A DNA stretch of 64,000 nucleotides. Origin: Trichosphaerium sp. ATCC 40318. Taxonomy: Eukaryota; Protista; Tubulinea. Location: NCBI GenBank assembly GCA_038496445.1, contig JALMLS010000216.1:594144-658143 (forward strand), in the 5' to 3' direction. Shown in pieces: positions 1-64,000 of the stretch (position 1 is its first letter; each line of letters begins with the position of its first letter). Made by a program: the position numbers and the translations under genes. The notes under the pieces are model-generated. The model saw only the letters and a list, made by a program, of their open reading frames with translations, did not search any database and was not told the origin of the DNA.

Positions 1-99
1 ACAATTACATAAAGCATGAAAGACATTTCAGCAAGAAACACTTGAGCAAACACTTTGACACAATTTATCAAAACAAGATGCTTTGTTGAAGTTTACGCC

Positions 100-1274
100 T
101 CACGTTGAGCTTTTTGGTGTTTTGTTTATTAATTTATTCATATCAATTTCCAATCCAATAGGGCAATGATCAGAACCGCCATGTACTTCATTACTAATCC
201 AACTATTTTGAACACAATCAATAATATCATTATCAACTAAGCTATAATCTAAACGCCATCCTCTATGATTCTTACGATCATATTTTGGAAAAGGCCAGTA
301 AGAATACATTGTCTTTGGTCCATGAAAGTGTCTGAAGCTATCTACAAGGTTTGTCTTATCCATTAGATCAGTAATAGCATCTCGTTCTTGACTTGTAAAA
401 CTACTTGTATTTGCAAAATGAATAGGATCATGAATATCGATTTCCTACATTTTTAAATAAGTATCACATGTTAAACACGTGCTCTCGAAAAACGTTTGAT
501 TTATGAGTATTGTTGACAAGTTTGTGGTGATGAAAAACGTACATGATGGGCTGCGTTTAGGTCACCAATAATTACAACAGGTTTTTTAGTTTCTTTTTTC
601 AAACTCTGAACATGTTCGCAAAGTGCATCGTCCCACAATTTCCTACGCTCTAATCCTGTAAGTCTACGTACATAACCTGTACTTGGATTGTATATATTCA
701 TAAGAATAACTAAAAGAAAGGCGTTAGGAAGGTAAAATACATAAAACAAGCAAAGGGTTTTCTTACAATTTTCATATTCTAGTGTTATAAGTCTTCCTTC
801 TTTAGAGACAGAATGATCAACTTCAAGATTATTTATTACATTAACTGGTTTTGTTTTACTCAAAACAAGTGTCCCTGCATATCCCTAGGTCGCTGTTACT
901 GCACTGTGAATGAATTTTTGTTAAATTTCTGAAAATGTTTTTTTTCACTTTTTACCTTTTTTTCAGCAGAGTTCCAGTAGTGGTTGTATTTTGCAAATGG
1001 TTTTGTATCAAACGCCGAAAAATCTACTTGCTCCTTCATTGCCTTCACTTCTTGAAGGCAAATAACATCAGCATCGCCGCATCTTTTTTAAATTGATTAA
1101 TTGTGATTGTAAACGATATTTCTGGTTATTTAAACGCGTATGGTATTAGTTTTAGCGAGTTTGATGCTATAAAAAATAAAAGTACCGTTTAGAGTCCCAA
1201 ACGTTAGAGAATCCTTCTGTCTTCTTCAACGTAGCGCGTATACCATTGACATTCCAGCTGACAATGCGTAACAT
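100..1274 (-). CDS. APE1: AP endonuclease / exodeoxyribonuclease III (APE1/Xth family), spliced
   Basis: Hand-spliced protein starts MLRIVSWNVNGIRA. It contains LCLQEVK, EGRLITLEY, IIGDLNAAH, GWRLDY and GSDHCPI, the canonical ExoIII/APE motifs in order. Confidence 0.92.
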
Positions 1275-1486
1275 TAATAAAAGTAGCGCTACTTGTTGTA
1301 GCAACGCGTAATGCCAACTGTAATACTACAATACGTAAATCAAAGCACGTCAACTCAATTCTTATCTAGGTCATTGTTTACCTAAAAAGTGTCCAAATCC
1401 AAACTGTCATTTGGTTTTTGTTTATTTCTACGCCTCAAAAAAAGCTACAAGGTTTTTATGGTTTTTTTTTGTGATTTTTTGTTTCC

Positions 1487-3648
1487 TCACGTTTTGGCTT
1501 TTGATTTATTGAAGCTGTTTAAAAATCGCTTCAGATTAGGTAAAGTACTTCGTAGAGGAAGAACATCAAGACCACGTGCGTGCATCAACTAGAGTGGATT
1601 AAAAAGATGAGAAAACAACAAGTGGACGTACTTGTTCGAGGTTCTTGTTCAAAAGAAATACAGCATACTCAAAGCGAGTCCTATCAGATCCTCTAGAGTA
1701 CAACTGATAGTTTCCTTTGTTTAAAATTTCATCTTTTATACTTGATCGAGAGCACATTGGTGTCATTTGATATCGTAAAGGAATCTACAAAAAAAAAATA
1801 AGTTTTGCATTCAAATCTTTGATTTGTATTTGCACGTACTTCTATGTGTCGTGCTAGTAAGTCTAACATGTGACAAACATAGCCTAAAGCTGTAGCAATC
1901 TTTTCTTCATCATATCCAGCAAATGCATCAGAATTAGGAAGTGAAACACCATTTATAGCTAGAACACCTTCATATTCTGTACTTTTAGTTATTTTATAGA
2001 TACACCCGAGTTCGTAAATGAATCGGTTAAGATGAAATTGATTGTGTCTTTGTTGCTTCTTTAGTTCTTGCCTAAAACATTTATGAGTGGTCATGTTTTG
2101 TTAAATAGTTTATAAGCTTTTGGCGGTTGTCTTTACGTACTTCTCTTCATCTAGATTGAACTTTTCTTCCTTCACTTCCTTTTGACATGCTTGTAGTTTT
2201 ACTTCAGCCATTTTTAACTTTTGTACACGTGGAAGTAACCTTGATTTCATTGCATCTAATCTCGCTTTTTCTGAAGAAAAGAAAAAAAGCAGGTCAGTAC
2301 GAAAAATTCTGAAGATTTGGAAAAAAGTTAAAAAGGAGACAGAATCTACGCACTCTCTTTGATAATAGCATTTTCATTCTCCAGTTCTCGCTTTAATAGT
2401 TCTATTCGACTACGTTTCAAGTCGTTTTGAACCTCCTAGACCAACAACGAGAAGTTAGTTACTGAGCCTTGAAAAAAAAAAAAATCGTACAGCGTCTAAA
2501 AGTGACTCTTGAGATTGAAGTAGTGTCTGAAGATTACTACGAACTTTTTTTAATTCTTCTTGACTCTGTCTCTTCTGCTTCAGCTGCTGTACAACTCTAC
2601 AAAAAAAAATCCAAAGTCAATAAATACCAAATATAGGCTAAACACTTACTCCAACGTTTTTGATCGTGGACATGACAGCTATGTATCAGCGTAAATAACA
2701 TTTGATGCTCTACACAATCTTTTACCTTTTGTCTTTGCTGTCGTCGTTTCGCATCTTCTTTTAGTGTTTCTATATCAACCTCTGTTATTGCGCCACGTTG
2801 TACCTACAATAGAGTGAAAGTGAGTATCTACTGAACTAATACTTGAAAAAAAACCCCAAAACACCCCGGCACACCGCTGCTACTAATAAAACACGTACCA
2901 GTTCTTTGTATTGTTTACTTAGCAAGTAGTGGCCATCAAATAGCTTAAAAATAATTGTATTGGAGGCAAGTGACACTTGCTCCTAGAATAACCAGTTAGC
3001 ACAACACGAGATGCTTAGATTCTAGCGTCAAACGTACCAACTTATCAATATATTGAAGTTTAGCAAGGTTCACCTTAGATTTCATACAACACCTTGGTTT
3101 TTCGTATGTAGTATCCCAAACGCATATAATGAATACTATAGCAACATTTATGTCAGTCTACAAAAAAAAAAACAATAATTGAAGCGTGCCAGTCGTTTCT
3201 TTTGGTAGGACGTAATCAAAGTCCTCGTAAGAAAAGTGGCGCCACACAGGGTTCTAATTAAGCCGTTTAGCGTTGCTATGAGCAACAATAAAAAAGCGAC
3301 ATGTCGTGCATTTGAATTTTGTATAACTTCACTTTTGTAAAAAGGCTTTTCGACCTCTGTTACGCCAACTACATCTTTTCCTGTGCGAAGTCAACGTTTT
3401 ACGATGGTTTTGAATTTGTTAAGTAATTTTACTGGCGTTACAAGCTAAATATATGCGCACGTTCGTGAAGAGTAAAATACCAGTGCATTAGGGTGGGTTG
3501 TTCATTTTCAAAGCGTAAATCGAAAGCGGATATACTTCTCAGGTGCCTTACGCGTTTCTAATACAATAGTGAGTAAATTTGGTACGTGTTTGTGTAATAC
3601 AAATTGTTGGGGTAGATTTCCTGGACCATTGACGCTCTCCTCCGTCAT
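1487..3648 (-). CDS. UVRAG: UVRAG/Vps38-like subunit of class III PI3K complex II, spliced
   Basis: N-terminal C2-like region (RVRHLRSISA...FYKSEVIQNSNNPVW...FIICVWD), then a long coiled coil. It ends with ATALGYVCHML...RFEYAVFLLNKNLEQ...TLPNL, typical of the UVRAG C-terminal domain. Confidence 0.85.
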
Positions 3649-3745
3649 ATCGCAATTTGTGCATTCACACCTAGCGACAGGCACCAAACATTTTCAAAAC
3701 GACACTTAACGTTTATTGATAAGCTAGAATTCGCGGCCCGACTCA

Positions 3746-6700
3746 ATGGAGACGCCTAGAGGGCGTTTAGGGGTAGAGTCCATATTTATTGTCTCTGTTA
3801 CAGAGGTAATTTCGCAAAAGCTAAATTTCGCATACTTATAAGACCGTAGAACGCTCTAGGAGCTTTTGATAAGGAAAGCGTTGGTTCTATTACTAAAGTT
3901 GGCGTTCACAGTGACTCCATACAAATAACAGACACTGTACGCTGTTTCATCGCTTTATATTACTTTGGCAGTTAAATGTGTTGTTAATTTAGCCGTTTAG
4001 GTAAAATACAGATCAGTTTACCTTGGTTCACATCAACTACCTCTTGTCAGCATATTTGCTTCTCTACAATCTACATTTCTCTTACTTTTTGATAAACTCG
4101 ACAATACCATCACTAAAAAATTACACGATATTGCTGTAGATGTAAGGTAAGAAGAGCTCTTTGGTTCTAATTAAAAACAATTCCATAGCTAGGAGTAGTG
4201 TTGGAGAATTTAGTAATTTTTCTGGTTTTTTTTTAATTGACAATTAAACATTAGGGCGAAAGCGTACAAGGCAACTATTATTCTATGTGGTGTTCGTATA
4301 AAACCATCAAGAAAAGAGATTGCTAATCTTACCGAAAGCGTTCGTTCGTTAAATATAAACGCAACATTTTTAATAAGTACGTAAGCTAAATAGTACCCGA
4401 AACGGGCCATTTTTATTTTTCGCACGTGATTTTTATTTATTTATTTTTTATGTTTAATGAGTTGTAGGCGATAAGCGGAAGACATCAGGTTATACAGAAC
4501 TCAAGACAGCGCTCATAAACGCTTCTCTAAAGCGAGGAAAATGCCGATATCACGAGGCGATTAAAACAGTTCTAGATGCACCTACATCAGCTTTCATGGC
4601 CAAGAAAACGTTCAATGAGTTGTGTAAGAAAGCAAAGGTCGCAGAAGAAGACATACAATTGGTTTTAGAGGAAGTTATAGATACTGGCTTGGCACAATAC
4701 TCTCCGAAATGTAACACGCTACTTTGGGAGCCAGATGTTTTGTTTTCTTTCTTTGATGCTATTCGATCATTACCAGAACCTCTAGTACCTTTAGAGACTC
4801 TTGTTAAACAGTTTGGAAAAGAACCAGACAGCATGGAGTTTCAAGTATCGCTCGAACTTTGCTGGGGAAATTCAATTATTTATGTTAAAACACCTATGAA
4901 AGAAAGTAGAAATGGTAAAGGATATGATCTTCGCCCTATGCTCTTTGCACCTCTCTTGCTATCTCCGCGCCCTCCCAAATATCTAAGCAGTTTTTTAAAG
5001 CCTAGCAAAGACGGTGAAGGTTCGGAAGTAGCACAACAGTGGGTATTTGTATCTGATATCCCTGATCTTGTATTACACCGTGTTTTGCTTCATCTCACAG
5101 GCGTTTCAAAGGTACACAGATTATTACTATAAATACTAAACTTTGTTCTTTTTCTCATGCTGTGAAAGGTACGCGTGAGAGACATTTGGCGTCAAGGGAT
5201 TATCATTGATTCTGACACTGAAGAAATTGCTGTTTTTGCACCTACAAAAAATATACTACGTGTAAAAGCAAAGGAGTATCTAAGGTAAGCTTATCATTGT
5301 TGTATCATTCGAGAATTATGGTAACAGAAATCGTAGCCCTGCTGATTGGACTTTGTTTCTTCAAGCAATTGAAGCAGTTGAAGGAGGATTACAGATCAAT
5401 GGTGGAGACCGAGTAGAAAAGCGTCAAGTTGTTGTACCTCGTTCTAAGGGATCAAAGAGTGTTGATACATATTCTATGGATGATGTTTATAAACAAGCCT
5501 TTGCAGGTACAAAATACAACGCGAAAGATGATAAGTTGGAACGTTTGTATTTAAGTCGTTTTTAGGGTCAACGCAAATACAACTTAATATTGCTTTGACT
5601 TGTGATGTTAATGATGTAGCACCTGATCTAGGATTTGTCACCAAGAAACTATGTGCTGTTAAAGACATAGTTGTAGTAGCACAAAAGTGAGTGTTTTACA
5701 AGTACAACACTTGGAGGTATTGGTTTTTAACTGTATCTTGTTTAGGGAGTCTGAAGGAAAGCTTAAGGATGAAGTTGTCACAATACTTACAGATACAAGC
5801 TCTATGATCGAATTATCACGACGAAATCTTCTCCTCAGGTACTTACTATGAACATTTGAGTTTCATGTGCTTTTCACGTGCAAACCTTTTTTCGTTTGGA
5901 GAATTAAGTGCTTGTAGGCGATACACTCAATCCAATTTTGCAAAATATCGAGGTATATCCACATCGCCTAAAGGTCTTGTGTTTGTAAAGCAAGAGCGAA
6001 TGCATAAAATCATGCTTAAGGTACAGAGAGCTATTTGTCTTTTGGCTAAATTCAACTTTACTTAAACAACAATAGAAAAAGTGGAGTTGGAAACAGCGTA
6101 TTGCTGGTGCCATACAATTAGCTAATGGATTACATATTTTACATTCTCAGAATCCACCGCTCATTTTACCAGAGCTGAGATCATGGGTCGTTCGTGTACG
6201 TTCATATTTCTTTATTTTTCAGTGAGCATTACCTTTGACTCTTTTTTTACAACAGGCGAGTTTAAACAAACGTGATAAACCTGAAGTTAAGATTGGTATC
6301 TCACAAGCCAGATATGTTTACGGAGAACCATTGAGATCTATTTTAAGAATATCAGGAAATAGATTCCGCTTCAATCCACCTGAAGTAATCAACTCAAACT
6401 TGGCGATAGATCAAAGGTGATTTCCTCCATCGAGTGTCTGTTATTTTTAATAGTGTCTTAGGGCTAATATATACAGTCTTGGTATATTACTTTGGGAGAT
6501 TGCAAAGTGGGATGGATCTCTACCATTCTCAAGCTACAAGGAATATCTCGAATCTGAAAAGGAAGAAGAATTGAAGGAGAAGGAACTTCAAAATCAAGAA
6601 TTGCTTGATCATTACCGTCAAAATGGTACCTCCTCTCAGATTATGTAGGATCTCTTCCTAACATGTCTAAAAGGTATACACATCAAGGGTAATGTGGCAG

Positions 6701-6989
6701 TTGTACAAACATGGGATAACGCTCGTCTAATGGTTCGAAAACTTTGTTTCTTTTTCTTTTTTAATTCTTAACTTTTTTTTGTTCTTAGAAAGCTATTTGC
6801 AATGAAAGCCTTAGACCAGCAATAACAGATAGTATGCCTCCTGGATACGTAAAGATAATGAAAAGGTGTTGGTCTGGAAATGTTGATAGAAGGCCTAATA
6901 TGCATGAAGTCATTAAAGCGCTTGAAGGAGTTAGCAGTAAATTAAAAGATAATAGAAAAAAAGCTTCATTAAGAAGTCATAAAGACTAA
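3746..6989 (+). CDS. Roco-like protein: degenerate ROC, COR, degenerate TKL-type kinase domain, spliced
   Basis: ROC-like remnants: IFASLQSTFLLLFD and KATIILCGVRIK. COR-like segments: LEEVIDTGLAQY...LLWEPDVL, LFAPLLL, FVSDIPDLVLHRVL, IWRQGIII. Kinase C-lobe: GLHILHSQNPPLI, FNPPEVI, ANIYSLGILLWEI, CWSGNVDRRPNM. Confidence 0.7.
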
Positions 6990-7194
6990 CAACAATATGA
7001 TATTGTAGCTCCCAGCAGCATTGATAACAATAATAATATTCTGTATTTCTTTTCCTCGTGTATATTGGGTAGCTTCAGTCTAGACTAAATCACGTGCATT
7101 GCTTTGTAGCTCCGTTAAAAAAGTGCCTGTTTTCCGTAGTGTCGTTCACAGAATTCGTTGCTATAAGTCAGGTGATGGTCAATTTGCTCTGAGC

Positions 7195-8921
7195 ATGGCA
7201 GAGAAGGTAACCAAGCCGTTGCAAAACGTGTTTGAGCTAGAAAGCGGTATAGTAAAGCTAACTGTAACTAAAAAACTAAAATTTGATCCTAGGGCGCTAT
7301 CCAGGATGTGTAAGTCTTCCTTACGCGTTATCAAAGTGTAAAACTGAAGCAACGATCAATGGTTTTATATCTGAATTAAATAAAGCAGGAGTACCAGTCT
7401 CACCTTCAACTGCATGTATAATAGCGAACACGCATACAGAAACACTACTTGATAGATTAACAATCGGTGTGGCCGATTTACATGCCAGTATAGAAACAGC
7501 AAACCGCTTATTCAAAGATAAAGGCTCAGGCGATAGTAAAGGCGATACACAAACGCAAAAAACAGAAGAGTCAACTTTGCATGAAGAGTTGCCTGCCCCT
7601 TTTGATCTATCATCCGTACAAACGTTTCCTTTAGACAAGGCGAAATTCTCATGCAAAATTGAGGCGTTAAATGAGTCTGACACCTTTTTCACCGGATTTG
7701 TTGAGGTAAGAATTCTATGTTTTTGTGACAAAATCAGTTGCTGACTTAATACAGGCAAAAATAGACGCTGGAGCAATAAAAAGAACTGTTATAAGTTCTA
7801 TCATAATGAATAAGTTATCTAGTAACTACTCAAATACCAGTAATCCATTCACAGTCTCTTGTGATGGAGAAATAGTAAAATGTAAAGTACTTCTTTTTTT
7901 TTTTTTCATGCCTTCCTTTTTGTATTAATTGATTTCTCTAGCACCTATTGAACTTATACGAGCTCTTAAATCATCAGGACATAAAATAAGTGTTTGGATA
8001 GAACGAAGGCTTGCAAATTTTTTCCCTCTTTGGATAGAAGAAGATGGTTTAAAGGAGGTTCCTGTCCCACTAATGTTGAAACTCGAGCACTTCTTAGATA
8101 GCGCTGGACACCCTGCAATAATCCCATGTACACGTTATATTCAATATTTAACATAGGTACTGACTCTTGCAGCCCCACACACAGAGCTTGTTGTTGAGAT
8201 AAGGCCACCTGATACGAAAAAAGAAGGACAAGTTGAACTTGACACATGCCTAACTTGGTACCAATTGTTTTCTTTAATCGTCACTCTAATGTTCCTGATA
8301 AGGTACTCTGGTACACATGGTATTGGATTTAATCCGCGCATGTACGAATATTCAGACTGGGCAGGATTAAAGAAGCAAGGACCATACACTGGCGAACAAG
8401 CTGAGCAGTTTGTTGAAGTACAAGAAAATTAATATACACTCAGAATTGATGATCTATAGCTGGCTTCATTGTTTGGTACTGTACTTATTGACTGTGGAAA
8501 GAAACACAACCTACACGCAAAAGGATACGGATTAACAGGTGTTTGCGCAGACTCAGTAGCTGTTCTCGAAGCGGCAGTACTAGGAACAGTTTCGTCATTT
8601 CCTTTGATGGTATAGTTTTGTTTTTATCTCACTGCTTACATGCTTCACTTCTAGATGAGTAAAGATATAGTTAATGCAGGCATAAACAATGGCGAGTCAA
8701 ATACAAAGGACAGTCATTTAAAGAGCTTGTACAACACTTTGCGTAACGCTGTAAAAGCAATACCTTCTGATTCAGAAATCGATGTAAAGTCAGAACAGGC
8801 ATTGCTTGAACAAGCTAAAAGAGCACTAATATCTGTAACATGTAATTCAAACCCTCCTTTTGTCTGTATAACGAACGCAATAGAAGCTCTAGAAACGGCT
8901 ATAAAGCAACTGTCAAAATAA
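7195..8921 (+). CDS. Hypothetical protein, spliced
   Basis: Consecutive exons bounded by GT..AG. A conserved-looking C-terminal block reads GYGLTGVCADSVAVLEAAVLGTVSSFPL. No function recognised, and the start is approximate. Confidence 0.65.
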
Positions 8922-9345
8922 ACGAGGGTGTTTCATAGACCACCTACCGCAAACACTCACATTGAATTGTGAAGATTTTTGAATCCAAAGCATGATTATT
9001 ATACGCGACAGTCTGTGGATGGTGACTTACACCTGTGCTTGTAATAGTATCTCAAGAGGATGTTCATTTCGTGGTTTGTTCCTTGTTGTTGGACTAGGCG
9101 TTTCTCCTACGCTAGAGTACGTGTAGAAAATGTCAATGACTTTTGCTGGGCTGAAATATTGAACATCAATTATAGCTGTTACGCTTTTAGCTAGTAGACT
9201 CATTCAGGCGCGGTAGTACCTCATTTACCACGATGCTCATTGCTCGAACATCAGTTTTTGGGTTGCTCTTGATTTTGATCCCCAAAACCTTAGTTCGCTA
9301 GTATCAAAACAACAACTACTCAACTATCAAAGCAACACCTCCGCA

Positions 9346-10776
9346 ATGACAGAAACAAACCCTACAACTCAAGAAACAATGAACATCCCTACCGATATGC
9401 TCAAGACATGGTTGAGCAAAGTAAACAAGAACGAGACCCTCGACGAAGAAAGCTTCAAAAAAGTTTGCAAAGCAGTACGAAACGGCAACTGATTCACGTG
9501 TCTCCAACAGCCACTTACTCCTTTCTTGTTTACAGGTACAATCTAAATTTGCAGCCGAATCTTCTCTACTTCAACTGAAAGCTCCGATAATCGCTGTGGG
9601 AGATGTCCATGGAAACTTCAAAGACCTCAAAGGTACCAAAGCCGTTTTTTCACTCATTTTCTAAAATGATGTTCACTTTTTCTTTCAATTCTAATTTGTT
9701 GCTCACTCCTTTTCTCGTAGAAGTATTTCGCATTGGAGGATCACCAGCTGAAACGAAATACTTGTTCATGGGCGACATCGTCGACAGGTACGATCTTAAT
9801 CACCCAACACTTCTAAATCGCTTATACTTTGTGTTTTAGAGGAGACAAGTCTGTACCTTGCCTTCAGTTGATCTTTCTTTTGAAACTCCTATTCCCAACC
9901 AACGTCTACCTTCTTCGCGGAAACCATGAATGCCGTAAAGTATCCGAAGTGTACGCTAGCTTCTTAGAGTAATGTTGGGCAATTTTCTGATGTTCAAATT
10001 TAGATACGGATTCAAGGCCGAGCTCTACACTATGTACAATAAGGCAGGTGATGATTTGCATGAATTGTGCTCCAGCGTATTCGATGCTTTACCTCTCGCT
10101 GCAATGGTTAACAACAAGGTACGATCTTTCATACTTGTTTTTTTCTTTTCTTACTTTGGTTTAGACATTTGTCGTTCATGGTGGATTATCGCCAAGTATT
10201 AGTACCTTGAAGCAAATTGCTGATATGCCTCGCGGATCTGATGTACCTGAACATGGTCCTGTTACTGGTACAATATTCTTTTCTTTGTTTTGTTTTTTGG
10301 CTTGGAAGCTAATAGCACGTGTAGACTTACTCTGGAGTGATCCTGATCCTAATGTGACCTTATTTGGTATTAGCCCAAGAGGCGCTGGATTCGTATGGGG
10401 ACCTCTCGTAACCAAGACTTTCTGCGATACCAACGGAATCGACGTGATCATTAGAGCTCACCAGCTTGTTAAGGAGGTACAATACAATTATATTTTTGTA
10501 AATGCTAATAATGTTTAAGGGATTCGAATACTCTCATGACAACCGCGTCCTGACCCTTTTCACTGCTTCTAATTACTGTGGAAAGTGTGAAAACAAGGGA
10601 GGCTTTGTTAAAATTGGTGCTCAACTCGAGAGAGAAATGTACGTTGTTTCCTGACACTCTTTACAACTTATGTATTTACTTTTTTGTTCAGAGTTCAATT
10701 GGCCGTTGATGGTGCTTCCAAGCATGTTGATGAAGCTTCTGCTTTAATTGAATCAATTGCCAAGCTCAGCATTTGA
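9346..10776 (+). CDS. PPP-family Ser/Thr protein phosphatase catalytic subunit (PP2A/PP4/PP6-like, divergent), spliced
   Basis: GDVHG, GDIVDRG, LRGNHE, HGGLSP, DLLWSDP, SPRGAG, RAHQ and TASNYCG occur in order. Confidence 0.93.
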
Positions 10777-11566
10777 GAATCAATAATTTGGCCGATGATA
10801 TTGAGATAGTTGTGTTAGAATGGAACGAAGATCAAACTCTGTTCTGGTACTATACCCAATTCTTCTTTTTAAACACGTGATGACATGACAACATTTTATA
10901 TGTCAATCGTGATCTAACCCACACCACACTTCGGTTTTTTTAGGACGCACCTTCTTTATTGGAAATTTTTTTTTATTCTTCGAGTTTGTTCTAATGTTGT
11001 TTTGTTAGGACAAACTGTTTTAAATATTCATCCGCCCAAGCTTAATTAATTAATCGTAAGTAGTAATAATTCTAATTAATCCTTCACCTTTAATAAACCC
11101 TGCATTTCAATACAACAAAGCGTATTTGGTTAATTTCTAGTCTGTTGTAATGAACCACCCATGTTCTTACGAGATTCAGTTACCGTAAGGTACGTAAGTC
11201 ATACAATGAAGGACAACATTGCAACACAAATAGTTCACATTGTGGTAGATCTACACCATTTGACAGAAGTGTCAGATCTTGCTAGATCTGCTAAAAGTGC
11301 TGACACACGGCGCTATTTCGGGTATAAATGATTGTTAGAGTCCAGGTGTTAATATAAACTAATCTCCACGTTTTTTCTTTGTTGAATGTTGTTTTGTCGC
11401 CCTGAGTTCGCTTTAACGTATTGGCTGTAGTAGATAGTGTAAAAAAAAAACCTCTACTTTACATTGCTAACAAGATACAAAGTCTTCTTACTTCCTTAAA
11501 CTCTTGAATTGTAATATTACACATTGATTTGGTTATTTTTTTCGTTGGTACTTTAACTGTACTGGC

Positions 11567-11800
11567 AAAAAGACAATCTTGTCGTTTTGAGACAGCACCC
11601 GACTGCGCAATGGGGTGCCTTCAACATTCAGGGTTAATGAACGGTGCTGGAATAACGGTGTACGGTCTACACAAGTGGACATAGCCCAGTCCACATTTGA
11701 TAGTGGACAGGGCACGCCTACTGTGTAGGTGGAGCATATGTAGCCAAGATGTTATTCCTTGGCACGGAACTGTATCTAGGCTACTGCAACACGTTTACTG
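11567..11800. ncRNA. Candidate structured non-coding RNA (unassigned family; minus strand slightly favoured)
   Basis: GC-rich island in an AT-rich intergenic region with three clear stems (11595-11618, 11667-11728, 11740-11784). It is flanked by ATATATAA at 11820-11827 and an A5 run at 11567-11571 (T5 on minus). Confidence 0.5.
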
Positions 11801-12306
11801 CACACTGCTTTCCTCGCTGATATATAAGGAATATTGAAATACTTATGTACCATTCATTTTTGGATAAAAATAAAAAGTGGTATTCAGAAATGTTGATAAA
11901 ATACGATTTCAATCGCCCCACCATGTTACATTGGTGTTTATGAGCATGTTATATGTTCGTTTTATTGACCAAAGGTAAATTCAAGGACAATTTCATCTAA
12001 TTCACTGAAATATCCAGTTTAATACTCCAAATATGGATAATGCACATTTCAAAACACTCACAAACCCTTGTATTGCCTATTTTCATGCATACGAACGGTA
12101 TCGATGATGTTTTGGTTCGCGAAACGTGCTGCTAAACGATTAATTGTATCATGCTTGTTCAGTCTGTCAGTGCGTAATGTCGACATAAAAAGTCAAATCG
12201 CACATTCATGTACTAGCTAAAGTGTAGTTTGCTTCCACTAATATAACCAAGAAGTAATTTGTGAACCATGAGATTCGTGGTTTTTTCTTCTTTTTTATTT
12301 GTTACA

Positions 12307-13685
12307 TTATAAAGCTTGTATTGGTTTTGTTAATTTCAATTCTTCTTTTTTAACAACCCAAAGCATAGCGTTCTTTAATAACGGCGCAAGCTCCATCGAG
12401 GAGTCTAATAAACGTGTTAAACAAACCTCTTTCTTGTTTCGCGCTCAAAAAAATAAAACAGAAAAAACCGATCTTAGATATTTCGTACTTTCTGGGTGAG
12501 GACCTATGCCAAGTACTCTACCTTTACCAAGCGTTCCGCAAGCTCCTGCACCAGTACCGACCATCTTTAACAACTTTGTTAAAACAAAACTACAAGGTCA
12601 ATGTAACGGTACCAGTCCGTATTTTTTTGTGCCAATTTCTTCTTCATAGGTGAATAATACATCAGCCGCTGGAACCTTTTCGCCTATTTCATTATCCAGA
12701 GCCGTTAGTGATTTATTATGTATAGTTATAAGTAAGCGTACTCTTTACAGGTTCATAAAGAACGCCTCCTCGAAAGAAAACCTTGAAATCACTATACCAA
12801 TCGCCCAATATTTCTTTTCCTTTTGGTGTCATTCTTACCTTGATGTCGCCTATGCCGCGATCCCAATGCTCGCTATCGACTGTCCTAAATCATTATCAAA
12901 TGATAAACAACTGTAAAAAAGAACAACAGTGAGAGTTGAAAGTAAGAAACAAAACAGCAAAAAAGCAGATGCAGCTAAACTCACGTTGCTCCCAGGAAAT
13001 GTCCATATGGCTAAACTTGATCTTTAGTATAAACCACCACTCATTAATATATTTTTGTGCCTTTTAGACTAAGAAACGTACCTCAGAAGCTAACCAAGCA
13101 CCTAAAATTAAAAGTTTAGAAAATACAGATTTTTTTCGAGCTTTCGTGTCGTACCACAACACGTGCCCAGAAATCCGCCTCCATTTTTGATAAAGTTGCG
13201 TACAGCTTTAATACCCTTTGGAGCTGACAAAGCGTTATGATATACATTACTACAGGATCAAGCGTACTCAATTTTTCTGTAACGTCCCATATTATGCCTC
13301 CTGGAAAGATAACAGCATCATAGCTTTCATTTGTAAGTTTTCCACTCTGAAAGTCCTCTGGGCCAAGCTAAGCATGCGGTTAAAGAGATTTGGGCTGTTA
13401 TTGTCATACTTTCTCAATGTAGAACATGTCTTGGAGGCGAATAGCGAAATTATTAAATCTGAAGCTTGTCAACGCGGTTTTACTACGTGTCCAGCGCACC
13501 TAGTTGCTTTGTTTTCAATTCTATCGAAATAGAAGGCAATTCTGTAGTTTAGTGAGTATTGAGTGCTAATAATACAGCAATTACTTGGCTACCGCGGTTT
13601 CCTTATCGCCAACTGAATCACTATTTTTGTTCTTGCCTGTGAGCCTATTCGCCCACATTGAAAGCTCACTACCCTCTGCAAACAT
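12307..13685 (-). CDS. Stand-alone BPL_N (biotin-protein ligase N-terminal, class I glutamine amidotransferase-like) domain protein, spliced
   Basis: Not shown in the ORF track. Minus-strand exons give YDAVIFPGG, GIKAVRNFIKNGGGFLGTCCGAWLA and GKGRVLGIGPHPES, the BPL_N/GATase1 signature. The start is approximate. Confidence 0.8.
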
Positions 13686-14024
13686 ATCGGAGAACGATTC
13701 GTGTTGTTTCAAAGCGTATTGTTTGCGTTAAAACCAGTTCAATGAAAAGCTGCTTGTTTGGCGTGTCGTAGAGCGATTTATACTCTCACAACACCCTGAA
13801 TACACGGAAAAACAATTTGACGTTTCGGTAAAAAGCTAATTGACATTTTGTTGACTGACACTCTTAAATCCAACTATTACTCGCCCCAAAACAGCTAGCT
13901 ATAGGTTTATAATGTTATGTATAAACAAGTACAATTAAGACAAAAGGGCCCTCAAACGCGCGTACCGCGAAGCGATGGTATCACAGATGCAATGCGTAGT
14001 TAATAACTGGTAATAGGAGCGTCT

Positions 14025-17000
14025 ATGCTATACCCAAAATCTACAGCGTCAATTAGCGAAGTAATTGCCGCTCAGGCATTCGGTAACAACCGCGTCACGG
14101 TAGTGGGCATTATTGGAAATTCTACCAGAGGCAAAACTACATTAGCCAACAGACTTGTTGACAGGCCAGTCTTTGAGGTAAATACGCTAATCAACGCTAA
14201 AATAAATAACTATCAATACAGCCTCTACTGTTAAACGATGAAACAATCCCAAGCGGTAATCACGACGCTTTTAATGGCGCCAGAGATGTACGTTAACCTT
14301 TTTGGATTGTTTAACAAGCAAACAACATCAAAACAAGCCTTAGTGCATCTCGCTGTACCCTAAAACCTGTTGCTAGTGTAAAATAGACATGTACCACGAC
14401 GAAGAGACTAACATCCTTTATCTTAACTTTGCGTCCCTCCGGGATGCGTCGGTGCTTTCTAACATGTGCGATACGTTAGAATCAAATATGTCCAAGCAGG
14501 TGTGTTACCCTACTGCGTCTCAAAACAAAGGAGAAGCGCGAAACAACTGATTTATTTTTTTCAAAGGAACTTCATCGTTGGTTCGAAAACGAAGAATATG
14601 GGCATCTAAAAGCAACGCTATACCTTTTCTTAGTTTGTCATATCATGCTAGTACGTCTACATCAACTTTAAATAGTTGTCCATAGACGTTGTGACTCACA
14701 AAAAATTAATAGATTTCTCACCCATCTCATACTTTTGATATCTCTTATTTACGTATTTTTCGAATACTAAGAGTAGTTAAAAATACAATGACGCCTAGTA
14801 TGATGACTCACTTAAGCTCTGCACTTCATCGTCTATCTGATTTTAAGGTTTCTTCAAGCTTTTCTCCAGGTAGATGTATGCCTGTTTTGACGTTTGTCTT
14901 CGATGATGTACGCATTTACACCAACCTAAACTCCTTTATTGCATGGTTAACACTTCTGTTTAGACTTTGCTACAACCGCATTATAATTCTTCCAAGTCCA
15001 AGGACAATAGATCTCATAGAGGACATAATAGAGTAATATTGTTGTTTTTGAAATGAAAAGCTAATTCTGTTTCAGACAGGTCAAGCTAAGCTTGTGCATT
15101 CACTAGAAAGTCAAATACGTATACTGTTGCGCCAATGTCAGCCATCAGATACTCATATAAGGTAAGATACAATGGTTAAAAGAGAACTTCTAACGAAGAT
15201 TATAGTAGTCAGTTATTCACAATTGAAGGCAATCATATGGTGCACCTTGTTTCATACCCAGACAAAGAACAGGACTTATCACATCATTTATTACATTGGA
15301 GTGATAATGATATAACTATACCTGTTGAAAGACCAGGAAATTCGCGTCACTACAGTGGTACTAAACTCGATTTTTTCTCGTATAACCACATGAAGTTTTT
15401 TGTTATTTTACTCATGAAATGACGATAGGCGTTGCTTCGCTTCGTGAGTGGATATACAGTAAGTCAAAGCAGTTCTATAGCCAGCATCAAAGCGCTATGA
15501 ATAAGCGTCCAGACGCTAGAAAGGTACTGAAAGTGAACTCGATCTCATCTTTTCTTGTTCTCTTATCTTGTTCAAAAGGGTGGTCTGTTTATACTCCCAA
15601 CGTCACGCACATGGTTTTCTGCTGCTAGTGCTTTACAAGATTATTTCTCAGCATCTAAACAGCGATCACGAAATGGTGTAGAAAAACTGAAAGAGTTCCT
15701 TGACCCGAACTTTCGGTTCAGCCAAGAGTAAGCGTGACTACCTCAATGTCTAAACATTTTGATCTCAACTCATTACTAGACGGTGTCATGATTCAATAGG
15801 AAAGGCAAGAGAAGTATATTTCGATAAGATACCAAATTCTTACACCAGTAGAGAGCATTTTGAGAGGGTAAGTTCAGACAGTTTTGTAATTCTTTCAATT
15901 TTTTTTAATTCATTTTCTTTGAATAGTTAAGTCGTGCTCGTACACAGCTAAATAGTCTGTGTGTTGGTATTGCAAGGCAAGGTTATTGGAAAAAGTTAGA
16001 ACAAGAATGTACAGAGTACTGGAGGGATAGTAGGCAATGTTGTGATGCGGTATCACTTACGTGTAGGCCATGCAAGAATAAGGTACTTAACCTCCAATTG
16101 AAGGACACTTTTGTCGGTTTAACACTTACATCGCTCCTTTCTTACCACATTTAGGTGTCTCCAGCAGTAGTTAAAGACTCCAAAGACGCAAGGTACAACA
16201 ATAAAGCCGATTCCGCGAGTTTTCTTCAACAGTTTTGTCAATGTATTGAGTTTTACGTTTAGGCGACCTACATTGAAATGTAGTACCCAATGCGACTCAG
16301 GATATCGGGCTTTGCACGCTTCGAATGATGGATTCCAACGTAAACTTCGTCAAGACCCATTTGACTTGAAGGAGGCAAACTATACTTTTTTCCGAATGGA
16401 CTCATCAATGAAGCATCCTGAACTTGCATTTATGCCTGCTTTGGCTTCAAATGACAATCAATTCCCATCTTGGGCTCTAACATTCCTTGGCCCGGCTTCT
16501 CAATACACTCATGAGCGTGGCTTAGAACAGGTAATAGTTGATACGTAATACAGAAGACTAACAATTTTCTAGGATGGTTTCATCTCAGGCTGGAATTTTA
16601 TGTTGCCGTGGGATGTGCCTTTGCCGAAGTCATTAGTAGAGACGAAGTCTAAGACTAAGGATTATAAAAACAAGGCAGCGATAGCTTCCGCACCAGCTGC
16701 TTTTTCAGAAGAGGACTTCCCTGCACTCGGCGCAGTGGTCGCACAAAAGAAAGAACCCAAACGAAGAAGAACCGATGATTGGTAATTAAGCCTCTTTAAT
16801 ATCTCTAGTGAATTGATCATAACGTGTTTAAATAGGAAAATCCATGATACTGTTAAGAACTTGAGACATTATAGAGATGATATTATTAGAGTTGATAGCA
16901 AACTTTGGTCCGCGCGAAGTGATATTGGTGATTCTCGCAGCGCGTGTTTGTTTTTTCTTCTTTTTTTCTTTTTTTTTTCTTTGTTTATGAAATCCCATGC

Positions 17001-17847
17001 TCTGTTTCTCGTGTATTTACTTGGTTTTTCAGGTGATAATAAGAGAGATAGAGGAAGATTTAATAGACGTTCTAATGACGGTAATAAAAGAAAAAAGAAA
17101 GACAGATACAATAAGAAAACACCTTCAACTTCTATGACTATAAACCTTGATGAAATGTTAAAAATTGGAAGTTCTGATAGTAAACGTGTGTATATTGGTA
17201 TTGAATATGAGTGTCCTAATGGCCAGAGATTCTTCTTACAGAAAGATCTGGTTGCACAACATTTACCACACGCGTTCAAGGTACGGTCTTTTGATCCGTC
17301 AACGAACAATACTTCAATTTTTTTTGGCTGACTCTTATGTAATAGAATGGTCAACTCGTAATGCCTGTACTCCTTGGATCAGAGATTCCTTTGTTTTTGA
17401 CTAGTCCAGCAAGCAAAAAGAGTAATAAGCTTGGAGATGGTAAATCATTAGGGCAACTTATGCGTATTTTCATCGCAACACCTAACTGTCCATTTCAGTT
17501 CTTGCTTAATCCAAAAGTCACTGTACGATTTTTGTACTTTCGATCATTAAGGAGTTGTTACTTATCTCTTGGGTTTTTAGTGGAAGCGCCTTGGGACAGA
17601 AGATAAAATAACCTTTGAAGTACCTCAACAACAAGTTGTGCTACCTTGTGGATCATTAGTCGTCCTGAGATTACCGTACACAGAAAACCATTTGTACACC
17701 TTTTTTTTTTGACTTGTAATCTTTAGGTACCTTTTCAACAAAAAGGACTTGGTGCTTAGTCATGCGTCTTTGCCTACGCATATAGCTTACTTGAACCCTT
17801 TCTTTATACATCTTCGGAGTACACGCAGGAGAAACAAAGTTTCTTAG
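14025..17847 (+). CDS. SMG8: Nonsense-mediated decay factor SMG8, spliced
   Basis: VVGIIG..GKTTLANRL, LFLVCHI, PGRCMPVLTFVF, LESQIR, RQCCDAVSLTCRPC, RQDPFDLKEANYTFF, GLEQDGF...NFMLPWDV, YIGIEYECPNGQRF, QLMRIFI and LRLPY are present. Confidence 0.9.
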
Positions 17848-18509
17848 GGTACCCTATTATGTCTGTCAAAAAATCTAATGCTTTATTTATAGATTAACAC
17901 TTTTTGAATGAAAAAACCTCCTATGATCAGAGACGCGTCTAGATTAACAGCAAAGAAGTTTATCCATAAATAATATGGCGCTAGCAATCAAAGCATCCCA
18001 TTGATGGGATCGCTTAGTATTAACATGTGGAGCTTGTAACACCCCACCGACTGGAGTGGAAAATCAAAAAACACAAGCATGATGAAAGAAAAAAAAACAA
18101 AAACATAAAACCTCAACAGTTTCTATTGACTCCTCCTTTGGTTTTGTTTTTTTTTATCTTCAATAATCATAAAACTGCACGTGTTCCTTTATGGAAGTTC
18201 AATATTATCACAGTGGATCTAAATATTTGTAAAGGAAGTATCAATCGAGGTTAAAACTTTGAAGTTCTCAAAAAAAAAAAAAAAGCCGAAAGATTGTTTT
18301 GACTTATTCGGACTGTTATGTTACTCACTATACCCGATATCTTTTTTTTTATCATCTCCGCGGCTTATCGAACACCTTTAGCAAATACCTAGCGATACTT
18401 GCGTTACAGTACTTCGTTATCTAGGATATAAATCTGAAGTGAAAAAAAAAATACTAAAATCATGACAGACGGAACTCAAAACGTGGAGATTTCAATACGT
18501 CTGCAACGC

Positions 18510-19114
18510 ATGGGTAAAACTCAAAGTAGATCACTTATTCTTGGTCTTGATGGAGCAGGAAAGACAACAATATTAACTAGATTAAGAGGTATAACTGGTG
18601 TACACTCTAATCCTACAGAAATATACGAAACGCATAACGTTAAGCGGAGAGGTCTTAAAACAGAATTCTGGGATGTTAGTGGTCATAGATCAAAGAGAAC
18701 GCTTTGGCCTTATTATTATCAAGGTACAAGAACACCTCAGGTTATTATATGGGTAGTTGACGCGTCAGATGCATCAAGGCACGTTTTTTTTTGTCAGAAA
18801 CACGTGATATTTAGAAAAATAACTTACTCGCTCGTAGGCTTCCTGAAGGTAAGAGAGAGCTTCATAGAGTATGTAAAGATAAGGCATTACAAGACGCAAT
18901 TATATTGGTTTTATTGAACAAGTGTGATTTACCTCATGCAAGGTCTGCTTGTTTTATAGCTGCCGGATTGGACCTGCAATCAATTAAACAGACATTATAT
19001 TGTAAAAAGTTATCTGCAACTACTGGGTTTAACTATAAACAGACAAAGAAATGCTTGTATAAAATACTAAGGCAACTGCGTGGTGTAAAAGACTTTGACG
19101 AGTACTACGATTAA
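18510..19114 (+). CDS. Arf/Arl-family small GTPase, one GC-AG intron (18779-18837)
   Basis: GLDGAGKTT, WDVSG, LWPYYY, WVVDASD, NKCD and SA motifs. The ATG at 18510 gives a myristoylation-type start MGKTQS. An in-frame upstream ATG exists at 18462. Confidence 0.88.
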
Positions 19115-19570
19115 GAACAAACAAAAAACTAACAGAAATTCCTATTTCGAAAAAAAATGAGATAATAAACCATACTCCCTTTTGTACAATATCATAATAG
19201 TGCGTTTTCTGTTATGTACTCATAATTAGTTGAATCTTGGAGCTTCCAAAATCCATATTTTTGAACGGTTTTTTATTTACTCTTGAAGCACGAACTATCG
19301 AATCTAAGTTGGTTCACACTCAATTCTTACGCGTAGAGACTGCTGTGGTATATATTAGGACTGAGTTAATACAGGTTAAAGGAAATTGAATTTTCCCATT
19401 TTAGCGCCGTTATTTGCCATCTCTAACATACACTACTTCATTAAAACTAGTTTTTCCCCTATGGTGATAAGGGCTAAACGTACAACAAGTCAAATAAGGC
19501 AAGACGCTTTACCAAAATGGAAAGTTTCGATTTTTAGCGTTGTGGAGGAATTAACCATAATTATTACGCA

Positions 19571-20389
19571 ATGCTATTAAACGCAAGAATTCTAGCATTA
19601 GTGGCCTTCATTGTATTATGCGGCGCGTATTCAGCGTCTAGACCAGATAATTTTCAATGCCGCACTAGAAATGTACTAGTTTCAAACCGTGCATCTGTGT
19701 ACGCTGCTGAAAAAGCAGTACATGGTCTTGTTTACAGCGTCTATAAGATGAACCGTAAAGCCGTAGCAAGAAACCCTACAGGCTATAAACTGGGCCAAAA
19801 ACTATGGAGCTACTTCATGCACAACAATGCGAACAAAAGGGCGTGTAGCACAGCAAGGTATTTCATGACTGAAGCCGAGACGAAGCAAGTACTACAAGAA
19901 GCCACCTCAGATACATCTAAGCTACGTTTGAACCTTCAAAACATGAAAACAGCAACTATAAGATCGAATGGCAAATGGGCTTTTTCATCTCGACCAATGA
20001 CTCTCGGTGCCTATGCAAAGTACTTAAAACCAGGTCGATGGCGCGTAGGGTCTCGTTTTATGGGTTGGGCAAAGGGCAGCGAAACAAATCTACACGGAAT
20101 GGATATTCATATTTTGCCTAACGGTGTCATTACCAAGAAAGCTGATGGGTCTTGGTTCTTCACTGGTCATGTATCTGCTAATGATTGGTTTGATCTAGAC
20201 TTTAAAAAAAGAGGATCCAGGACACTTGAGGGTGAGATTGGAACAAGACTTTTCAGTCTTGTACAAGGTAACGGTTTTGATGTAGCAGGCGCTGGTTTAT
20301 GTGTTATGTACATACCTGGCCAATACGCATTGTACTTTAAGAGGGATTACCCATCAATTAGGTGTTTAAACCCAGGAACAAGATATTAA
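19571..20389 (+). CDS. Secreted protein with colicin M-like (lipid II phosphoesterase-like) C-terminal domain, intronless
   Basis: Hydrophobic signal peptide (aa 1-21). Residues ~155-240 (GVITKKADGSWFFTGHVSANDWFDLD...RTLEGEIGTRL...GNGFDV) follow the colicin M catalytic-domain pattern as I recall it. Confidence 0.75.
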   Translation: MLLNARILALVAFIVLCGAYSASRPDNFQCRTRNVLVSNRASVYAAEKAVHGLVYSVYKMNRKAVARNPTGYKLGQKLWSYFMHNNANKRACSTARYFMTEAETKQVLQEATSDTSKLRLNLQNMKTATIRSNGKWAFSSRPMTLGAYAKYLKPGRWRVGSRFMGWAKGSETNLHGMDIHILPNGVITKKADGSWFFTGHVSANDWFDLDFKKRGSRTLEGEIGTRLFSLVQGNGFDVAGAGLCVMYIPGQYALYFKRDYPSIRCLNPGTRY

Positions 20390-20574
20390 ATAAAGAATAG
20401 GTTTTTTGTGAAAGACAGTACCGTCTATGGGTTACCAATTTACCTGCTGACACGCGGCGCTTCCTTTTATCATTGTATAGCGTAAGTACTTGTGTTAGTA
20501 CATTCTCAAGGATTGTCAACGACATTATTTGTTTCATAGCTTAAATACTACAAGGACAGTTTCTATTGGAACGT

Positions 20575-22580
20575 ATGAGTATGTTGTCGCATAGGGCGTT
20601 AAATGTGACACAAGCTAAAGCTATGCGCGCCAAAAGGCCACAAGTGGCCGTATCTACGCTCGAGGCGCATAAATCGGTGCTTGTTAATGTAATAGCACCG
20701 AAACTGCAGTATAAAGTAATGGCGGATTGGTTTAAACTTACAAAAAAGCAATTAAAAGCTCAAGGATGGCTTGGGATGTTGAAACAGTAAGTTTGGCACT
20801 AATTTCACAGTTTGACATTTTAACTTGGTTTAGATATAACGAATCTATCGTTTACACTCTAGAATGTATATTCCCAGAGCATGAATGGCCTCCATGGAAG
20901 TTTGCGTGCGTTTCATTAAATTCACCCTACAATTACAAACAGTGCCCTAGAATAACAAAAAAGGAGTATTTGGCTACGAAAAAGCAGCGTCGTGAGCTTT
21001 TTAATGATGTTGCTAAAGAGCTCAACATAAAAATTCTTGATGATTGGCACAATTTCAGTTATAAATCTCTTGTTGTCAATGGTGGTTGTACTCTTATGGT
21101 AAACGAGTACGCAAGCCTCCTAAGGCTGAATGTACTATGAGCGGTTATGGTTATACGTATAATAGGTTCCGTGGATCTCTCCACCAAGCACTGAAGACAC
21201 TTTATTCATCATTTGATTGGGATGTGTCACGTTTTCCGTAAGTATTTTTTTTCTTTGCATAGACGTCATTCTTTGTTTTTTAGAGGATCGCCACGTGATT
21301 ATTGGGATGATGTTAATCGCCAAAGGAAACTATTAGAGTCTAAAAGTGAGATTATGAAGGTTAAAACAGTTGATGATTTTCATGATATTGGAAGTAGAAC
21401 TGCTTGTAGTATTGTAAGCTGTATTATGTACAAGTACGTATGTTACCTAATTATGCCTGTCTAACATGTATTAAGACATGGAAACTCTTTATTTAAAGCA
21501 CTTAAAGCTATGTATCCTGGATATGAGTGGCAAGAAAGTAGATTAAGCCCGAGGTAACTTTTTTTTTTATCATTATTTTTATCTTCAGTATTGATGGGTG
21601 TCTTGTAGGACTCCGAGGCTTCTTCCTTTTCGCCACTGGCATTCTAGTGAAAACGTTTTAACTTTTTTAAAGTCTATGGAAGTTAATATGAATATAACAA
21701 ATCCATACGAATGGTAAGACCAAAACGGGAACACAAACAATATCGGTTTTTTTTTGTTTATTTATTTCAAGGTATCGTGTGTCAACAGACCAAATAAAGC
21801 ATAAGGGAGGTAAAGGGTTACTGAAGTACTACCCTGGAGTATTGAATATGTTATATCCTGATACACATTGGAAATGGAGTAAATTCCCGCACATGGGCAA
21901 GAAATCAATACAAAAGTTAGTAATCATTGTATAACCAATTTAAATCTAATTTCTCTTTAGTGCACTCAAAGAGGCTGCCTCAAAGATATTTGTTGGCCTT
22001 AAGCTAGAAGAAGAGTATATAATTGGAATGAGAGATAGTAACGGGCTACCTCTTTCTGTAGATATATTCGTTCCATCATGCAATCTTGCGCTTGAATATC
22101 AAGGTAACTTCACTGCTTTTTGACTTTAAACCTCAATTACTCTAGGCGAGCACCACTACCATGATGTAGTGTCTTTTGGTTCTCCTTCTGTAGTATATAG
22201 AACACGTGATAGCGAGAAATACTTACAATGTCGTCATTTGGGTACGAAGAACACATCTCGTCATTTCAGCTAACATTTAAAACAAGGTATAAAACTGGTA
22301 GATATTCCTTATTGGTGGAAAGGTGACATACAGAGTATTGTAGATATAATAGCCAAGAGCCATCCAGGTATAGTAAGTGCTATTTCATCGACTGTCAACA
22401 ACAGTGAACCAATAACAGAGTTGACAAGTGCTGGGTTTGATGCACACGAAGGTACGACTTTTATTGCTGTTTTGAACACTCTGTATACATTTTCTAAAAA
22501 TTATAGCTGCCCTTGGATCTAGTATTATGTCTCCTGTAAGGAATGCCACATATACTACGTTTTCTGTCAAATCGGCGTAA
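20575..22580 (+). CDS. Protein with tandem helical 'DW..GG..L..Y..S..YP..W' repeats and a C-terminal PD-(D/E)XK-like (DUF559/RAP-like) domain, spliced
   Basis: Repeats such as DWFKLT..LKAQGWLGML, IFPEHEWPPWKF, MYPGYEW and LYPDTHWKWSKF. C-terminus reads LSVDIFVPSCNLALEYQGEHHY...RDSEK...GIKLVDIPYWW. The start is approximate. Confidence 0.7.
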
Positions 22581-22658
22581 ACTAGAAATGTAACAGACTG
22601 ACGTTGGCTGAATTTGGGCAGACTTATTTGCTGACTTAACCATTAACGAACTTTTCAA

Positions 22659-24641
22659 ATGCTCAGCCGCTTGTCCACTAATTATGCTGTAAGACGCACT
22701 CGTCGTGCTAAAGGTACTTGTTGACGCTGTAGAACAGTAATTTAATCTTTTTATTGGCAGTTGTACTTGTAAATTTGGCTTACACTTTCTAGTTCAGCGC
22801 CGTTCTTATGCTCAGAAGCATAACAACCAAAAAGTAGTAGCTGTACTCTATAAGGGCGGTTCAGCAGCTCAAGAACAACCGAAATTACTAGCAGCTGCCG
22901 AAAATGAGCTAGGCCTTCGTCCATTCTTAGAGGGCCGTGGGCACTCCCTAAAGACGATGACTGATAAAGGTACTAAACATACATGAATACAAAAAATTAA
23001 AATTCTGTAAACTGGGCCTGGTTTTACATGAGAGCCACACAAGTTTTCGGATTGCGAAGACGACATTTCAAAAACTTTTTGTGAATATCACGTGACACTT
23101 TTTTTGTTGGTTTAACGTTCCTCTTGTTAAATTATATCTACTTATGTGATTAGGAGCTGCTCTTGATGCGGAGCTACCTGATACTGATATCCTTATTACA
23201 ACTCCATTTCATCCTGCTTATGTAACGGCAGAGCGTATAGCATCAGCCAAGAATCTTAAGCTAGTCGTAACAGCCGGTGTACGTGTTCACATTCTTTTAT
23301 TTTTTTTTTTGGTTATTTACGGCGTATCTTGTTTACCATACTTGGTATAGTATCTAAACCATCAAACTTGCTGTGTTGACCTTTTCGCTCGCTTTAGACA
23401 ACTTTAGCTGCTCGAACTGAGCGCTTTTGTTACAACTCGAAATAAATCCATGAATGTGTTCTTATGTTGCGGTAGGTTGGCTCTGATCACGTAGATCTCG
23501 ATGCAGCTTGTAAAGCTAATGTTACAGTCGCTGAGGTAACAGTTTAAATTTATGCTACTGTAGTTTAACGCTAAAGATTTTTTTAGGTTACTGGGTGTAA
23601 CGTTGTAAGTGTTGCTGAACACGTTGTAATGCAAATATTGGCGTTAGTCCGCAATTATATTCCTGCCTACAAGCAAGTGATAAACGGTGAATGGGATGTT
23701 GCTCAGATTGCTAAGAATGCTTACGATCTTGAAGGAAAAGTAGTTGGCACTGTTGGTACGTTGTGTTCTTTTTGGTTTTTTTCCTCTTTTTTTTTTTGCA
23801 ATGAACTTATTTTATCTAGGTGCTGGTCGTATTGGATTGCGTGTTTTGGAAAGATTGAAGCCATTTGATGTAAAGTTATTGTATAGTGACTACCAAAAAC
23901 TACCTGCTGATGTAGAGGTACATAAAGAGAAAACTTTTTTGGTTTTTGTAGTGTTCGTTTGACTAAAGAGTACTTACTGTTTTAGGCGAGCGTTGGCGCA
24001 GAATATCGTGATCTGAAACAAATGCTCTCTGAGTGTGATGTTGTTACTATTAACTGCCCGCTTACTACCGAAACTGACGAGTTTTATGATAAGAACCTTT
24101 TACAGCATATGAAAAAAGGTAAGACTTCAAATTATTATTGCAATTCTGTTGTGTTAACACTGTGTTTAAGGTGCTTGGCTTGTTAATACTGCTCGTGGAA
24201 AGATAATAAAACGCGACGATCTAGTAGAGGCGGTAAATAGTGGGCACCTTGCTGGATATGCAGGTAATGATTGCTGCTTTGCTGATTTTCCTTCTTTCGT
24301 CTATTGCGTTTTTATTGAATTTCACCTTTAGGTGACGTTTGGTACCCTCAACCGGCACCTGCTGATCATCCTTGGCGTCAAATGCCAAATCATGCTCTTA
24401 CACCTCATTATTCTGGTACTACTTTGGATGCGCAAGCGAGGTAAATTCGAAAAGACTAGTGTCTTTTTTTTTTTTTCCTTTTGCTGTTGTACTTATATGT
24501 TTTTTTCTTTCTTTTAGATATGCAGCTGGTTCAGAGGACATTATCAAAAATTTCTTAGATGATACCCCTATTAAACCGGAAGATCTTATTGTACAAGGTG
24601 GAGAGATTGTTTCTCCTTCGTACAACCGTTCTAAGGTGTAG
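22659..24641 (+). CDS. FDH: NAD-dependent formate dehydrogenase, likely mitochondrial, spliced
   Basis: [56 protein letters not shown] and [18 protein letters not shown]. The N-terminus [18 protein letters not shown] is Arg-rich and acid-free. Confidence 0.95.
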
Positions 24642-25075
24642 ATAAAGAGCACTTAACAAAACAAACTACTGATTTTTGAAGACCATTTTAATATCAAAAT
24701 ACAAATTATTCATTTATAAATAAATACTTAATAAATAACGAGAAAAATCGTTGTTATGTGCTTGCGTTATTGTTGAACAAGCCACAAGATCTTTGTTCGA
24801 CTTTGTGCATCCTAAATAAATCTCATGAATGCTGTGATTTCCTCCCTGAGTTAATGTAAGGATTCCTGCGCATCTGTATTACTCAAACTTAGCAACTAAG
24901 TCAATGTCTCTGGTGGCAACCTGAGCTAATATGGTCTGTTGTTTTACTATGTTTCAGTGCCACGGTTTTTGTGTGGTGTCTAACGTTGACTGGCGTTTAC
25001 TACGTTTTGCGTAATTGATTCCAAAACATCAACAAGCCTTGTCACGTGCAGGTTACCACTCAAATTATTTTTTCT

Positions 25076-25930
25076 ATGCTTGGTAGTGGTCCTTATAAGA
25101 TAAAACCCTTATATTTACAGGATTTCTTCCCATCGGAGATATTAACGCATATTTTACGCTATTTAAACAGAAAACAGCGTATCAACGCCACGTCAGTTTC
25201 TCACGTGTTTAATGACATACTTCGGCGCAATATTGGGTTTGAAGTGATTAAAGTAAGAGAAGCTTTTGAGTATGATGATTGTCACTTTCTTGAAGGCAGT
25301 CCACTTCTGAAAAATACAAGAATTGATTGTTCTTGTATTGAGATGTATGATAGCAACATGGCTTGCCTTGCTGGTGTCCACACTATAGACCTTACTTTTA
25401 CAAAGGTTACAGATTCAGGCATCCTCTCATTATTACAAGAAGGAAGACACACCATTCATGATATTGGCTTGACACTCACAGACATAACAGATGTTTCATT
25501 GAAGGCACTAAAAGGTGTTCATACAATAAATGTTTATGGGTGTTCAAAGATATCTGTTGAAGGAATAAAGGCACTGAGGGATGTACACGAAATTATTATT
25601 GGTGGTCTTTCACCGAAAAATGAATGGCTTGAGCATCTTTGTAATGTTCATTCAGTCCGTATTGTTAGTGGTAGGTCACTCACAGATGATGGATTCAAGT
25701 CATTAACTAATGTAAAACGACTGCGCGCTTGTGAAAATCTAACTGATGCGGGTTTGAGGAGCTTGGTCAACCTTGAATATCTTGAACTCTGGAACAACAA
25801 CAAAGTTACAAATTCATGTTTGAAACACTTGACCTCTCTCAAACATATTAAAACTGGAAAGACCTTGCTTACAAAAGAAGCAGCTGATGCTTTGGGTATA
25901 CGTTTCGTTCTGGTAAAGGACCTACAGTAA
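25076..25930 (+). CDS. F-box and leucine-rich repeat protein, intronless
   Basis: F-box-like FPSEILTHILRYL..KQRINATSVS, followed by LRRs (GVHTIDLTFTKVTDSGI). First ATG at 25076. Confidence 0.85.
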   Translation: MLGSGPYKIKPLYLQDFFPSEILTHILRYLNRKQRINATSVSHVFNDILRRNIGFEVIKVREAFEYDDCHFLEGSPLLKNTRIDCSCIEMYDSNMACLAGVHTIDLTFTKVTDSGILSLLQEGRHTIHDIGLTLTDITDVSLKALKGVHTINVYGCSKISVEGIKALRDVHEIIIGGLSPKNEWLEHLCNVHSVRIVSGRSLTDDGFKSLTNVKRLRACENLTDAGLRSLVNLEYLELWNNNKVTNSCLKHLTSLKHIKTGKTLLTKEAADALGIRFVLVKDLQ

Positions 25931-26936
25931 ACACTAATAATATTGTCTGTCTCATTCAAGTTTTATTAATATTTTCAAGAAAGTGAGTTTCTAACACTGT
26001 TTGCAGCTAGCAAGAATTGACACTTCTGCCAAATAGTGTAGATATATGACAATGCTGTCCTTCATAATATGGCTAACGTACCTTAAGTAATAGCAAACTT
26101 TTCAATGTCAGTTTCGATAGCCCAGGGCAAGATGGCACTGTATTTACATACACGCCAAGCACGGTATGATCAAACATTAGTCTTCAATGAGCTAAAAACG
26201 CATTAATATGGTTCGATGGCCCACAAAGCCATCACATTACAGCTGAATGTGGTATGAATGCCTCAAACACTGTTTGGGGTATGTTTACTTCTAAAAATTT
26301 AACGTACGTGTATAACTAACTAGCGCTGACACTGGCGCCTACCCCACGCTAACAGAAGCACTCGCGCAACGTTCAAACAGAAACCAGGGATAATAACGTG
26401 AAAAACTCCCCAAAACACTATCAACGCTGCTGTAGGCTTTGTGAACGCCGCCAGGTGCCAATTTATATGTAAATAAAAAATTGCATTGTCAGTTTGTTAA
26501 ATCACGTGGTTGACAACTTGGATTTGCAAAAAAATTGCCATGACAGTGAGTGCATCATGAAAAATTGAGATTGTAGGTTCTGTCAGAAGCGTCAGATCCG
26601 TCAGATCGGGCAGAAACTGGATTTTATGAAAGTCAGTTGCTGAAATACCCAATAAAGACCCAATAATGAAGAAACGTCCTAAAAGTTCATAAATGCGTAA
26701 TCTTTATTCCAATTTAGATGTTTGGTAATACTTTTCTTCCATAAACCCGAAAATCTTTTTCAAAATTAGGTATTTTCCACTTTGTTATTTTTATTTAAAA
26801 TACATCATACACGAGTGGCAATGTATAATACTAACAGTACGTAGATGAATTAAACTACAATAGCAACCATCCATTTGTAGGGAGTTTTTGTGTTATTTAT
26901 AATTTTTTGTTTGCTAAGCTTTTGAGAGATCATAAT

Positions 26937-28708
26937 ATGCGCGTGTGAGCTTATTTAGCTAATAATTATTAGGACGCCGTAATTATTGCGTACTTGCAAT
27001 AGTAATTGTGTTTACGCTCCTTTGCGTCCAGAAAGTACACGCAGGGGTTGAGTGCCACGATAAAACACTTTGTCAAACTTTTGATTCATGTTCTAAATCA
27101 GACGCGATGAAACGTGCTGGACATGTTTGCAGTGGGTTTCCCTACTACAATGGTGGCGCTCCGCTTCGCCCATTTCGTTATGACGACGAAAACGAGCAAT
27201 ACACATGTTTGAGCACTAATGGCTCTGCTTGTATTCTATGGAACACAAGAGAGACCTCACCAGACGAATTCGAAGTCGGTCTGGGTAACTGTACAAATTT
27301 TAACTCTAGAGGGTACTGCGAGAACTGGAGAGTAGACCAACAAGAGGTTACAAACTGTAAACGGGGTGAACGCGCAACTGGGACGACAACATTGATCAGT
27401 GCGTTTTTTTTAAAACAAAGTTGTTTTTTTGTTCGTTTTCTAAACTTGCCTAAGCCGGCGAAACAACAAGACAAGAGTGCTGTTCTACATCTTGTGATGA
27501 CTATGGGTGTATTACGATTTGTTTATCAAGGATTGAAAGAGAGTTCGCTATTTGTGAATGTAGAAAAACGCAAGATGTTACTGCAACGACTAGCGTTTGC
27601 ATAGAATGGTACGTTTCCCTATTTGGATTTTTTTTACACAAACTTTTTTTTCTTTCGCCGTTTTGGCTTAAAAACAACCTCACCACAGCCACATAAATAT
27701 ATAGCGTATTTTAGTGCTTATCTTGTCAAATACCGAACTTCTGAGCCACAAATAGTGTTTTCTTAGATTTTACAATTTGTTTTTATTATTTTGACGTTTG
27801 TGAAGGTATTGTCAAGAGACTGGCCTTGGTATTAACAGTGCAACAGAGGACGAGAATTATGTATGCCTTGAAGTAGCACCAGGTGGTTATTGTAGCAAAT
27901 GGGAGGGTAATATTGATTCATACGAAGAATTTGAAATTGCTACATGTTCTTGCGCTTCTGGAAGCTCTGGAAGCTCCTGTAGTTCCTGGAGCTGTTTCGA
28001 AAGAGGTGTTCATTACCAGAGACCAAATCTAGGGTGGATTGCCTATGGATTGCTTGTTGGACCAACTGTTCTTTGGACTTGTTATCTTCTACTCTTTGCG
28101 TATCTTGGAAGTTCCACAAATATTTACCTTGGTCTTGCCGTCCATTCTTGTATTATCATTATAATGGTGTTTACTGTATACTACGTCACTGTGATGTTCT
28201 CTGGTTTTATAGGATTTCTTGCTGCCTGTACGTGTACTTCTTTCTTCGATATTTTTTTTTGACATCATTTCAAAAAACCATACCTCGTCGTTGCTGTTAC
28301 TTATTCTATTTTTCTCCTTTAGGTATTCCTGTTATGATAATACACATTATTACTGATGTAATCCTATCATTTTACGGTCTTAATACAATGGGTCGTGTCG
28401 CATATACTGCCTGGGACGGGCTCTCTGGTGTTTTCAAAGGGTTTTCAATGCCAAAAAAAACTAAACCAAGTCCTAGTGCGCCTGCAGGTAAGCCATTGAA
28501 AAAGATCGAACGAGATGTGAGCGAATCGTCAACAGACAGTTCTACCCATGAAGCAAGCTCAATTGGAGATTCGGATTCCTTTACCGACGAGTCTTACGAT
28601 GTAAATGAAGAGCAAGAACTTGCTAAGAAGAATGGAAATGAACAAGCATTGGCAATGGCAAATGAAAATGAAGAGCCTGGAATTGATGCCGACAGTCCTT
28701 ATGCTTAA
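26937..28708 (+). CDS. Membrane protein with Cys-rich ectodomain, several TM helices and an acidic cytoplasmic tail, spliced
   Basis: Signal-like VLAIVIVFTLLCVQKVHA. Repeated 'C..W...E.S..EFE...C.C' units. Hydrophobic segments at ~28030-28400 and an acidic/Ser-rich C-terminus. The start is approximate. Confidence 0.65.
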
Positions 28709-29169
28709 ACAGAAGTTGAAGGCCTTCTATTTACCATCCATAACAACAAAACTGTAGAGGGACAAAGGGAAGGGAATATTCCTGTAATCCTTGCATCTAA
28801 AAACCCGTAGATTGTAAATTAAACAAAAAAACAGACAAACAAGTTTGATTGTTTTTACAAGTATACTTGCTTTTTTTTTTGGCTTGAAAAGCGAACACGT
28901 TCAATAGTGTCGCAAGAACAAAGAACGAAGTGATAGTGCGCTGTGATAAGGACTATTTACTAAGTACCTCTCGAAATTTTTTTGGAAGTAAGGCATACCA
29001 TCCTGTTTTTGCTTTTCTTACAAAGCAATTCGAATTGCACCTCCTTTTATGTGCGCGGCGTCTAATAAGCGTTCTGCATCTACATGAAGGGCTGTTCAGA
29101 TGTATACAGGTTCTTGAATGAGACAGACAATGTTTGCACTACATTTCGCGCAAAGTAGTGCTAACCTAA

Positions 29170-31400
29170 TATCACGTGATTTGAAGTTTAGACTGAATTT
29201 TCTCTGGACAAAGTGGAAATAACTAAACTCATATCTTCTACTATTATTTGACAGTAAATTCCTTTACAGGGTTACTGATGCTGTTAAACAACAGTTAATT
29301 TTCCTACAATTTTTGACACAAACCCAGTTCAGCTAACGCCAGGTTTGGTTTCAAAGAACGTGGTTAGGAAACTGTGAGCGCGTAGGGTATTGCCTTTTAA
29401 TTTAATAGCATCGTACAATGAGCAACAAAGCTCATAATAAGGGCGTAAAAGTAACTACAACACCGAAACCAGGCACCAGAAAAAAGTCAAACAAACAATC
29501 AAAGACTTTGGTATTTTGGAAATTTGGAGTACCCAGCACCGTAAATTGATAATTAATCTTGTATACGTTATGATCTTGACATTGATTTTATCAAATAATG
29601 AAAGAATTTTGAACAGCTGGGAAGAAAAGACTGAGTGTATGTACAATACCACAGCAACGTATGTGTGAATTAATTTGAAAGTACTCTTACATATCTCTAG
29701 TGAGATCATGGAGGCTCTAGATAGCCTCAACTCAAGAATGACAACGAGACTAGTGCATATACAAACATTGGACTTCAAAGATATAGCATATGAGATTGAA
29801 GATGGACTTGGTACTCTTTCGTTTTAACCCCTGCTGTTATAACAAGTGTACTATCTTACAATTATGATTAGGTGGCTTCTTCGAAGTATATCGAGAGGCT
29901 TCAGCCCCGGTCCGCGGGTTGTTTGATCTTGACAACTTTTTCGAGAATCTGCTACAAACTGATAGCACTGGGTCTGTCCAGCGGTTCCAGGGTATATCAG
30001 TTGACATTTCAGAAATGAAAAGAGTACGACCTGTTAGAATTTTATCAAAACTCATGCCGATAAACACGTGATTTGCTGTTAACAGTCTATTTATAGGTTC
30101 TAGACAAATTGCGTGAAAGATTTCTACAGCTTCGTACTCTTATTTCTACCTTAAGACGATTCCAGATAGGTAAATAGCAGAACCTCTTCAACTTCTGTTT
30201 GCTTAGATAATAATAGGCGCAGTTATATTGTCTTGGTTGAGGCTTTCATATGCAAACGTGAAGTTTGTTTATGGTAAAAAAAAGAGAAAAATAAAATCAA
30301 GATCTCCATTTAAAGTCAGCTAGTAAGTACTCCGCATTGTTTAACGTAGCATTGATTAACGATATCTACTAGTCTTGGTATCCGTAGATTTGCCAAAAAG
30401 GGAATATTCTCTCTGGGATACATTCTTTTTATTATAGCTGCACTTGTTCTTGCTGTTGAGTTCTACAACTTTAACAGAGCAATTTTAGCATCTTCAGGTA
30501 CATAGACAACGGAACAGTTCCAATTTAAACACAATTAACACTATTATAGGAGGAACTATAACGTATTCAGCTGGGGTTACTTCAAATGTCACAATAGACT
30601 CTAAAGAGCTTCCAGGCTTGTGGACAAAACTGTTACAAATTACAGAACCATTTGGCGTTAGTGGTAACATGACATTCAACAACTGTCATACAGGTATCTC
30701 TTTCTGTTCTAACTTAGTAGTTTGTATTTATAACACTTCTTGCAATAGACCCTGGACCATTTCTTTGGACAGACGAGACTTTGATGTGGGTTAACTTTGG
30801 CATGATGATATTCTTACTCGGAGTATACAGCTTGTTGCCAACGATTGCTCTTTGGATTAAACCTCTAAAGAGAGCAATCTTTCAATTCAATCAAGTGTTT
30901 TGGGTAAGAGATAAGAACACGTGGTTAGCCAATGGATATGTCAATTCGTGTTGTAAACCAGATACAGAGCTTGACACTGAGATGTAAGTATTTGTCTTTC
31001 TCATAACTGATAGCCTTTTGCAATTAAAAACAAAACACTTCGCAAATACCTACTTAAATTCTAATTTTTCTTTCGTAAAGGATGGACCACATTGCAACAA
31101 CGTGCTTTAAACAAATGCGTAAAGGGTCAAGGCATAACAACCCAGCTCGTGAAGTTGCGTATTTGTACGATATTAGAGATAAATTAGCAGAAATGTGTCA
31201 GAGAAGAAGAGACGAACTACAAGGAGAAATTAACACAGTGGAAATGACATGATAGTGTATTAATAAAAAACAATAGTAGCAAGTCTAAACAAAGAAACCT
31301 ACCTTTACAACAATAAGGCTTACGGTTAAAGGTGAAAAGAAGAGGGTTGAGTTGCGAAAGAGATAGATTTTGTGGCAGATTTTGCAATGCCATTGCTTGG
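29170..31400 (+). repeat. Inverted segmental duplication, arm 1 (partner ~52160-54472)
   Basis: Long near-identical blocks including introns and upstream elements (ATCACGTGAT, CAGTTCAGCTAACGCC) match the reverse complement of arm 2. Confidence 0.9.
29418..31252 (+). pseudogene. Paralog (copy 1) of the multi-pass membrane protein at 52291-54223; frameshifted by a 73-nt deletion
   Basis: Colinear with the reverse complement of copy 2. At 29540 it lacks the segment coding VKDAARSLGTLLLSGLIDTTHKKL plus 1 nt, giving ACC GTA AAT TGA (stop 29547-29549). Confidence 0.65.
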
Positions 31401-31539
31401 CGTGTAAGTTAACAGTAAAAGGTTAACCCAAGCTAATTTCAAGTATAACTACTGCTACGCCAGCTACACAGTGCATTCGCCCAGTTAACTCTTTTTGCTT
31501 GCATTTGATTTATGAAAACGTGAAAGAATATCGTTGATC

Positions 31540-31680
31540 ACGAGATGGTCTCATCAAACAGGGACCAAGGTCATCGACTGTGAGTATCTTTGCAAGCGGT
31601 ACCAATGCTGGTAAATGGAGATACGACATGTGTGAAAAAGAAGGTGTCGCAGGCAGTTGTTTGTAACGCTCTTGAAACAA
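31540..31680 (+). pseudogene. Decayed fragment of the C-type lectin gene at 49320-51223
   Basis: gtgagtatctttgcaagcggtaccaatgctggtaaatggagatacgacat matches the lectin repeat (VSIFASGTDAGKWRYD). It carries indels and has no flanking exons. Confidence 0.8.
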
Positions 31681-31792
31681 ATACGTCTCAAAACAACTCA
31701 TTTGCTCTAAACTCAAACTTAATTTTACTACATCTCGCTATCTTAACCTCTTTTATTAATTTACTATCATTGATAGACAACAAACATATTTA

Positions 31793-32978
31793 CTAGTCTA
31801 TCAATGGTGGATCAGACATCTTTCCGTTTTCTTTATAGCACTTAAGTTTAATCTGACCATTCTCATACCACTCAGTATAAGAACCTGATTCTTTACCATT
31901 CTTCCAATGTGTAACAAACTGTATTTGTCCATTTGTAAAATACCCTTTCCATTCACCATGATTAACTCCCTCTATCATATATCCATGATACTTTAACTCA
32001 CCAGTCGGATACCACATGAATAACTCACCATCACACTTATCATTCTTTCTAGCATGCTTTCTTTGAATTTGACCATTCTCATAAAAATCCCTATAAGGTC
32101 CTTCAGACATACCTTCCTTAAACGTACTATGTTGCCTTAAATTACCATTAGGATGCCAGTCCATATACTCACCATGTTTTTTACCATGTTTAAAATAACA
32201 ACGGATATTAAGAGTTCCATCATCATACCATTCTTTGACTTCTCCATGTTGCTTTCCTTCTTTAAAATTACTCACAAAATGCAAGTTACCATTCTTAAAC
32301 CAACCATGCCATTGGCCTACTTGCTTACCACCCTCCATATAACCAATATACTGATACTGACCATTATCATACCACATTTTAACCTCACCTGATGCTAGGT
32401 CATCAACACGTTTATGCAAACGTTGCAATTGACCATTTTCATGAAAATCCTTATACCATCCATAAGTTTTACTATTTTTCATAAAACAATGCTGTTTCAT
32501 GTTCCCATTATCATACCACTCTTTATACTCTCCTTCAACTAACCCCTCACTAAAAAAGCAATGAACCCATTTAACTCCACTATCAAACCACTTGTGACTC
32601 TCTCCACATAAGCAATTGTTAACCATGAACCCCTCAGTGCGAAGTACGCCGTTTTTATAGTACTCCTTGTACTCCCCATCGAACTTTCCGTACTTCTTTG
32701 TAGACTCGATTTTTATCTTGCCGTTGTCGTAATACTCTTTGTAAGGACCGTGGAACCTTCCGTATCTCCTGTTGCACTCAACAGAGATGTTCCCGTTCTT
32801 GTGGTACCTTTTTACTGGTCCTGAAAGAGGACGTTAGTAAATGTTAGTTTAAGGAGTTCGTACCGTTTAATAGTAGCTTACGTATCGATATTAAGCCATA
32901 AATAGGCCAAAATACGACGTTTAGGGTGTTTGTAAGTGTTTTACGTAAAAAATTATAGACACTTAAAAAGATTGACAT
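31793..32978 (-). CDS. MORN-variant (MORN_2 / YwqK-like) repeat protein, one intron (~32821-32863)
   Basis: About 14 repeats of ~24 aa 'G.YKEWY.NG.L.....K.G..'. The frame extends upstream of the ORF-track start and joins a short hydrophobic first exon MSIFLSVYNFLRK. Confidence 0.85.
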
Positions 32979-33460
32979 GACGCCTCTAAATCAGTGTCAA
33001 AAGGGGTTTTGAGTGTAAAACCGCTATTTAGTGCTAAAATGCCAAATAAATTAAACGGCCGATGAAATATACGCGCTCGTACCAAAATATAACTCCTACG
33101 AGCGTTAAATGTGTTTTAGCTCCAAAGAGTTTAACCTTCTCCTTTTTGCAAACAAAAGCTACCGAATATCGTAGAATATCTTAATAGCCGCGTTGAGGCG
33201 TGAGTTTAGCAAGGTGGACAAATGTCATTTTCGTCAAGAAAAGTAGTCTCCTAATAGTTTTCCTTCCTCCATCGTAGCGACCACTAAGGGCGTCCGAAAC
33301 TGCAATTGATATGAAAACACTTTTGTAGCCATTGTTATTGTCCATTAGAAGTCAGTTTTAAGACGAGAAAACTTGTATTTATGGACAAAAGGTCTTTTCC
33401 TTTACTTTTTTTTTTGTAATGTACAAGGTATTTATAAAACAGTGTTAATTCCGAAGCATC

Positions 33461-36400
33461 CTAGTGAACGTAGTTCACAGGTTTTCTAGACCGTGTACGA
33501 CGTGCTATAGGCGTAGCAGAAGATACTGCAGGACGTCTAAGAAAAGAGTAAGAAACCAAAAGAATCTAACAAAAAAAACGAGAAAAAAAAAAAGGTTTTT
33601 GGTCTTTCTTCACACGTACTTTTTCACACGAATCACACGTTTCTTTGTCCGTCTACCCTTTTTAGGTTGTTTAACAGGGGATTTATTTTCTTCATTTTCA
33701 ACATCTGCTAACTCTTCATCATCGTCATCTTTGACTTTCTTTGATTTCGATTTTGTAGAACGAGTTGATCTTGTTGTTTTTGCTTTCTTTTGTGGTGGTT
33801 CATCGTCACCATCATCTTCCATGATGTTCAACTTTACAGGAGAAAGAGGTTCACGTGTCTTTGACTCAGTTTTCTGTTTTTTAGAACCTGATTTCAATGG
33901 TGTAACGAGTTTATCAAATTTTCGTTTCAAGGCTAAAAAAAAAAGTTAGTACCTTGAACCTATTGACATACTTCTAACTAAACTTACACTTAGGTGTGGG
34001 CATCCTCCTTGGTGTAGACGCCTTCTTTGGTGTAGATACTTTGTTGGGCGTAGACAATTTGTTAGGTGTGCTATTAGCACGCCGTGGAGTGCTTGGTCTC
34101 TGTGGAGAACCTTGGGAAGTAGAAGGTTGCAAAGATGTCGTGGATTGCGAACCAGTCTTAAAACTATCCATCTCTGAAACAGACATGCCAAGGCGAGCCT
34201 CAAGCTGTGTGACTTGTGACTTTAAAGTAGCAGTTTCTTCACGAAGAGACTTAGCCTCTTCTCGGAACTCATCTAAGTTCTGTGTCTGTTGAACCTATTC
34301 AGAATGTTAACACTCATTTATCATTTCTTTGCAAAAACTGAAAAAAAACAATCGTACGTTTTCTATAGCCATGGTTTCTAGACGCTCTTGGTAACTTTTT
34401 GCGGCTTGTTCACTCTTTGCGTGTTTGTTTTTTAATTCTTTAATTGTGGCGCGAAGTACTTTAATATCCTAAACGCAGACAAGTAAGTTTTACGCCCAAA
34501 CAAAGAACTTTTACAAACAACAATAGATAGACATACCTGTTCCTTTTTTGTCAAACCATTTTGATGCTTCTTCATATTAACATTAGTATCACGTAACTGC
34601 GATTCTAGCATATGATGATTTTGTTGAAGCTGTGCATGGGTGTGAAAGAGTGCATCATAATCTTGAAAGAAACACGTCAACAATCACTCTTTTTTTCTGA
34701 TTCATTTCAGAAAAAAAAAACGCACTTTGACTATCATTAGCCATGCCTGCTTGAAGCAACTCAAATTGCTTTCTGTAGTTTGTATTTAAAATATTAATCT
34801 GAGCTTGTAACCGACGCTGATATTTTTTACGTAAAGTTGCAACCATTGGCATGACATCACGATAAACTTTATCTCTGAAAAAAGAATAAATAAGATAAAA
34901 ACAAAAAAAAACAAACACCAAACTCTACCTTATCCTCATCTCGTATAACAGTTCATCAGGTCCTTGAAGCTCTGTGTTTTGTGTTGGTACTGGTGGAGGT
35001 GGTATTATATCCTCTGTAGGGCCATTAAGGTTTAAGTTTGCTTGACAAAAGTAAGCACAAATAAAAGTACGAAGTAGAAAAATTTAACAGTGTAGTGTTA
35101 TTAGAAAACTCAAGTATCTCTATCGTACCAGAGTCATGTGAATCAAGAGCAAGTGGAACAGGATCCGGTAATACAGGTACAAGCTTAACAGGTCTTTTCT
35201 TTGTGGTAGTAACAACAGATTGCGTGACAGAAGCGAACTTTAACGCATGTGTTGTTTCTTCAACGTATAAACTACTTGGATTGACATTAATAATCATAGC
35301 CTAGTGCCTTTCGTTAGTACAAGGAAAGCAGCTAAGTAATACAACAATATCAATATGTATATACCAACGTACTGTTCGCCCTCCTTTAACACTAAAGTGT
35401 TCACGGAAGAGTTGAGTAAGTTTGCAATCTTTGAAAGGAATACGTTTTTGTCTGTTTGGATGTTCTTGATTATATCTCATAGCATCAATACAACGACGTA
35501 ATATCATAAGGGATTTGTTAATAGCACCAGCTTCTTTAAGTCTAGCGCCTCTACAGAAAGAAAAACAATCAGAAAAAACACTTTTTTTTTGATGAAGGTT
35601 TAACAAACATACGTCGCATTTGTTTTATCGCTTCGCTCAGCACCTGCAAGATCGACTACAAAGAACCTACGTTGTGATAAATTCTCACGCATACCTTTCT
35701 AGATGAAGAAGTGAGACAACGACGCAACAACACCAAAAAAACTTGTGCGAAGAAAAAAAAAAAAGCAAACAAAACAAGTACTTGTTAACAAGCGAATTAC
35801 TAACCTTATCGAGCGTGTGAATATCAACACCTTTGCGTATTGTAATAAGCTTAATAGTTAATACACCGTGACTTCTACTAGAACCAGCATTAAGGTCTGT
35901 AGAAAACACTTGGCGATTTTTTTGGCCTTGAATCAATTTTTCAAGACCAACCTTAATAAAATGAACGTCAGTATCCGTCAAAAGAGTTCTAAAACAAATT
36001 TCCAACATGTACTGCATGTTGTTCTTAATTATCAACTCTACGTACTTGTGCATCGCTAACACCAATCTCAGTAAGCCCTCGGACTTTACCTCCTTTGCTT
36101 TGGATAGGCAGATTCTTCTTTGTTGGGTCTAGCAAGTCGTTTACGCGATCGTTGTAGATTTCAAGATAAGAAATGACGACACGTCTCTCAAAGTCATCCT
36201 AAAGCGTAGTAGAGTAAGCAACACGTTTAATGACTCACGGTGTTTTGAATAAGCACTTAAACAAACAAAAAGAAAATGCCATAAAAACGGTCTCTGGTGC
36301 GTACATCTTTTGTTTCTATTGTTTCAAAGATACTGTGCAGAATTCTAGGGATTAATCCAGGCGACTTTCTAGATCCCATTATAGTATGCGTTTTACCAGC

Positions 36401-36937
36401 GTTTGTAGGCCCATAGGCGAATAATAGGCAATTATTGCCTTCAGTAAAGTCTCTAAGCATCCTCGAGCATAGGTTATTGTATATTTCCTCCTATATACTT
36501 CATTAGTTACGTTTATTTAACGTTTCAGTTGGTAATGTTGAATTTTTTGGCTGTTTTTTATGTTTCTCTCGTTTAATAAGCGCAATTACGCACTTGGGTG
36601 CTAGATTCGCCAAATGTTTTATCGAATTTGAAATGCAAACCGTGGCCTTGTCGCTTTGTTATCGTACAGCCATTTTTTCCTTTTAAATGTAATGAGTTGA
36701 TGTATGTACAAATAGACAGCAGTACTTGTAAGGCGAATGCATTTTGTGTTTGGGTCATTTGCAGCCACCGGTCTTACTCTAAGAACAACGCGCACTGCGT
36801 CATCGTCTATTTGATCAATACTAAATAATTATTAGCTCCATGTATGAGGTTTTCGTCGCGAACTCTTCAGTTTGGTCTATTTCCATTGCGGATGATTCTG
36901 TAAGGCTCTCAGCTTGATCTGAGGCGTTTTGCGACAT
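33461..36937 (-). CDS. Kinesin-6 family (KIF20/MKLP-like) motor protein, spliced
   Basis: P-loop YGPTNAGKTHT, switch I SSRSH, switch II DLAGAER, RLKEAGAINKSL and IPFKDCKLTQLF. Coiled coil, then a basic TP-rich tail ending TPIARRTRSRKPVNYVH. Confidence 0.9.
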
Positions 36938-37898
36938 CGTAACGTCTATTTTATTGTTTGAAATGGCGCCAAAATTTGAAATTTTTAGACTTTTTACTAA
37001 CCGATTTTTTGCCGTTCGTTTCACTTTCTTGCAGTACATACTTTCCATTGCTACAAATGTTCGCTTGCCTCCCCTTTCAATAATGTTACTAGCGAAAAAT
37101 GGCGTTTGAGGTAGAGCTTGTTATATACGGTTATAAACGCCCCAAACGCAACGTACAAAGGTATGTAGCCTCAAGGCGCGACCAAAATGCTTTGTTCAAA
37201 CTTCATTTACGCACGTTATCGTATCTTACGCGCCTATGTTAGCTTACGCTATTGTAAATTACCTGTAGTGTAAGCGCGTTTTAGTAAACTACTTTTTGAA
37301 CGCAGAGTAGACATTACATTTCTGATGCCGTATTTTGATGCATTTTCTCGCTCATTTTGCCTTACTTGTCAGTGAGAGCAACTTTACACGTATTTACGTT
37401 CGCGTAAATCCTACATCACAAAGTGAACCGCTGCCTTGCTTCATCTGGAGAATGTCATCGGTTCACGTATTTTTGTTACTGCCTTTGTTGCCTAATGACT
37501 TTTTCAAATTCGCAACCTTTTTCGGTTGACAGATAATGTGTGAGTAACCTCAACGAAACTACAATCTTACGTTTACAAGTAGTACGCGAATAATGACATG
37601 CCAATCACTTAACAATCCATTATGCAATTAGTATATTTGCTGATGAAGAAGAGGATGGTATACTTAAAAACTGTAATGACGGTGGTGCAAACCTGGCTGA
37701 TTCCAAGAATAAAGAAGAGGGCTAAATCCGTCAACTATTACTAAAGTGAAAAGTTTGCGAACAAGTATAGAAGTGCTTGTTTAATAGGACAATGTTTTAA
37801 GTATATTAGTACAGAGTGTTGCATTGTTAAATACAGTCTGAACGCAACTTAATGCTTTAAGCCCATAAGTCTATGCGCATGAAACAAACACAAAAAAA

Positions 37899-39522
37899 AT
37901 GAACCGAACAGACAGTCCTGACGCAGTTGAAGTCGAATATTTGAAAACTGTTGATTTAAGCACTGGTACACTAATTATAGCACGAGTTGTATTAAATGTA
38001 ACAATAATAGACCCAAGCAGGCTTGAGAACTGGTATGAAGGTATAAAAGACGAGACTTTTGCGACTGTACTGTTTAAAATGACTGCGGAGGTACAAGAAA
38101 AGTTAAAACCTTTATTTTCGTATCTTAGACTAACCGTATGAAAAAGGAAGCTGAGGCAATGACCAAATACAGAGACTATTGTAGAATGATTCAACGATGT
38201 TCTCAATTCAGTGAAGGCAAAGAATTCAAAAAAGAAGATTACCCTTTTGATGAGGACCAAATGGAAGTATTGAATAAAGTATGGCTACCAACCTTATGTT
38301 GTGTCTTGTTGATGTACAAATAGTTTGAAGCCAAACTTCAAGGATATTTAGATAAGTTCCCTAAAGGAGGGTTCATTAAACTGTCCACCAGGAGGTATGA
38401 TTAGGTGTTTGTTGATTGTTGTGTTAATGTATTTGTATAGTCCAAAGGATGCTGCATTGTCTGGGAAAAGAATAAGAAAAGTTTTAGAGAAGGAGCTTGC
38501 TGAAGTACCTAATACTGATACAGGGAATATGATAGCGTTTATTAGAGCTTGTTGTAAAGCGCTTTGTGTACATACAGCAAAAGAGGCCATAGAACTTCTT
38601 CTAAGCAGGTGCGCTTGAGTTTCTTTTTTTTTTTTTTTTTTTTTCTTTTAACTTACACTTTCAAGCTCACGTATCTACAACGACCTTTCTGGTGCTAAAC
38701 TACAGCAAGGGTCAGAGTTTGATATGAATATTGTAATAAGGGAATGGGAAGATATAGCGCATGAATGGGAGTTCAGAGGTACTGGTGTTATTTTTACTTA
38801 AATCAAAAGAGATATTAGCGACTTTGTGCATTTGTTTTTATAAGTGGTTGTAACTGTTTTAGCCTTCGTTATTGATAGGAAATTGACAGCTTGTACTCAG
38901 TATTATAAGCTTTGTTTTGTACCTGAGATGCTAAAAGTTGGGAAGAAAGCTATTGGTGAATACATTCAATCATACTTTGCTTCTGTTGTTGATAAAATTA
39001 AGCATGACAACTATACTATAGACTTTGCAATTAGCCCACAACTAGATAAAGTACGCTATTTTTCTTTTAGAAATAACGGGTATTCTACTATTCAGTGATT
39101 AAGCCACTACCTTTTGTCATAGGCAAGAATAATCGAAATTAATCATCCGGTGAGTTTTAATTTATAATGATAGTTTCTCTCTTTTTTCTTGTTTTTTTTC
39201 TGAGTATCTCAATAGCCGCCTATGGCAGGAACAGCTTTGTTTGATTGGGAATCTGCTACCGAAAGACAGGTATAGATTGAATAATTTTTCAGTGCACGTG
39301 GCATAACAACTACTCTAGATTATGAGAAAAGGTCCTTTCGAGTTAAGGATTCTAGAAAGCGAGGTATGGCTTTCAGAAATATCTTTATTTAAAATAACCA
39401 CTTGCTTTTCATAGTTGGACAATCCTCTGGAAGAAATTGAAGGAAGTTTACGTGATTGTATCCGTGATATAAGAGCTAATAAGAAATCCACGGGTGAGGA
39501 AAAAAAGTGTAGCGTAATGTAG
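37899..39522 (+). CDS. CDC123-like (R2K clade) ATP-grasp protein with C-terminal CaaX, spliced
   Basis: ENWY, FIKLSTRSPKDA, SSRIYNDL, IREWEDI..EWEFRAFV, LTACTQY, YTIDFA and IIEINHP. It ends EEKKCSVM-stop. Confidence 0.85.
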
Positions 39523-39748
39523 TGGAAGAAATAAAGGTTGTTAAAAAACCTACAATATTGAAAACTGGTTTAACTTGTAGCGTAAGCATACGAACAGATG
39601 GGTACACACTTCTATCTTGATGATTTTGGAGTGGCCTTAGTAGAAGTGAAAACTGTTAAAAAGTATTGGTGTGAAATGACTTTCAAAATAATATGTGCAC
39701 GTGTTGTTGTGGTGATAACTATTTATTACAAAGATTTCTTTTACATTC

Positions 39749-42700
39749 TTATGACTTTAACATATTTAAGAGTTGCTTCTTTAACACACCAACAGATAAG
39801 TTACAACCATCAGAATTATCAGAAATAATAGGATTTTTCTTATTCTTTGTTGATTGTTCTTCATCAGCAGATGAGTCATTATCTGGTGGATTAGATAATA
39901 AACTTGGTGTACGTCTTCTCTTTCTACGCTTCATTGTTTGTGGTGGAAGAAGAGAAGAAGAAGACGAAGAAGGCTTTGAAGAAATATTTTTTTCTTTTTT
40001 TGATTTTGATAATATATCCTTTATAGTTGTTACCAAATCAAGTGGCTTTATGTTAGGTGGTGTTAACGGCCATATTTCTTTGATTTGATTCGTGTTTTTT
40101 GTACTCCCTAGACTCAAAAAATAAGGAAATTTCTTGACTAAAAAAATCACGTCAAGAAAAACACACATAGCCTGCTGGAGTACTACTATATTGTTCTCAA
40201 AACAAGTTCGTATCATTTTATGATACTATTAAATGGTATACAGCAATTTACAGAATTTTTCAATCAAAAGAAGAACATACCTTGTAAGCAATGAATAAGC
40301 AATGCTTGAAATAGTTTAAAATGTTCGATTTTTTCTCTTGCATCAATTTTTGACTTTACAAGTTGAAGAGCACGTGGCCAATATGCATCACCTAGTAATA
40401 GAAATAGTTGTAATGCCCTAAATAGTTATTAAAAATATTTTCAGGTAGGTGTAAAGAAAGTACCGCATAGATTCATTGGCACGTAAAAGTAGACCAACAC
40501 GTGCATTAACATTCGCTGAAGTGATGTTTGATGGATGCAACAGAGGTGGTAGAACATCTATAGCGCGTGTATAGTAGCTCCTAAAATAAACATCAACAAA
40601 ATCAGCTCTTATATAGACCAAGATTTTAGCGTACCTTTGGTTACTGTACGGCTTATTGCCCGATATTTTTTGTCTTTTCTCAAATTCCTTTGCTGGTAAA
40701 ATTGTTGGTATTGGGAAACCATTTACTAAAGTATGGTTAATAAAATGTTCTGTACTGATATTAGTATCATGCTTACACTTGAGGAAAACACAGTGAACCA
40801 AATCGACAAAAGGAAGCAAAAAATGAGGTTTGTGCGTGTAATATAAAGTACACAAAATCTCGAATAAAGGATGTGCTCTAGTTCTCAAAGTTGTTGGTGA
40901 GAAATCGACCTAAACCAAGTTATTAAACCAATATGGCTTTATGAGTAGATGCGTACTGTTGACTCTTCAGGTTGAAACAAGGCTGGGTTAAATTCAGGTA
41001 AAGACATGGGTACACTCTATTATCAAAAAGTCAGAAAATTAATAGAAACCAGAAAAAAATAAGAAGTTTTTTTTCAAAACCCGAAAACGTACTGTAGAGA
41101 ATGTTTCTGTCTTTCTATCAATTGTTTTAGACACGCTTGATAAAACACTTTCATTAATACCAACAAGTTCTTGTATCTTATCCATCATTAATCGTGGTTC
41201 TCTTCGAACTAAGTACTCCTAAAAACAACTTTTAAAAATAATAATTATACTACCCCAAAGTACCAATTCAGCCCTCTCCAGCTGTGGTATTTGAGAGGCT
41301 TCAACTAAGGCTCCAAACAGATACAAGTTATCTTCTTCCTCCTACAAAGAAATTAAATAAAATCTTTCAAAAAAAAGAGTTTTAGGCTTCGTACTGTACT
41401 AGCTTCATCTGTTCCAAGATTGGCGTATTTTTCAACGACAGGAGCTAGAGATACGTTTAAAGGAGTGTGGTACTGATAGGAAACACTACAGAACGTTAAA
41501 ATAACGTGACAATACTGTTTACATACGCATGTGCTAGGCGAGAAATTTCATTGTCAGATGGTTTTTTGCTTCGGCTTGATAAACCACGAGCTTGCTTAGC
41601 AGCGAAGGAAAGTTCACCAGAATACTTTGCCAAAAATTCAAGTAATTGTCCAGAAACAAACCCAGGATATGCATTACCTAATACGCGTGAGCTCAAAAAG
41701 AAGGCTAAAGGCTCCAGACTCAAAAAAAAACATAGTTTAAGGTTGTATAATTTAGACTTATTACCTTTTGATAACAGAGCAAGAATCAAGCCTACAAGTG
41801 ATGTTAGGTTAAAACACTATGCAGGGTATACGCACCAGGGTTTTGTAGACGGGGTAGTAATGCTTTGCAAGCTGGAAGAAGTACTTCATCTTCAACAATA
41901 CCTGGTTGATCAGCTACCTGACCTGCACAGGCAATAATACTTTCAAGTACGTATTTCGCATGAAACTCATCTAGACCCCAAGCTAAAAGAGAATAAAATA
42001 AGAAATTGAGTGTACACTCAATCCAAAAAAAACAAAGCGTCATACCTTTGCATATATTTCCAGCAGCTATAAAATTCTTTTTTGCATCTTCCTCAGAAGC
42101 TGATTTTGCTAAATTCTGAGTTGTAGCTACAACTGGCGGAGCAACTATTTGCCATATGCTTCCTACAATTACTAATAAGTACATTACTACTATTGCTGTA
42201 TACTAACCCATCGAATGAATGCCAACAGGTACATCACCCTGACGAGTCCAAAGCTTACCACCTAGAGTAAAAAATTAGCTTCAGTGATGTTGATAGTGTC
42301 TCTACTCGTACCTGTAAGAGGTAAAGCTCCTTCACTTATAATCAAACCACTTTGAACATCATAAACACGTACAGTGGTCTTAAAAAAAATATACATTAGG
42401 AAGCTGCGTTTAAATAGCTATACTTACATCATAAAACAGCATTAATGATAACTGTTGGATATCAGCGTCTTTGATTACTTTATCTGGATTGAATGCTTGT
42501 AAATCACATAGTTTATAAGCTACAAGTTCCTAAAAATCTGGTAAGAGATGTGAAGATAGAGGAGTAGTAAATGGGAACTTACTTGATTTTCTATGTCTGG
42601 TTTAATAATTTTTATTGAACCCTGTTCTTCTACAACCACAAGTTCACGTGTCAACTGATGAACAATCCTAAAAAATGAAGATATATTAATATTAACCGTT

Positions 42701-44127
42701 TAGTATGTCTGTACCTTGCAACAGGACTAGATACACCCACTGATTTCGTGCTACTAAGAGAGGAAAAAATAAGTACGAATTTATCAAGATAAAAGGTGTC
42801 CAAGTGAAATCACGTGTTAACGTGGCCAAAAAACAAAAAAGATGTGATATTTTAACCAAGTGGTTTAATAGGCCATGAAAAAAATACACAACATCACGTA
42901 CAATTTTGATGTTTGGTTTGGGTTGGCATTTAAAGAATACAAAGTATGATCTGTATTGCTCCAGAATTGAAGATCTTTTTCGTTCAAGAGCCAAATTCCT
43001 TTAACAAGCAATTACTAGATGTATGACACACGTGTTAATTTACCTCTAGGACCAGATATACATTCTACAACAGGGGAAACAGTATCTAATAATTGAGATG
43101 GTTCAACCTGAGCTTTAACACCGATTCCTTCAACTTTAACGTATTAGTTTTATATATTAGAATACTATACGTACTCGATGAGTCTCTTAGAATACCTACT
43201 GAACATGTGAACAGTTGTACTAAATCACCATCCGGCATATCCTAAGAATATCAGAAAAAATCAAAAAAAAAAAGTGTCTTTTGCTTCCAAATTCTTTGCT
43301 TTCATTGTCAAATACCTGGCACCAAAATATCGCGTATCTATGGCTTGTATAATGTATACAAGCAGCAGTAATATTTGTAGCATCTAAATAATGGATTCAA
43401 CATGAAAGTAATAGAACCAGAAAAGGTTTCTCAAAAAAATAAGTTTTTTGACACATGTACGTACTTTTATCGCCTACCAATAAATTATGCTCAGCAATCT
43501 TTGTCCATTGAACACTATCATCATCCCAAAGCCAAAATAACGCATCTCCTGTTTCGGTTATGCACACCATTAATTGCCTGTCGACTAGATGAACCAAATA
43601 GGTCAATAATAGCTGAGATATGCGAACGAAGGCGAAATGAAGAGTTGGAAGGTGTAGAGAAAGTTTCTCGTTACATTTCATGTTCTTGTTGAAAGCTAAA
43701 TGCGCTGCTTACCGATTTGTAGAGTAACAATTGGAGATTTGACGCGTTGTAAAACTACTTCTGGTACAGGATTCACGTCTTTACCGTCAATATCCTTATT
43801 TGCGTCAGTTAGAGTCATAATACGCGTCGTACATCAATTAGAACTGTGTTTTGAGATGATGTCAATTTAGCAGTTGATACAACGCCATCAAACACTACAA
43901 ACGACTTGTGACCCTTGAATATCGCCCCCACATGTCCTGGACCTAATGTTGTTTGTTACAACGCTTCTTACTTGCGAAATATACGTACTGACGATCAGTT
44001 TTTCAACGTAACCGCGTTGGTGTTGTTTTTTATAAACTATTTGTTGTAGAACTGTGCCACCACGCAAATGTGCCCACGCCTTGGCGTCTACCTTGTCCCA
44101 TTTGAATTTACTCACAACACGCGACAT
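39749..44127 (-). CDS. Large protein, likely HPS6-like BLOC-2 subunit, spliced
   Basis: Beta-rich N-terminal exons and a helical C-terminus. HPLFEILCTLYYTHKPHFLLPFVDL...YYTRAIDVL resembles the HPS6 C-terminal block as recalled (PLFELLC....P.WL..FVEL...Y.RAL.VL). Confidence 0.55.
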
Positions 44128-44403
44128 TCTATCATTTGTAAACCACTTTGTTGTCGTCTGTCAAAAGAGCTTGGGTCAACTATCTTCTTTTTCGCTCATC
44201 TTTACTCTACGACATCACTATGGGCGGACTGTAGGCTTACGATTACTTTGGAGAGTTTTCAGAAAAGTGACAAGCTTTGATTGCATTTTTTTATTTTTTT
44301 TGACATTTTTGCTGTTACTACTTCGAACAGCCTTTATTACAATTTCTGCTTGTATTTATCAACAAACAAATATTAAAGGTTTCCATATATAACACGTGCA
44401 AGC

Positions 44404-46355
44404 TTATTTTTTGCCTACATAATGAAATAAAATATCGAAACCTTCTTTGTAAACGCCATAACCAAAATCTTTTTGTAGGTATTTATATTCTACCATATCA
44501 ATGCAAGTAGCGCCCAAAGCTACCTCAAATCTTTGTGTAGCATCTATATCACCACCTGGTGTAAGGCTACATAACTTTGCAATACCATCTTTAGGTGGTG
44601 GAGGTACTAAAATACCTATTTTTACAAATCCTAAAAAAAAAATAAAATAAGAAAGACTGATTACACCACTAACTACAGGTTATGATTTTTAGGGCTAGCT
44701 TGCCAAAAACGTTACATTACTTATTAAGCAACAGAAGAAGGGTACGAAGAAAATTGTAAGTTCTGTAAGAACAGTTGGTAAATTCGTTTTTTTTGTACCT
44801 TCGGAAGAAACTACAACACTTAAAACACAATCAGAAGTAGGTGGAGACATTCTAATTATCTCCATAGCCTCTTCAGGAGGTGGTGGGAAACCGAAAGCCT
44901 CATGTGCAGCTAATGCTATACGTAACTTATCAGCCAGTGGACCTCCATCACTACCTAATCGAAACTACACAGTCCATTAAAATAAACAAAACATTTCTTT
45001 TTTGGTTTTGCTTACGTCGAATTGTGTTTGTCGTGGTGGTGCTGCACCCATATCTAATGCACGTTAAATACGTTATATCGTTGTACAATGCAGTTTCTAC
45101 GTACCACGTCCTACACTTAGAACAGATGTAATGTTATTCATTTTAGCCCATTCAACAAGTGCTCTTGTAGCAATTCCCGTATCTGCTGCATTTAAAGCGC
45201 GATTTATAGCAGACTCTCCAGGAAAGTACCTGTAAAGAAATAATCAGTGAACTAATTCTCTGTTTAATAACAAACAATAAATCTTACCATCCTCCGTCCA
45301 TACCGCCCTTAGATGACATATCAATCCAACTACCTATATACATTGGGTTTAAACTACTACCACAATCATTGAGTCTATCAATCTCTGTTTCAGGAGCACC
45401 AACATTCCAGTAAAAGTCAACCATCCTCTGTATGAGGAGATCTTGTGGACCTAAAATTTGTCACAAAAATTCAAGTAGCTCCTAGCTAGGAGTGCAACAA
45501 GAGTTTGAATAACGCAGAGAAGCTAAAGATGACTTTCGGGTGATAACTTTTTTCACAAACAAATCGCATTCTAGTACCTTCACAACGCCATGATAATTGT
45601 TGTAGATTAGGCGTAATAGATGCTCGTATTTGTTTAACTTCGTGAGGAATACTTTCACACCAAATATCAAAAAATTCTTGTGATTTACTCTCTCCTATTT
45701 GTAGAAATGGAGCTACGCTTGCAGCTGCACGAAGAGCACCTTTAAAACTGTTCAGTGAAGTTAGGTTTAGATGATGTGTACCGTCATCGGAACCTTCTGT
45801 GCTAACTCGACTGCTTGATGGAGGCGACGCAGATGATCTGGATGGATTTTTAAGGCGATCTATTACCTGTAAAGCGTTACAAATTACATAGAAGCTTCTA
45901 GACTGCATGCGTACTTGACTTATGTTACTCATCCACTCTTCCTGTTCGATTTGGGTTTCAGGAAACATTATAAACACTCTGTTTGGCACAGAGACTGAGA
46001 AACAGTACTTCTTCCTGCTTGGGTGCTATAAAACATGTAATTAGTACGTTTACAGTGGGCAGTCTTACCTTTTTGACAAAAGATGTCTGTGTTAGCACTA
46101 TAACACCTGTTTCGCTATCATCCTGCGCATATTAGTATCGTTTTATCCAAATCTGTCGTACTGATTGCGTTTTGAAGTAGAACATTTTATTGCCTTTTAA
46201 CACCATCCAACGCTTCCTCCAGGATTTAATACGGCCTCCCTGTTTCGTTAGCCATCCACTATAATCTGATGGCTCCAAACTAGCTACAGATATGGTAGAC
46301 TATCATAAAGTAAGCGTTTATAATTTTTTGGGTAACTATAGAGCGACTGTACCAT
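44404..46355 (-). CDS. PH domain-containing protein with conserved uncharacterised C-terminal domain, spliced
   Basis: SGWLTKQGGRIKSWRKRWMVL...FYFK...YCFSV..PNRVF...EQEEWM (PH domain). It continues FFDIWCESIP and QRMVDFYWNVGAPETEIDRLND...IGSWIDMS..GGMDGGWYFP. Confidence 0.85.
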
Positions 46356-46724
46356 ATTTGTGCTTATTTTTGTACTGTTCAAAAAAAATGTCACTTTGAC
46401 TTTTTCCGCAGTTTGTGGCAGCAAGCGACCCAAAAACTTGTCGGAAATGCTACGACGCCAAAATACTATGCAACAAACTTACACAGTGGTACTATTAACG
46501 TTGCAGAGTTTTTAGTGATTTTAAATTTCTAAAAGCAACGTGCGTTTGCACGCTTTACCTGTACTACATATACTCACTATTGGCAGTATTTCACATAGTT
46601 TTATCATAAACTTGGTAGTAGAATTGACGTTTTTGAGCGCCAAATTCTAATCTCGTTTATATTTTATTACTAATCAATTAAAACACATCACAACACCTCA
46701 AGCAGCATTGCTTCATTATTTATT

Positions 46725-47111
46725 ATGCTTAAAGCAGTTCTACAACAGCTAAGCTCTCCATATCAATTCGAGATTGGAATTCCCCTGGAACAAGCAAAGC
46801 GCCCTCGCTACGATATAAGACGCTGCCCGCTCTTCTTAGAGCTGGTACAAATAGTACAAACACCAAAATGGAGTATGCTACGAGACCCGCTCAAACACAT
46901 CTCAAGGCTTCTACGATTCGTGCTATTCAACCATTTAGTGTCAGAAAGGCAAGGAGAGTGGAAATTAATCAACGTAAGCCCAGGAGAACTCTTTGACGCA
47001 TACAAACTCGTTGTATCATACGGACCAATTCTAGAGCCATCTCTAGTACCTAAAGAAGCGAAAAGAAAGTACCTACGGTTCTTACAGGCCTTCATAGCAA
47101 ACAAAGTGTAA
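46725..47111 (+). CDS. Small hypothetical protein (128 aa), intronless
   Basis: ATG-to-stop ORF with coding-like composition between two minus-strand genes. No motif recognised. Confidence 0.55.
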   Translation: MLKAVLQQLSSPYQFEIGIPLEQAKRPRYDIRRCPLFLELVQIVQTPKWSMLRDPLKHISRLLRFVLFNHLVSERQGEWKLINVSPGELFDAYKLVVSYGPILEPSLVPKEAKRKYLRFLQAFIANKV

Positions 47112-47304
47112 AAACGCAAAACTATGAAAAAAAAACGTAAAAGAATTGTACAATAAACCATGTAATTTAGCTTAGAAAATCTTAGCAGTTGTAACGTATC
47201 ATTTATTTAAATAGCACACAAACACGTATTTCTTAACTTCACGAGATTTTTTTTTGTAGAATTCTTCATGGAAAGAACTCGAGTGCCATATGGTTTTATG
47301 AAAT

Positions 47305-49100
47305 TTATTCTTGCTTACTTCTAGCATCCTTTACTTCTTCTTTGAGACGTTGAATAGTAGAAGTAGCTTTAAGTATATTGTTCAAATACCTAGCAGAGAA
47401 TACCTCCACATAGTAATTTGCGCCATTGTAGACTGCCACAGACACAGCAAAAGCTAAAAGAAAAACGTTAAAGACTGCCAAAAAGCAAGTAGGCCCTACC
47501 CAATAGAATAAAGTGTGCCAATTCATATTTCCATATAAATATGATAGGTATGAATGTTATTATGGTGTAGACAAATTGTAGTCCAACAAAACCAACTAAG
47601 AAACATTGTTAATGAAAAAGCCATAACGTTGAATTCCTAAAAACGTACTTTCACGGAACTGATCGGGAAGGCATTTTATCAATCTGAATGGGAAAGTCAA
47701 TGAATAAGAAGTCTCTTATAAAAACAAACTTCAAAAACAACGTACGGGTAAAGACCAGACTTCTTTTGGACAATGTAACGGAAGCTTGTCATGCGATCCT
47801 TATGCTTAGAAAAGATGTGTACACTAAAAAAACTTAGTGACTCTTTATACAATCAATAACGTACCGTGCGAGGTAACATACTTGCCATATCAAATATGGT
47901 AAGAGAGGTACAAGCCATAGTGTAAGTATACTAGGTGCAGCTAGTACAAATGAGTTGAAAAGCAATTAACAAAAAAGAACAACAAACGTCACTCACAATA
48001 ACTCGAATTCCACCAATCAGCGTGACATCCTTCTTTTGGGCAAATAGAGTACCCTGAGATATAATTAGCTAATATTAAACAAATCACCCTTAATTAATAT
48101 ACCTTCGCTGTGCTTCCACCTGAGAGTATACGTAACTAATGACGGACTCAAATGTATAAATAACGTAGTAATCTACAAGAGTAGAAATCCGTTAGAAACG
48201 CGAAGAAAAAAATTGTCTGCTATAACCCTCACCCTACTCATACTATGGAATACAAGAGAATTACGCCACGCCACTATTGCCCACAGTAAAGGACCTGAAG
48301 AAAAATAAGAGGTTGGTTTTTTTTCTCAAATGAAAAATACAAAGAATTTTGTATCACGTGCCGTTTGCGAATGCGAATACGATGTAGAAAAAAGTAGGGT
48401 TTGTAGGTACGTGTAGGAATATCAACAAGAGAAAGTTGGCATAGTAGCAAAAATCGAAAAGGAAGTAATGCCACGCCTATCAAAAACAAGTGGTGAGCGA
48501 AGCTGTAGCCGGTTGAAAGACTGAGAGCAAAAAAAAGCCCAAAAATCGGTTTGTGACACTTACTTGACTGTAGTAGTTATACCAACGTGTACAAAGCAAT
48601 AGTATTGCCTGAAATAGAAGGTAAGCAAGTTTCGGACGAATAGTTGGCCTACTTTGAAAGTAAAGTACGTTGTAAAGTGCTGCGGGTATGCTCCCATGAT
48701 GTAAGGGGTAATAATAGTGTTTGTGACTCCTTTAGTTTATGTTAAACGCTAAGACGTTTTTTGGTTTTTAACGAAGGTACGCGCCTAGTAGAAACGCTAA
48801 TTTATCCTTCAACTTGATGTATGGCGCTTCTGTGCGTATTTTTTCAATAAACGGTTGTATTTTAGCTCCAACTTTATCGCGTTGCGCGCGTAAGTCTTGC
48901 ACGATGGTTTTTTGGCTCGCAGAAATGAGCTAGCAATGCAATCAGCTTTCGGCAAAACGCGCTAATAATGGCGTTACCTCTTGTGGTCCTACACTAACAT
49001 CGAGCCAATCATCTTTAAAGTCTAATGACTCGAATGCATCCTCCAACAAATCGTCTAGTGTATTTTCCAAGTCGTCCATCGACTCGCGTATGGAAGCCAT
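47305..49100 (-). CDS. GPC1: Glycerophosphocholine acyltransferase (GPC1 / DUF2838), spliced
   Basis: Multi-TM protein with AWRNSLVFHS, YLIWQVCY, MTSFRY and the terminal AVYNGANYYVEVFSARY signature. Acidic N-terminus MASIRESMDDLE. Confidence 0.8.
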
Positions 49101-49319
49101 GGCGAATGCAAGTTAACTTCGTTGTTGTATGCTTAATTTGAACCATTTGAACGGATTCACTTAGCAGAAAATAAAAAAAGTCGAAATCGCGACCTTATCG
49201 ATACCCAATACAAAGTACAATAGGTATGGTTAAAGTACGCATATTTTTAGAAACAACAGGTACAATCACGTGCGAACAAACGAGTGTTTTGATGACCTTT
49301 ATTTACAACATTCAGATCT

Positions 49320-51223
49320 TTATGGAGCGTTACAAACAACAGTTTGCACGAGACCTTCTTCACAGATGTCATATCTCCATTTACCAGCATCGGTACCACT
49401 TGCAAAGATACTCACGCAGTTAATGACATGGTCGTTGTTGTTTGATGAGTCAAAATTGGTGTATGTCACTCCAGAACCATCTCGCCATACGAGAGTACCT
49501 GGTAATACAATTAGTTTCCAAGTACTTTCAATCGTTACAGAAGTGGAACGTACCTTCATACTCGATTTCGTTTGCTCCAATCCAACATTGAGAAGCTCCA
49601 GCATCAGCACAGGCTTGTTGTACAGCAGCGTTATCAGCTGCATTTGTAATCTTAGCCATATCTGTTCCATAAGTAGCTTGACATGCATCTTGACCATATT
49701 CGGCATCATGGTACAGCAAGTGTAACGTATGAGTGTACGACAGGTGCATTACAAAGAATCGTCTGAACAAGACCTTCCTCACAAATATCGTATCTCCATT
49801 TACCAGCATCGGTGCCACTTGCAAAGATACTCACGCAGTTAACGACATGGTCGTTGTTGTTTGATGAGTCAAAGTTGGTGTATGTCACTCCAGAACCATC
49901 TCGCCATACAAGAGTACCTGGAATAACAAAGTTAGATCTAAGCCAACTGTTGCAAGAAGTGAAACATACCTTCATACTCGATTTCGTTTGCTCCAATCCA
50001 ACATTGAGAGACTCCAGCATCAGCACAAGCAGTTTGTGCAGCTATATTATCTGCTTCAGTTAGAATCTTTGCAAGATCTGTTCCATAAGTAGCTTGACAT
50101 GCATCTTGACCATATTCGGCATCATATAATCCACCAGCAACGTATGACGCAGTTTCAGGAGCATTACAAACAACAGTTTGCACGAGACCTTCTTCACAGA
50201 TGTCGTATCTCCATTTACCAGCATCGGTACCACTTGCAAAGATACTCACGCAGTTAATGACATGGTCGTTGTTGTTTGATGAATCAAAGTTGGTGTATGT
50301 CACTGCTGAACCATCCTGCCATACAAGAGTACCTGGAAAACAGGTTAGAGTTGAGAACCACAATGACGAGTTTGAAGAACATACCTTCATACTCGATTTC
50401 GTTTGCTCCAATCCAACATTGAGAAGCTCCAGCATCAGCACAGGCTTGTTGTACAGCAGCGTTATCAGCTGCATTTGTAATCTTAGCCATATCTGTTCCA
50501 TAAGTAGCTTGACATGCTTCTTGCCCATAGATAGCATCGTATGTGGTGCTGAGTGTAACATAGGTTGATGGAGCAATTGTAGGTGCGTCAGTAGGTGCGT
50601 CAGTAGGCGCGTCCGTAGGCGCGTCAGTAGGTGCATCAATAGGTGCATCAGTAGGTGCATCAGTAGGTGCATCAGTAGGTGCGTCAGTAGGTGCTTCAGT
50701 GGAAGGTTGGTTGCAAACAGCATATCTAAATGCATCACATGTTTCGTAGAACCATCCAGAAAAGAGGGTTGAGAGTGCTACACAATTTCTTCCAGCACTA
50801 TTTCTTGTGACGAGGAAAGACATGAATCGGTTGTAGTCCACAGCGCTTCCATCTCTCCAAAGGAATACATCTAGAAGAAAAAAATCAGATCTTGCTATGA
50901 TTGGGTATTTGATATAACAATACCTTCGTCAAGCGCATCTGTAGCACCAATCCAACATTGTTCACCAAGTCCAAGTGCGTTACAGGCATCAATGGCGTCA
51001 TTGTGATCTTCTTGAGAAGTGATGGTTGCTAGATCTGTGCCGTATGTGCTTTGACAAGCAGCTTGTGCATCTGTCGCAGACATTTCAGTTGATAGAACAA
51101 CATATGCATTGACCATTGAGACAATCAATGATATCAGGATCTACTAATAGTGTTAGACAGCATCAGACATACACGTGATAAAAAAGTGAAATATCATACA
51201 AAGAGTTTTGAAGTATTTATCAT
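49320..51223 (-). CDS. Secreted protein with four C-type lectin-like domains and a PTDA mucin-like linker, spliced
   Basis: Signal-like start, then four units of AQ.ACQ.TYGTD(L/M)A.I...CWIGA...EG...W.DGS...Y..F...NCV...W....C....CN. Confidence 0.9.
50572..50706 (-). repeat. 12-bp coding tandem repeat (CCTACTGAYGCR; Pro-Thr-Asp-Ala) x ~10
   Basis: Directly visible as gtaggtgc(g/a)tca repeats on the + strand. Confidence 0.95.
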
Positions 51224-52159
51224 TGTGGGATAAGTTTCTAAGTTGTTTGTTTGTTGTGTTGTTTGTTATGTTTGTTTTGTTAAGATTTGGTTTATTCTAC
51301 TCAAGAGTTTTGCCTGTCAAAAGTGTGGTGTCAACTTTGCGGCCGTGAGTTGCGGGCAAAAACAAAACTACGAAATCAATCACTGAAAACAAAAACCTTG
51401 TTCAAAACCTATCAAATGGTTGCTCGCTAAATAGTAGGACGAAATCAAATACTCGGAAAAGTTAAAAAGAAAAAGTAGCATCACGTCACAAAACACGTGA
51501 CATCAACGTGAACATATCTCCAACACAAATCAACAATCGCCCGGCACCTTGGTGCTGTACATTGTAGATACGAATCTTCACGCCCCGCGCGAACGTTGTA
51601 CCACTTCGCGATATGATCAACCAGATACAGTGTATGTGGGTGTAAACGTGGAATCGTTCGATATTAGAATAAAATAAATACAACACAATCAGAACAGAGT
51701 TGGATACTTCAAAAATAAATTGTGCACGTGTCGTCAACATTTTTATGTGAATATATCAACACGAAAAAACACCTTCATGTATTCAAAAAACCTGCCAGTA
51801 TATGCTTTATAGCACCTTAGTAGTTGATTGTTTATGATTCACGTAGAAAAAGATAGTCCATCGGACAAATAATTTATAATAGTTAAGTTGAGGTTTGATA
51901 CAGCTTTTTCAAGGTGCATCATCGTCAAGCAGCAACTATTACTTTGACAACACATAGGAACACAACACAAACGAGTTTGTACTTGTTTCTCCGTTACAGA
52001 CATTTGGGTAAGACTTAGAACTACAAACAGCCCACAACGCTTACACCCACATCCCAAAAATTCCCTTTTTTTGTACCAGTGTTTGTTGTATAATAGATAA
52101 CAAATGCTAGAGCCACGAGACAAGTTGATAGGAGAGTAGACTTAGTGTAATAACTCTAA

Positions 52160-54472
52160 TGTTGTAAAATCTGCGCTGTTCGTATCGCAAATCCATCTCT
52201 TTCGCATCTCAACGGCTTCACCATACTTGTTGTTGTAAAAGGTAATAGTAATAGTTCTTATTTTGTTTTTATTAATAAATATCATGACATTTACACTGCA
52301 ACAGAAAGTTCGTTAATATCTCCTTGTAGTTCGTCTCTTCTTCTCTTACACATTGCTGCTAATTTATCTCTAATATCGTACAAATAGGCAATTTCACGAG
52401 CTGGGTTTTTATGCCTTGAACCCTTACGCATTTGTTTAAAGCACGTTTTTGCAATGTGGTCCATCCTTTACGAAAGAAAAAATTAGAATGTAAATGGTAT
52501 TGTAAAGTGGTTGTTTTGTTTTTAATTGCAAAAGGCTATCAGTTATGAGAAAAGACAAATACTTACATCTCAGTGTCAAGCTCTATATCTGGTTTACAAC
52601 ACGAATTGACATATCCGTTGGCTAACCACGTGTTCTTATCTCTTACCCAAAACACTTGATTGAATTGAAAGATTGCTCTCTTTAGAGGTTTAATCCAAAG
52701 AGCAATCAGTGGCAACAAACTGTATACAACGAGTAAGAATATCATCATTCCAAAGTTAACCCATGTCAAAGTCTCGTCTGTCCAACGAAATGGTCCAGGG
52801 TCTATTGCAAGAAGTGTTATAAATACAAACTACTAAGTTAGAACAGAAAGAGATACCTGTATGACAGTTGTTGAATGTCATGTTACCACTAATGCTAAAT
52901 GGTTCTGAAATTTTTAACAGTTTTGCCCACAAGCCTGGAAGCTCTTTAGACTTTATTTTGACATCTGAAGTAACACCAGCTGTATACGCTATTTTTCCTC
53001 CTATAGTAGTGTTAATTGTGTTTAAATTGGAACTGTTCCGTTGTCTATGTACCTGAAGATGCTAAAATTGCTCTGTTAAAGTTGTAGAACTCAACAGCAA
53101 GAACAAGTGCAGCTATAATAAAAAGAATGTATCCCAGAGAGAATATTCCTTTTTGATAAATCTACGGATGCCAAGACTAGTAGATATCGTTAATCAATGC
53201 TATGTAAAACAATGCGTGATACTATGGAGTACTTACTAGCTGATTTTAAATGGAGATCTTGATTTTATTTTTCTCTTTTTTTTACCATAAACAAACTTCA
53301 CGTTTGCAACTGTAAGCCTCAACCAAGATATTATAACCACGGCTAATATAAATGAGCTAACATAAGTTGAAGAGGTTCTGCTATATACCTATCTGGCATC
53401 GTCTTAAGGTAGAAATAAGAGTACGAAGCTGTAGAAATCTTTCACGCAATTTGTCTAGAACCTATAAATAGACTGTTAACAGCAAATCACGTGTTTATCG
53501 GCATGAGTTTTGATAAAATTCTAACAGGTCGTACTCTTTTCATTTCTGAAATGTCAACTGATATACGATGGAACGGCTTGACAGACCCAGTGCTGTGTGT
53601 GTTTTTCAGATTTTCTATAAAGTTCCCAAGATTGAAAAGGCTGCTGATTAAGCTTCCAAGCTTCCAAAATGCTTTGAACAAGCCGCCTATACTTCATATA
53701 AGATAGTTCACTTATCATAGAAATGTTTTTGAACCAAAAGAGTACCAAGTCCGTCTTCAATCTGGTTTGCAAGATCTTTGAAGTCCAATGTTTGTATATT
53801 TGCTAGTCTCGTTGTAATTCTTGAGTTGAGGCTATCTAGAGCCTCGGTGATCTCACTAGAGATATGTAAGAATACTATTTATATTAAAAAGCAAAAAAGG
53901 AATACATACGTTGCTGTGGTATTGTACATGCACTCAGTCTTTTCTTCCCAGCTGTTCAAAATTCTTTCATTGTTTGATAAAATCAATGTCAAGATCATAA
54001 CGTATACAAGATTAATTATCAATTTACGAAGCTTTTTATGTGTTGTGTCTATTAAACCGGATAATAAAAGGGTTCCAAGGCTTCTGGCTGCATCTTTAAC
54101 GGTGCTGGGTACTCCAAATTTCCAAAATACCAAAGTCTTTGATTGTTTGTTTGACTTTTTTCTGGTGCCTGGTTTAGGTGTTGTAGTTGCTACACTTACA
54201 ACATTATAAGTGTTGTTGCTCATCGTAGGACGCTAATAAATTAAAAGGCAGTAACCTACTGGCAGTTTTTTAATCACGTTCTTTGAAATGATCTCGCAAG
54301 TCTTGCGCCATAATACGCCAATACGGGCGTTAGCTGAACTGGGTCTAACTTGCTGGTATTAGCGTTGCTTTGAGCTTAGCTTAGCAGGATCGGTTAAACC
54401 CTAAATAGGAATTTACAGTTCGGATAATGGTGAGAAAGGATTTGGGTATTTCTGTCTATAAAATCACGTGAT
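52160..54472 (-). repeat. Inverted segmental duplication, arm 2 (partner ~29170-31400)
   Basis: Reverse-complement match to arm 1 across exons, introns and flanks. Confidence 0.9.
52291..54223 (-). CDS. Multi-pass membrane protein of unknown function (copy 2, apparently intact), spliced
   Basis: MSNNTYNVVSV start, then hydrophobic segments LIINLVYVMILTLIL, GIFSLGYILFIIAALVLAV and FGMMIFLLVVYSLLPLIALW separated by loops. GT-AG introns are shared with copy 1. Confidence 0.7.
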
Positions 54473-54740
54473 TGTTGTGGCTGTGACGGAGCACTATTAA
54501 TTAATTCGTTATTAAAAATTAATTAAGATCACGAGGATTTCGTCAATTCATGGGATGCAAACAATAGGGTGTCGCGTATTAACCACTACGCTATACAAAA
54601 CGTATTAACACACTCACTCTGGAGTATGGTGGAACCTTATACGACAGGGAAAGAATGAAGAGCTGTAAGCTTCGTTTGCTGGAAAAACGAGCATATCATA
54701 AAAATCACGTGATTATTGTTGTTTATGACGGAGCGTTATA
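54458..54740. promoter_or_regulatory. Two imperfect ~40-bp direct repeats, each centred on the palindrome ATCACGTGAT
   Basis: aaaatcacgtgattgttgtggctgtgacggagc (~54460) and aaaatcacgtgattattgttgtttatgacggagc (~54701), upstream of copy 2. Confidence 0.45.
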
Positions 54741-55040
54741 GATAGTTTGTTTTGGTAATCACAGTCCCAACACGAGTTTGCTACTCAGTGTTGTGTTTAT
54801 TTAAAAGCTCTACCATATTGCGTTAGTGCACGTTAATAACTGCAAAACTACCAGAAGCTTTCTTTTTAAAGTATTAGCGAAAAGAACGCTGTGGTGCATA
54901 CGAAAAACGTTTCCGTCAGGATAAACCGTTTACGCCACTGGACTGTCCAAAACAAGCGAATTTTTTATACAAATATGATATGCAAGTTGAAGCAATTTTT
55001 TTATTATGTGCTGTACAAACACGCCAACAAAAAGCTGATC

Positions 55041-57368
55041 CTAAGCTGTAGGAGGCTTCTCAAATGTCCATTGTTGATTGTGGTTGTTTGTTCCATATGT
55101 ATACAAATACACGTTCCTACAAAACAAAAAAGTTATTAATTGTAAGGTCAAGATACATCATAAAGTTGGACGTACTGGTTGTTTGATCCTCCATTGTTAC
55201 CGTCAATAGAGTAACGAAGGTCACGTTTTTTTAATCTATAAGTAAATGCTTTGCCAGATACTAGAGATCTCTCCCAGTGTTGGTTAACGTTTTCTTGATC
55301 GCACTCGTAAAGCTTCAAGTTCCTGGAAAAAAAAGAGAAAAATCAGTATTAAGTTCGCACTACAAGAGCGCTTACTGACTATTAACTGCTCCATTTCCTC
55401 CATCAAGGCAATAGTTTGTATATCTCTTACGGTACATGTAATATTTTTCATGTTTTGTTTCAACCCAGTGCTGATTCTCGTTTTCATCGTTGTATTTGTA
55501 AAGATATACATTGTTGTTGTTTTCATTTGGCTGCTTTTGTGCTGTCAAGGCATACCCAAGTGCATTCTCCTTTCTCATAGTATATACCTTTTCAGTGCTT
55601 GTATAGGTAAGACAAAAACCAACTCTGCTAAGCTTATCACAACCCTCAGCTTGACTGTTCCTTGAAAACTTGAGCCATTTGTTTAAACTGCCAAAAAAAA
55701 GTAAGTCTAAAAGAAGATCAAGATGAGACGTTACTTGTTTGTAGGTATGCTTGATTTCATGATACCAGAATTATCTGGATCGTGTTCCATATCCATAAGA
55801 TGCCCTATTTCATGTGCAGTCAAAATGACTCTTTTACGAGTGTCACTTCGTTGAGTCACTTCTGCTCCAAAATTGACTTGCGAACACAGATTATTCACCT
55901 TGGCGCTTCCTAGTGTGTTTCCCGAAGAACAGTCATGATAGAGTAAAACCAAGGTTGGCTGAGGATCGACTTTATCATATGAGTATCTACCATTTATCCA
56001 CGTATTAAGTTTATCAAGAATTTGACCTCTGCTACTGCAAGTCCATTCAGCTGCTACAAAAAAAGGTTACCACAGATTTTTTTCTCACGCAAAGACAGAT
56101 TTCTTCTACGTACAATAGTCATCCCGCTCTTCCATTATTAATAGTTCCGAAACAACGAGTTTTACATTCTTAGAAAAGAGAATAAGTACGCACATCCGCT
56201 AACTTTGGACAAAATTCTGACTTACAAGTTCTTCGTTGTATATCGCATTTACGCCATGAATGTCTAACACACTTATTTAGAATAGAGCACATCTGGAAAA
56301 TACTAATGCGCACTATTTGTTACGTAGTCAACTGATCCGTCAACACCTCTATCGTCGTAAAGACTTTCATCAACTACTGCAACCTTTCAGGTATTAGAAT
56401 ACACTGTTAAATATTATATGTCGTGTACAATGCGGAGAACCCTTAGTGAAGATGGACAATCATCTGGTGGAGGTACTAATGGTACTTTATCTCCCATAGG
56501 ATATGATCTTTACAAAGGTTAATAGATTGTTTATAAAAAGCAACAAATGTACAAACCTTCTTGCACGCTTGTGTAGATGTCTGTTTGAACGAATTCTTTC
56601 GTTACATACACCGCACCCGATTGATTCTTCGTGATTTAGACTTTCTTGCCTGTTAATTAAAGATGAGAATTAGATACCGCTCCAAAAGTGCAAAAGAAAA
56701 AACAAAGAAATATAGAAGATTTCTTACCTGAGAATCACGTGCGTGCCTGACCCTAGTTTTTGTAAATGGCGTGCTGCCATGTATTCAATGTGTCTAAATA
56801 AGAAAACAACTGTTAGTATGACTACATAGAACAAGTACTTTGAATGAGAAACTTACTTTTTCGCTGGTTCAATGACAAGCATTTCATCATCAACAAATAG
56901 AATACCTTCTATTGTTCCATCTTCGTGAGCCATAAACCGGAATCGATAATTGTCATTGATATATTTGAAAGTCTTTGATGGAACAGGAATATACTTGGAG
57001 CTGTTTCCTGTACCCAAGATAATCTAATTTCGGTTCAGAAAAAAAAACCAAGAAACAAAAATTACCCTAGAATCGACACTGAAAGGCGAATCTTTGATAC
57101 ATTCAACCATCACTGTACCATTACTTTTGTGTAGTTTTAAGATATGAACTCCTTCAGCGCTTCGTTTTTTTGAAAGCACTAATTCAACTACCAAAAAAAT
57201 TAGTGCCGAGATAAAATGAACGCTCGCACGTGATTTGACTACTTCAAAGTCTTGTAAGTTATCCCAGTATTGTTTCTCAAAACACATAACGGCATTTATC
57301 ATTAGACCTATCGCATATAAGTTATTGGTAACCCCTTGTATCTTACCAATGAGTACGAGCTTCCACAT
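55041..57368 (-). CDS. Secreted M12B/reprolysin-like zinc metalloprotease with prodomain and C-terminal ricin-type beta-trefoil lectin domain, spliced
   Basis: TAHEIGHLMDMEHD plus Met-turn GIMKS. Three C-terminal repeats end in NQHW, NQHW and NQQW, with YCLDGGNG and YSIDGNNG. It ends QQWTFEKPPTA-stop. Confidence 0.85.
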
Positions 57369-57917
57369 CGTTGTATTTGAGTTATGCAGTTTTCAAACGA
57401 AAAATGATAGCTTATTGTTTTAAGTGCATATCACATCATAGCTCACACCACGTGTGTCGTCGTTGGTTTAAATGAATGCCCAAATATAATAATAAGCTAA
57501 CGCAAAACCATAGAGGACATTGGGGATACTCGGACAATCTACAATTTTTGTGTTGTTTTTTCTCTGAAAAACTTGTTGCCGTGCACATTACCGCTAAAAT
57601 AGCTGGAAACCTCAAGCGGTGTCACAAACTGCAAGCAATAAGGATTTAGGTACACCATCAGCGTTTGCATGTATACTACCAAAATATTGCACCACGTGTG
57701 GGTCTACAAGCGGTTGGATGATCTTACCTGATAGGATGATTAGAATCAGGGGTGCGACTTCTTTAGCTTGTCAGATTAAGGGGAGGTTTTTTAGAACCAC
57801 GAGCAAATTAATATAAAAAACGGTGAGCGTATTAAGGCAATAGAGAACCTTGAAGTTGGTTTATGTGAATAACGTTTTATAGTACAAACATCAATTGATT
57901 ATTTTTACTATTCTTGG

Positions 57918-59201
57918 CTACTGAATTAACATACGCTGGTGTCTTGTCGAAATACCTTCACAACCACTTAGATCAATGATATGCGCTGATTCTAAATAGC
58001 CAATAACCTTATCTGTTATAGTATGAACACGTGATAGGAATATACTATGAACACCAGCTAAAGCCTTAATACCAACATCAGTTACCTTAGTATAAGAAAG
58101 ATCAATAGTATGAACACCAGCAAGGCTTTTAACACCAACATCTGTCACATTACTTCCAGACAAGTTGATGAAATGAACACCTCCTAAAGCAGAAATACCT
58201 TCATCTGTAACATTGCAACCAGAAATATCAATAGAATGAACACCAGCAAGAGATTTAATACCTACATCTGTAACTTGAAAACAACCAGCAAGGGAAATAG
58301 AATGTACACCTGCCAAAGCACGAATACCTTTATCAGTAACAAGCATACACCCAACAAGGCAAATAGTATGGACACCTGACAAATATACAAGCCATGCATC
58401 AGATACTTGTCGGCATGTGCTCAAGTCTATGGTGTGAACACCAATGATCTCTTTAATACCGTCGTCAGTCATGTTAGTATTAGACAGATTAATCTTCTTA
58501 ACACCCGCTAAAGAATTAAGTGACTTGTCTGTTAATTTATGACAATGGCTTAGGTTTATCTCATAGACACCAGCAAGATAAGAAATACCATCATCAGTAA
58601 CACAATCACAACGACTAATAGACAGTGTATGAATACCAGCAAGCATCTTTAAACCTTCATCAGTTATCTGATGACAAAGACTTAAATCCAAAGCATGAAC
58701 ACCAGATAAGTGCTCTAAATCAGCATCAACGACTTGTGTACATCCTTCAAGGTTTATAGAGTAAGCTCTTGATAGATGACTTAACCCTTCAGCTAGTATC
58801 TCAGTACAGCCTGATATGTTGATTGTATGAATGTTATTAAGTGTCATGATGCTCTTGTCTGTTATATTACATAACCTGCTTAAGTCCAATTTCTTTGCAT
58901 CTTTTAATAGAGGCAATAGATCATCTGTCATTTCATAGGACAAAGCTGTACAATCGATTATCGAATTGTTTAATATACCGCTATATTTAGATACTGTTGA
59001 CACGTGTTTTGATGTTTTTAGTGTAACCTTTACGTATCCTGTTACATAATGAATAATGTTTGCGATCCGCCAGCAAGTGCTTGCGGCAGCAAACCTCTCC
59101 TTGTTCAGAAAACTCAAAATTTCGCCAATCGTTTCTGACGGTAACGCGCAGAATGAGAACGTTGGTTGAGGTGGTAAGCTAATAGCGTTAGAGCTAGTCA
59201 T
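57918..59201 (-). CDS. F-box and leucine-rich repeat protein, intronless
   Basis: LPSETIGEILSFL..ERFAAASTCWR F-box, followed by ~15 LRRs of 21-22 aa (GVHTIDLS.C..VTD.GIK.LA). Confidence 0.9.
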   Translation of the reverse strand: MTSSNAISLPPQPTFSFCALPSETIGEILSFLNKERFAAASTCWRIANIIHYVTGYVKVTLKTSKHVSTVSKYSGILNNSIIDCTALSYEMTDDLLPLLKDAKKLDLSRLCNITDKSIMTLNNIHTINISGCTEILAEGLSHLSRAYSINLEGCTQVVDADLEHLSGVHALDLSLCHQITDEGLKMLAGIHTLSISRCDCVTDDGISYLAGVYEINLSHCHKLTDKSLNSLAGVKKINLSNTNMTDDGIKEIIGVHTIDLSTCRQVSDAWLVYLSGVHTICLVGCMLVTDKGIRALAGVHSISLAGCFQVTDVGIKSLAGVHSIDISGCNVTDEGISALGGVHFINLSGSNVTDVGVKSLAGVHTIDLSYTKVTDVGIKALAGVHSIFLSRVHTITDKVIGYLESAHIIDLSGCEGISTRHQRMLIQ

Positions 59202-59595
59202 TGGCGTATGAAGAGAATTAGGAAAGTTTTTGCTCGTAATACTAGGAAAAACAAAAATAACAAATGGAGAAACGGCATAGACGCCGTTTTAGTCATTTTA
59301 ATGATAAAGTAGACGCAAGGAGTAAATACAATAGGGTCTTTCATTGTAGATAAAGCAGTTGAGGTTATTAGCATACCATTGGCGTTTATTCATCGTTTTG
59401 CGTTGTTTGCTTGATGCTGTGAGTACAATTTGGGAGTACAGCGACTTTTGTTGATTTGTGCCGTTTTTTTTGTGAAAGCTTCGGAAGTCCGCTTCTTTCT
59501 TATTGTGCTGTATTATAATGTATTGTTAATCATTTGGTAAGGTTGTTTTATTACAAGACTATATTACAACGCAGTAATTACAACAAACAGAGCTA

Positions 59596-61086
59596 CTAAA
59601 GCTTCACTTTTTGCAAAAAGCGTGAAAGTGTTTTACCATATGGAATCTGTGACAGATGATTCGGAGATACGTATGTGACACGATTACCATCACGGTCATT
59701 CTGTGACACATGAGACAAGTGATAAAATTCGCATGCTCCATGAAGCTAAAAGACAAAAAATTAGAAAAATCGGAAAAAAAGAAAAAAATTGATCTTTTTT
59801 CAATTTATGTATCTGGTGCCTCCAGGCTGTCATCAAAGTACGTTGATTAAAAAACCAGATACTTAAATATTATGTACAGCTGGAATATGAAAGTACTTGT
59901 GGACAGCAACGTCCAATTTTTCTGCAAACAAAAAGATACTTTGGTTTTTTTTTACCAATTTACATAAATAACTAATGCTTACCATCAAGCGTTCATAGCT
60001 AGAATCCATTACAAACTTCAAAGTTACAGAATCTTCTTTTCTCTATCAAAAAAAAATTAGTTATGATCACGTGACTGAACGACAGGTAAAAACTTGATAA
60101 AACGTACCAAGTTTGTAACCAATAAATTATCCATCTTTAAAAAATTAGGCTCTGCCTTATTATGGAAAAGAGCACGTTGTGTTGACTTATCAATACGACG
60201 CCATGATTGTTGTGGTGAGTATGTTCGTTGTATAGGCTTTTTTGGTTCTCCTGTACGTCCAAGCATTGCATCTTGTTCTTTCTCTGTAATGTTTACAATT
60301 GACGCCAAGAATTTCTGATTTGCGGGCAAAAATAGCTCCGCAGGGAACGTAGGACCCATAGGTTCTAAAGAAAACTGTTACACAAACAAATACAAGACAA
60401 TTTCGCTCATTTTCGTTGATTTATCTCTTACCTGTCACTAAAAAATCATTCCAGTCCTCATCGTCTCCACCAAGCTCACGCAGCTCTTCTAAGAAGCGAG
60501 AAAGCGCAACTTCTGTAATAAATTGTGAGTGTGGTACGATTATTTTTATGTAACTACATATGGAGGTATGTAGTACATCCTATAGGTACTAACCTTGCTG
60601 AATACGCCTTTTGTGCTTTTGACCGAGCTTAACTCTGCCATGAGGTCTGTACATATAACTCTGGCGACTATGGGTGGTAGTTATCGTTTGCTCACTCTGT
60701 TGGCTTCGTAAACTCTCTCCTGTGGTTCAAGTTTTAACGCTTGGGATACAAAAGGAGATTGGCCCGTTTTATAAGTTTATCTACGCGCATAGAGCGCGCA
60801 CGGGCCGTCATTTATCGAAAACACAACTTGGAGACAAAATGACAACGTACTGCTTGATCGTCGCTTGTGTCTGCTTACAGTTGGCGTTGAAGGTTGTGGC
60901 GCACGCACTGTAACTGGCGCAGTACCGTATGTGGTCAATTCAACATCTACTAACCTAAACACATGTCAAAACCGCGTAATCAATTACCACAGCGCCAACA
61001 GAATCCCGAAGGTGAAATTACGAAAGACAGTTCCATACGCACTCTCTCAACAAGAAATCTATATCACCTCTATCTTCGTTTTCCAT
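59596..61086 (-). CDS. R3H domain protein (R3HDM4-like), spliced
   Basis: GQKHKRR..., WRRIDKSTQRAL, and the spliced SSYERLM|LHGACEFYHLSHVS...RVTYV (RxxxH R3H core). The start is approximate. Confidence 0.7.
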
Positions 61087-61315
61087 ATTACTAGCTCTCT
61101 ACGTTGTTTGGTTGCGATTTGGAATGGTTAAGCGAAATTTGATGAATAAGTGAAAATTCACCGTTGAATAACACTTTTGGTGCAACAGCAATCAGCGTCT
61201 CCAAACGCTAGCGTATACGACATCATATTAACTGTCCAAAAGGTAACTTTCAAACTCCATAAATCCTTGTGAGGAGCGAGATATTTACTGTTCTTTCGAA
61301 AAAAACTTATTTATT

Positions 61316-62170
61316 TCATAGCTTGCTGCCAACAACCAAATCACCTTCCGCTTGCAATATTTTCCATGTCCTGTATACAACGTTACCTTGCCCAGGACTG
61401 CATTCCTCAACTAGAGTGTCACCGACGCGTGTCATAGACTTGAACACATTATTCTTTTTCAACACAGGTAGTGTTGTTACCAAAACACTGGTAGATCCAT
61501 CACTACTAAACTTACCCAATGTAGCCGAAAACGACAGAAAAGACAACTCTTTGGGGCTTAGTTTGAATCCTTCTTTGTCACGTGACGAGATCTCTGAAAC
61601 CAGAGAAGCAGTTGTCATTCCATCACTAGGCGGTCTATCTACCACGTGTATAAAGTAGTCACCTACCACAACAAAGATCCCTGAAGTTTTGCTGTCTACT
61701 CTATCGCCTTGTAGAGTTTGCGAAGCAAGAGTACAAGCACAAATACGCTTTGATCCAGAATCCGTTTTTCCTGCTGTTATTAGCTCCCAAATTTCTCTGT
61801 AGTCGTCCTCTATGCCATCTTCTTCTATGGTAGTGCTAGTAAGCCATTTAACTTTGCCAACATCTCGCTGTGAAGGTTGTCGTAGATCCAGCTCGCGATG
61901 CCATGTTAAAACCCATTTTTCGCTTTCTCTACGCGTGGAGAGCTTCCCAGCGAAAGATTTCAGCTTGAGAAGTGATAACACTTCTGATTTTGAATATTCG
62001 TTAACACTTTTCTCTGGTAGCCTTATACCCGCCGGCATACGAATATCAGCGAATAGAATAGGCGTTTGTAGCCAGAAAACAGTACTTTTTGTATCCACAC
62101 ATGCGCCAATAGGCTCTTCTTCTCTCAAACGCTTCCAAACGCCTATAAACTGCGGATCAATTGTTTCCAT
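61316..62170 (-). CDS. HRI1-like / conserved hypothetical beta-rich protein, intronless
   Basis: GVWKR...VFWLQTPILFADIRMP...SFAG...WHRELD..P...DVG...EEDG...YREIWE pattern. Confidence 0.6.
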   Translation of the reverse strand: METIDPQFIGVWKRLREEEPIGACVDTKSTVFWLQTPILFADIRMPAGIRLPEKSVNEYSKSEVLSLLKLKSFAGKLSTRRESEKWVLTWHRELDLRQPSQRDVGKVKWLTSTTIEEDGIEDDYREIWELITAGKTDSGSKRICACTLASQTLQGDRVDSKTSGIFVVVGDYFIHVVDRPPSDGMTTASLVSEISSRDKEGFKLSPKELSFLSFSATLGKFSSDGSTSVLVTTLPVLKKNNVFKSMTRVGDTLVEECSPGQGNVVYRTWKILQAEGDLVVGSKL

Positions 62171-62361
62171 TGTGAGCAGGAACGATTAAGTTGCTGTTTA
62201 GCTACGTTACACAAAAAATACCAGAATAATTTTAGTCGAATGTCCTTTTGCTCTTATGACGTTCACAACAACATAAGTACTCTTCAGAAAATAAGGGGGT
62301 TGTAGCTTTCAATACAGACTAGTAATAAACGATTTCCTTTTTTTTTTTACATGTATTTGTT

Positions 62362-63555
62362 TCAATATTCTATAACTGGATTTGGTGGTATCTCGTCATC
62401 AATGATTTTACCAATTTTAAAATCCACTGCTGTTCCGAAATTTAGGTGTGCCGTAATACCAACAACACGGACATGTACTTTACCATCCAAGACAACAGGC
62501 AAAGACCCTTGAAGTAAATATTTTGATATCTTAGTCAATAATGGTATTAGATCTTCTTCGTGTAATTGGCTAAGTTTTTCAGAAGTAAACTCGAAGTCTA
62601 TTGGTAGTCTCTACACCATTAAGTTAAAAGCTGCTTTTTCAATAGAACTGCATACCACTACATCGCTTGATACAAGCGTAGGCTCCGTGATAACTACCTG
62701 TTTAAGCTTAACAAAAGAGCATTTTACATTGCTTTTTTACTTACGTTTCCAACTCTATACCCAAAAGACTTACGTCAAAATCTGCATTTTCTAGTAATAC
62801 AGAGACATAGTTCCTGTTGTCTATTACCATCTCGAACTAATTAAAAAGTAAGGGACAAGCAAAATCAACATAAAAAAAATAGTTGGAGTTTTTTTTCGGT
62901 TACAATGACGTTTTATGCAAAAGATGGCGTACAAAAAATGTGGCAGTTATAACAGGTATTTTAGTGTATGAACTTATTGATGCTGTAAATAGAGGTAGTT
63001 AGTTATTACAAGACGTAACCCTATCTTACCATTTTTGTATATTTGCGTTTTGTACACTAAACTCTATTGGCTTAGGAGCTAAAGCTAAGCGCAAATGTAA
63101 GTTATTGTACTATTACGTTCGATAACAAAGGACTTGACAGGTAGTATTCATTGAAACAAAATGACACATTTCTGTTGAAAAAAAAACTTGGTAAGGAAGA
63201 ATGAATGTAGCCTTACGAAAATTATATTAATGTAAAATAAACCAGTGTTCGTTTAGAAGCTATATTAAGAAACCGAAATCACGTGTATGTCAAGGAACAC
63301 ATGTGTTTCGAAAACTGGTTTTTTTGTGAAACAAATCGATTGTATCAAACACTACAATGTTCAACGACAGATACGTACACGCAAAAAATATGTATACGCT
63401 TAGCACAACCATTATAACACCAAAAGATTTCCAAATTCTGTAGAACTTCGTTAATTGAAATCAAGTATGATTTTCTAGAGTTAGTTTTGGTGCAATTAGC
63501 CAAAATCTGATACCTTCTGTACCGTAGTGCACGTAATCGCTTAATGTACTCCATT
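62362..63555 (-). CDS. Hypothetical membrane-anchored protein, possibly LEA_2-like, spliced
   Basis: Last exons read VLLENADFD...LPIDFEF...LLQGSLPVVLDGKVHVRVVGITAHLNF...PVIEY-stop. The 5' structure is unresolved. Confidence 0.4.
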
Positions 63556-63837
63556 TGATCACTATCTTGTACATTTTCATCTAAAGACAGCTTCTATTCA
63601 TTGTTTGTACTTGATACGATGAATTGCACCATCTCATTGTTTGTACCTGAACTTTCTTGTTCACAGGGCGTCTACGTAAAGCCAATCCCCTCTCGTTTAT
63701 CTTATGGCTACGAGAAAGCGTAAGAGCGGCAAAAGGGTTCGACATCGTCTTATATGACCCGTTCTGGGGCCTTTTTTAGATTTTGGTCATCAAAATTATG
63801 CAAACACGGCTTTTTAGTTATCCCCTAATATATAACA

Positions 63838-64000
63838 ATGATAAGAACTGTAATACTAGCACTATTCGTAGTTGCAACAGTAGTTGCACAAGGTAAAGCC
63901 GGTTGCGAATGCAATGATGGAAACAAATGCGCTTGCTGCGCTTCGTACGAAAGTGGTGTATTCAAACTAGAAGCTTGTGCTAACCTCGAATGGTCACCAG
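63838..64000 (+). CDS. 5' part of a secreted Cys-rich protein (DUF4773-like), truncated by the window end
   Basis: MIRTVILALFVVATVVAQ signal peptide, then CECNDGNKCACCA...ACANLEWSP. Confidence 0.65.
   Translation, partial: MIRTVILALFVVATVVAQGKAGCECNDGNKCACCASYESGVFKLEACANLEWSP

Follow-up and report, generated by a model that had tools for sequence, protein, structure and literature searches.

The discovery of an open reading frame resembling colicin M (ColM) in the genome of an amoeba raises the question of whether eukaryotes, too, possess enzymes of this type; to our knowledge, no other protein toxins are known that act on lipid II as catalysts of its destruction. The original prediction, made by reading the DNA sequence of this locus, held that no eukaryotic ColM-family enzyme had been described, and a search of open-access papers and bioRxiv turned up no such enzyme and no account of a ColM-like protein from eukaryotes, amoebae or protists. 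Surveys published in 2018 (PMC5821083) and 2021 (PMC8469651) report ColM-type enzymes only from Proteobacteria. Taken as a whole, our results are best explained if the locus encodes a secreted, divergent ColM-superfamily protein that came from bacteria and has a putative lipid II-cleaving antibacterial role, a reading to which we assign a probability of roughly 0.6.

The window (the whole 64,000-nucleotide stretch of DNA that was analysed) contains an intact ORF of 272 codons with an N-terminal signal peptide exactly where it had been predicted, at 19571-20389 (+), and the residues quoted in the prediction are present. Because only ~7e-4 open frames of 272 codons are expected in the six frames of 64 kb at the base composition of the window, an ORF of this length is not expected by chance. 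An Arf-family GTPase gene is located ~450 bp upstream and, being split over two ORFs, is evidently interrupted by an intron, which bears out the claim of an intron-containing eukaryotic neighbour. The features of the locus are as follows.

18462-18917 and 18905-19114, upstream of the ColM-like ORF: Arf GTPase gene, two ORFs.
19571..20389, plus strand: coding sequence of the secreted ColM-like protein, 272 aa, intronless, with an ATG start and a TAA stop at 20387-20389 (from the ORF listing and the sequence).
19571..19636, plus strand: predicted signal peptide, approximately residues 1-22 (read from the sequence: a basic residue, a hydrophobic core and an AYS/AS cleavage region).
19685..19909, plus strand: helical N-terminal half, approximately residues 39-113, with conserved C92 (AlphaFold secondary structure, pLDDT 54-84).
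20030..20287, plus strand: region of homology to the ColM-type catalytic domain, residues 154-239, equivalent to ColM 172-258 (hhalign, profile and fold searches).
20183..20221, plus strand: equivalent of the active-site motif, D205-W-F207-D208-(x7)-S216-R217 (registers from profile-versus-PDB and hhalign alignments).
20288..20386, plus strand: C-terminal tail, residues 240-272, with conserved C244 and C265 (family alignment).
20389..20394, plus strand: AATAAA hexamer overlapping the stop codon, a possible polyadenylation signal, although AATAAA use may not apply in this host.

The ColM-like protein belongs to a subfamily with four known members: the window gene, one amoeba paralogue and two bacterial metagenomic proteins, P0001 and P0006. 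In all four, an S-x-S-x-P motif is found right behind the signal peptide, and an equivalent signal peptide is predicted in the paralogue, where it is encoded on its own 5' exon. The four cysteines that the prediction had picked out in the mature chain (C30, C92, C244 and C265) are conserved across the family alignment and disulphide bonding continues to look probable, so that the mature protein is probably a disulphide-bonded chain of ~250 residues. The proposal that the colicin N-terminus has been replaced by a signal peptide holds for the short translocation segment but not for the helical region, which the model places in the position of the ColM central domain. Judging from the predicted model, this helical half may occupy the place of the central helical domain of ColM, a correspondence at the level of the fold only.

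Evidence for homology to ColM comes from searches in both directions. With the single window protein as query, all phmmer matches in the PDB at E<=10 are ColM-family chains (ColM, pectocin M2, PaeM and syringacin M; E 0.08-1.1). A profile of the four-member family retrieved ten ColM-family sequences from the PDB with E-values of 2e-4 to 2e-2, the next, unrelated match lying at 2.3; the addition of three homologues to the query thus improved the PDB E-values 100- to 400-fold. When the same family was aligned to 14 ColM proteins, hhalign reported a probability of 94.2% and an E-value of 1.1e-7 over 82 columns, and BLASTP against the ColM of pAPEC-O1-ColBM gave 31% identity over 61 residues (pairwise E 3e-5). 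In the reverse search, a ColM HMM run against 583 stop-free segments placed the window ORF and its paralogue at ranks 1 and 2, with both amoeba proteins ~8-10 bits over the best decoy. The score of the window protein with a 14-sequence ColM HMM, 15.9 bits, is insignificant at genome scale. Since the PDB matches all belong to the ColM family, the scores rise as homologues are added and the reverse search ranks the two amoeba proteins first, the similarity is above chance, and we have little doubt that the window protein is a homologue within the ColM superfamily.

The profile comparison with the Colicin_M family that had been suggested as a check therefore favours the prediction, by way of the PDB profile search and hhalign, while the Pfam model itself is silent: Colicin_M (PF14859; gathering threshold 27 bits) had no match at E<=10 on the window protein, P0001 or P0006. 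As no score reaches the Pfam threshold, the amoeba protein is to be placed in a divergent sister subfamily and not among the canonical ColM members. Colicin_M and the 14-sequence ColM HMM also gave no match over the whole amoeba genome, in a search whose prefilter passed almost no candidates and in which the Colicin_M controls were silent too. A word-indexed protein search found no match with the single window protein and only P0006 with the family profile; tblastn against 72,556 plasmids likewise returned no match. Exhaustive phmmer matches P0002-P0005 were rejected as low-complexity artefacts (repetitive Ig-like, gag or coiled-coil proteins) and a metagenome-scan match, L010, as spurious, running off-frame and through stops over a repetitive surface-protein gene.

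The active-site motif of ColM reads D226-K-Y228-D229-(x5)-H235-R236. The register originally drawn by eye (D205=D226, F207=Y228, D208=D229, S216=H235, R217=R236) was reproduced by the profile-versus-PDB and hhalign alignments. As to the conservation claimed for GSW and GE..TRL, the G-S-W hairpin is kept, and E222 and T225, downstream of the motif, align with ColM E241 and T244. D205, D208, R217, E222 and T225 thus correspond to D226, D229, R236, E241 and T244, all invariant in the 14 ColM proteins sampled; within the four-member subfamily, only D205 and R217 among these five are invariant. For the proposed active-site Asp pair, this means that D205 stands throughout the family but D208 (equivalent to D229) does not, the position varying as D/N/D/G. 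The strict DxYD(x5)HR signature is absent from the window protein, with Phe in place of Tyr, Ser in place of His and a spacing of x7, and the paralogue has D-W-F-N-(x5)-D-R. In ColM, the Y228A and H235A substitutions abolished activity (PMC8469651). Phe nevertheless occurs at the Y228 position in natural ColM proteins, the H235 position is Phe or Tyr in 5/14 enterobacterial ColM proteins and an H235 equivalent is missing from the active burkhocins (PMC4661593). Given these natural proteins without the His, its replacement by Ser is a smaller concern than it seems at first.

The burkhocins BurM1 and BurM2 and other ColM-beta bacteriocins display the same pattern as the amoeba protein: Asp and Arg are strict, Phe mostly takes the place of Tyr, D229 is semi-conserved and His is absent (PMC4661593, PMC5821083). 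Burkhocins also begin with a Sec or Tat signal peptide and, at the C-terminus, run on for ~30 aa beyond the ColM module (PMC4661593, PMC5821083); the amoeba tail extends likewise, without equivalence being implied. Unlike the amoeba protein, they are bacterial bacteriocins of ~370-380 aa with linked immunity genes (PMC4661593, PMC5821083). Purified BurM1 and BurM2 killed target strains (PMC4661593), but since none of the burkhocins had been assayed on lipid II as of the 2021 review (PMC8469651), they offer a precedent for killing and not for chemistry. Our ColM comparison set consisted of 14 enterobacterial ColM proteins; none of the 401 Burkholderiales genomes sampled had a match to PF14859.

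The odds are even, or very slightly better, that the amoeba protein is a lipid II-type phosphodiesterase with an antibacterial role. Expression of the window copy is something that we infer. The protein would enter the secretory or endolysosomal route and encounter bacteria either within the phagosome or extracellularly. There, D205 would hold a divalent cation and R217 would act on the pyrophosphate, such that the undecaprenyl-pyrophosphate-linked peptidoglycan precursor (lipid II) would be cleaved, as it is by ColM, and wall synthesis blocked. The host would have no need of an immunity protein because the alpha-isoprene unit of its dolichyl carriers is saturated, and alpha-saturated (dihydro) lipid II is left intact by ColM, as dolichyl-linked glycans presumably are too (PMC8469651). 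As predicted, no immunity gene adjoins the ORF, which is flanked by the Arf GTPase gene and by ORFs without a Pfam match.

The alternative that survives best, although we think it unlikely, is that the protein does belong to the ColM superfamily but has moved to another chemistry or role, for example towards other polyprenyl-pyrophosphate-linked glycans (O-antigen, teichoic acid or capsule intermediates), towards binding envelope lipids without cleaving them, or towards a job that is not antibacterial at all. The departure from the strict DxYD(x5)HR signature, with a loop two residues longer, and the variation of the D229 equivalent within the subfamily would fit such a shift. So would the bacterial relatives, whose lack of a recognisable immunity gene or TonB box would not be expected of a lipid II hydrolase that is toxic to its producer, and there are ColM-domain variants, such as PmnH, that are apparently without hydrolase activity (PMC8469651, PMC5821083). 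Those inactive variants, however, lack the Asp or the Arg, and the window protein keeps both: the equivalents of D226 (metal binding) and R236, the residues most tied to catalysis, are invariant in 4/4 members, and the window copy also keeps those of D229, E241 and T244. Moreover, the burkhocins share the Phe/no-His pattern and two of them killed target strains when purified (PMC4661593).

Comparison of predicted and known structures bears on the more basic issue of whether the resemblance to ColM is real. The AlphaFold model of the window protein has a pLDDT of 65 and a pTM of 0.65, with an alignment of only four sequences behind it, and confidence is low in its active-site loop (residues 207-212, pLDDT below 50). 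Searching with this model, Foldseek placed the ColM family at ranks 1-14 of 350,542 chains with probability up to 0.99, at modest scores (E 2e-3; TM 0.2-0.3 against PDB chains). In a VIA all-against-all comparison, four ColM-family representatives took ranks 1-4 of 48,161 with Z 5.5-6.3, where helical-bundle noise lies at Z ~5.5 against ~6 for the ColM family. The top three aligned over 113-128 residues at ~3.9 A and ColM over 172 residues at 5.5 A, with the ColM structure 3da4 matching model residues 3-250 (Z 5.5). The sole clear match in an ESM Atlas shape search was the colicin M cluster, on whose model the whole chain superposes (195 residues, TM 0.52, residues 1-250), the next match being at 0.28; by language model, the window protein has clusters of DUF3289 and Colicin_M as its neighbours. 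For P0001, the AlphaFold model has a pLDDT of 51 and Foldseek returned noise, the ColM chains being dispersed over ranks 2-30, which weighs neither for nor against the fold. In the structural check that the prediction had called for, the ColM family thus comes first in all three fold searches, at modest scores, and the model points to a ColM catalytic fold in the window protein.

These results speak against the idea that the resemblance is convergent or fortuitous and that the protein represents an unrelated, undescribed family, which we regard as very improbable. Each measure is modest when taken alone (phmmer E ~0.1, 15.9 bits, Foldseek E 2e-3, VIA Z ~6 and no Pfam match), yet sequence, profile, profile-profile and three structure searches agree on the family, the region, the register and the catalytic Asp and Arg, scores rise with added homologues and decoys lie ~8-10 bits lower.

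Set beside ColM and its gammaproteobacterial orthologues (PaeM, syringacin M and pectocins M1/M2; PF14859, ColM-alpha), the amoeba protein is predicted to have the same C-terminal beta-rich domain, and the whole chain is probably alike too (272 versus 271 aa in ColM, colinear over ColM 172-258). Both have the G-S-W hairpin and a (P/G)-(Y/F)-x-(I/V) strand as well as D226, D229, R236, E241 and T244 or their equivalents, with Y228 changed to Phe and H235 to Ser in the amoeba. The differences lie in the loop between the D229 and R236 equivalents, two residues longer in the amoeba protein, in its longer C-terminal tail and in its four conserved cysteines, none of which is present in ColM. A eukaryotic signal peptide is found instead of a TonB box or unstructured translocation segment, and the gene has no immunity gene and a eukaryotic host. 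The protein is therefore not a modular bacteriocin of the colicin type, with TonB box, receptor-binding domain and linked immunity gene; the helical region in the position of the receptor domain is similar at the fold level only.

[quoted passage not shown] DUF3289 is likewise a sequence-divergent branch of the ColM fold that is missed by curated ColM models, and is a language-model neighbour of the window protein. Its Pfam model, however, had no match on any family member and its clusters were absent from the shape search, unlike the colicin M cluster; delivery is by T6SS and not by signal peptide. Among 301 genomes sampled from Marinifaba's class, none had a match to PF11692. A parallel in evolutionary logic is provided by the tick dae amidases, derived from T6SS Tae effectors, in which an interbacterial weapon was captured and gained a signal peptide and introns (bioRxiv 10.1101/2020.04.10.036376). 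Duplication is part of the shared logic, as is retention without an immunity gene in a host that does not have the target. Like dae, the amoeba gene has bacterial nearest relatives, sits in a eukaryotic genome and shows the features of a eukaryotic gene. The enzyme families are different; the target of dae is the peptidoglycan sacculus and its host an animal, whereas the amoeba protein would act on a lipid-linked precursor and its host is a protist; antibacterial activity has been demonstrated for dae and is putative for the amoeba protein.

Where, then, did the amoeba gene come from? The genome has two copies only, the window gene and the paralogue on contig C171, which carries an intron with a GTACGT donor and adjoins an RCC1 gene. 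The two are ~31-35% identical, both are intact and they share the family-invariant residues, implying long purifying selection. Their nearest relatives are on bacterial contigs. That of P0001 is gene-dense, with a GC content of 54% and an outer-membrane phospholipase A gene; that of P0006 has 32% GC, and here the neighbour is a hybrid histidine kinase. Both proteins are seemingly exported or lipoprotein-like and show no recognisable immunity gene or TonB-box architecture. P0001 had no match among genome contigs, and the dehydrogenase neighbour on locus L003 has matches of only 25-36%, scattered over phyla. The prediction had proposed a ColM-type catalytic domain of bacterial origin in a secreted eukaryotic protein, and homology, the fold searches, host-like composition, eukaryotic neighbours, the intron of the paralogue, the relatives on bacterial contigs and the conserved cysteines all support this; we consider a bacterial origin likely. 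In the phylogeny with bacterial homologues that had been suggested, a tree of four taxa, the amoeba copies pair with support of 92/89. The most parsimonious history would be a single bacterium-to-amoeba transfer followed by an old duplication, a eukaryotic signal peptide having taken the place of a bacterial export signal. The direction of transfer rests on parsimony because only two bacterial relatives are known.

The converse, that the family is old in eukaryotes or was born in the amoeba and that the bacterial pair arose by eukaryote-to-bacterium transfer, we judge highly unlikely. It would accord with the recovery of just two bacterial relatives from the 1.8 billion representatives searched, and with the window protein being as close to P0001 (33%) as to its own paralogue (31%). 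Against it, the wider superfamily (ColM alpha/beta, DUF3289) is known only from bacteria (PMC5821083, PMC8469651, PMC11148199), the bacterial relatives reside in very different genomes (54% versus 32% GC) and the tree unites the two amoeba copies.

That the ColM-like gene is a real eukaryotic (nuclear) gene is highly probable. The contig around it, well within which it is located, measures at least 658 kb and belongs to a genome of 70 Mb, and both the GC content of the window and the GC3 of the gene are host-like (GC3 0.36, versus 0.31 in the neighbouring Arf exon). An AATAAA hexamer is also found 2 nt past the stop codon of the paralogue (L002:2093-2098), to be read against a background rate of ~1 per kb per strand. 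Searching sequencing runs with the window returned one run, of unknown kind, sharing 8% of words. Contaminating bacterial DNA, a chimeric assembly or an insertion that is recent and not expressed, to which the intronless window copy and the absence of its exact protein sequence from a 15-billion-protein collection (exact look-up) might point, is the least probable account of all, given the position between eukaryotic genes, the host-like composition, the divergence of two intact copies and a paralogue elsewhere that has an intron of spliceosomal type and begins in the same way, with a signal peptide and S-x-S-x-P.

Our preferred reading, a secreted ColM-superfamily protein of bacterial descent, carries a further suggestion that we hold tentatively, at somewhat less than even odds: that the amoeba captured and duplicated a ColM-type bacteriocin and turned it into a secretory or phagosomal weapon, digestive or immune, which would be the first enzyme of eukaryotic origin to kill bacteria by enzymatic destruction of lipid II. 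An uptake receptor would then be dispensable, because the phagosome gives access to the bacterial inner membrane. If true, the eukaryotic branch would add an enzyme class to the short list of domesticated interbacterial weapons and would mean that the ColM fold is able to work without the TonB-dependent import apparatus. TonB-dependent import restricts each bacteriocin to few target strains, and the finding would therefore be relevant to ColM-like broad antibacterials. It would also define a new, very sparsely sampled subfamily, with just four members, two from the amoeba and two from bacteria, among 1.8 billion representatives, whose conserved core (Asp, Arg, the Gly-Ser-Trp hairpin and four cysteines) may help to sort what is essential from what is dispensable (Tyr228, His235) in the ColM mechanism.

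The window contains, at 19571-20389 on the forward strand, an unbroken frame of 272 codons running from ATG to TAA, as originally predicted, and the C-terminal residues quoted in that prediction are found there as written. Given six frames and 64 kb of the same base composition, some 7e-4 frames this long would be expected by chance. The four cysteines of the mature chain (C30, C92, C244 and C265) are kept in all four members of the subfamily, which comprises this protein, a second amoeba copy and two bacterial metagenomic relatives, P0001 and P0006; this pattern fits an extracytoplasmic, disulfide-bonded protein. The features of the protein, including the signal peptide that had been proposed, and of its immediate neighbour are as follows:

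residues 1 to ~22: predicted signal peptide (basic residue, hydrophobic run, AYS/AS), read from sequence
directly after the signal peptide: S-x-S-x-P motif and C30
residues 39-113: helical part holding C92 (AlphaFold2 model)
residues 126-256: beta-rich domain containing the colicin M (ColM)-like region (AlphaFold2 model)
C-terminal tail: bears C244 and C265
window 18462-19114, + strand: Arf/Arl-family small GTPase gene, the next gene upstream (same strand), ~450 bp from the ORF

Two ORFs share the Pfam match to Arf: 18462-18917 covers profile positions 12-96 and 18905-19114 covers positions 119-171. The neighbour is therefore an intron-interrupted eukaryotic gene, as had been claimed, with one or more short introns near 18917. 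GC is flat throughout the locus, which lies within 594-658 kb of contig C13 (JALMLS010000216.1) in an assembly of 70 Mb and 642 contigs. An AATAAA is found at or just past the stop codon in both amoeba copies. Downstream, at window 20566-21464 on the forward strand, adjacent or overlapping ORFs of 74, 124 and 83 aa have neither a Pfam match nor any likeness to ColM immunity proteins; they are probably a single intron-containing gene.

Curated models gave no relevant match to the 272-aa protein, either in Pfam, so that the proposed HMMER comparison with the Colicin_M family (PF14859) came out negative, or in NCBIfam. PF14859 likewise found nothing across the amoeba genome, a search in which the control profiles were silent too, and a profile of 14 aligned ColM proteins (A2) drew a blank. 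For this profile, 28 relatives were gathered with a reference ColM, annotated 'lipid II-degrading bacteriocin colicin M', from plasmid pAPEC-O1-ColBM (L009:899-1714), and 14 were aligned. When its HMM was run against 583 stop-free segments from the window and three related loci, the ORF ranked first (15.9 bits) and its paralog second (14.1 bits), with the top decoy at 6.1 bits. A score of 15.9 bits is below genome-wide significance, which explains the blank genome searches with PF14859 and A2; judged by such scores, the results show the subfamily to lie beyond the reach of the curated Colicin_M model.

With the protein alone as a phmmer query against all PDB sequences, eight matches were returned at E<=10 and all eight belong to the ColM family (ColM, pectocin M2, PaeM and syringacin M), their catalytic region aligning to residues 155-242. 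A profile of the four subfamily members (A1) lifted ten distinct ColM-family sequences of the PDB to E 2e-4 to 2e-2, the best unrelated match, next below the family, having E 2.3. Comparison of A1 with A2 by hhalign gave a probability of 94.2% (E 1.1e-7) over 82 columns, equating residues 154-239 with ColM 172-258. Profile comparison with ColM was thus positive. Residues 125-139 (window 19943-19987; T-A-T-I-R-S-N-G-K-W-A-F) and 185-199 (window 20123-20167; G-V-I-T-K-K-A-D-G-S-W-F-F) echo one another, and both match ColM T-L-T-I-S-x-N-G-S-W-T-Y (second BLASTP HSP, E 0.031; HMM domain 1); an old internal beta-hairpin duplication in the ColM fold may account for this.

Structural comparison, again as proposed, points the same way. 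The AlphaFold2 model, built on the four-sequence alignment, is of moderate quality (pLDDT 65, pTM 0.65); its beta-rich region lies mostly at pLDDT 76-93 and loop 207-212 below 50. Against 350,542 PDB chains, Foldseek placed ColM-family structures at ranks 1-14 (probability up to 0.99, E 2e-3), everything beyond having a probability of 0.08 or lower. VIA, an aligner independent of Foldseek, ranked syringacin M, pectocin M1, PaeM and ColM first to fourth among 48,161 representatives, the first three with Z 6.1-6.3 over 113-128 residues at ~3.9 A and ColM with Z 5.5 over 172 residues at 5.5 A, values that barely exceed those of unrelated helical bundles (up to ~5.5). An ESM Atlas shape search produced a single clear match (TM 0.52 both ways, 195 residues over query 1-250; next row 0.28), to a cluster labelled 'lipid II-degrading bacteriocin colicin M', and the language-model neighbours were DUF3289 clusters, a family shown in 2024 to be structurally homologous to ColM (PMC11148199), and one Colicin_M cluster. 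The P0001 model, at pLDDT only 51, is too poor to inform fold comparison. The colicin N-terminus had been thought to be replaced altogether: the short translocation segment does appear to be gone, but whole-chain superposition in VIA and ESM Atlas suggests, at fold level and with low confidence, that a helical domain is retained where the ColM central domain sits. Because all methods converge on one small family, region and register, we put the probability that the protein is a ColM-superfamily homologue at about 0.9.

The active-site register drawn by eye was reproduced by both the profile-PDB alignment and hhalign: D205=D226, F207=Y228, D208=D229, S216=H235 and R217=R236. These alignments also pair E222 with E241 and T225 with T244. 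In ColM, alanine substitution of D226, Y228, D229, H235 or R236 leaves less than 2% activity and abolishes cytotoxicity (PMC8469651). The family signature DxYD(x5)HR (PMC8469651) is not matched strictly, Tyr being replaced by Phe, His by Ser and the spacing by x7. Among the 14 natural ColM proteins of A2, four have Phe at position 228, five have Phe or Tyr at position 235, and D226, D229, R236, E241 and T244 are invariant; every position invariant in this sample is retained in the amoeba protein. Burkhocins lack the His and mostly have Phe for the Tyr, yet two of them, BurM1 and BurM2, kill target strains when purified; Sec or Tat signal peptides are present in these proteins (PMC4661593). Within the subfamily, only D205, R217, D178, K189, G193 and S194 are invariant, the D208 position reading D/N/D/G. 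PmnH and PmdH, variants of the ColM domain regarded as inactive, have lost the Asp or Arg (PMC8469651, PMC5821083), whereas the amoeba protein keeps both. Since the ColM-invariant residues are kept, including those lost in inactive variants, the alignment tips the balance slightly towards ColM-like phosphodiesterase activity.

When 1.84 billion representatives were searched exhaustively with phmmer, only two real relatives emerged: P0001, of 268 aa (E 9.5e-21), and P0006, of 293 aa (E 2.8e-4); four other, long matches were rejected as repeat artefacts. P0001 (GC3 0.72) lies on a gene-dense contig of 54% GC that carries outer-membrane phospholipase A and a Crp-like regulator, and P0006 (GC3 0.29) adjoins a hybrid histidine kinase on a contig of 32% GC. 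Both have lipoprotein-like or signal sequences at the N-terminus. Six near-identical tandem 72-aa genes flank P0001, two upstream and four downstream (L003:4246-4728, 6126-7136), each encoding a signal peptide and then a tail rich in Ser, Glu and Arg, and no Pfam family is recorded for them. Their products might be secreted peptides, or they might serve P0001 as partners, an immunity-like role being one example. The same locus has a 469-aa bacterial ORF (L003:8402-9811, minus strand) with four or five tandem ~24-aa repeats of W-Y-(I/L)-R-Q-D-S-Y-S-D-Q-L-E-S-R-K-D-T-x-L-Y-D.

The amoeba gene has one paralog, on contig C171 (L002:1082-2091, 1010 nt; 31% identity by BLASTP), and the family profile yields no further copy in the genome. 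An RCC1-repeat gene adjoins it downstream (L002:2521-3141). Its 5' structure is as follows:

L002:1082-1207: 5' exon, coding its own signal peptide and, as in the 272-aa protein, a SASRPD start
intron of ~225-245 nt: GTACGT donor, in-frame acceptors at 1432 or 1450 (L002)

GC3 is 0.36 and 0.33 in the amoeba copies against 0.31 in the Arf exon. A four-taxon maximum-likelihood tree, with long branches, separates the amoeba pair from the bacterial pair (support 92/89), as expected from a single transfer and then an old duplication. The wider ColM superfamily is known from bacteria only (PMC5821083, PMC8469651, PMC11148199) and bacterium to amoeba is therefore the parsimonious direction; searches with P0001 or a neighbouring L003 dehydrogenase pinpointed no donor lineage. 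Bacterial relatives, host-like GC3, the intron in the paralog and the grouping of the amoeba copies support a real eukaryotic gene, probably acquired horizontally from bacteria. Taken together, these results confirm what the original prediction had observed and support its interpretation as regards homology and origin.

In the model that follows, the homology, the signal peptide and the conserved Asp and Arg have the support described here, and we infer the localisation, substrate and biological role. The protein would enter the ER, form two disulfides and be delivered to the phagosome or secreted. Other phagosomal or extracellular factors would breach the bacterial outer layers, making TonB-dependent import unneeded. 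D205 would bind a divalent cation, as does the metal-holding Asp of syringacin M (D232) and PaeM (D241) (PMC8469651), and R217 would engage the pyrophosphate; cleavage of lipid II would then halt peptidoglycan synthesis. The host would need no immunity protein because ColM spares alpha-saturated lipid II and presumably dolichyl-linked glycans too (PMC8469651).

In line with the original prediction, searches of open-access papers and bioRxiv turned up no eukaryotic ColM-like protein. Eukaryotes go unmentioned in a 2018 survey of the family (PMC5821083), and the orthologues in a 2021 review come only from Pseudomonas, Pectobacterium, Klebsiella and Burkholderia (PMC8469651). The tick dae genes (bioRxiv 10.1101/2020.04.10.036376) provide a precedent for the same phenomenon, domestication of an interbacterial toxin by a eukaryote. 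What is new here is a divergent ColM subfamily, the first in a eukaryote.
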